DNA from: a virus
Taxonomy: Duplodnaviria; Caudoviricetes
Virus record (IMG/VR): IMGVR_UViG_3300037313_000559
Span: 1 to 31,155 of that record
Direction: 5' to 3' (one strand)
Length of the DNA: 31,155 nt
Shown here: piece after piece, positions 1 through 31,155 of the stretch
Layout: every line of letters starts with the position of its first letter
How positions within the stretch are numbered: position 1 is the stretch's first letter
Made by a program: the position numbers and the translations under genes
Notes under the pieces: model-generated
Database searches by the model: none
What the model saw: only the letters and a program-made list of their open reading frames with translations
What the model was told of the DNA's origin: nothing

Positions 1-363
1 GCTGAAGTGTCAGGGGTCAGCAGCATATCGACAACCGTGGCACTTATGCACGTCCTGGAGGATGAAGGCAGGATCGAGGTCAGGCGCTACCAAAAGAGCC
101 GAACCGTCATCATCAAGGAAACCGGACAGCAGACGGCTGAGCCGCGTGATCAGACGCCGCATTGGCGGGAGCTTGCGAGGGACACGCCAGCCCCCAGCGT
201 TGAGGCAGTCAAGCAGCGAGCGCCGACGATCGCCCAGGAAATTTTCTCCGAAGCGAAGCGGCTTAACAAGGCTCCGCAGCAATATCTGATCGACCTGGTT
301 TTGCTGGGCTGGGAAGTGGAAATTTGCCGACGCGATTCATCCGATATCCTGGCTGCGGCATAG
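1..363 (+). CDS. 5'-truncated winged-helix DNA-binding protein (LexA-DBD-like)
   Basis: Frame is open from base 1; GVSSISTTVALMHVLEDEGRIEVRR resembles a LexA-type recognition helix plus wing. Confidence 0.55.
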   Translation, partial: AEVSGVSSISTTVALMHVLEDEGRIEVRRYQKSRTVIIKETGQQTAEPRDQTPHWRELARDTPAPSVEAVKQRAPTIAQEIFSEAKRLNKAPQQYLIDLVLLGWEVEICRRDSSDILAAA

Positions 364-370
364 CACTCCG
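332..370 (+). promoter_or_regulatory. Putative late promoter, copy 1 (leaderless)
   Basis: GCGATTCAT at 332-340; CATAGC at 359-364; ATG 371 is 38 nt after C333; no SD. Confidence 0.65.
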
Positions 371-601
371 ATGGCGCGGCAAGTCTCTCGCGAGAACAGC
401 GGGCCCCCGGAACGGAAGGGTGCAATTCGCCCGGACGTGGTTGGGCTCCGTCAGCTCAATGAGAGGATTGTCGAGGACCGCCCAGACCCTGCCCGGCGCT
501 TGCTTGACGGCCCGCCAAGGCACTTGGGATTGAACGAAGCTGGGGAAATCGTCGAACAGTCGTTCGATGAGCTTCTGAAGAAACTGGACGGGACCGACTG
601 A
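371..601 (+). CDS. Hypothetical phage protein (76 aa)
   Basis: ATG at the predicted TSS; TGATG-coupled to the next ORF. Confidence 0.7.
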   Translation: MARQVSRENSGPPERKGAIRPDVVGLRQLNERIVEDRPDPARRLLDGPPRHLGLNEAGEIVEQSFDELLKKLDGTD

Positions 602-792
602 TGGCCATCGGGGAGGGGCATGGGGTGACCATCAGTCGCGCCGCCTTGCCGCAGTTCAAGGTGCCTGAGCCGATCGAGTACGAACGCATCGATCATTGGC
701 ACCGCCGTATCGGCCAAGAGCTGGAGCGCTGGGCGAACGAAGAGCTGGCACCGGCACTGGATGCTAGGGACGCGAGGGAAGGCAGGCAATGA
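601..792 (+). CDS. Hypothetical phage protein (63 aa)
   Basis: Translationally coupled at both ends. Confidence 0.6.
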   Translation: MAIGEGHGVTISRAALPQFKVPEPIEYERIDHWHRRIGQELERWANEELAPALDARDAREGRQ

Positions 793-1121
793 TGGCCTAT
801 GTCACTGATCATGCCGTGCTGATGTACCTGAAGCGCATTGAGGGCGTCGATGTGGAAGCGATCCGCCGCAAGCTGACGGTCGTGGCGATCGACACCGCCG
901 CGGCTTTCGGATGCAAGACAATCAAGATGGGCGCTGGCTTCAAGCTTAGGCTGCGCGGGGACGTGGTGACGACTATCACCGTGCCCAAACGCCGCCCGCA
1001 TCCGTCGCCGTCGCTGATCGTGGTTCCTGAGGATGCGATCGACGAAAGCCCGGTTGCCGATGCCGGCGCATATCTCACCGCTCCGATCGTCGAAGATGCC
1101 TATGTGCCGGAGGGAGCATGA
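789..1121 (+). CDS. Conserved phage protein, possibly RelE/BECR-like fold
   Basis: VTDHAVLMYLKRIEGVDVEAIR resembles the common phage xDHAxxRYLER family; the fold call is tentative. Confidence 0.6.
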   Translation: MMAYVTDHAVLMYLKRIEGVDVEAIRRKLTVVAIDTAAAFGCKTIKMGAGFKLRLRGDVVTTITVPKRRPHPSPSLIVVPEDAIDESPVADAGAYLTAPIVEDAYVPEGA

Positions 1122-1125
1122 ATGG

Positions 1126-1335
1126 TCACTCGTCGCTGGTCAGCCGATCCCAAAATGGCCGCTCAGGCGCCCTCGCCCATGGCGTCCCGTCCCGGCTCCG
1201 CTGTTCAAGCACTCGGACCTGGTAATTGGTTTCGACATCCCGATCACTCGCCTTGGTCGCAATGTCGATCAACCGAAGCTGAAGCCCGACGATACAGGCC
1301 AGCAAAGCAATGATGGTCAGCAGCATCCCGCGCAT
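1126..1335 (-). CDS. Small membrane-anchored moron protein (69 aa)
   Basis: GAGGGGG SD before ATG 1335; hydrophobic N-terminus MRGMLLTIIALLACIVGLQL; fills the gap on the opposite strand. Confidence 0.6.
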   Translation of the reverse strand: MRGMLLTIIALLACIVGLQLRLIDIATKASDRDVETNYQVRVLEQRSRDGTPWARAPERPFWDRLTSDE

Positions 1336-1385
1336 GGTCACCCCCTCAATAGAACAATCGAAATGCAATGCCTGATGTGAGTTGA

Positions 1386-1424
1386 GCGATTCAACCTGAA
1401 TGCGGCGATCCCCATAGGACAGCA
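1386..1424 (+). promoter_or_regulatory. Putative late promoter, copy 2 (terS)
   Basis: GCGATTCAA at 1386-1394; CATAGG at 1413-1418; predicted TSS about 1425, 28 nt before the terS ATG. Confidence 0.65.
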
Positions 1425-1452
1425 TTGCTATCAACGTTCAGGCTTGTGACCG

Positions 1453-1779
1453 ATGCCGTTTCAGAAAGGCCAGTCAGGAAACCCCGGAGGCAGAGCGAAA
1501 GTCGCCTTGCCCGATGGGACGACGATCACTGATCTTGCCCGCTCGCATACCGCTGAAGCGATCAAGACACTGGCGAACATCATGAAGAGTAAAAAGGCCC
1601 CAGAGGCTGCCCGCGTGTCTGCTGCGGCTGCCGTACTCGATCGCGGATGGGGACGGCCCCGGCAGGCTGTCGACCTGACCGTTGAGGATGTGCCAGGCGC
1701 CGCCGAAGCCTTGGAAGCTGCCCGCCGTGCCGCAGCTGAGCGGAACCGATCCCCGGAACAGTCGACCGCCAAGCACTAG
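1453..1779 (+). CDS. terS: Terminase small subunit (DUF5681-like N-terminus)
   Basis: MPFQKGQSGNPGGR and ARVSAAAAVLDRGWGRPRQ motifs; lies upstream of terL. Confidence 0.85.
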   Translation: MPFQKGQSGNPGGRAKVALPDGTTITDLARSHTAEAIKTLANIMKSKKAPEAARVSAAAAVLDRGWGRPRQAVDLTVEDVPGAAEALEAARRAAAERNRSPEQSTAKH

Positions 1780-1781
1780 CC

Positions 1782-1855
1782 TGCCTGTGGCACTGCTTGT
1801 GGCAATGCCCGTGGCGGTGCCTGTGTTCTGCCAAGTAGAAGCTGAAGCTGAAGGT
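1782..1855 (+). repeat. Four imperfect 12-bp tandem repeats followed by three GAAGST hexamers
   Basis: TGCCTGTGGCAC/TGCTTGTGGCAA/TGCCCGTGGCGG/TGCCTGTGTTCT at 1782-1829; GAAGCT GAAGCT GAAGGT at 1838-1855. Confidence 0.75.
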
Positions 1856-1938
1856 AAGGGAAGTATCCTAGCCAAAGAGCAGCGCAGACCTATGAAGGTA
1901 GGCGATGAGGATTGGTCGATCCGAACGAATGCCTGCCC

Positions 1939-1976
1939 TTGCAAAAACTCCTAAGGTGCCTTAGGGGAAATTGTAA
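1939..1976. promoter_or_regulatory. Dyad site, candidate serine-recombinase crossover site or operator
   Basis: TTGCAA-aaa-CTCCTAAGG-TG-CCTTAGGGG-aaa-TTGTAA; 2-bp centre at 1957-1958; immediately upstream of the recombinase RBS. Confidence 0.6.
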
Positions 1977-1985
1977 GGAGCGAGG

Positions 1986-2687
1986 ATGATGACCAAAGCA
2001 GTCGCCTATTACCGGGTTTCGACCCCCAAGCAGGGTGAAAGCGGGCTCGGCCTGGATGCCCAGCGCACCGCCGTCGAGGCGTTCTGTGCCAGCCGGGGCT
2101 TTACGCTGATCGCGCCGCCGTTTCAGGAAGTGGAAAGCGGCAAGCGTGACGATAGGCCGGAGCTGATGAAGGCGCTGGAGCGCTGCAAGATCACTGGCGC
2201 CACGCTGATCGTCGCCAAGCTCGACCGGCTCAGCCGCAACGTCGCGTTTCTCGCCACGCTCCAGGACAGCAGCGTCAAGTTCATCGCCGTCGACATGCCG
2301 GAAGCCAATGAGCTGACCGTCCACATTATGGCCGCCGTCGCTCAACAGGAACGCAAGGCGATATCCACCCGCACGAAGGAAGCGCTTGCCGCTGCGAAGG
2401 CTCGCGGCACCCGGCTGGGCAATCCCAATGGCGCGGCTGCGCTCCAACGGTTTGGCGCTGGCAAGGCTTCCCCGCTCGGTACTGCCGCCATCAAGGCGAA
2501 GGCCGACGAACATGCCCAGCGCCTTCGCCCGATCGTCGAGCAGATCAGGAAGGCCGGGCATGTCTCGCTTCCCTCGATCGCCAATGCGCTCAACGCCGAA
2601 GGCATCCTGACGCCACGCGGCCGGCAGTGGCATCCGTCCAGCGTCAGCAACCTTCTCGTTCGGCTCAACGCGCTCCAGTCCGCCTGA
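1986..2687 (+). CDS. Serine recombinase (resolvase/invertase catalytic domain plus C-terminal DNA-binding domain)
   Basis: AYYRVST..Q..SGLGL.AQ catalytic Ser motif, LIVAKLDRLSRN, ERKAISTRTKEAL, G.RLGNP; AAGGAG SD. Confidence 0.93.
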   Translation: MMTKAVAYYRVSTPKQGESGLGLDAQRTAVEAFCASRGFTLIAPPFQEVESGKRDDRPELMKALERCKITGATLIVAKLDRLSRNVAFLATLQDSSVKFIAVDMPEANELTVHIMAAVAQQERKAISTRTKEALAAAKARGTRLGNPNGAAALQRFGAGKASPLGTAAIKAKADEHAQRLRPIVEQIRKAGHVSLPSIANALNAEGILTPRGRQWHPSSVSNLLVRLNALQSA

Positions 2688-2691
2688 CGTA

Positions 2692-2730
2692 GCGATTCAA
2701 GGGCGGAGGCCCCTGCCCTAGCCCGTTGGC
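2692..2730 (+). promoter_or_regulatory. Putative late promoter, copy 3 (terL, leaderless)
   Basis: GCGATTCAA at 2692-2700; TAGCCC at 2719-2724; ATG 2731 is 38 nt after C2693. Confidence 0.75.
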
Positions 2731-4275
2731 ATGACAGCCGACGAGCTGAAGGCCAGCATCATTGCCGACCTGGGGCGCTTCACCCATGACCCCTATGGCT
2801 TCGTTCTCTGGGCCTATCCCTGGGGCGTCGAAGGTACGTCGCTGGCCAACGAAACCGGGCCCGACGAATGGCAGCGCGAGCAGCTGGAGGATATCGGCAG
2901 GCGGCTCGCTGATGATCCCTTCAAGATCGTCCAGGACGCGACCGCATCAGGGCACGGCATCGGCAAGTCGGCTGAGGTCTGCTGGCTGATCCACTGGGCC
3001 ATCATGACGCACGAGGACACCCGCGGCGTCGTCACTGCCAACACCGACACCCAGCTGCGGACCAAGACATGGGCCGAGTTGGCGAAGTGGCACGGCCTGC
3101 TTCGGTTCAAGCTGCTCCGCGACATGTTCAAGCTGGAGGCGACCAGCATTCATTCGACAGAGGACGGCAAGGATAAGACCTGGCGCATCGACGCCATCCC
3201 CTGGTCGGCTCAGAACACCGAAGCTTTCGCCGGCCTCCACAATGCCGGGAAGCGGACCATCTACCTGTTCGACGAAGCCAGCCGGATCGACGATCTGGTC
3301 TGGGATACCGCGTCGGGCGCCATGACCGACGAGCAGACCGAAATCATCTGGCTCGCCTATGGGAACCCGACCCGCAACACCGGGCGGTTCAAGGAAGCCG
3401 TGTCGGGCTCGCATCGCCACCTGTGGCGGCATCGGCAGATAGACAGTCGGAACGTCAAGCGGACCAACAAGACGCTGCTCCAGACCTGGATCGACGTGTA
3501 CGGCGATGACAGCGACTTCGTTCGGGTCCGGGTCAAGGGGCAGTTCCCCCGCGCCAGCTCAACCCAGTTCATTGCTTCCGATGTTGTCCAGGCGGCCCGC
3601 AAGAGGGAAGCGCCTGGCCTCACCACTGATCCGATCGTGTTCGGCGTCGACATCGCCCGCTTCGGGGATGATGACACCGTTCTGGCAATCCGCAGGGGCC
3701 GTGATGCCCGCGCGATCCCCTGGAAGCGTTGGAGCGGAGCTGACACGATGCACATTGCCGGTGAAGTCGCCATGGAGGCCCAGCGCTGGATGCCCGACGC
3801 CATCTTCGTCGATGTGGGGGCGATGGGGGCTGGCGTCATCGATCGCCTCAACCAGCTGGGGGTCGAGAACGTCTTTGAGGTCAACTTTGGCGGTGCCGGC
3901 CGCGAGGTCGAATGGGGCGGCGGGGTCCGCGTCAAGACCCGCAACAAGCGGTCGGAAATGTGGGTTTCGATGCGGCATTGGCTACGGCATGGCGCGATCC
4001 CCGATGACGACGACCTAGAGGCTGAGCTGATCGGCCCGGAATACGGCTATGGGCCGGACCAAATTTCGATCCAGCTGGAGCGCAAGGAGGACATGAAGAA
4101 GCGAGGGCTGGCCAGTCCGGATGCTGGCGATGCGCTTGCCCTGACCTTCGCTGAGTTCGTCCAGCCGCGGGAAGGGCTGCCGGAGCATCTGAAGCCGAGG
4201 AATTACGGCAAGGAAAAGCCTTATGACCGCTACCGGGAGCTGGACCAAGATGATAGATATGCGGAGCTGAGATGA
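2731..4275 (+). CDS. terL: Terminase large subunit
   Basis: Walker A ASGHGIGKS, Walker B IYLFDEAS, GNPTRNTG, RNase H-fold GVDIARFGDDDT and SPDAGDALALTFA. Confidence 0.97.
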   Translation: MTADELKASIIADLGRFTHDPYGFVLWAYPWGVEGTSLANETGPDEWQREQLEDIGRRLADDPFKIVQDATASGHGIGKSAEVCWLIHWAIMTHEDTRGVVTANTDTQLRTKTWAELAKWHGLLRFKLLRDMFKLEATSIHSTEDGKDKTWRIDAIPWSAQNTEAFAGLHNAGKRTIYLFDEASRIDDLVWDTASGAMTDEQTEIIWLAYGNPTRNTGRFKEAVSGSHRHLWRHRQIDSRNVKRTNKTLLQTWIDVYGDDSDFVRVRVKGQFPRASSTQFIASDVVQAARKREAPGLTTDPIVFGVDIARFGDDDTVLAIRRGRDARAIPWKRWSGADTMHIAGEVAMEAQRWMPDAIFVDVGAMGAGVIDRLNQLGVENVFEVNFGGAGREVEWGGGVRVKTRNKRSEMWVSMRHWLRHGAIPDDDDLEAELIGPEYGYGPDQISIQLERKEDMKKRGLASPDAGDALALTFAEFVQPREGLPEHLKPRNYGKEKPYDRYRELDQDDRYAELR

Positions 4276-4598
4276 CCGACACCCGTGAAATCACGCCTGA
4301 CGAGGCGATTGACCGCATTGGCGAGCGGGCTGAAGAGCTGAAGGCCGAATATACCGAACGGCTGGATGCCTTCGCCAACGAGCTTGTCCCGCCCATGCTG
4401 TCGAACAGCGAATATGCGGCCCGTTCTTCTGCCCTGCTGACCGCGCTCAACCGCGAATTGGCGCGCTGCGCTGCAAGCTTCGGCGAAGTCCACGGCGTTT
4501 CCGAAGAGGATATGGTCGGGCTGGTTGTCTCTGCCTTCAAGCGCAATTTCGTGACCGCTCGCAAAGCCCTCGACGGGGCCGGGCAGCTGATCCAGTAA
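4272..4598 (+). CDS. Hypothetical helical protein (108 aa)
   Basis: ATGA overlap with terL; typical codon usage. Confidence 0.75.
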   Translation: MTDTREITPDEAIDRIGERAEELKAEYTERLDAFANELVPPMLSNSEYAARSSALLTALNRELARCAASFGEVHGVSEEDMVGLVVSAFKRNFVTARKALDGAGQLIQ

Positions 4599-4798
4599 TG
4601 GTCCGCGTACCAAGCCCGCCGCTAAGCGATCCCGTCCAGCTACAGCGCTTCGTCGACTGGGCGCGGGGGAACAAGGCGGTACTGCATGTAGGTCACGAAG
4701 CGATGTGCCGAAAGGCTGGCATCGACCTAACCGGCGTTACTATTTCCCGGCTGATCCCGGAGCCGCCCGCAGAGCAAGAGGAACAGCCCGCGCCATGA
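4598..4798 (+). CDS. Hypothetical protein (66 aa)
   Basis: TAATG and ATGA coupling to both neighbours. Confidence 0.65.
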   Translation: MVRVPSPPLSDPVQLQRFVDWARGNKAVLHVGHEAMCRKAGIDLTGVTISRLIPEPPAEQEEQPAP

Positions 4799-5016
4799 CC
4801 ATCCGCAGCTTCACCGTTTCCCGCAACATCGACGCCACGGACGAAAGCGGCCAGCCGGTCAAGATCGCGCTGGCAAGCATCATTCACGAGAACGGCGTTG
4901 GGCAGACCGTGGCCATTCGCGAGGATCTGATTGCCTTCGCCGGAGAGGACATCATCGAAGTGGAAGTCATGCGAGCGGCCCAGTCCCCCGGACAGGTCCA
5001 GATCAAGGCTAATTAG
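4795..5016 (+). CDS. Hypothetical protein (73 aa, MTIRSFTVSRN...)
   Basis: ATG 4795 overlaps the upstream stop; in frame with track ORF 4705..5016. Confidence 0.7.
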   Translation: MTIRSFTVSRNIDATDESGQPVKIALASIIHENGVGQTVAIREDLIAFAGEDIIEVEVMRAAQSPGQVQIKAN

Positions 5017-5020
5017 CCCC

Positions 5021-5058
5021 CGATTCAATGGTCCGGGCGCTCGACCCATAAGGTTCGG
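5021..5058 (+). promoter_or_regulatory. Putative late promoter, copy 4 (drives the structured RNA)
   Basis: CGATTCAA at 5021-5028; CATAAG at 5047-5052; predicted TSS 5059 is the first base of a stem. Confidence 0.7.
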
Positions 5059-5160
5059 GCCGCTGGAGAGTACGCCCCCATTCGAAAGCGGCAGCTGCCC
5101 AAGGGTGGCCCGTCGATACGCCCCACGGTCGACGGGTCACTGCAACCTGAAAGACGGGCA
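5059..5160 (+). ncRNA. Candidate structured RNA or leader with two hairpins carrying identical UACGCCCC loops
   Basis: Stems GCCGCT 5059-64/AGCGGC 5087-92; GTGGCCCGTCGA 5105-16/TCGACGGGTCAC 5129-40; TGCCC 5096-100/GGGCA 5156-60. Confidence 0.6.
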
Positions 5161-5163
5161 AAT

Positions 5164-5361
5164 ATGTCTATGATAAATCAGACCGAAAGCTCAGCGAACC
5201 TAGAGGGTTACGAGATCACGCCGGAGATGGTTCAGGCCGGTGTGGAAGCTTTGGCGGATACGTCCGACGCTTCTTCGGCATTTCAGGCCAAGTCGGTTTT
5301 TCAAAGGATGATAGAGGTTGCTTTGGCCCCAGGAAGGACGCCAGCGCGTTCCGAGGGCTGA
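5164..5361 (+). CDS. Hypothetical protein (65 aa)
   Basis: EITPEMVQAG motif seen in small phage proteins; starts 3 nt after the RNA stem; no clear SD. Confidence 0.5.
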   Translation: MSMINQTESSANLEGYEITPEMVQAGVEALADTSDASSAFQAKSVFQRMIEVALAPGRTPARSEG

Positions 5362-5461
5362 CATACGATAACCGATCCCGCTTGACGGTCGGCTGACCCT
5401 GCTACTCCAGATTGCCATCGTCACCGCCGCCATCCTGTAACTGGCGGGAATGATCTAGCCC

Positions 5462-5500
5462 GCGATTCAACCCCTTGGCGGACGCGCATAGCCAAGGCGC
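5462..5500 (+). promoter_or_regulatory. Putative late promoter, copy 5 (leaderless)
   Basis: GCGATTCAA at 5462-5470; TAGCCA at 5489-5494; ATG 5501 is 38 nt after C5463. Confidence 0.75.
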
Positions 5501-5671
5501 ATGTCCATCATCTCAATCCTGCTCGTGCTGGTCGCAATCTATTGCGGCGGCAGCTGGCTGTTCCTGGCTTTCCGGAGCTTCCGGCACAACGAAAATTGGG
5601 AGCCAGAGACTTTCCATCTGGGCCTCTGCTTCATTCTCGCGATCGGCTTCCTTGGCCTGATGGGACGCTGA
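5501..5671 (+). CDS. Small two-TM membrane protein (56 aa; absent from the ORF track)
   Basis: MSIISILLVLVAIYCGGSWLFLAFRSFRHNENWEPETFHLGLCFILAIGFLGLMGR; ATG at the predicted TSS. Confidence 0.7.
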   Translation: MSIISILLVLVAIYCGGSWLFLAFRSFRHNENWEPETFHLGLCFILAIGFLGLMGR

Positions 5672-5673
5672 TC

Positions 5674-5904
5674 ATGTGCACCGCCTCCCTCCGCCAGCAA
5701 GTCGCCAACAAGACGGGCGGCTCAATCATCACCCCTGATCAAGGCCAGGGTCAGGGGCAGGCCGGCGCTCCACGCTACAAGGGTTTTCTGGGCGCGCTGA
5801 TCCGGGTCGCAACGGCCCAGCGGGATCGCCGGCTGGCCCGTGCCGCGTCCGGAGGGTCGGCCATCACACAGCCGATCAAATACGGCACCGTGACGGGCGG
5901 CTGA
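5674..5904 (+). CDS. Small MC...GG putative virion/ejection peptide 1 (76 aa)
   Basis: MCTASLRQQ...YGTVTGG; starts 2 nt after the upstream stop. Confidence 0.7.
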   Translation: MCTASLRQQVANKTGGSIITPDQGQGQGQAGAPRYKGFLGALIRVATAQRDRRLARAASGGSAITQPIKYGTVTGG

Positions 5905-5905
5905 C

Positions 5906-6085
5906 ATGTGCGTGAGCCCCCTTTCCGGCCTTGGTCTTGCCGGTTCGGCCGTAAAGAAAGCCGGTCCCCTCGCCCTGCTGAGCCCAGCCTTGGCGCTGTC
6001 CGGAGTGCTGAAAAAGAAAAAGCATCAGCCGCGCTTCGGCGGCGGCCCCAATGCTGACGGCTCAATCAGTCTGGCTGGAGGCTGA
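5906..6085 (+). CDS. Small MC...GG putative virion/ejection peptide 2 (59 aa; absent from the ORF track)
   Basis: MCVSPLSGLGLAGSAVKKAGPLALLSPALALSGVLKKKKHQPRFGGGPNADGSISLAGG; fills the gap with 1-nt and 2-nt spacing. Confidence 0.7.
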   Translation: MCVSPLSGLGLAGSAVKKAGPLALLSPALALSGVLKKKKHQPRFGGGPNADGSISLAGG

Positions 6086-6087
6086 CC

Positions 6088-6297
6088 ATGTGCGCTTTCA
6101 AGGCCCCGAAAATTCCAAAGACCCCGCCCGCCGCTGAGCGGCAAGCGATGCAGGCGCCGCGTGACGCGGTTGACCAACGGACTGGCCTGGCTGTCCGCCG
6201 ACGCCGCGGCATGTGGGCAAGCCTTTTCACCAGCCCGCAAGGCGTCGTCGGCGCTCCGACCGTCACCGGGATGAGCGGCGGGATGACCGGTGGCTGA
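6088..6297 (+). CDS. Small MC...GG virion peptide 3, T7 gp6.7/7.3-like pre-portal protein (69 aa)
   Basis: MCAFKAPKIPKTPP...RRRRG...GMTGG; GGAGG SD; pre-portal position. Confidence 0.8.
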   Translation: MCAFKAPKIPKTPPAAERQAMQAPRDAVDQRTGLAVRRRRGMWASLFTSPQGVVGAPTVTGMSGGMTGG

Positions 6298-6511
6298 GGG
6301 GACGATCGACATCATTCCTGAGCTGGAGTCGATCGCTGAGGCTTATCTCCCTCTCGGCGTCACAATCCTGTCGAAAGAGCCCTTCGGCGGTGCCCTCCGC
6401 CTGAAAATCCAGGGTGACGCGATCGAAGATGGCCGGGCTTACCAGCTGGTCATCACCGACGAGCCGATGCGCAAGTGCATCGAGCTGAAGCCGGGCGGCC
6501 CCGATGCCTGA
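6290..6511 (+). CDS. Hypothetical protein (73 aa)
   Basis: GTG start overlapping the upstream gene end; stop overlaps the portal start. Confidence 0.65.
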   Translation: MAEGTIDIIPELESIAEAYLPLGVTILSKEPFGGALRLKIQGDAIEDGRAYQLVITDEPMRKCIELKPGGPDA

Positions 6512-8162
6512 GCCCACGCTGAAAGAGCGGGTCAACCGCCGCCTCGACGGCATGAAGAACAGCCGTCGCGGGTTTGAATCCGACGCCAAGGAAATCGCTT
6601 CGCTGGCAATGCCGGCCCGGTCCAGGTTTCTCGCATCCGGGACCAACAAGGGGCGCCAGCCGAACCGACGCCTGAATAGTGGCTATGGCATCCGCGCCTT
6701 CCGGACCCTCCAGGGCGGGATGACCAGCGGCCTGTCGTCGGCATCGCGTCCCTGGTTCAACCTGAAAACCTATGACGAGCAGCTGGGCGAAGATCCCGAA
6801 GTCAAAATCTGGCTCGCTGAAGTCGAGCGCCGGATGTACGCCTTCATTTCCGGAACCAATTTCTACGGCGCGGTAAAGACCGGCTATCTCGAAATCGGCG
6901 GGTTCGGGACCGAAGCCTGCATTGCCGACGAACACGCGACTGAAGGCATGGTCTGCCATCAGCTGACCTTCGGCGAATACTGGCTGGCGCTGGACGATGC
7001 ACTGATGCCTGGCGCTCTCTACCGTGAATGCCCGCTAACTGTCTTGCAGGCCGTCAACCGGTTCGGCGATCGGGTCATGCCCGAAGTCCGCCGCATGTAC
7101 GACCAGTCCAACTATGAGGAAATCGTCACCTACTACCAGGCGATCGAACGCAATGATGACTTCGAGCAAGGCAAGCTCGGATGGCAGGGCAAGCCCTGGC
7201 GCTCGATCTACTGGGATCAGAAGGACAGCGACAAGGATCGGCTAACCGACCAGCGCGGCTATTCCGAGCAGCCTTTCTGGGCTCCGCGCTGGGACACAAC
7301 TGGCGCCGATGTCTGGGGAGAGGGCCCCGGCCATGACGCCCTGCCTGACCTTCGCGAGCTGCAGCTCCAGGCCAAGCGGAAGGGCGAGGCCACGGACATG
7401 CACATCTGGCCGGAGATGGTCACCACATCGAAGGTCAAGCTGAAAAGGCAGCCGAAGAGCGTCGTCAGTGCCGCTGAAATCGACCTGAGCAAGGCAGTCC
7501 ATGTCCCCTACCAGGTGCCCTATCAGAGCATTCAGGTCATTCGCGAGGACATTGCCGATGTCAAACAGGCGATTGACGAGGCGACCTATGCCGACCTGTT
7601 CATGGCGATCACGAATATGCGCGGCGTCCAGCCCCGCAACATCGAAGAAATCGCCGCCCGCAACGAAGAGAAACTGACCCAGCTGGGCCCCGTCATCGAG
7701 CGGGTCAACAACGAGAAGCTGGAAGTCGCGATCGAGCGCGTATTCGGGATCATGCAGCGCGCCCGGTTGCTTCCCCCGGCCCCGGATTCCATGCGCAATG
7801 CGCCCGACCTGAAAATCGAGTTCGTGTCGATCCTGACACAGATGCAGCGGATGGTCGGGCTGGGCCAAATCGAGCGCACGGTTGGCTTCGTCGGCAGCCA
7901 GGTCGCGACGTTCCCGGACGCGCTCGACAAGCTCAACATCGACGAAGCGATTGACGAGTACGCTTCCCGCGCCGGCACTCCGCCCAAGATCATCCGCACC
8001 GCCGCCGAAGTCGACGAAATCCGCGAAGCGCGGGCGCAGCAAGCCAACATGGAGCGGATGATCGCCGCGGCCCCTGCCGCGAAGGATGGCGCTCAGGCAG
8101 CCGCGCTGATGGCCGATGTCGGGCAGAATGCGCTGCCGATCGCCGGGGCCATGCCCCTCTGA
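6504..8162 (+). CDS. Portal (head-to-tail connector, T7 gp8/BPP-1-like)
   Basis: 552 aa; L.GGMTSGL.S.SRPWF, PRW...WG.GPG..ALPD, EEI..R.EEKL..LGPV.ER, IEFVS.L.Q.QR. Confidence 0.93.
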   Translation: MPEPTLKERVNRRLDGMKNSRRGFESDAKEIASLAMPARSRFLASGTNKGRQPNRRLNSGYGIRAFRTLQGGMTSGLSSASRPWFNLKTYDEQLGEDPEVKIWLAEVERRMYAFISGTNFYGAVKTGYLEIGGFGTEACIADEHATEGMVCHQLTFGEYWLALDDALMPGALYRECPLTVLQAVNRFGDRVMPEVRRMYDQSNYEEIVTYYQAIERNDDFEQGKLGWQGKPWRSIYWDQKDSDKDRLTDQRGYSEQPFWAPRWDTTGADVWGEGPGHDALPDLRELQLQAKRKGEATDMHIWPEMVTTSKVKLKRQPKSVVSAAEIDLSKAVHVPYQVPYQSIQVIREDIADVKQAIDEATYADLFMAITNMRGVQPRNIEEIAARNEEKLTQLGPVIERVNNEKLEVAIERVFGIMQRARLLPPAPDSMRNAPDLKIEFVSILTQMQRMVGLGQIERTVGFVGSQVATFPDALDKLNIDEAIDEYASRAGTPPKIIRTAAEVDEIREARAQQANMERMIAAAPAAKDGAQAAALMADVGQNALPIAGAMPL

Positions 8163-8509
8163 TGGCGGACGATCCTGAAAAGCAGGAACGCCGGGACATG
8201 GAGGTACTGCTCCAGCGCCCGGAGTTCGGAAGATTTCTGTTGCGCGTGATTCAAATGGCCGGGATTTTCACCCGGACGACCGATGGGTCCGGCACGCGCA
8301 ATCTCGATTACGACGAGGGGCGCAGGAACCTGGGGTTAGAAATCTTTGAGATGGCCGAGGCGGCACAGCCTCAGGGCCCGGTTCCCGGCATCCCAGCCGC
8401 AACCCTCACCCAAATCCTTCTCGAAGAAGCCCGCAGGCCCAAACCGGAGAAACCCAATGCGAAACGTACTGACCGACACGACGAGCTTAGAGATGGCGAT
8501 GACCGCTAA
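8162..8509 (+). CDS. Conserved protein between portal and scaffold (Bbp19-like)
   Basis: FGRFLLRV...AGIF and EGRRNLGL motifs; synteny. Confidence 0.75.
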   Translation: MADDPEKQERRDMEVLLQRPEFGRFLLRVIQMAGIFTRTTDGSGTRNLDYDEGRRNLGLEIFEMAEAAQPQGPVPGIPAATLTQILLEEARRPKPEKPNAKRTDRHDELRDGDDR

Positions 8510-9380
8510 CAGCGGTTTCGGCATCATCCGCCCGACCCCCCTGGAGCGCGCCGCCGGCCGGCTGATGCGCGCCCCGGATCATGGCGCGGACGGCGGCGGC
8601 GATGGCGCACAGGGCGGCGGTGACGGAGCCGACGCGGGTAAGGGTGGCGCTGCGGATGGAGGTTCGAATGCTGGCCAGTCGGATGGCAGCGCTGCTGAAG
8701 CTGGCAGCGGTGACGAAGCCTCTCTGCTTGGCGGCGCGGGAACCGAGACCGGAAGCGGAGACGGCGGCCAGGATGGTCAGCAAGGCAAAAAGGATGGCGG
8801 TGACGGTGAGGGCCAGGCTGACGGTGCGCCCGAAGCGTACGACCTCAAACTGACGGTCATCGAAAAGAACGACAAGGGCGAGGACGTTGAAACGCCGATC
8901 GAGATGGATCAGGCGCTGGTCGAAGCCGCCACGCCAGTCCTGAAGAAGCTCAATCTCACCAATGACCAAGCCAATGAGCTGGTCGGGCTCGTGCCGCAAA
9001 TCCAGGAGCGCGTTCTCCAGGCGCAGGCCGACGATCACTCTGCTCTGAAGGCGCAATGGGCAAAGGAAGTCCAGGCCGACAAGGAGCTGGGCGGCAAGAA
9101 TTGGAGCGCTACCGAAGCGCTCGCAGCCAAGGCGCTCGATCATTTCGGCGCCCCTTCCGAGAAGGACAAGGACGGCAACGAAACCAATCCGTTCCGTGTG
9201 CTGCTCAACGAAACCGGGCTCGGCAATCACCCCGAAATGGTCCGCATGTTCCGCAAGATCGGCGAAGCCGTTGGCGAGGACAGCACAGTCCGGGGCGATG
9301 GCGCCGCAGCCCAGAAAGTCGACCGTCTGGAAGTCCTTTACCCCGACGATGTTCCCAAAGACCAAAAGCAAGGAGCTTAG
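8457..9380 (+). CDS. Capsid scaffolding/assembly protein
   Basis: GGAG SD 7 nt before ATG 8457; Gly/Asp-rich N-terminus, APEAYD, W..EV..DKELGG, TGLGNHPE.VR.F.KIG..ED. Confidence 0.85.
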   Translation: MRNVLTDTTSLEMAMTANSGFGIIRPTPLERAAGRLMRAPDHGADGGGDGAQGGGDGADAGKGGAADGGSNAGQSDGSAAEAGSGDEASLLGGAGTETGSGDGGQDGQQGKKDGGDGEGQADGAPEAYDLKLTVIEKNDKGEDVETPIEMDQALVEAATPVLKKLNLTNDQANELVGLVPQIQERVLQAQADDHSALKAQWAKEVQADKELGGKNWSATEALAAKALDHFGAPSEKDKDGNETNPFRVLLNETGLGNHPEMVRMFRKIGEAVGEDSTVRGDGAAAQKVDRLEVLYPDDVPKDQKQGA

Positions 9381-9382
9381 TG

Positions 9383-10411
9383 ATGGCTACGATCGGCGCA
9401 TCATACCTGAACCTCATCGACATGTACCGCAATGGCGGTGACGTTCGTGCGGCCGAAACGGTCGAAGCGCTTCGTCGCTCGGCTCCAGCGGTCAAGGACG
9501 CAATCGCGGTCGAGGCCAATCGCGGCACAACCCACGAACATGCGATCCGCACCGGCCTGCCCGGCGTCACCTGGGGCCGCCTCTACCAGGGCATTCCCCA
9601 GAGCAAGTCGACCCGCGCCATGGTGGTTGATACGACCGGCTTCGTTGAGGGCCTGTCGACCGTCGACGAACGCCTGCTGGCGATTTCGCCGAACGCGGCG
9701 GCCATGCGGGACGGCGAGGCGACGGCTTTCATCGAGAGCCTGACCCAGGAAGCCGAAACCGGCATCTTCTATCATGACTCCGCGTCGACCCCTGAGAAGT
9801 TCAAGGGCCTGTTCGCACGGTACAACACCGTTTCGGCGTCCAGCCCCTATGCGAACAACGTGATCGATGCTGGCGGCACCGGTTCGGACAACACGTCGAT
9901 CGCGATCGTCACCTGGTCGGAAAATGCCACCCACCTGATCCACCCGAAGGGTACGAAGGTCGGCATCGAGCGCACTGACCGGGGATCGCAGCGCGTCACT
10001 GACGCCAATGGCAACGCCTATTACGTCAAGGAAGAAGAGTTCCGCTGGCACCTTGGCCTGGCCGTTCGCGATTGGCGCTACAACGTCCGGGTCTGCAATC
10101 TCGATGTCAGCGACATGATCGCCGGCACCGTCGACGTGCTGAAGTATCTCCGCAAAGCGTATCACCGCATTCACGGTCGCATTCGCGCAACCGACATGAA
10201 GGACGAGAACGCTTCGCTCAACGGTCGGACGGTCATGTACATGAACCGCACGGTCTATGAAGCGCTCGACGCCCAGTTGACCAACCCGTCGCTAAACGCG
10301 GCGCTTCGCCTGACGCCCATGCAGCTCGAAGGCGAAGAGGTCGAATCCTATCGCGGTATTCCGATCCGGGTCACCGACCAGCTGCTCAACACCGAAGCCC
10401 GCGTGGTCTGA
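9383..10411 (+). CDS. Major capsid protein (342 aa, BPP-1 Bbp17-like)
   Basis: AGGAG SD at 9371-75; RTGLP..TW..LY.G, F.GL..RY, IDAGGTGSDNTSI, W.LGLAVRDWRY..R..N.D, GIPIR.TD.LLNTE. Confidence 0.93.
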   Translation: MATIGASYLNLIDMYRNGGDVRAAETVEALRRSAPAVKDAIAVEANRGTTHEHAIRTGLPGVTWGRLYQGIPQSKSTRAMVVDTTGFVEGLSTVDERLLAISPNAAAMRDGEATAFIESLTQEAETGIFYHDSASTPEKFKGLFARYNTVSASSPYANNVIDAGGTGSDNTSIAIVTWSENATHLIHPKGTKVGIERTDRGSQRVTDANGNAYYVKEEEFRWHLGLAVRDWRYNVRVCNLDVSDMIAGTVDVLKYLRKAYHRIHGRIRATDMKDENASLNGRTVMYMNRTVYEALDAQLTNPSLNAALRLTPMQLEGEEVESYRGIPIRVTDQLLNTEARVV

Positions 10412-10435
10412 GGCCAGCGAACAAGGAGATATGAC

Positions 10436-10867
10436 ATGATTGTCGATAACACTCTGGTCCTCAGCGACAGCCAGGCAATCACCGCCACGGCGCGGTCGAC
10501 CAACATCATCGACCTTGGCGCGGCCGGCACCGCGTACGGCGCTTCGGCTGCCGTCCGCCGTGATATCGGCAAGGCGACCAACATCCCGATCCAGGTTTCG
10601 ATCACCGAAACGTTCAACAACCTCACCAGCCTGACTTTCCAGGTCGAGGTCGACGACGATCCGGCGTTCGGCTCGCCCAAGATCGTGGCGGTTGGTCCGG
10701 CAGTTCTGGCCGCCGCGCTTACCGCAGGCAGCCAGATCAACTTCCCAGCAGAGATCCCGGAAGGCGTCGACGAACGCTTCCTGGCGCTCCGCTACACCGT
10801 CGCTGGCACCGCGCCGTCGACCGGCAAGGTTTTCGCCGCGATCGTCGCTGGCCGCCAGGCCAATTAA
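10436..10867 (+). CDS. Capsid cement/decoration protein (Bbp16-like)
   Basis: MIVD..L.LSD.QAIT.TA.STN.IDLG and RFL.LRYTV.GT; follows the capsid gene. Confidence 0.85.
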   Translation: MIVDNTLVLSDSQAITATARSTNIIDLGAAGTAYGASAAVRRDIGKATNIPIQVSITETFNNLTSLTFQVEVDDDPAFGSPKIVAVGPAVLAAALTAGSQINFPAEIPEGVDERFLALRYTVAGTAPSTGKVFAAIVAGRQAN

Positions 10868-10885
10868 CCGAAGGGAGCTTGAACC

Positions 10886-11389
10886 ATGGCCGATGACACT
10901 CAGGGCAAAGCCCAGCAGAAGCCCGCAACGACCGGCCCCGGCAATGCCAAGGCAGTCGACAAGGGCGAAGCCGCGGCCGATCGCCGGACGGTACGTCCCG
11001 CAACCGAGACGCGCGTCCGCCCTGCGGCGGAGCCCGCTGAAGATAAGCGCCCGACCGCAGAAGAAATCGAGAAGCGCGAGCCGAAAACCTACCGCGCTCT
11101 GGAGCGCGGCTACGTTGACGGTCGCATTGTCGAGGCAGGCGACGTTTTCACCACGAAGGCCGACAAGGGCGCCTGGATGGAGAAGGTCAAGAAAAGCGAG
11201 GGCTATGGCGTCGACCAGGCGGTTGACGAAGCTGGCTACGCCAAAAAGGCCGATGTCGACTATGAAGGGATGAGCGAGCCCGCTCTCGAAGCGCTTGCTG
11301 CCCTGGTTGGCGTCAGCAAGCCGGGCGAGCTGAACAAGGATGACCTGATCGCAGCTATCAAGGCTGCCCGCATCCCAGCGGCTCAGTGA
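10886..11389 (+). CDS. Phage protein with C-terminal HeH/Rho-N-like domain
   Basis: YEGMSEPALEALAALVGVSKPGELNKDDLIAAI; GGGAG SD. Confidence 0.7.
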   Translation: MADDTQGKAQQKPATTGPGNAKAVDKGEAAADRRTVRPATETRVRPAAEPAEDKRPTAEEIEKREPKTYRALERGYVDGRIVEAGDVFTTKADKGAWMEKVKKSEGYGVDQAVDEAGYAKKADVDYEGMSEPALEALAALVGVSKPGELNKDDLIAAIKAARIPAAQ

Positions 11390-11396
11390 CGAAACG

Positions 11397-11418
11397 GGCG
11401 GGGGCTTCGGTCCCCGCC
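11397..11418 (+). terminator. GC hairpin with cUUCGg loop after the head genes (weak terminator or mRNA stabiliser)
   Basis: GGCGGGGGC-TTCG-GTCCCCGCC; no U-tract. Confidence 0.5.
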
Positions 11419-11427
11419 TAACCGCCC

Positions 11428-11883
11428 ATGGCTGCGCCCGCTCCCGTTTTCCGAAGCCAGGGCAACTCCCTGTTCAAGACCGACAAGCAAGATCGCGCCT
11501 ACGCCAGAGGCCAAACCGTCCCCTATGATGTCAACGGCGCCCCGCCAGTCACTCCCCCGGAGCCCGGCGCGCTGGTCATCAACATCGACGATCTGCCGCT
11601 CGCGACATCGAGCGAACCGCTGTTTGAGTTCGTCGTCCCGACCGGCGGGATCATCTTCAGCGGCGATGATTACCTGAGCGCTGGCGTGGCCGCGACATCG
11701 CCTTCAGCGCTCCGCTATTTCAAGAACGGCGCTGCCAACGGAACCCTGACTTTCACCGGCACGAGCGGCGCTAGTTCCTTCAGCGATTCAACCTACGCGG
11801 CCGGCGACCTATTCGGGCTTTACCCGCCAACAAGCATCGACGCGACACTGGACCGGCTGCGCATCACATTAGGGACCGACTGA
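11428..11883 (+). CDS. Putative virion accessory protein (151 aa)
   Basis: Beta-rich; C-terminal AAGD...P...DATL...ITL pattern seen in phage fibre proteins. Confidence 0.7.
   Translation: MAAPAPVFRSQGNSLFKTDKQDRAYARGQTVPYDVNGAPPVTPPEPGALVINIDDLPLATSSEPLFEFVVPTGGIIFSGDDYLSAGVAATSPSALRYFKNGAANGTLTFTGTSGASSFSDSTYAAGDLFGLYPPTSIDATLDRLRITLGTD
11783..11821 (+). promoter_or_regulatory. Putative late promoter, copy 6 (intragenic)
   Basis: GCGATTCAA at 11783-11791; TATTCG at 11810-11815 at the same spacing; predicted TSS A11822, 61 nt before ATG 11883. Confidence 0.55.
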
Positions 11884-12308
11884 TGGCTAATGCGATCTAT
11901 CCCATCTACAAAAACGCGCTGATGACGGCGGCGGCAAACGTCAGCCTCGATCAGAACACGTCAACCGATGGCCCCTATGTCGCTCTGGTCGACACCGGCA
12001 CCTACACCTATTCGGCGGCCCATGATTTCTACAACGATCTGAGTGGCATCGTCGGCACCGACCAACGCATTACCACGCCAACGGTCGGCTCAGTTTCGAA
12101 CGGCACTTTCGACGGCGATAACGTCACCTTCACAGCGGTTAGCGGCAACAGCGTCGAGGCGCTGATCTACTACCGCAAGAACAGCGGTGCGAACACGACC
12201 TGGCGGCTGGTCTTATACCAAGACACCAGCGTCACCGGCCTGCCTGTCACCCCCAACGGCGGCGATATCGCCATTTCCTTCAACGCCAGCGGGATTTTCA
12301 CGCTATGA
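11883..12308 (+). CDS. Putative virion structural protein (141 aa)
   Basis: MANAIY..YK..L, LVDTGTYTYSAAH, GLPVTPNGGDI...NASGIF pattern of phage structural proteins. Confidence 0.75.
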   Translation: MANAIYPIYKNALMTAAANVSLDQNTSTDGPYVALVDTGTYTYSAAHDFYNDLSGIVGTDQRITTPTVGSVSNGTFDGDNVTFTAVSGNSVEALIYYRKNSGANTTWRLVLYQDTSVTGLPVTPNGGDIAISFNASGIFTL

Positions 12309-12664
12309 TCACGATCATCGAAGGCCCGGCGAAGAGCGGCAAGTCGGCACTGGCGAACAGCCTTCGCAACCGTCACATCGGTCGCGGTCTGGACGAGAAG
12401 GCTGGCGTTTTCCATGGTGCGCTGCTGATCGACGAAGATCAGGATGGCGAGCCGCGGCATCTGCTGGAGAAGCTGATTCATGGCATGGCGCTTCCGGGCG
12501 ATGGAACGCCGGTCAATGCCAAGGAAATCCCTTGGAAGGCGGACCCCCAAGTCGTCATCGTCGGCAAGAAGCAGGAAAAGCTGCTGGACGAGTTTGAGAA
12601 GCTGATCCCAGGCTTCAAGGCGAAGGTCGGCCCGGTCAAGCGCCTGAAGCTGACCGATGCTTGA
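12305..12664 (+). CDS. Minimal P-loop NTPase-like protein (119 aa)
   Basis: Walker A IIEGPAKSGKS; Walker B-like ALLIDE. Confidence 0.7.
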   Translation: MITIIEGPAKSGKSALANSLRNRHIGRGLDEKAGVFHGALLIDEDQDGEPRHLLEKLIHGMALPGDGTPVNAKEIPWKADPQVVIVGKKQEKLLDEFEKLIPGFKAKVGPVKRLKLTDA

Positions 12665-12938
12665 TGAGCGTTCCGAGCTAACCCGCCGCTTCGCTCAGCA
12701 GGCCCACGGATACCAGCGCGAGGCGGTTATCAACGCTGGCGGCAACATGGTTCTAAATGCCGTCCGCCAGAATCATCGCCGGCTGGCCGATGCCGAACAC
12801 GAGCTAGAATACCTTGTCGAGCGGATGAAGGCGGCGCTCCGTGAAAATCATTACGACAGCAATGGCGAACGCCGGATCACGAACATCCTGGTTCCGCCCT
12901 TGGAAGAGCTGGTCGCGGCGACGTTAGCGGAGGGCTAG
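12657..12938 (+). CDS. Hypothetical helical protein (93 aa)
   Basis: Overlaps the upstream stop; fills the gap. Confidence 0.7.
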   Translation: MLDERSELTRRFAQQAHGYQREAVINAGGNMVLNAVRQNHRRLADAEHELEYLVERMKAALRENHYDSNGERRITNILVPPLEELVAATLAEG

Positions 12939-12941
12939 AGG

Positions 12942-14345
12942 ATGGCCCTTCGCAATCGCGCCAAAATGAATACCGCCACAACCGGCACCGGCGCCATCAC
13001 GCTGGGCACGGCGGAGGCGGGTTTCCAGTCCTTCGCGGCGGCTGGCGTGGCCAATGGTGAGACTGTCCACTACATAATCGAGGACGGCGCTGACTGGGAA
13101 ATTGGCGTCGGCAGCTACACTGCCAGCGGCACAATCCTGAGCCGCACGGTCATCGAAAGTTCCAATGCCGATGCTGCCCTTAACCTGAGCGGAGCCGCAA
13201 AGGTCTATATCGCTCCGATCGCCTTTGCGCTGGGCGGCCTGCTCGTGAACGGTCACCTGGAAACCGACGACAGCTTTCGAGTCACAGGTACGCTCACCAC
13301 GCCGACAAGCGGCAAGGGCGTCGAGATCGTCTGGGCTGCCGGCGACATCGGCAAAATCACCGCTCGCGAGCGCGGCGGTTCAAACGCATATTTCGATCTG
13401 CATCTACGCTCCCTGACGCTCGATATTCGGCCTTCAGACACGTCTGTCGGCGTATTCAGCTCGACCGGCTTGGCGATGGTCCAGCCCATCACCTTCGCGC
13501 ACGTCGCATCTCCCGGAACGCCCGCCGTCGACAACCTTACCCTCGCGCCGCAGCGGCTGAATGCTTCTGGCGGACGTGCCTGGATGCGGCACAAGGACGA
13601 AGCTGGCGTTTTCATGACCATCGCCGCTCATCCTGGCCGCAATACCATTGTCACCGCGCAGGCGATCGGCAACGCGACGACTGCGATTGCTCCCAATGGG
13701 ATGGCGGCCTTAACCGCGCTCGGCACGGCGACGGCGCGAAACGTCGCTTCGACCAGCCGACTGACGCGATCAAGGCGGATTGGCTATGTCAGCTCGGCGA
13801 CGGCGGGCAACGCGGCTGGGCTGCACAACGGCACCGCAACAACGCAGTGGACCGTTGGCGGGGCAGCCGGTGGCGGCTTCCTGGCCCTTTTCCGCATCGC
13901 CGTCAGTGACGCATCGCTGGTCAGTGGCGCCCATGCCATAATCGGATTCCGCAGCTCGACATCGGCCCCAACCGCTGCGACCAATCCTAACACCCTGACA
14001 AACATCATCGCGCTCGCGCAATGCAACGGCGGCGCCAACTGGCGGATCGTCTACGGCGGATCGGCTGCCCAAACCGATGTCGATACCGGCATTGCGGTCA
14101 ACAACACTGATCTGCTGGAGTTCACGCTCTACGCGCGTCCTGATGTCGCGAACAAAGTCACCTGGCGGCTGGAGAATATCTCGACCGGCACCGTAGCGAG
14201 CGGCGAGCTGACCGGCACCGCGGGCACGGCTCTTCCGGCCAACACAACGTTTCTGGGCCCGACGATCTGGCGCTCCAACAACGCCACGGCCTCAGCAGTC
14301 GGCATCGACATCACCAGCTACTACATCGAGAGCGATATTGCCTGA
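12942..14345 (+). CDS. Fibre-like virion protein (467 aa)
   Basis: N-terminal NRAK..T.TTGTG.ITLG...Y.IEDG..WE.G.G.Y...LSRT anchor; Ala/Gly/Thr-rich beta C-terminus. Confidence 0.75.
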   Translation: MALRNRAKMNTATTGTGAITLGTAEAGFQSFAAAGVANGETVHYIIEDGADWEIGVGSYTASGTILSRTVIESSNADAALNLSGAAKVYIAPIAFALGGLLVNGHLETDDSFRVTGTLTTPTSGKGVEIVWAAGDIGKITARERGGSNAYFDLHLRSLTLDIRPSDTSVGVFSSTGLAMVQPITFAHVASPGTPAVDNLTLAPQRLNASGGRAWMRHKDEAGVFMTIAAHPGRNTIVTAQAIGNATTAIAPNGMAALTALGTATARNVASTSRLTRSRRIGYVSSATAGNAAGLHNGTATTQWTVGGAAGGGFLALFRIAVSDASLVSGAHAIIGFRSSTSAPTAATNPNTLTNIIALAQCNGGANWRIVYGGSAAQTDVDTGIAVNNTDLLEFTLYARPDVANKVTWRLENISTGTVASGELTGTAGTALPANTTFLGPTIWRSNNATASAVGIDITSYYIESDIA

Positions 14346-15193
14346 TGCTGGGCTTCTATCCGCTTGGTGGAGCCCCGCTCGCTGATGATGGCGCGAATGG
14401 TGCCATCCTATTGGCGCCTACCCTGTTCGCCAATAGCCAGACATTCCCGACGCCAACAGTTTCCCCCGGAGCGGTCGGCCTAGCGCCATCCCTCTACAGC
14501 GACAGCGATGCTTTCTATGCGCCGGTCGTTACGTCCAGCTACAGCCTGGCCCCGGCCCTTTTCGCAAATTCACAGACAGTCCAGACCCCGACCGTCACTC
14601 GCGGAACGGTCACCCTCACCCCCTCGCTGTTCAGCGATGGTGACAGTTTCTTCGCCCCGACAGTGACGCGGGGAACGGTGACCCTGACGCCTTCGCTGAT
14701 GACCGATGGCGACACGTTCCATGTGCCCACGGTCACCGCATCAAAGACGCTGAGCCCGGCGCTGTATGCGAATGGCCAGACCTTCCACGTTGCGACCCTT
14801 GCCGCGTCGTACACGCTGTTCCCGCCGCTGATCAGCGATGCGGATACGTTCCACTCGCCAACCGTCACTTCCTCCTATGCGCTGCTGGCGCCGCTCTACG
14901 TCAACGGACAGACCTTCTTCAGCCCGACCGTCGCCATCGGCTCACTGCAAACCCTCACCCCCAGCCTGGTCACCAACGGGCAGAGCTTCTTCGCGCCAAC
15001 AGTCACCGCTCTGTCGACGCTGTTCCCTGGCTTGGTCGGGAACGGCAACACGATCCACAGCCCGACCATGACCGGGCTCTATGCGGGCTCAGCGTCCCGC
15101 CACATCAATGTGCAGTCGTTCTATGTGCCCCAGGTTCTCAGCACTGCTGGCGGCTCGACCAGGCCCAAGGTGACCGCCTTCTTCTTCCGCTAG
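14345..15193 (+). CDS. Repeat-rich fibre/filament-like protein (282 aa)
   Basis: MLGFYPLGGAPLA start; about ten 22-24 aa repeats LxPxL(F/Y)x(N/D)x(Q/D)xFxxPTV. Confidence 0.75.
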   Translation: MLGFYPLGGAPLADDGANGAILLAPTLFANSQTFPTPTVSPGAVGLAPSLYSDSDAFYAPVVTSSYSLAPALFANSQTVQTPTVTRGTVTLTPSLFSDGDSFFAPTVTRGTVTLTPSLMTDGDTFHVPTVTASKTLSPALYANGQTFHVATLAASYTLFPPLISDADTFHSPTVTSSYALLAPLYVNGQTFFSPTVAIGSLQTLTPSLVTNGQSFFAPTVTALSTLFPGLVGNGNTIHSPTMTGLYAGSASRHINVQSFYVPQVLSTAGGSTRPKVTAFFFR

Positions 15194-15232
15194 GCGATTC
15201 AATGCCGCTCCCGACTGCGGCAAGTCCGTTCC
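15194..15232 (+). promoter_or_regulatory. Putative late promoter, copy 7 (tail genes, leaderless)
   Basis: GCGATTCAA at 15194-15202; CAAGTC at 15221-26; ATG 15233 is 38 nt after C15195. Confidence 0.75.
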
Positions 15233-15910
15233 ATGCCCGCCCTCTCCCGCCTGCACGTCTGCAATCTGGCTGTAGCGCATTTGCCTGCGGAGCCGATTTC
15301 CAGTCTCGAAGAAAACAGCCTGCCAGCGCGGGAGTGCCGCCGCTTCTATCCGGAAGTCGTTTCCGACATGCTGGAGGGGCCGCACGATTGGAGCTTCGCC
15401 AACCGGCGCGAGTCCTTGGCGCTGAAGGCGGTCAACGACCGGGCTCAGGAATGGCTGTACGCCTATGCGCTGCCGGCGAACATGGGAACGCCGATCCGGG
15501 TCTTGCCCGATCTGGCGGCAGCTGGCCTTGGATTTCCGATCCCGCTGCCAGGCGAGCCCTTTGCCGAGACATGGGCATCGACCGGCACCTACATCGAAAC
15601 CCCTTACATCATTGAAGGCGACACGCTCTATTCGAACAGCTCAGGTGCCATCCTTGAATTTGGCGTCAATGACCTAACCGGCATCATCGTTTCGCAGCTG
15701 GTCATCCGGGCGATGGCGCTCGATCTTGCCGCCCGTCTGGCGATCCCGGTCAAGAAGGACAGCGAGCGGGAAAGCACCCTCTTGAATCTGGCCGAGGGCG
15801 CCTGGCAGCGCGCCATTGCCGACGATCGCAACCGCCAACCGGAGCAGAGCGGGCAGTATATTTCGGAAGCCATGGCGGCCCGCCGCGGATACCTGACCGA
15901 GGCGCCATAA
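15233..15910 (+). CDS. Tail tubular protein A / head-tail adaptor (T7 gp11-like)
   Basis: VCNLA..L....I.SL.E....AR.C..FY, HDWSFA..R..LA, W.YAY.LP. Confidence 0.85.
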   Translation: MPALSRLHVCNLAVAHLPAEPISSLEENSLPARECRRFYPEVVSDMLEGPHDWSFANRRESLALKAVNDRAQEWLYAYALPANMGTPIRVLPDLAAAGLGFPIPLPGEPFAETWASTGTYIETPYIIEGDTLYSNSSGAILEFGVNDLTGIIVSQLVIRAMALDLAARLAIPVKKDSERESTLLNLAEGAWQRAIADDRNRQPEQSGQYISEAMAARRGYLTEAP

Positions 15911-16611
15911 TGGGATACAGGGCGGCCCTGCTGAATTTCAGCAAAGGCGAAATTGCGCCTGAGCTGGAAGCGCGTTTCGACCTTTCTGCGTACCAGGTCG
16001 GGCTTCGCCTGGCGCGCAATGTGAAGATCCGTCGCACAGGCGGCGTCAGCAAGCGGATGGGCACCCGGTTCGTCGCCGAATGCCTTAGTAGCACGGCCCG
16101 CTTGTTCCCGTTCCAATTCAGCGATGAACAGGGATACGCGCTGGAGTTTGGCCAGGCGTACATGCGACCGCTCGCGCTGGGCGGCGCTGTCTTGGAAGAA
16201 GGGCTGAAGGTAACCGCCATCACCAAGGCGGCCCAGGCCAAGATCACAGCAGCCTTTCATGACTATGCCATCGGAGAACAAGTTTATTTGCGATCCGATG
16301 ACCCGGCCGCCTTTGGGATGCGCGAAATTCTCGATCGTTGGCTGACCATCGTGTCTGTACAAGATGACAACAATTTCACGGTCGACATCGACTCAACCAA
16401 CTTCAGTACGTTTGGGGTCGACGTTGGCACTGTACGGGTTGGCGATCCTCCGGCGCCGCCCCCGCCGCCAACCGTTCCGCCACCCGCCCCGGAGCCCACA
16501 CCACCAGACATCGGCTCAGGCTCTGGTGGCGGATATGAGGAGACATCTCCCGGCAGCGGTAACTACGAGTGGCGATGGAACCGCGAAGGCGGCTTCACGG
16601 ACATTCCCTGA
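15910..16611 (+). CDS. Tail tubular protein B (nozzle), N-terminal part with E1-FCCH-like insertion and polyproline tail
   Basis: NFSKGEIAP.L.AR.DL..Y, GG...R.GT.FV, RL.PF.FS....Y.LEFG..YMR; ITKA..A.IT...H...GE.V. Confidence 0.8.
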   Translation: MGYRAALLNFSKGEIAPELEARFDLSAYQVGLRLARNVKIRRTGGVSKRMGTRFVAECLSSTARLFPFQFSDEQGYALEFGQAYMRPLALGGAVLEEGLKVTAITKAAQAKITAAFHDYAIGEQVYLRSDDPAAFGMREILDRWLTIVSVQDDNNFTVDIDSTNFSTFGVDVGTVRVGDPPAPPPPPTVPPPAPEPTPPDIGSGSGGGYEETSPGSGNYEWRWNREGGFTDIP

Positions 16612-18428
16612 TGCCCGTTCATCGCATTCACCGAACGCCGTCGCCCTTCAATGCGGTCGAGCTCAATGAAATCGACTTCGAGCAGACCGCCGATGTTCTT
16701 TACCTGGCGCACGAAAATCACAAGCCGAACAAGCTCATTCGCACCGACCACGCGGCGTGGTCATTCAATGATGTCGCCTTCGGCCCGACGATCGGCGTTC
16801 CCTCTGGCGTGTCGGGTAGTGCGACCAAGCCGAACACGGATTCGGCGAACAGCGGCAACGCTTATTTCCCCCAGAACGCCACCTATGTCGTCACCGCCTA
16901 TAACGAGGAAACCGGGCAGGAAAGCCGCGCCTCTTCGTCGGTCACGCTCAACAACGACCTAGGGCTCAAACGGAATTACAATACGGTCACTTGGAGCGCC
17001 GTCGCAGGGGCAACTGGCTATCGGGTTTATAAGGCCGAGAACAGCCAGCTGTATGGCTACATTGGAACGACCGACCAGCTGACCTTCCGGGATGACAACA
17101 TTGGCCCTGACCTCAGCCAAGGCCCGCCGATCGGGGACAATCCCTTCAATGCGCCCGGCGATTATCCAGCCACCATCACCTTCCACGAGCAGCGGGCGTT
17201 CTGGGGCCGCACGGTCAATCGGCCCAATGCCGTTTTTGCATCCCGGTCGGCAGATTATGAAAACATGGATTTCACCCGCCCGACGCGGGAAGATGACGCC
17301 TTCGCGATTGGCCTGGTCGCGAACAAGGTCAATTCGGTCAACCAGCTCGTTTCATCGAAGCAGGGCCTACTGGCGTTGACTAGCCACAACATTTTCTCGA
17401 TCCAGGGCTCCAACGAGGATTATATCACGGCCGCGCCGCCTCCGCGTGTCCGGCCGGAAATCAGCCGCGGCGTGTCGCGCCTCAATCCCATCATCGTCGA
17501 TAATGTAACCTTCTACGAAACGGCCAAGACCGGCGAAATCCGGACCATCGGCTATGAGTTCGAAATGGACGGGATCAGGACGGACGATCTGACCATCTTC
17601 TCCCGGCACCTGTTCGAGAATGAGGATGTCGTCGATTGGGCTTATGCTGAGAAGCCGGCGTCGGCCATCTGGCTGGTCCGGGCCGATGGCAAGTTCCTCT
17701 GTTTGACGTGGGACCAGGCGCAGCAAGTCTGGGGATGGACGCTTTGCGAAACTGATGGGCTGGTGAAGCGGGTTTGCGTTGTCACTGAGCAGGGCGAAGA
17801 TCGGCTGTACATGCTGGTCGAGCGCGAGATTGACGGCGATCCCAAGCTCTACGTCGAGCGCATGGCTTCGGAGCTGTGGCAGGATCAGAAAGATGCCTGC
17901 TACCTGGATTGCGCCCGGACCTTCACCAATGGCGTCCCGGTTTCGTTTGTGGACCGCCTCGACCATCTGGAGGGCCGGGAAGTCGTCGCATGGGTCGACG
18001 GGGTTGTTGTCGACAAGGATGCCGATGGCGAGCCGCTGACGGTCACCAACGGCGCGCTGACACTGCCGCATCCCGGCAGCATCATCACGGTCGGGTTACC
18101 GTTCACCGCTTCGATTGAAACCCTCCCACTGGCGATCCAGACCGGCTCCGGATGGAACGTGGCCCGGCCGCAGCAGGCCGCTAAGGTTGTGCTTCGCGTC
18201 GTCAAGACACGCAACATCAGCGCCGGGCCGTCCGATGCGCTACTGTTCCCCGTCAAGCAGCGGGAAACCGAGGGCTATGATGATCCGATCGCACTAATGA
18301 CCGGCGACTTCGAAGCCGAGATGTCGGGAACGTCCGGCAATGAAACTGTTGTCGTTGTGCAATCGTCCGATCCGGCGCCGATGCACATTGCCGCCATCCT
18401 TGTCGAACCCATCATGGGGGACAAGTGA
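16611..18428 (+). CDS. Tail tubular protein B (nozzle, T7 gp12-like), C-terminal part (605 aa)
   Basis: TGATG-coupled start; P(F)...EL..I.F.Q.ADV.YL.H, YP..ITFHEQR, DLTI.S.HLF, QV.GW, YLDC. Confidence 0.85.
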   Translation: MPVHRIHRTPSPFNAVELNEIDFEQTADVLYLAHENHKPNKLIRTDHAAWSFNDVAFGPTIGVPSGVSGSATKPNTDSANSGNAYFPQNATYVVTAYNEETGQESRASSSVTLNNDLGLKRNYNTVTWSAVAGATGYRVYKAENSQLYGYIGTTDQLTFRDDNIGPDLSQGPPIGDNPFNAPGDYPATITFHEQRAFWGRTVNRPNAVFASRSADYENMDFTRPTREDDAFAIGLVANKVNSVNQLVSSKQGLLALTSHNIFSIQGSNEDYITAAPPPRVRPEISRGVSRLNPIIVDNVTFYETAKTGEIRTIGYEFEMDGIRTDDLTIFSRHLFENEDVVDWAYAEKPASAIWLVRADGKFLCLTWDQAQQVWGWTLCETDGLVKRVCVVTEQGEDRLYMLVEREIDGDPKLYVERMASELWQDQKDACYLDCARTFTNGVPVSFVDRLDHLEGREVVAWVDGVVVDKDADGEPLTVTNGALTLPHPGSIITVGLPFTASIETLPLAIQTGSGWNVARPQQAAKVVLRVVKTRNISAGPSDALLFPVKQRETEGYDDPIALMTGDFEAEMSGTSGNETVVVVQSSDPAPMHIAAILVEPIMGDK

Positions 18429-18910
18429 GCGTCCAGCTGGTCCCTGCCCGGCTAACCCATGTCGGGCCGATCGCCGCCAACATGCGCGCCCTCGACCGTC
18501 TGGAGTGCGAAGCGCTCGGACGATCGCCCAAGGATGCGCTGCGCAACGGCCTCAGATGCTCGCTCAGCGCAATCACAGTCATCGAAGGTGGGCAAACCCC
18601 CATCGCCATGCTTGGCGTCGTTCCTACGGCAGTCCTGGGCGGAAGGGGGACCGTCTGGATGCTTGGAACCGAGCGTGTCTTTCAGAATGGCCGGGCGCTG
18701 CTCCAGCTGGGCCCGTTGGTCCTAGCTGACTGGCTCGATCAATTCGGCCGGCTCGAGAACATCATTTCAGCTGACAATGACCGCGCCATCCGCCTGCTGC
18801 GGAAGTGGGGGTTCACGATAGGGGAAGCCGAGCAAGTTTTCAGTGGCGTCCGCTTCGTTCCTTTCTGGCTGGAGCGGGCGGCGATTCAATGCGCTCGCCT
18901 CGCCGCATAG
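18425..18910 (+). CDS. GNAT-fold protein, T7 gp13-like position
   Basis: MR..D..EC.ALG, G.VWMLGT, LEN.I..DN..AIR.L..WGF. Confidence 0.75.
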   Translation: MSVQLVPARLTHVGPIAANMRALDRLECEALGRSPKDALRNGLRCSLSAITVIEGGQTPIAMLGVVPTAVLGGRGTVWMLGTERVFQNGRALLQLGPLVLADWLDQFGRLENIISADNDRAIRLLRKWGFTIGEAEQVFSGVRFVPFWLERAAIQCARLAA

Positions 18911-18919
18911 GCACATTGC
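18881..18919 (+). promoter_or_regulatory. Putative late promoter, copy 8 (ejection-protein operon, leaderless)
   Basis: GCGATTCAA at 18881-18889; TAGGCA at 18908-13; ATG 18920 is 38 nt after C18882. Confidence 0.75.
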
Positions 18920-19426
18920 ATGTGCATCCCTGTAGCCGCTGCTGCCATCGCCGCTGGCGCCATTTCCGCTGCTGGAACCGTCATGCAGGGCTATTCCGCC
19001 ATGCAGCAGGGCAATTATGAGGCGGGTGTTCATCGCATCAATGCCAAGTTGGAGCGGGAAGCCGCCGAACAGAGCCTGAAGGCTGGCGAAAGCGAGCGGA
19101 AGGATTTCTGGCGCAAGGTCGGCCAGGTCAAAGGCCAGCAGGCCGCCTCCATGGCGGCGAACGGTATTGACCTTGGCTTCGGCACGGCGGCCCGCATCCA
19201 GGACGACACGCAACGGCTCGCCAATGAGGATGCCACTAACCTCTACGAGAATATCCACCAGCGGACCCGCGGCTACATCATTAACAACTGGAACGAGCGC
19301 ATGGCCGCGAAATCAGCCAAGCAGCAGGGCAAGGCGGCGTTCGCCGGATCGCTGTTCCAAGGTGCCAGCTCCCTGCTGGGCGGATTCACACAAGCGAGTC
19401 AGCTGAAAACCCGGATGGGCGGCTAG
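18920..19426 (+). CDS. Internal virion/ejection protein (T7 gp14-like), MC...GG
   Basis: MCIPVAAAAIAAG hydrophobic start, G.Q.A..AANGID...GTA motif; ends RMGG. Confidence 0.85.
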   Translation: MCIPVAAAAIAAGAISAAGTVMQGYSAMQQGNYEAGVHRINAKLEREAAEQSLKAGESERKDFWRKVGQVKGQQAASMAANGIDLGFGTAARIQDDTQRLANEDATNLYENIHQRTRGYIINNWNERMAAKSAKQQGKAAFAGSLFQGASSLLGGFTQASQLKTRMGG

Positions 19427-21489
19427 TGGCGCGGGTCGAAATCTACCAGGGCGGCAATGTCCGGCCGGCGTCGACAACCGATGCCCGGCTCAGGGCAGCC
19501 GACTTTTCGGCTTCTCCCCTTGGCGCTGGACTCCGCGCTACTGGCCAGGCGGTTTCTGAGTTCATCGACGCCAAGCAGCAAGCCGACGAAATCCAGGACC
19601 GGGCATCGGTCAAGGAAGCGGTCAACGCGCTTGGCCAGCATTACTCGGAAGTCGGATACACCGGCAGCAATCCCTATTATGAGAAGGCCGGCAAGGATGC
19701 GCTGACACTCCGGCCGGAAGTCGAAAAGGGGCTCGACGAATTTATCCAGACATCCCGCGCTGGGCTGGCCAACGACCGCCAGCGCAAGATCTACGACGAA
19801 GCCGTTACCCCGCAGCGGACAGCTTGGGGCATCCAGATCGCAAACCACGCGCAAAAGGAAGCTCGCCAGTATGACATTGACGAATCGCAGGCGCGGGTCG
19901 GCGTTTCCGGTGAGCTGGCGCGTGGCACCTACATTGCGGACCCGCACCATGCCGAAGAACAGATCGCCAGCGGCCTCGACGAGATCGACAATCTGGCCAG
20001 GCTCAACAGCTGGGGCCCGGATCGCATAGCGGTCGAAAAGCTGAAGTTCACGTCCTCGACGTACCGCGACATCGGCGCGGCCATCATTACCGCCGATCCG
20101 ACCAACGGCCCGACCGTGGCGGCGGCGCTGGTCGAGCAACAAAAAGGCGCGATGACAGCGGACGATCGAGAGTTCGTCCTGAATAACGCTCAGCAGCAAG
20201 TCCGGATGAACGAAGCCGAGAAGCGCCGCGAAGAAGCGGAGCTGAGGCGGATCGAGCGCGAGCAGAAATCAGACGCCAAGGACCGTGCCAATTCGGTCTA
20301 TCGCAACATCCAGGATGGCGTCCCGGTCGACTCTGCCACGCTGGCCGGAGCTATTGCCGATGCGAAGCAAGCCGACGATCCGGCTCTGGCTGAGGGCCTT
20401 CGCCAGGGCGGACTGAAGAATGCGCTCACTCGCCAATATGCCGGCGCTTCACCGGTCGAGCTTCAGGAACGGGTTAATACGCTCAGCGCGGAAATCGTTC
20501 GCGAGGGCGCCAAGGTTTCGCCGGACAAGATTGTCGAACGCGATCATCTGCAAACTTTGCTTGGCCGCGCTAATACCGCCGTCGCAACCGACCCCCTCTC
20601 CTATGGCGCTTCGGCCATGGGGATCGACATCGGCCGGCTCGATCTCAACAACAGCCAAAGCATCCAGGAGCGGTCCCGCGTTGCTGGCATGGTTTCGAAG
20701 CGGACGGGCGGCGCCATCAAGGTCATGACGAACGAAGAGGCGGCAACGTTCGCCCCGATCGTCAATGGCGATAACGTGCAGCAGAAGGCCCGGTTGGCGG
20801 TTGGCCTCGCCAGATTCGGCGGACTGGCTGACGAAGCGTCACGGCAGATCGCGCCGAACAATGACGGCTTCGCCAACTTGGTCGGTCTAGCCGGTCACAC
20901 GAACCACGCAGTTGGAATTTCGCGGGTGACCCAAGTTCTGGCTGGCCAAACCATCCTGAAATCGACGCCGAAGATGATCGACAGGGACGCGGCGATGCGG
21001 ATGTTCGATGCACAAACGGGGCTCGCCTTCACCTTCCTGCCATCCGTCCGGAAAGGCGTTCTCGACAATGCCTTTGCGCTGCTCGCTTATGACGCCAACG
21101 AGCGCGGCGAAAAGGAATGGGGCGGAGCGATCGGGGACAAGGGCTCGCGCTGGTATGCGGCGTTCAATTCAGCGCTCGGTGCCTATACGAGGGACGGCAA
21201 GCAGTACGGCGGGCTGGCTAAGTTGAATGGCGGGGTCACCATCGTTCCCGAAGAGATGGCGGTCCCCGACTTCGAAGCGCGGATTTCGCGGGCGCGAGGT
21301 CAGCAGTTCCGCAATGCCCAGAACGGGCTGCCTGAGCTGGCCAACGGCACGGTCCCGACTGCCGATATGCTCCGCAAGCTCCAGTGGATTCCCGTTCGCG
21401 ATGGCGTTTACCGCCTGTCCAACGGCGCCGCATATATGATGAAAAAGGGTGGCGGCTTCTACGAGGTCGACATCAGGAAGCTCAAATAA
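19426..21489 (+). CDS. Internal virion/ejection protein (T7 gp15-like position, 687 aa)
   Basis: GTG start overlapping the upstream stop; helical Ala/Gln/Glu-rich; synteny. Confidence 0.8.
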   Translation: MARVEIYQGGNVRPASTTDARLRAADFSASPLGAGLRATGQAVSEFIDAKQQADEIQDRASVKEAVNALGQHYSEVGYTGSNPYYEKAGKDALTLRPEVEKGLDEFIQTSRAGLANDRQRKIYDEAVTPQRTAWGIQIANHAQKEARQYDIDESQARVGVSGELARGTYIADPHHAEEQIASGLDEIDNLARLNSWGPDRIAVEKLKFTSSTYRDIGAAIITADPTNGPTVAAALVEQQKGAMTADDREFVLNNAQQQVRMNEAEKRREEAELRRIEREQKSDAKDRANSVYRNIQDGVPVDSATLAGAIADAKQADDPALAEGLRQGGLKNALTRQYAGASPVELQERVNTLSAEIVREGAKVSPDKIVERDHLQTLLGRANTAVATDPLSYGASAMGIDIGRLDLNNSQSIQERSRVAGMVSKRTGGAIKVMTNEEAATFAPIVNGDNVQQKARLAVGLARFGGLADEASRQIAPNNDGFANLVGLAGHTNHAVGISRVTQVLAGQTILKSTPKMIDRDAAMRMFDAQTGLAFTFLPSVRKGVLDNAFALLAYDANERGEKEWGGAIGDKGSRWYAAFNSALGAYTRDGKQYGGLAKLNGGVTIVPEEMAVPDFEARISRARGQQFRNAQNGLPELANGTVPTADMLRKLQWIPVRDGVYRLSNGAAYMMKKGGGFYEVDIRKLK

Positions 21490-24400
21490 TGGGCGTCATC
21501 CCTCAGACCGAAAACACCGAGGGCGTTGGAGCGGGCTTCGGCGCGATCCAAGAGCCGATCGACCGAACCGGCTTCTTCCAGAATATCGGCGCCGGCTATC
21601 GGGCCGCCCAAGCTGGACCGGGGACAACCCGCTCGCGCCAGAACGCCTATGAGGTCGATCTGTACAACCAGGTCATCGACGCACTGACAGCCGAAGGCGA
21701 GATGGGCGACGACTATCTGGAAGTTCGACCGGGGGGCATCGGCTACACCGGGCCCAAGGACATCCCGGTCAATGCCTACGGCGTCGGCCGCGTCCCGATC
21801 AAACGGAAGTTCCGCAACCCATACACCGCTCAGCCGAGCCTCAGTCAGAACGACAACCCGTTGGCGCGGCTCTATCTGGGCGGTGACACGGTTGAGAAGC
21901 AGGCGATCTGGGCGGCGGTCCAGAGGGTCCGCCGTCGCAAGCCGGATTTCCTGAAAGATTTGCCCGACGAAACCGCGCTGGCAACGCGGGCCGTCACCGC
22001 CCGCAACCGTGAACGCGCCAGCGCTGAGGAAGTCATGGCGCGGGCAAACACGGCCGGGACCGTAGGCGGCTTCATCGGCGGAGTGACCGGCAGCATTCTC
22101 GCTGGCGATCCAGAAAATTTCGTCGGCTTCGGCATCAGTAGCGCGCCAGCCAAGACGGTTGCCCGGACCATCATCAAGCGCGGCGTCACCGAAGGCGCAG
22201 TCAACGCTGGCGTTGGCGTCGTCGCCTTGCCTGGTCAGGTTGCAGATGCCGACCGGCTGGGTGACGAGATGACCGCTGGGGATATGGTCCGCTCGGTTGC
22301 CGAACAGGGCGCCGTTGGCCTTGTCTTAGGCACAGCTGCCGCGTCGGCCGGGCCACTCGCGGGCAAGGCCAAAAAGGTAGGCGGCAAGCTAGTCGAGGGA
22401 ACGGTTGATCTGGCGACGAAGCTTCCCGGCACTCGCGATCTTGTCATGGCTCGCGCCCTTGCCACTGGCACCGTCAAGGAACGCGACATGCTGGCGGAAT
22501 ATCGTCGGCTCCATAACCCCTACAGCATCAGCGACACGTCGACCCCGGACGAACGTGCTGCGATGAATGTGCTGGAGCGGGAAGTCGAGGTCCGCGAAGC
22601 TTCGCCGCTACACCCAGACGCTGATCCGGAGCATGAAAACCGACTAGGGGCCGTAGCCGACGCGCTTGGCGTGAAACTCGCGCCAGCTCCCCTGCCCTCA
22701 ACCGCCCCGGTCCAGCAGCCCACTATCAGGGATCGCAGTGACGGACCTTCACCCCGCCGCGTTGCGTCATTCGCCGAGGCCGTCCACCAAGCCGAGGGGA
22801 CAGGCAAGAATCCGGACAGCTCAGCCACTGGGCATTTCCAGTTCATTGATTCGACCTGGCTCGATTACGCGCCACGGGTCACCGACACGAAGGGAATGAG
22901 CCGGTCCAAGATTTTGGGCCTCAGGCAGAACCGCTCGATCGCTGAGGCGGCTGAGCGCCTGTTTCGTGCCGACAATGCCCGATATCTTCGGGCTCGTGGC
23001 GTCGAGGACAGCCCCGGCAACCTAAGCTTGGCGCACTTCCTTGGCGCGACCGATGCGGCCAAGACGCTCCGCGCTGCGCCCGATACGCCGATTGAGCGCA
23101 TCATCGACCCGAAATCGTATCGCGCCAACAAGAAGGTTCTGGAGGGCAAAAGCGCTTCGGAAGTTGTCGCGTGGGCTCACAAGCGCATCGGCGCTTCAAT
23201 CGACGCCCAGCCAGCTCGCGCTGATGCTGTTCCCGACTATGACATAGACGAAATCGACTATGCCTCAGTCCGTCCGTACGAGCGCCGGATTGTTCGGCCA
23301 GACGAGATCGAAACCGACGCTGCTCTGATGCAGTACAAGTCGGGCGGCGATGAAGCCGGCGTTACCGACAAGCTGAAGGATGTCACCAGCTGGAACCCGA
23401 CGCTTTCCTCTGAAATCATGCTCTGGGAAGGTGCTGATGGGCGCTTGATCGTTGTCGACGGTCACCAGCGCACCGGACTGGCTAAAAGGCTCTATGCTGA
23501 AGATCCCACGATTGAGCTGCCAGCGATCGTTTTCCGGGAAGCGGATGGCATTACCGCAGCGCAAGCCCGCGTCCTGGGCGCGATGCGCAACATCAACCTG
23601 GGCACCGGCTCCCTGCTCGACAATGCCCGCGTTCTGAGGGACGCACCGCAGGGCGCTGCCATGCTTCGCGGGGCTGAGAACCGGCGCGAAATCGAGGGGC
23701 TGGCGGGCCTCTCCTATGAAGCGTTCGGCGCCGCCATCAATGACGTGATCGACCCGCGCATTGCTGCTGAGATCGGCCGCCACGCTGGACACGCTCCGGA
23801 AACGCACATGGCCTTGGTCGACTTGCTGGTCAAAAGCCGGGTTTCCAACCCTCGCGAAGCCGCGACGATCGTTCGCCAGGCTCAGGCCGATGGGTTCGGG
23901 ACGCCGCAGGAAGAGCAGCTGGGGATGTTCGGCGACACCCCGGCCCAGTCGCTTTATGTGCCGATTGCGCGTATATTGGACGCGGCTTCGAAGCGGCTCC
24001 GGGACGAACGGCGCACCTTCAAGACGCTCAGCGAGAAGGCCGGGCGGATCGAAGATGCGGGCAATGTCCTGGATCGCACAGCCAACCAAGGGAAGGTCAT
24101 TTCCAGTGACGAAGCGCTCGCAATCCTCAACGCAACCGCCCACTCCAGCGGACCCGTCAGGGATGCCCTCATCGCAGCGGCCCGAACCGAGCTTTCCGGT
24201 TCTCGACGCGCCGATGCCGTCAAGCAATTCCTCGACGCTCTCTCCGGGATCGACCTACGAGCTGCCGCCAGAGGATTGGAACGAGATGGTCCATCTGGCG
24301 AACCATTTGGCGGAGCGGGAAGCGAGGCTGCCGCTGAGGCGTCGGATGCGGACGTTCCTGACGGAAGCCAACCAAGCCTCCTTGATCGAGCCCTAGACAC

Positions 24401-26486
24401 CGCCGCCCGCGCCGAAGTCTTTTCCGACCCAGTTGGGCCGGGAGCGAAAGAACAGACCGACCTTCTCACGCACGACTTGCGGATGGATGCCTTGCAGCAG
24501 ACCCGCACAGTCTTTCACGGCACCGATGCCGTTTTTGACGAGTTCGACGTAGGGCGCGGCGGTTCCAACCAGGAAGGCTTCGCCTATCCGATGGGCTTTT
24601 TCACAACGTCGCCGGCAGAGGCCGCCGTCTATGGCGCCAACGTTGGCACGTTCGAAAACCTGTCCGAAAACCCGATCGTCGTTCAGACCGATTATCCGCC
24701 CTTCCAGGAATGGGAGACGCAAAAGGTCCAGCTGCTGAAGCAGGCGCGGGACGAAGGCTTTGACAGCATCATTATCCAGGGGCCGGAAAGCAGCCTGCTG
24801 GTCGCGCTCGACAACGACAAAATCCGCCGCGCTCAGGCGCTGACCCTGGACCGTGTGATGGAGGGACAGCGCGGGGCATCGCTGGACGAGCTGATTGGCC
24901 GAGCGAACGAGAATCAGGCGCAGCTTGCTGCGATCGGCGACGACCTGGCCAGCGAGCATGGCATTGAGTTCAAAAACCCCGGCATCAAGGAAACCGGGCG
25001 CATCCGGTCCAAGATCGAGAACGAAGGTTATGCCGATGTCGACGAGCTGAAAGACCTGAGCCGCGGCGCCTTCATTATCGACACCCCAGAACAAGCCAAC
25101 GCGCTGGCCGCCCAGCTCGCCTCTCAATTTCAGACCTATGACAAGGGTTGGGTCGAGCTGGACAGCGGCTATTTCGACCGCAAGCTGATTGTCGCGTTCC
25201 CGAATGGAGGCGTTGGCGAAATCCAGATCGTCCCGCGCACCGTTTGGGATGCCAAAACGGGCGGCCTAAACGGCCTCTACAAGCGCCTTCGCGCCAGTAC
25301 CAATGCCTTAGAGATTGCCGACCTGATGGCCGACCAGCAGGCTGGCTATGCAGCCGCCTTGGAAGGAACGCCGTTCGCGGCCTTGCGCAGCTCGTCCAGG
25401 TCCGCGTCCGGGAACATCGACGTAAACTCCGCTTCGGTCAGTGACCGGCCGTCAGCCGACGCCTTGCCCAGCATCCCCGGCGCCGAACGCCAGATGCCCT
25501 TGGACCAGGCCCAGCCCGTTCCTTCGCCTGAAGTGGACCAGACGTTGGCGACTGGCCGCTCTTCGACTTCAAATAAATCAATGCTCAATGAGGGAACCTC
25601 CGAAGCTGATATAGGGCAAGAGGGCGGAATCGTCAACGAAACCGGCCCGCTGATCTCTCCGGCCGTCCGCGAAGAGCTGGTGACTGGGGCTCCCAACAGC
25701 GAGCTTGGAGCCCGCGTCGACCAGATAAATGCGGTTGCCGAGGACGATATCGAGCGCCTGCTGTTGGAGCCTGTCACCGACCGCGCCAGCAAGCTGCTGA
25801 CCGATGCTCTCACCGTGCGCCCGGACCTGGCCAGGTCCGACATTCTTCGCCGTGCCGCAGCGATCGCAGCCGCCGATGGGAGCGAAGCGATCGATCGTGT
25901 CCACATTGCCGAGTCACTGTCCTACGCTCCGGTCTTTGAAGGCCCGCGACCGGACATGGGGGAAGCGCCCCCGCGAGCCGCCTTCCCTGTCGCCAATCTC
26001 AACGCTCCCGATGCGGCAGCTGAGGCGCGTCGGATCGCTGTCGAGCTACAGCGCCGCGGCTGGCTGGACAGTGCTGGCGGCGGGCCCGATTACCGATGGG
26101 GCACATTACTCACCAACCGGGCAGGCGAGCGTCCCCCAAAGGGCTGGGCCGCACTCGAAATGGAAACGCCAGGCCGCCCGGTCTATTTCTTCAACCCGAA
26201 CGAGCTGCGCAAGGAAGCCGAAGCACTACCCCCGCTCGATCGCGGAGCCGAAGTGGACCCGGCGATTGCAGAGCGCCAGCGCCAGGAAGCCCAGCTGAAG
26301 GCCGAAGCGCCGATGCGCTCTGTGGCCGAGCAGGAAAGCACGATGGGGCTAGGACTGTTCGATGCGGTTGACCAGCCGACCTTCCGGCTAAGCGAGGAAG
26401 GCGATGCCCGTTCGATCGACGACATCCTGCGCGAAGCCGATGCAGACGAAGCAGCCGCCAAGAACGCAAAGGATTGTCTGAAATGA
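21489..26486 (+). CDS. Giant polyvalent internal virion protein (1665 aa): lysozyme/SLT-like, ParB-like, ART-like and RelA/SpoT-like domains
   Basis: TAATG-coupled start; AE...KNP.SSA.G.FQFIDSTW...LAHFLG (about 22765-23190); VVDGHQR (about 23280-23620); VFHGT...F.EF...FFT...A..YG...GFDSII (about 24505-24830); IK...RI..K, D..R, SGY.D, EIQ (about 24975-25240). Confidence 0.88.
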   Translation: MGVIPQTENTEGVGAGFGAIQEPIDRTGFFQNIGAGYRAAQAGPGTTRSRQNAYEVDLYNQVIDALTAEGEMGDDYLEVRPGGIGYTGPKDIPVNAYGVGRVPIKRKFRNPYTAQPSLSQNDNPLARLYLGGDTVEKQAIWAAVQRVRRRKPDFLKDLPDETALATRAVTARNRERASAEEVMARANTAGTVGGFIGGVTGSILAGDPENFVGFGISSAPAKTVARTIIKRGVTEGAVNAGVGVVALPGQVADADRLGDEMTAGDMVRSVAEQGAVGLVLGTAAASAGPLAGKAKKVGGKLVEGTVDLATKLPGTRDLVMARALATGTVKERDMLAEYRRLHNPYSISDTSTPDERAAMNVLEREVEVREASPLHPDADPEHENRLGAVADALGVKLAPAPLPSTAPVQQPTIRDRSDGPSPRRVASFAEAVHQAEGTGKNPDSSATGHFQFIDSTWLDYAPRVTDTKGMSRSKILGLRQNRSIAEAAERLFRADNARYLRARGVEDSPGNLSLAHFLGATDAAKTLRAAPDTPIERIIDPKSYRANKKVLEGKSASEVVAWAHKRIGASIDAQPARADAVPDYDIDEIDYASVRPYERRIVRPDEIETDAALMQYKSGGDEAGVTDKLKDVTSWNPTLSSEIMLWEGADGRLIVVDGHQRTGLAKRLYAEDPTIELPAIVFREADGITAAQARVLGAMRNINLGTGSLLDNARVLRDAPQGAAMLRGAENRREIEGLAGLSYEAFGAAINDVIDPRIAAEIGRHAGHAPETHMALVDLLVKSRVSNPREAATIVRQAQADGFGTPQEEQLGMFGDTPAQSLYVPIARILDAASKRLRDERRTFKTLSEKAGRIEDAGNVLDRTANQGKVISSDEALAILNATAHSSGPVRDALIAAARTELSGSRRADAVKQFLDALSGIDLRAAARGLERDGPSGEPFGGAGSEAAAEASDADVPDGSQPSLLDRALDTAARAEVFSDPVGPGAKEQTDLLTHDLRMDALQQTRTVFHGTDAVFDEFDVGRGGSNQEGFAYPMGFFTTSPAEAAVYGANVGTFENLSENPIVVQTDYPPFQEWETQKVQLLKQARDEGFDSIIIQGPESSLLVALDNDKIRRAQALTLDRVMEGQRGASLDELIGRANENQAQLAAIGDDLASEHGIEFKNPGIKETGRIRSKIENEGYADVDELKDLSRGAFIIDTPEQANALAAQLASQFQTYDKGWVELDSGYFDRKLIVAFPNGGVGEIQIVPRTVWDAKTGGLNGLYKRLRASTNALEIADLMADQQAGYAAALEGTPFAALRSSSRSASGNIDVNSASVSDRPSADALPSIPGAERQMPLDQAQPVPSPEVDQTLATGRSSTSNKSMLNEGTSEADIGQEGGIVNETGPLISPAVREELVTGAPNSELGARVDQINAVAEDDIERLLLEPVTDRASKLLTDALTVRPDLARSDILRRAAAIAAADGSEAIDRVHIAESLSYAPVFEGPRPDMGEAPPRAAFPVANLNAPDAAAEARRIAVELQRRGWLDSAGGGPDYRWGTLLTNRAGERPPKGWAALEMETPGRPVYFFNPNELRKEAEALPPLDRGAEVDPAIAERQRQEAQLKAEAPMRSVAEQESTMGLGLFDAVDQPTFRLSEEGDARSIDDILREADADEAAAKNAKDCLK
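24214..24396 (+). CDS. Possible overprinted +1-frame ORF inside the giant gene (start uncertain: 24214 or 24286)
   Basis: YELPPEDWNEMVHLANHLAEREARLPLRRRMRTFLTEANQASLIEP; codon bias shifts to this frame. Confidence 0.4.
   Translation: MPSSNSSTLSPGSTYELPPEDWNEMVHLANHLAEREARLPLRRRMRTFLTEANQASLIEP
25346..25588 (-). CDS. Nested antisense gene (80 aa), candidate immunity protein for the RelA/SpoT-like domain
   Basis: TTG start at 25588 with GGAGG 8 nt upstream; protein MSIDLFEVEERPVANVW...GWAWSKGIW...KASADGRSLTEAEFTSMFPDADLDEL; has its own promoter. Confidence 0.7.
   Translation of the reverse strand: MSIDLFEVEERPVANVWSTSGEGTGWAWSKGIWRSAPGMLGKASADGRSLTEAEFTSMFPDADLDELRKAANGVPSKAAA
25597..25636 (-). 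promoter_or_regulatory. Sigma70-type promoter and SD for the nested antisense gene
   Basis: Minus strand TTGACG (25636-25631), 17 nt, TATATC (25613-25608), GGAGG (25601-25597). Confidence 0.7.
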
Positions 26487-28966
26487 GCCTCCGCCGCTGC
26501 ATTCCTGAAATGCTGGGCGATGGCCGGCTCACCCGCGACCAGGCCGAGCGGCTGGGCAGCCTGTACGACGAGCTGGAAGCGGACTTCTCGACTAAGTTTG
26601 GCAGGCAGGCAGCCGAGGCGATGGCTTCGGAAGAGGCAACCAGGCGCTTCGAAGCCGACTCATTGCATCGCAAACGGCAAGCCGTGCTTCAGGTCAAAGC
26701 CCAGCAGCAAATCGCTGCGGACGTTCGCTCGTTCAAGGGCGATAGTGCAGGCGCGGCCGCCACGGCCCTATTCACCGGGGACAGCCGGGCGCCCTACGCC
26801 AATGTCGAGCGCATTGCGGACATGATCGAGGGTCAGGCCCATGCCATGATGAATGGCCTACTTGCCCGCTTCAGCCGCAACATGATTGGCCAAGTCCGGG
26901 ATCGCGCCACGCTGCGCAATGTCGTTCGGGAAGCCTTCGGTGAAAACACCGGGGATGCCGTGGCGCGGGAGCTGGCGAAAGCATGGGGCGAAACCGCTGA
27001 AATGCTGAGGCTCCGCTTCAACTCGGCGGGCGGCGCAATCGGCAAACTGGAGAATTGGGGGCTTCCCCAGGTCCACAACTGGCTCAGCGTCCGTTCCGCC
27101 ACTTTCGAGGAATGGCGGGACTTCATCGGGCCGCTGCTCGATCGGCAGAAAATGCGGGACATTTCCGGCGATCCCTTGACGCCGCAACAGATGGAGATTG
27201 CCCTCCGCAATGCCTATGAGACAATTTCGTCGGAAGGCTGGAACACGCGCCAGGCCGGGCAATTCGCCGGGTCGAAAGTCGCCAACCGGCACGGCGATCA
27301 TCGCTTCCTGATCTTCAAGGATGCCGACGCCTGGATGACCTATTCGCAGCGGTTCGGCCGGCCTTTGTCCGCCACAGCTGAAGCGCTCGATCCAGACGGC
27401 CCGATCTTTGACGCGATGCTCAGCCATATCCGTGGCCTCAGCCGGGAAATCGCCATGCTGGAGCGGTTCGGCCCGAACCCAGCCGCAACACTCCGATGGC
27501 TGACAGACGGGCTGGAGCAGGAAGCCAAGCTGCCGAAGCATCAGGGCGGGGCGCGCTCGAAAGAGAACCGCCGTGCCAAGGTCCGGCTCGAAGCGCTGTA
27601 CGACGAGGCATCAGGCCGCAACCGGGAAACCGCAGATGGCACTCTGGCTAATGTCGGCTCGGCCGTCCGCTCTTTCCAGGTTGCGGCGAAGTTGGGCTCA
27701 GCTGTCGTTTCGGCGATTTCCGATGTCGGTTTCCAGCACGTCACCGCCAAGTTCAACGGGCTGTCGTCCGCCCGGATCGTCGCCAATTACGGACGCATGT
27801 TCAAAAGCCAGTCGTCGGCGGATCGGCAGTTGGCGGCTCGCTTGTGGATGGTCAACGAGAACGCCACTCGGATGGCGGCAGCCCAGTCCCGCTTCACTGG
27901 CGAAGTCGTCACTGGCGAAATGATGTCCCGGATGTCGGATACCGTCATGCGGGCCTCTGGGCTCAACGCTTGGACCCAGGCCGGGCGCTGGGCATTTGGC
28001 ATGGAGTTTTGGTCGCACATCACCAGCCAGTCGACGAAGAATTGGGACAACATCGACAAGCCTTTCCGCAAGCAGCTGGAGCGCTACGGCTTCAACGAAG
28101 CGGACTGGAATCAGATCAGGTCGACCGAGCTGGAGGAAACCGATGCCGGCACTTGGCTGTTGCCGGACAATATCCAGAACAAGCAGCTGGCCGAACGGCT
28201 AGCCATGATGATCGCGACCGAAACCGACTATGCGGTCCCGACTGCCAGCCTCAGGGTTTCGGCGGCAATCAATTCGACCCTGAAGCGGGGAACGGCCATC
28301 GGCGAGATCGGCCGCTCGATGTATCAGTTCAAGTCGTTCCCGGTGACCGTCATGTGGATGCATGGCCGCCGCATGATCGAGGCGGGAGCCTATGACGGGC
28401 TGAAGTACGCAGCCCGCCTGGCCATCACAACGACGCTGCTGGGCGCAGTGGCGATGCAGCTCCGGAATCTGATCAACGGCAAAGACCCGCACGAGATGAC
28501 CGGGGAAAATTGGGATGAGTTTTGGCTGAAGGCTTTCGCGCAAGGCGGCGGCGGCGGGGTCTTGGGCGATTTCATTGGCCAGACCCAGAACCGCTTCGAT
28601 CAAAAATTCGCCGAATGGGCCGCTGGTCCGTCATTCGCCAGCGCTCAGGACATTTGGAACCTGGCGCGAGCAACGATGGACCGACTGTCGCCTGAGCCAG
28701 GCAAAGAGCTTCAGGCCCAGAGCAAGCAGGCCAAAACGCTCCGCCGCTTCCTCCAGGGCAACACTCCGGGATCTTCGCTGTGGTACATCAAGCTGGCGTT
28801 CCAGCGTGAAGTTCTCGACCAGCTGCAAGAGGAAATGGACCCGGATTATTGGGAAAGCTTCGACCGACTGGAGAAGCGGGCAGCAGAGGAAAATCAGTCC
28901 TATTATTGGCGCCCCGGCGAGCAGCAGCCAGAACGAGCCCCCGATTTTACTGCCGCAGTCCCCTGA
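26483..28966 (+). CDS. Internal virion/ejection protein (827 aa, gp16-like helical part)
   Basis: ATGA-coupled; R.RFN.AGG.IGKL..W.LPQ.H, HR.L.FKDA..W..Y...FG, GE..RS..QFKSFP, GGG.G..GD. Confidence 0.85.
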   Translation: MSLRRCIPEMLGDGRLTRDQAERLGSLYDELEADFSTKFGRQAAEAMASEEATRRFEADSLHRKRQAVLQVKAQQQIAADVRSFKGDSAGAAATALFTGDSRAPYANVERIADMIEGQAHAMMNGLLARFSRNMIGQVRDRATLRNVVREAFGENTGDAVARELAKAWGETAEMLRLRFNSAGGAIGKLENWGLPQVHNWLSVRSATFEEWRDFIGPLLDRQKMRDISGDPLTPQQMEIALRNAYETISSEGWNTRQAGQFAGSKVANRHGDHRFLIFKDADAWMTYSQRFGRPLSATAEALDPDGPIFDAMLSHIRGLSREIAMLERFGPNPAATLRWLTDGLEQEAKLPKHQGGARSKENRRAKVRLEALYDEASGRNRETADGTLANVGSAVRSFQVAAKLGSAVVSAISDVGFQHVTAKFNGLSSARIVANYGRMFKSQSSADRQLAARLWMVNENATRMAAAQSRFTGEVVTGEMMSRMSDTVMRASGLNAWTQAGRWAFGMEFWSHITSQSTKNWDNIDKPFRKQLERYGFNEADWNQIRSTELEETDAGTWLLPDNIQNKQLAERLAMMIATETDYAVPTASLRVSAAINSTLKRGTAIGEIGRSMYQFKSFPVTVMWMHGRRMIEAGAYDGLKYAARLAITTTLLGAVAMQLRNLINGKDPHEMTGENWDEFWLKAFAQGGGGGVLGDFIGQTQNRFDQKFAEWAAGPSFASAQDIWNLARATMDRLSPEPGKELQAQSKQAKTLRRFLQGNTPGSSLWYIKLAFQREVLDQLQEEMDPDYWESFDRLEKRAAEENQSYYWRPGEQQPERAPDFTAAVP

Positions 28967-29243
28967 GGTACATGCCGCACCCCGCTGCGTTGCCAATGCC
29001 GTCCCATGACCGGACTATCCCGGCGTCGGTCACCAGCTTGAATGAGCAGCTGGGGCCGGTCGGATGGTCGGTTCCGTAATAGTAGATGGTCCGGCCAGCG
29101 ATCACTTCCTGGCGATCGGGATAGCCGAGCCGTTTGAAGGCGACATCGATCGGCTGGCCAATCAATTGACCCATGCCCTGGCTGAAGTCGCCCGTAGTGG
29201 CGCAACCGCAGAGAAACAGGACGCTGAATAGGAGCCCGCGCAT
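28947..29243 (-). CDS. Small lipoprotein moron (98 aa), candidate superinfection-exclusion protein
   Basis: Signal peptide MRGLLFSVLFLCG-C with a lipobox-like motif; G.PID....LGYPD...IYYY SmpA/OmlA-like pattern; two further Cys; opposite strand. Confidence 0.75.
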   Translation of the reverse strand: MRGLLFSVLFLCGCATTGDFSQGMGQLIGQPIDVAFKRLGYPDRQEVIAGRTIYYYGTDHPTGPSCSFKLVTDAGIVRSWDGIGNAAGCGMYLRGLRQ

Positions 29244-29259
29244 CGTCAGTTAAGATGGC

Positions 29260-29298
29260 GCGATTCAAGGCCCGCGGCAAGCGCCTTAGCCATGGCGC
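29260..29298 (+). promoter_or_regulatory. Putative late promoter, copy 9 (tailspike, leaderless)
   Basis: GCGATTCAA at 29260-29268; TAGCCA at 29287-92; ATG 29299 is 38 nt after C29261. Confidence 0.75.
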
Positions 29299-31155
29299 AT
29301 GACCGTAGCCGCCAGCCCCGCCTATTCCGGGCCGTATGTCCCGAACGGCGTTCAGACCGCCTTCCCGTTCACGTTCTCGACTCTGACTGCCGAAGAGCTG
29401 GACGTGCAGATTGACGGCGTGTCGATCCTGTCCGGGCTCTACACTGTCACACTCAATCCCAACCAGCTGACCAATCCGGGCGGCACGGTCACCTTCACAA
29501 CCGCGCCTACTGGCTCCGACTTGCTGATCCTGTCAGACCCGGACTTCAGCCAGGAAATCAGTTTCGAGAATAGCGGGGCCTTCCTGCCTGAAACCCATAC
29601 CGAAGGGCTCGATCGCGGCGCGATCCGCGACCTTGCCTTGAAGCGTGAAGTCGACCGCGCTCTCAAAGTCCCGTTCGTGGCAGACCCGTACATCGGGATG
29701 TTCCCGACCATCATGCCGGACGGCTCGGTCAGCTGGTCATTCGGCCCCGGTGCCGATGCTGCCCTGAGAGTTGATCTGGCTGGGGCAAGCGGCCCTGCTT
29801 TTATCGGCCTGGGCGGCGGCAGCGATCTTGCGGACGTGATCCGGGTGAACGCGGCGGCCTATGGCTTCCGGCCGGGCCGATCGGCAGCTCAGAATGCGTC
29901 GGCGCTAACCGATGCCGTCACCGCCAATGGCGGCGGTACGCACCCCGTCATCATCGACGTGCCGCCAGCAACCTATGCGATGGACTATGTAGGTGTGTCC
30001 GTGCCGAATGTCTGGATAGACGCGCACGGCTCGACCTTCACCGAGGGCGCCCGCCTGGCGACATCGCCAGCGGCAACGGGGTTCAAGCTGAAGAATGCTC
30101 GCTTCTACGTCGACATGGCCTCGTCGATTCTGACCATCAACTCCAGCAAGAGCGGCATCCACAATGTCGACATGGAGAAGTTTGGGGCCGGTGACGGCTA
30201 TCACATGCAAACCGAGGCGGTGACCGATAACGTTTACACCGCCATTCGCCTCGCCGGCAGTAACGGCATTTTCATCGAAGGCGAGCGTCTGATCTTCGAC
30301 AACATCCATGCCATTGCCAGGACGAACGGTGGCGATGACTTCTTGGTCCTGAAGGCTCGAAACCGGCGCTGTGGCGATATCGTCATTGGCACCGTGTTTG
30401 GGCACGGCTTCAGCAACGGCCTGGCGATCGGTAGCGAGGTTGGAACGCTACAGGCAGCCTCTGCTGCTCGCGCTGGCCGCGTCGAGAACGTCAAGCTTGG
30501 GCTGATGACGCTGCGCGATTGTGTGTCCGGCCTCTACGTCAAGCCCGGCGCCGTTGATGCTGGCACGGCATATGATTGGCGCGACGGCTTGGTCCGGGGG
30601 GTCGATGCCAACATTAAGATGTTCGATGCCACGGGCAACAAGATGCGGCGGGCGGTGATCATCAGCCCGGCTCGCAATGCCCTAGTCGAGGACATCAAGG
30701 TTACACTCATGGGCGAGGGGCGCTTCGCCAATTCCGCTGAAATCGAATGCTGGGCGAACGTCTATCTACCCGACAGCACTACGTTCGTCGGCCCTGGTCC
30801 TGGCGCCACGATCCGCGATGTCGACTTGGATATCACTGGAATCGACCCATACGCTGGAGTCGACAATGGGGTTGGCAGCGCGCCGGGCGAGCCCGCCGTC
30901 TATGGCGTGGTGATCGAGAAACAGACCAGCGGCGTCGGCACCATGCAGCGCATCCGAGTCAAAGCTAAGATTGATGGCACGAAGTCCGCAGGCCTGTACG
31001 TTGGTCCGGACCTGGATAACGTGGTCACTGTCGAGCAATTCGTTGGCCGCAATCTCGTGGTCAACCCGGCTTCGACCAATGGCGGCTGGACTATCCAGAG
31101 TATCGTTTCCGCTCCAGGCAACAACGAAATCTCTGTGGCGAATGCTGCCTATCGG
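29299..31155 (+). CDS. Tailspike/tail fibre, 3'-truncated: T7 gp17-like N-terminal adaptor plus GH28-like beta-helix
   Basis: Frame open for 619 codons to the window end (absent from the ORF track); PNGVQTAFPFTF, E.GLDR; GGDDFLVLK, GHG..NGLAIGSE, GLYVKP. Confidence 0.88.
   Translation, partial: MTVAASPAYSGPYVPNGVQTAFPFTFSTLTAEELDVQIDGVSILSGLYTVTLNPNQLTNPGGTVTFTTAPTGSDLLILSDPDFSQEISFENSGAFLPETHTEGLDRGAIRDLALKREVDRALKVPFVADPYIGMFPTIMPDGSVSWSFGPGADAALRVDLAGASGPAFIGLGGGSDLADVIRVNAAAYGFRPGRSAAQNASALTDAVTANGGGTHPVIIDVPPATYAMDYVGVSVPNVWIDAHGSTFTEGARLATSPAATGFKLKNARFYVDMASSILTINSSKSGIHNVDMEKFGAGDGYHMQTEAVTDNVYTAIRLAGSNGIFIEGERLIFDNIHAIARTNGGDDFLVLKARNRRCGDIVIGTVFGHGFSNGLAIGSEVGTLQAASAARAGRVENVKLGLMTLRDCVSGLYVKPGAVDAGTAYDWRDGLVRGVDANIKMFDATGNKMRRAVIISPARNALVEDIKVTLMGEGRFANSAEIECWANVYLPDSTTFVGPGPGATIRDVDLDITGIDPYAGVDNGVGSAPGEPAVYGVVIEKQTSGVGTMQRIRVKAKIDGTKSAGLYVGPDLDNVVTVEQFVGRNLVVNPASTNGGWTIQSIVSAPGNNEISVANAAYR

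What the first reader, a model, noticed from the sequence alone, without database searches (positions are those of the whole stretch)
24975..25636. Hidden antisense gene with its own promoter nested behind the virion RelA/SpoT-like domain: candidate injected-toxin/immunity system
Seen: entirely within the giant ORF, the minus strand carries TTGACG-N17-TATATC, GGAGG, 8 nt, then TTG at 25588 opening an 80-codon ORF to TAG at 25346. The product looks globular (FEVEERPVA, three-Trp cluster GWAWSKGIW, DGRSLTEAEFTSMFP). Over the same bases the + frame degrades to Ser/Pro-rich shadow text (RSSSRSASG...TGRSSTSNKS), and the pattern reverses beyond 25640. It converges on the end of the RelA/SpoT-like domain. 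Established: toxic small alarmone synthetases need cognate antitoxins. Inference: a host-sigma70-driven immunity gene expressed in the lysogen, independent of the late promoters, neutralises the virion-delivered enzyme during assembly or superinfection. Nesting makes toxin and antidote travel as one cassette. I know of no description of this arrangement, but could not search.
Basis: partly seen in the sequence, partly recalled or inferred. Interest (0 to 1): 0.9.

Follow-up and report, generated by a model that had tools for sequence, protein, structure and literature searches.

The report
Hidden antidote gene inside phage toxin
A small gene with its own promoter-like signal runs backwards inside a giant phage particle gene, directly behind a domain related to the bacteria-killing enzyme Tas1, and is kept in that position in many distantly related phages, so it likely encodes the antidote that travels with a toxin the phage is predicted to inject.

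Summary
The 80-codon antisense ORF (25588-25346) is a real, conserved gene. It has 41 database hits, a confident fold (pLDDT 90), and minus-frame purifying selection in relatives (p 2e-8). Its promoter-like site is the only one of that score in the 31-kb window. The domain in front is Tas1/Apk-like (Foldseek E 1e-9), with the active-site residues kept. Of 33 homolog clusters, 25 carry a small antisense gene nested behind the domain, 4 carry it tail-to-tail, 1 has it fused in frame and 3 (one clade) lack it. The unit recurs in unrelated carrier proteins. The small protein's best structural match among 48,161 PDB chains is Tis1, the Tas1 immunity protein, but weakly (Z 3.6; profile P 0.001-0.007). 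Best reading: an Apk-toxin/Tis1-like immunity cassette whose antidote is overprinted antisense in the linker, so it can sit inside a polyvalent virion protein. Toxicity, binding, expression and lysogeny are untested. One substrate motif differs from Apk1/2. The pair type is known; I found the arrangement in none of my literature searches.

The parts
21489..26486 (+). Giant polyvalent protein (1665 aa) among internal-virion genes of a BPP-1-like podovirus module: transglycosylase-like, ParB-like, ART-PolyVal-like and Tas1-like domains
   Evidence: phrog_4067 transglycosylase E 6e-14; phrog_10691 E 4e-49; flanked by phrog_308/418 internal virion proteins and phrog_684 virion structural protein; portal PF12236, capsid PF20911, Bbp16, Bbp19 in the window. 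'ParB-like' is a recalled motif reading; relatives carry PF18763
24507..24833 (+). ART-PolyVal-like ADP-ribosyltransferase domain just before the synthetase domain
   Evidence: PF18760 E 9e-5, 23.7 bits, below the curated cut-off 31.2
24870..25388 (+). Tas1/Apk-like alarmone-synthetase (toxSAS) domain; invariant K40, K48, D62, R65, Y101, E117, Q119, Y137 (numbered from 24870)
   Evidence: phmmer 6ox6_A E 6e-7; profile E 8e-16; model pLDDT 96; Foldseek 6ox6_A E 9.5e-10, TM 0.72; hhalign to a Tas1 ortholog 98.7%; alignment
25346..25588 (-). Nested antisense gene, 80 aa, beta-meander plus helices; candidate Tis1/IapK-like immunity protein
   Evidence: searches (41 hits at E<=1e-3; pLDDT 89.7; top hit 6ox6_B, Z 3.6; selection in relatives), 116/123/126
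25597..25601 (-). Shine-Dalgarno GGAGG, 8 nt before TTG; the predicted transcription start is about 25601 (inferred)
   Evidence: SD-led starts at the same place in 26 of 33 clusters
25608..25613 (-). -10 element TATATC (C at -7, common in Alphaproteobacteria)
   Evidence: conserved geometry; PMC7703639 (start of abstract seen)
25631..25636 (-). -35 element TTGACG, 17 nt before the -10
25389..25640 (+). Ser-rich linker of the giant protein that hosts the antisense gene and its promoter; the two frames share third codon positions
   Evidence: (95 of 99 long-tailed homologs have at least 2x Ser here)

Best explanation
This is a conserved two-part phage cassette: a Tas1-like enzyme domain inside a giant virion-module protein and, overprinted backwards on the linker right behind it, a small gene with its own promoter-like site and ribosome-binding site that likely encodes the enzyme's Tis1-like immunity protein. 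Shown: both reading frames, the conserved signals, the protein family, selection on the minus frame in relatives, the Tas1 fold with active-site residues, and joint movement between unrelated carrier proteins. Inferred steps: (1) the giant protein is packaged and ejected into the host, by its position among internal virion genes; (2) the domain pyrophosphorylates a nucleotide, most likely ATP/ADP to (p)ppApp, and is toxic; (3) host sigma70 transcribes the antisense gene independently of late transcription; (4) the 80-aa protein binds the enzyme and blocks its acceptor site as Tis1 does. This would protect the producing cell during assembly, any lysogen, and the newly infected cell once phage DNA is read. 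The nesting solves a layout problem: an internal toxin domain cannot have a same-strand immunity gene behind it without breaking the carrier's frame, so an approximately 770-bp in-frame module (24870-25640) carries its own antidote.
For: Domain is Tas1-like. Co-occurrence: of 90 loci (89 fetched plus the window; 33 clusters at 70% domain identity), 25 clusters are nested, 3 overlap the tail, 1 is convergent with a 2-nt gap in another frame, 1 is fused, 3 have none. An HMM built only from 26 database proteins hits 17 of 9,595 six-frame segments, all on the minus strand directly behind the domain; 16 of them are outside the window. A blind scan for promoter+SD+ORF units nested in long genes gave 18 distinct proteins behind the domain and 1 elsewhere. 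Promoter score >=10 in 13 of 26 cluster representatives against 0.2% of control windows, all 13 with a 17-nt spacer. Minus-nonsynonymous/plus-synonymous changes: 5 of 251 opportunities in the nested region against 35 of 211 in the toxin domain, p 1.6e-8. L058: the small domain is fused in frame on the same strand behind the enzyme. L013 and L090 have a minus-strand HD_4 hydrolase gene nearby, as in apk2-iapK-aph1. Carriers differ: BPP-1-like virion proteins, DUF2213 head proteins (L058, L070), a 4018-aa helicase/LPD protein (L016). Tis1 likeness: rank 1 of 48,161 chains; profile vs a Tis1 ortholog P 0.001 over 26 columns, above 150 of 150 shuffles and 150 of 150 unrelated fragments. Pairwise identities of enzyme and small protein correlate (Spearman 0.58, 0 of 2000 permutations), which shows co-inheritance only.
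Against: One well-supported clade (18 loci, 3 clusters, about 490-aa proteins, 100/100) keeps the K/D/R/EQ residues at the C-terminus yet has no family member and no SD-led antisense ORF. The Tis1 match is weak: Z 3.6, rmsd 3.4 A over 58 residues, tied with unrelated rows; hhalign probability 21%, and only 5.6% (P 0.007) with two orthologs. The motif aligned with Tas1 'GVN' is an invariant D-x-K here, unlike the GxN of Apk or the SxH of ppGpp synthetases (PMC12226406), so the substrate is open. The family domain also occurs at the N-terminus of 270-374-aa proteins of unknown function. A divergent subfamily (L011, L017, L018, L049, L052 and kin) is tied to the window's protein by position, signals and one invariant Trp, not by an independent HMM; it supplies most of the selection counts. 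The plus frame is also somewhat constrained (9 of 179 vs 39 of 324 transversions, p 0.01). Lysogeny of this phage is not shown.
Confidence: 0.72

Rival explanations
1. The small protein is a real partner of the domain but not an antidote. It is a chaperone, activator or specificity factor, or the enzyme makes a mild signalling nucleotide and needs no neutralising.
For: A clade lacks it with active-site residues intact; the acceptor-side motif is D-x-K; the Tis1 likeness is weak.
Against: Its best PDB match is the immunity chain of the very entry that best matches the enzyme; HD hydrolase genes lie beside it in two loci; every characterised cytoplasmic Apk has such a small binder (PMC10083569, PMC12226406 passages).
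Confidence: 0.17
2. The working element is the antisense transcript. A host-driven convergent promoter silences leaky expression of the toxic late gene by interference or RNA pairing, and the peptide is secondary.
For: The promoter is strongly conserved and points at the 3' end of the toxin domain.
Against: Amino-acid-level selection on the minus frame, a folded family, free-standing copies in another frame (L013) and a same-strand in-frame fusion (L058) all point to the protein. RNA silencing may add to it.
Confidence: 0.07
3. It is an independent moron gene, for example a superinfection or defence factor, that colonised a permissive linker and has no link to the enzyme.
For: Family members exist as parts of larger proteins whose context was not seen.
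Against: 18 of 19 promoter-led nested ORFs found lie behind this domain, in unrelated carriers; all held-out HMM hits are at this place.
Confidence: 0.03
4. It is a chance open frame on the opposite strand of GC-rich coding DNA (shared-wobble shadow).
For: This phase shares third positions and is often open; 19 of 223 control windows contain an SD-led ORF of this size.
Confidence: 0.01

Closest known systems
Tas1 (Apk1)-Tis1, T6SS effector-immunity pair of Pseudomonas aeruginosa PA14 (PDB 6OX6)
   Same: Enzyme fold and active-site residues; a partner of about 77-80 aa whose fold and C-terminal motif resemble Tis1.
   Different: Carrier is a phage virion-module protein, not PAAR; the domain is internal; the partner gene is antisense, nested and has its own promoter-like site, whereas tis1 follows on the same strand (L095); D-x-K replaces GVN.
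Apk2-IapK(BcTis1)-Aph1, MuF polymorphic toxins of temperate phages (PMC10083569 passages; PMC12226406 parts 1-3 of 4 read)
   Same: Phage-borne alarmone-synthetase toxin with a small protein-binding immunity gene and an optional HD hydrolase; presumed virion delivery.
   Different: There the toxin is C-terminal on MuF and the immunity genes follow it. Here there is no MuF in the carrier, the domain has 190-2000 residues behind it, and the immunity candidate is overprinted antisense.
Polyvalent proteins of phages (Iyer et al. 2017, PMC5512222; passages read)
   Same: Large multidomain protein with ART-PolyVal, ParB-like, LPD and RelA/SpoT-type domains, proposed to act at invasion.
   Different: That paper's main text has no occurrence of 'antisense' or 'opposite strand'; the passages seen name no immunity partner for the RelA/SpoT domain. 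Its supplements were not seen.
Fused toxSAS system CapRel-SJ46 and FaRel/AT2faRel (PMC11782079 passages)
   Same: L058's in-frame enzyme-small-domain fusion resembles a fused toxin-antitoxin; (pp)pApp synthetases are blocked by Tis1-like domains.
   Different: These are host defence or TA loci, not virion proteins; CapRel uses a pseudo-zinc-finger antitoxin and acts on tRNA.
Nested phage genes such as lambda Rz/Rz1 (recalled, from no call)
   Same: A small functional partner encoded wholly inside a larger gene.
   Different: Same strand, lysis function, no promoter of its own.

Membership tests
RSH small alarmone synthetase fold (toxSAS) | SYNTH fold | tested here: met
   Foldseek: 6ox6_A E 9.5e-10, SaEAS 8vx3 3e-7, SAS1 5ded 1e-6
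RSH small alarmone synthetase fold (toxSAS) | Conserved K, K, D, R, Y and E-x-Q active-site residues | tested here: met
   Invariant in 36 rows and identical in a Tas1 ortholog; that these are catalytic is recalled knowledge
Apk1/Apk2 (p)ppApp synthetases | GxN signature at syn3 | tested here: not met
   D-x-K aligns with GVN of Tas1; signature from PMC12226406; mapping GVN to syn3 is my inference
Apk1/Apk2 (p)ppApp synthetases | N-terminal PAAR (Apk1) or MuF (Apk2) delivery domain with C-terminal toxin | tested here: not met
   No PAAR or MuF hit; domain internal with 365 residues behind it
Apk1/Apk2 (p)ppApp synthetases | Makes (p)ppApp from ATP and inhibits growth | not testable with these tools
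   Needs an assay
Tis1/IapK-like immunity proteins | Tis1 fold | tested here: inconclusive
   Rank 1 of 48,161 but Z 3.6, rmsd 3.4, 58 aligned; no Foldseek hit at E<=0.001
Tis1/IapK-like immunity proteins | Sequence homology to Tis1 | tested here: inconclusive
   hhalign P 0.001, probability 21%, 26 columns; above all 300 controls; P 0.007 with two orthologs; no PDB sequence hit
Tis1/IapK-like immunity proteins | Small gene adjacent to the 3' end of the Apk domain | tested here: met
   30 of 33 clusters, but antisense rather than co-directional
Tis1/IapK-like immunity proteins | Binds the toxin and occludes the acceptor site | not tested
Polyvalent proteins (Iyer 2017) | Large multidomain phage protein with polyvalent-type domains | tested here: met
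   ART-PolyVal (sub-threshold), transglycosylase; relatives with LPD23, LPD38, ddrB-ParB, GNAT
Temperate-phage toxin-immunity module | Phage forms lysogens | tested here: inconclusive
   No PF00589 in a 72%-complete record; serine recombinase at 1986-2687; one relative lies in a Rhodospirillales chromosome

The most novel reading that the evidence does not exclude
Polyvalent virion proteins deliver a poison whose antidote only the incoming genome can supply. The injected Tas1-like domain starts draining ATP at entry, and the nested host-promoter gene is among the first things read from the phage DNA. A cell that lets the genome be transcribed is rescued, while a cell that destroys it by restriction or CRISPR dies: injection-coupled addiction, built as a portable in-frame domain cassette that annotation misses.
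Probability: 0.2. Interest if true: 0.93.

Novelty: new variant of a known kind. Interest (0 to 1): 0.78.

Why it matters
How phages tolerate toxic enzyme domains in the middle of their own virion proteins, and what phage-borne (p)ppApp toxins are for, are open questions (stated for MuF toxins in PMC10083569). This supplies a concrete candidate antidote that gene callers miss because it lies antisense inside the annotated gene, and a pair of about 170 and 80 residues that can be tested directly. It also suggests that Ser-rich 'linkers' behind effector domains of polyvalent proteins can be the shadow of hidden immunity genes, which is a searchable signature.

Tried and rejected
No family match for the 80-aa protein in Pfam or PHROGs, PDB sequences, Foldseek PDB, BFVD at E<=0.001 (66) or the ESM Atlas (88). 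A single-sequence locus search with the domain found nothing; with the small protein it gave one spurious locus, L001 (16, 19, 20), which was dropped. No tblastn match for two versions of the domain among 50,697 GenBank phages, so I found no cultured phage to test. The longer 186-aa start (ATG 25906) was rejected: upstream open length varies widely in homologs and the promoter lies inside it. No RNA holder was listed for the stretch (79); DNA contigs gave only two short exact pieces and no variants (80). The VIA search for the enzyme model was not run; Foldseek was used. Searches for more Tas1-Tis1 pairs gave two in about 1,200 genomes (112, 120, 121; one genome was not scored), too few for a deep Tis1 profile. 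No hidden SD-led ORF common to the clade that lacks the gene was found (95; 10 of its 18 loci inspected). Literature: searches listed no paper describing an antisense nested immunity gene for an Apk or polyvalent toxin. The library lacks most subscription papers, including the original Tas1 and S. pneumoniae Apk2 reports, which I did not read. No supplements were read.
Full report
Setting. The window is a whole 31,155-base linear virus record, estimated 72% complete. It carries the virion module of a BPP-1-like podovirus: terminase, portal (PF12236), GP7 capsid, Bbp16, Bbp19, tail proteins and internal virion proteins. The giant gene (ATG 21489-26486, 1665 aa) lies among the internal-virion genes. 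It has a transglycosylase-like part, a phrog_10691 part, a sub-threshold ART-PolyVal domain and the domain at issue. Its packaging and ejection are inferred from this position.

The observation. The built-in scan missed the promoter because the -10 ends in C. Only 30-43% of promoters in three Alphaproteobacteria have that T (PMC7703639, start of abstract). Under my own score, devised after seeing this site, it is the only site reaching 10 on either strand of the window.

The enzyme domain. Residues from 24870 match Tas1 (6ox6_A) by sequence (E 6e-7; profile 8e-16). The AlphaFold model (pLDDT 96) has Tas1 as best Foldseek hit (E 9.5e-10, TM 0.72), ahead of SaEAS and the ppGpp synthetases. K40, K48, D62, R65, Y101, E117, Q119 and Y137 are invariant in 36 rows and shared with a Tas1 ortholog. 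One motif differs: D-x-K stands where Tas1 has GVN. PMC12226406 (parts 1-3 of 4 read) gives GxN as the Apk signature and SxH as the ppGpp signature. The substrate is therefore likely but not certainly ATP/ADP, and I do not file the domain as Apk1 or Apk2.

The small gene is real. A phmmer search of 1.84 billion representatives gave 41 hits at E<=1e-3. Of the 36 I retrieved, 28 are 69-115 aa and 8 are 136-374 aa; five long low-scoring hits were not examined. A 46-row alignment has an invariant W33 and folds at pLDDT 89.7 into a beta-meander with three helices. In this phase the two frames share third codon positions, so I counted third-position changes that are silent in only one frame, in nine groups of close relatives (the window has no close relative and is not among them). 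Changes that alter only the minus protein occurred at 5 of 251 opportunities in the nested region and 35 of 211 in the toxin domain (p 1.6e-8). The plus frame is also mildly constrained (p 0.01). Sites within a group are not fully independent.

It travels with the domain. Profile searches gave 51 viral, 37 metagenome and 1 genome loci. With the window that makes 90, partly redundant, in 33 clusters at 70% domain identity. By cluster, the small gene is nested antisense in 25 (23 with an SD-led start, 2 by HMM only), overlaps the tail in 3, is convergent with a 2-nt gap and in another frame in 1, is fused in frame on the plus strand in 1 (L058), and is absent in 3. By locus the counts are 59, 9, 2, 1 and 19, one of the 19 being a truncated contig. 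The HMM was built from these loci, so I repeated the test with an HMM from 26 database proteins only. It hit 17 of 9,595 six-frame segments, all antisense directly behind the domain. It did not reach the divergent subfamily (L011, L017, L018, L049, L052 and kin), whose kinship rests on position, signals and alignment. Promoter score >=10 was met by 13 of 26 representatives against 0.2% of control windows; all 13 have a 17-nt spacer and 8 have 19 nt to the start. A blind scan of all long genes in the loci found 18 distinct promoter+SD ORFs behind the domain and 1 elsewhere. At protein level, 95 of 99 long-tailed homologs show a doubled Ser content behind the domain; 3 of the 4 exceptions were mis-anchored by my script. 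Carriers include BPP-1-like virion proteins, DUF2213 head proteins and a 4018-aa helicase/LPD protein.

What the small protein is. Among 48,161 PDB representatives the top row is 6ox6_B, Tis1 (Z 3.6, rmsd 3.4, 58 aligned). Its weight comes from being the partner chain of the entry that best matches the enzyme. A genome search turned up a Tas1 ortholog followed by a 77-aa gene (L095) that is a Tis1 ortholog (E 2e-38 to 6ox6_B). The family profile aligns with its last 26 residues (P 0.001, probability 21%) and scores above 150 shuffles and 150 unrelated fragments. Adding a second ortholog weakened this to P 0.007. Two loci also have an HD_4 hydrolase gene on the minus strand (L013, L090), echoing apk2-iapK-aph1 (PMC10083569, PMC11699363, passages).

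Against. One clade (100/100; 18 loci) keeps the active-site residues in a C-terminal domain and has no such gene. Either its enzyme is tamed or it is protected by something elsewhere. Lysogeny of this phage is unproven: there is no tyrosine integrase, a serine recombinase is present, and one relative sits in a Rhodospirillales chromosome. There are no expression data.

Mechanism and verdict. The best-supported reading (0.72) is a toxin-immunity cassette in which a Tis1-like antidote is overprinted antisense on the linker behind an internal Tas1-like domain, with a host-type promoter that would make it before and apart from the late genes. It works like Tas1-Tis1 and Apk2-IapK. It fails membership in Apk1/2 on carrier and one motif, and its membership in the Tis1 family is inconclusive. 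Iyer et al. (PMC5512222, passages; no 'antisense' or 'opposite strand' in the main text) described RelA/SpoT domains in polyvalent proteins. Searches listed no description of this arrangement, within a library that lacks most subscription papers. An earlier, unchecked note of this scan (e1-8118832) reports small genes hidden in linkers of another giant virion gene; I treat it as a lead only. Verdict: new variant of a known kind, interest 0.78.

Noticed in passing
L058:1550-5305 (+): The small domain is fused in frame about 25 residues behind the Tas1-like domain in a 1241-aa NUDIX/DUF2213 protein next to a MuF gene: a possible self-inhibited, CapRel-like fusion.
   Followed up: partly
L013:7085-7531 (-); L090:725-1186 (-): HD_4 (SAH/Aph1-like) hydrolase genes on the same strand as the small antisense gene; candidate second, enzymatic immunity.
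   Followed up: partly
L022, L025-L027, L032, L034, L035, L037, L038, L040-L048: A single clade of about 490-aa virion-module proteins with a C-terminal Tas1-like domain, intact active-site residues and no detectable immunity gene.
   Followed up: partly
P0039, P0040, P0043, P0045, P0049, P0050, P0063, P0075: The small domain forms the N-terminal part of 136-374-aa proteins with no Pfam match; genomic context unknown (orphan or poly-immunity proteins?).
   Followed up: no
window 28947-29243 (-): 98-aa gene with a lipoprotein-like signal (phrog_3716, E 9e-8) between the last virion gene and the tail fibre; TTGCCG-17 nt-CATCTT lies 8 nt before its ATG, suggesting a second host-promoter moron.
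   Followed up: no
window 15910-16611 and 16569-18428 (+): The phrog_376 tail protein is in two overlapping ORFs (profile 9-108 and 103-709), the first with an added phrog_584-like segment: a split gene, frameshift or insertion.
   Followed up: no
L070:2575-7308 (+): A DUF2213 carrier combines the Tas1-like domain, its nested antisense gene and an Acb1 anti-CBASS domain (E 4e-38).
   Followed up: no
L092, L094, L096-L104: 257-274-residue stand-alone relatives in bacterial genomes; those in L092 are tandem with signal-peptide-like N-termini, resembling the exported alarmone synthetases of PMC12691689.
   Followed up: no
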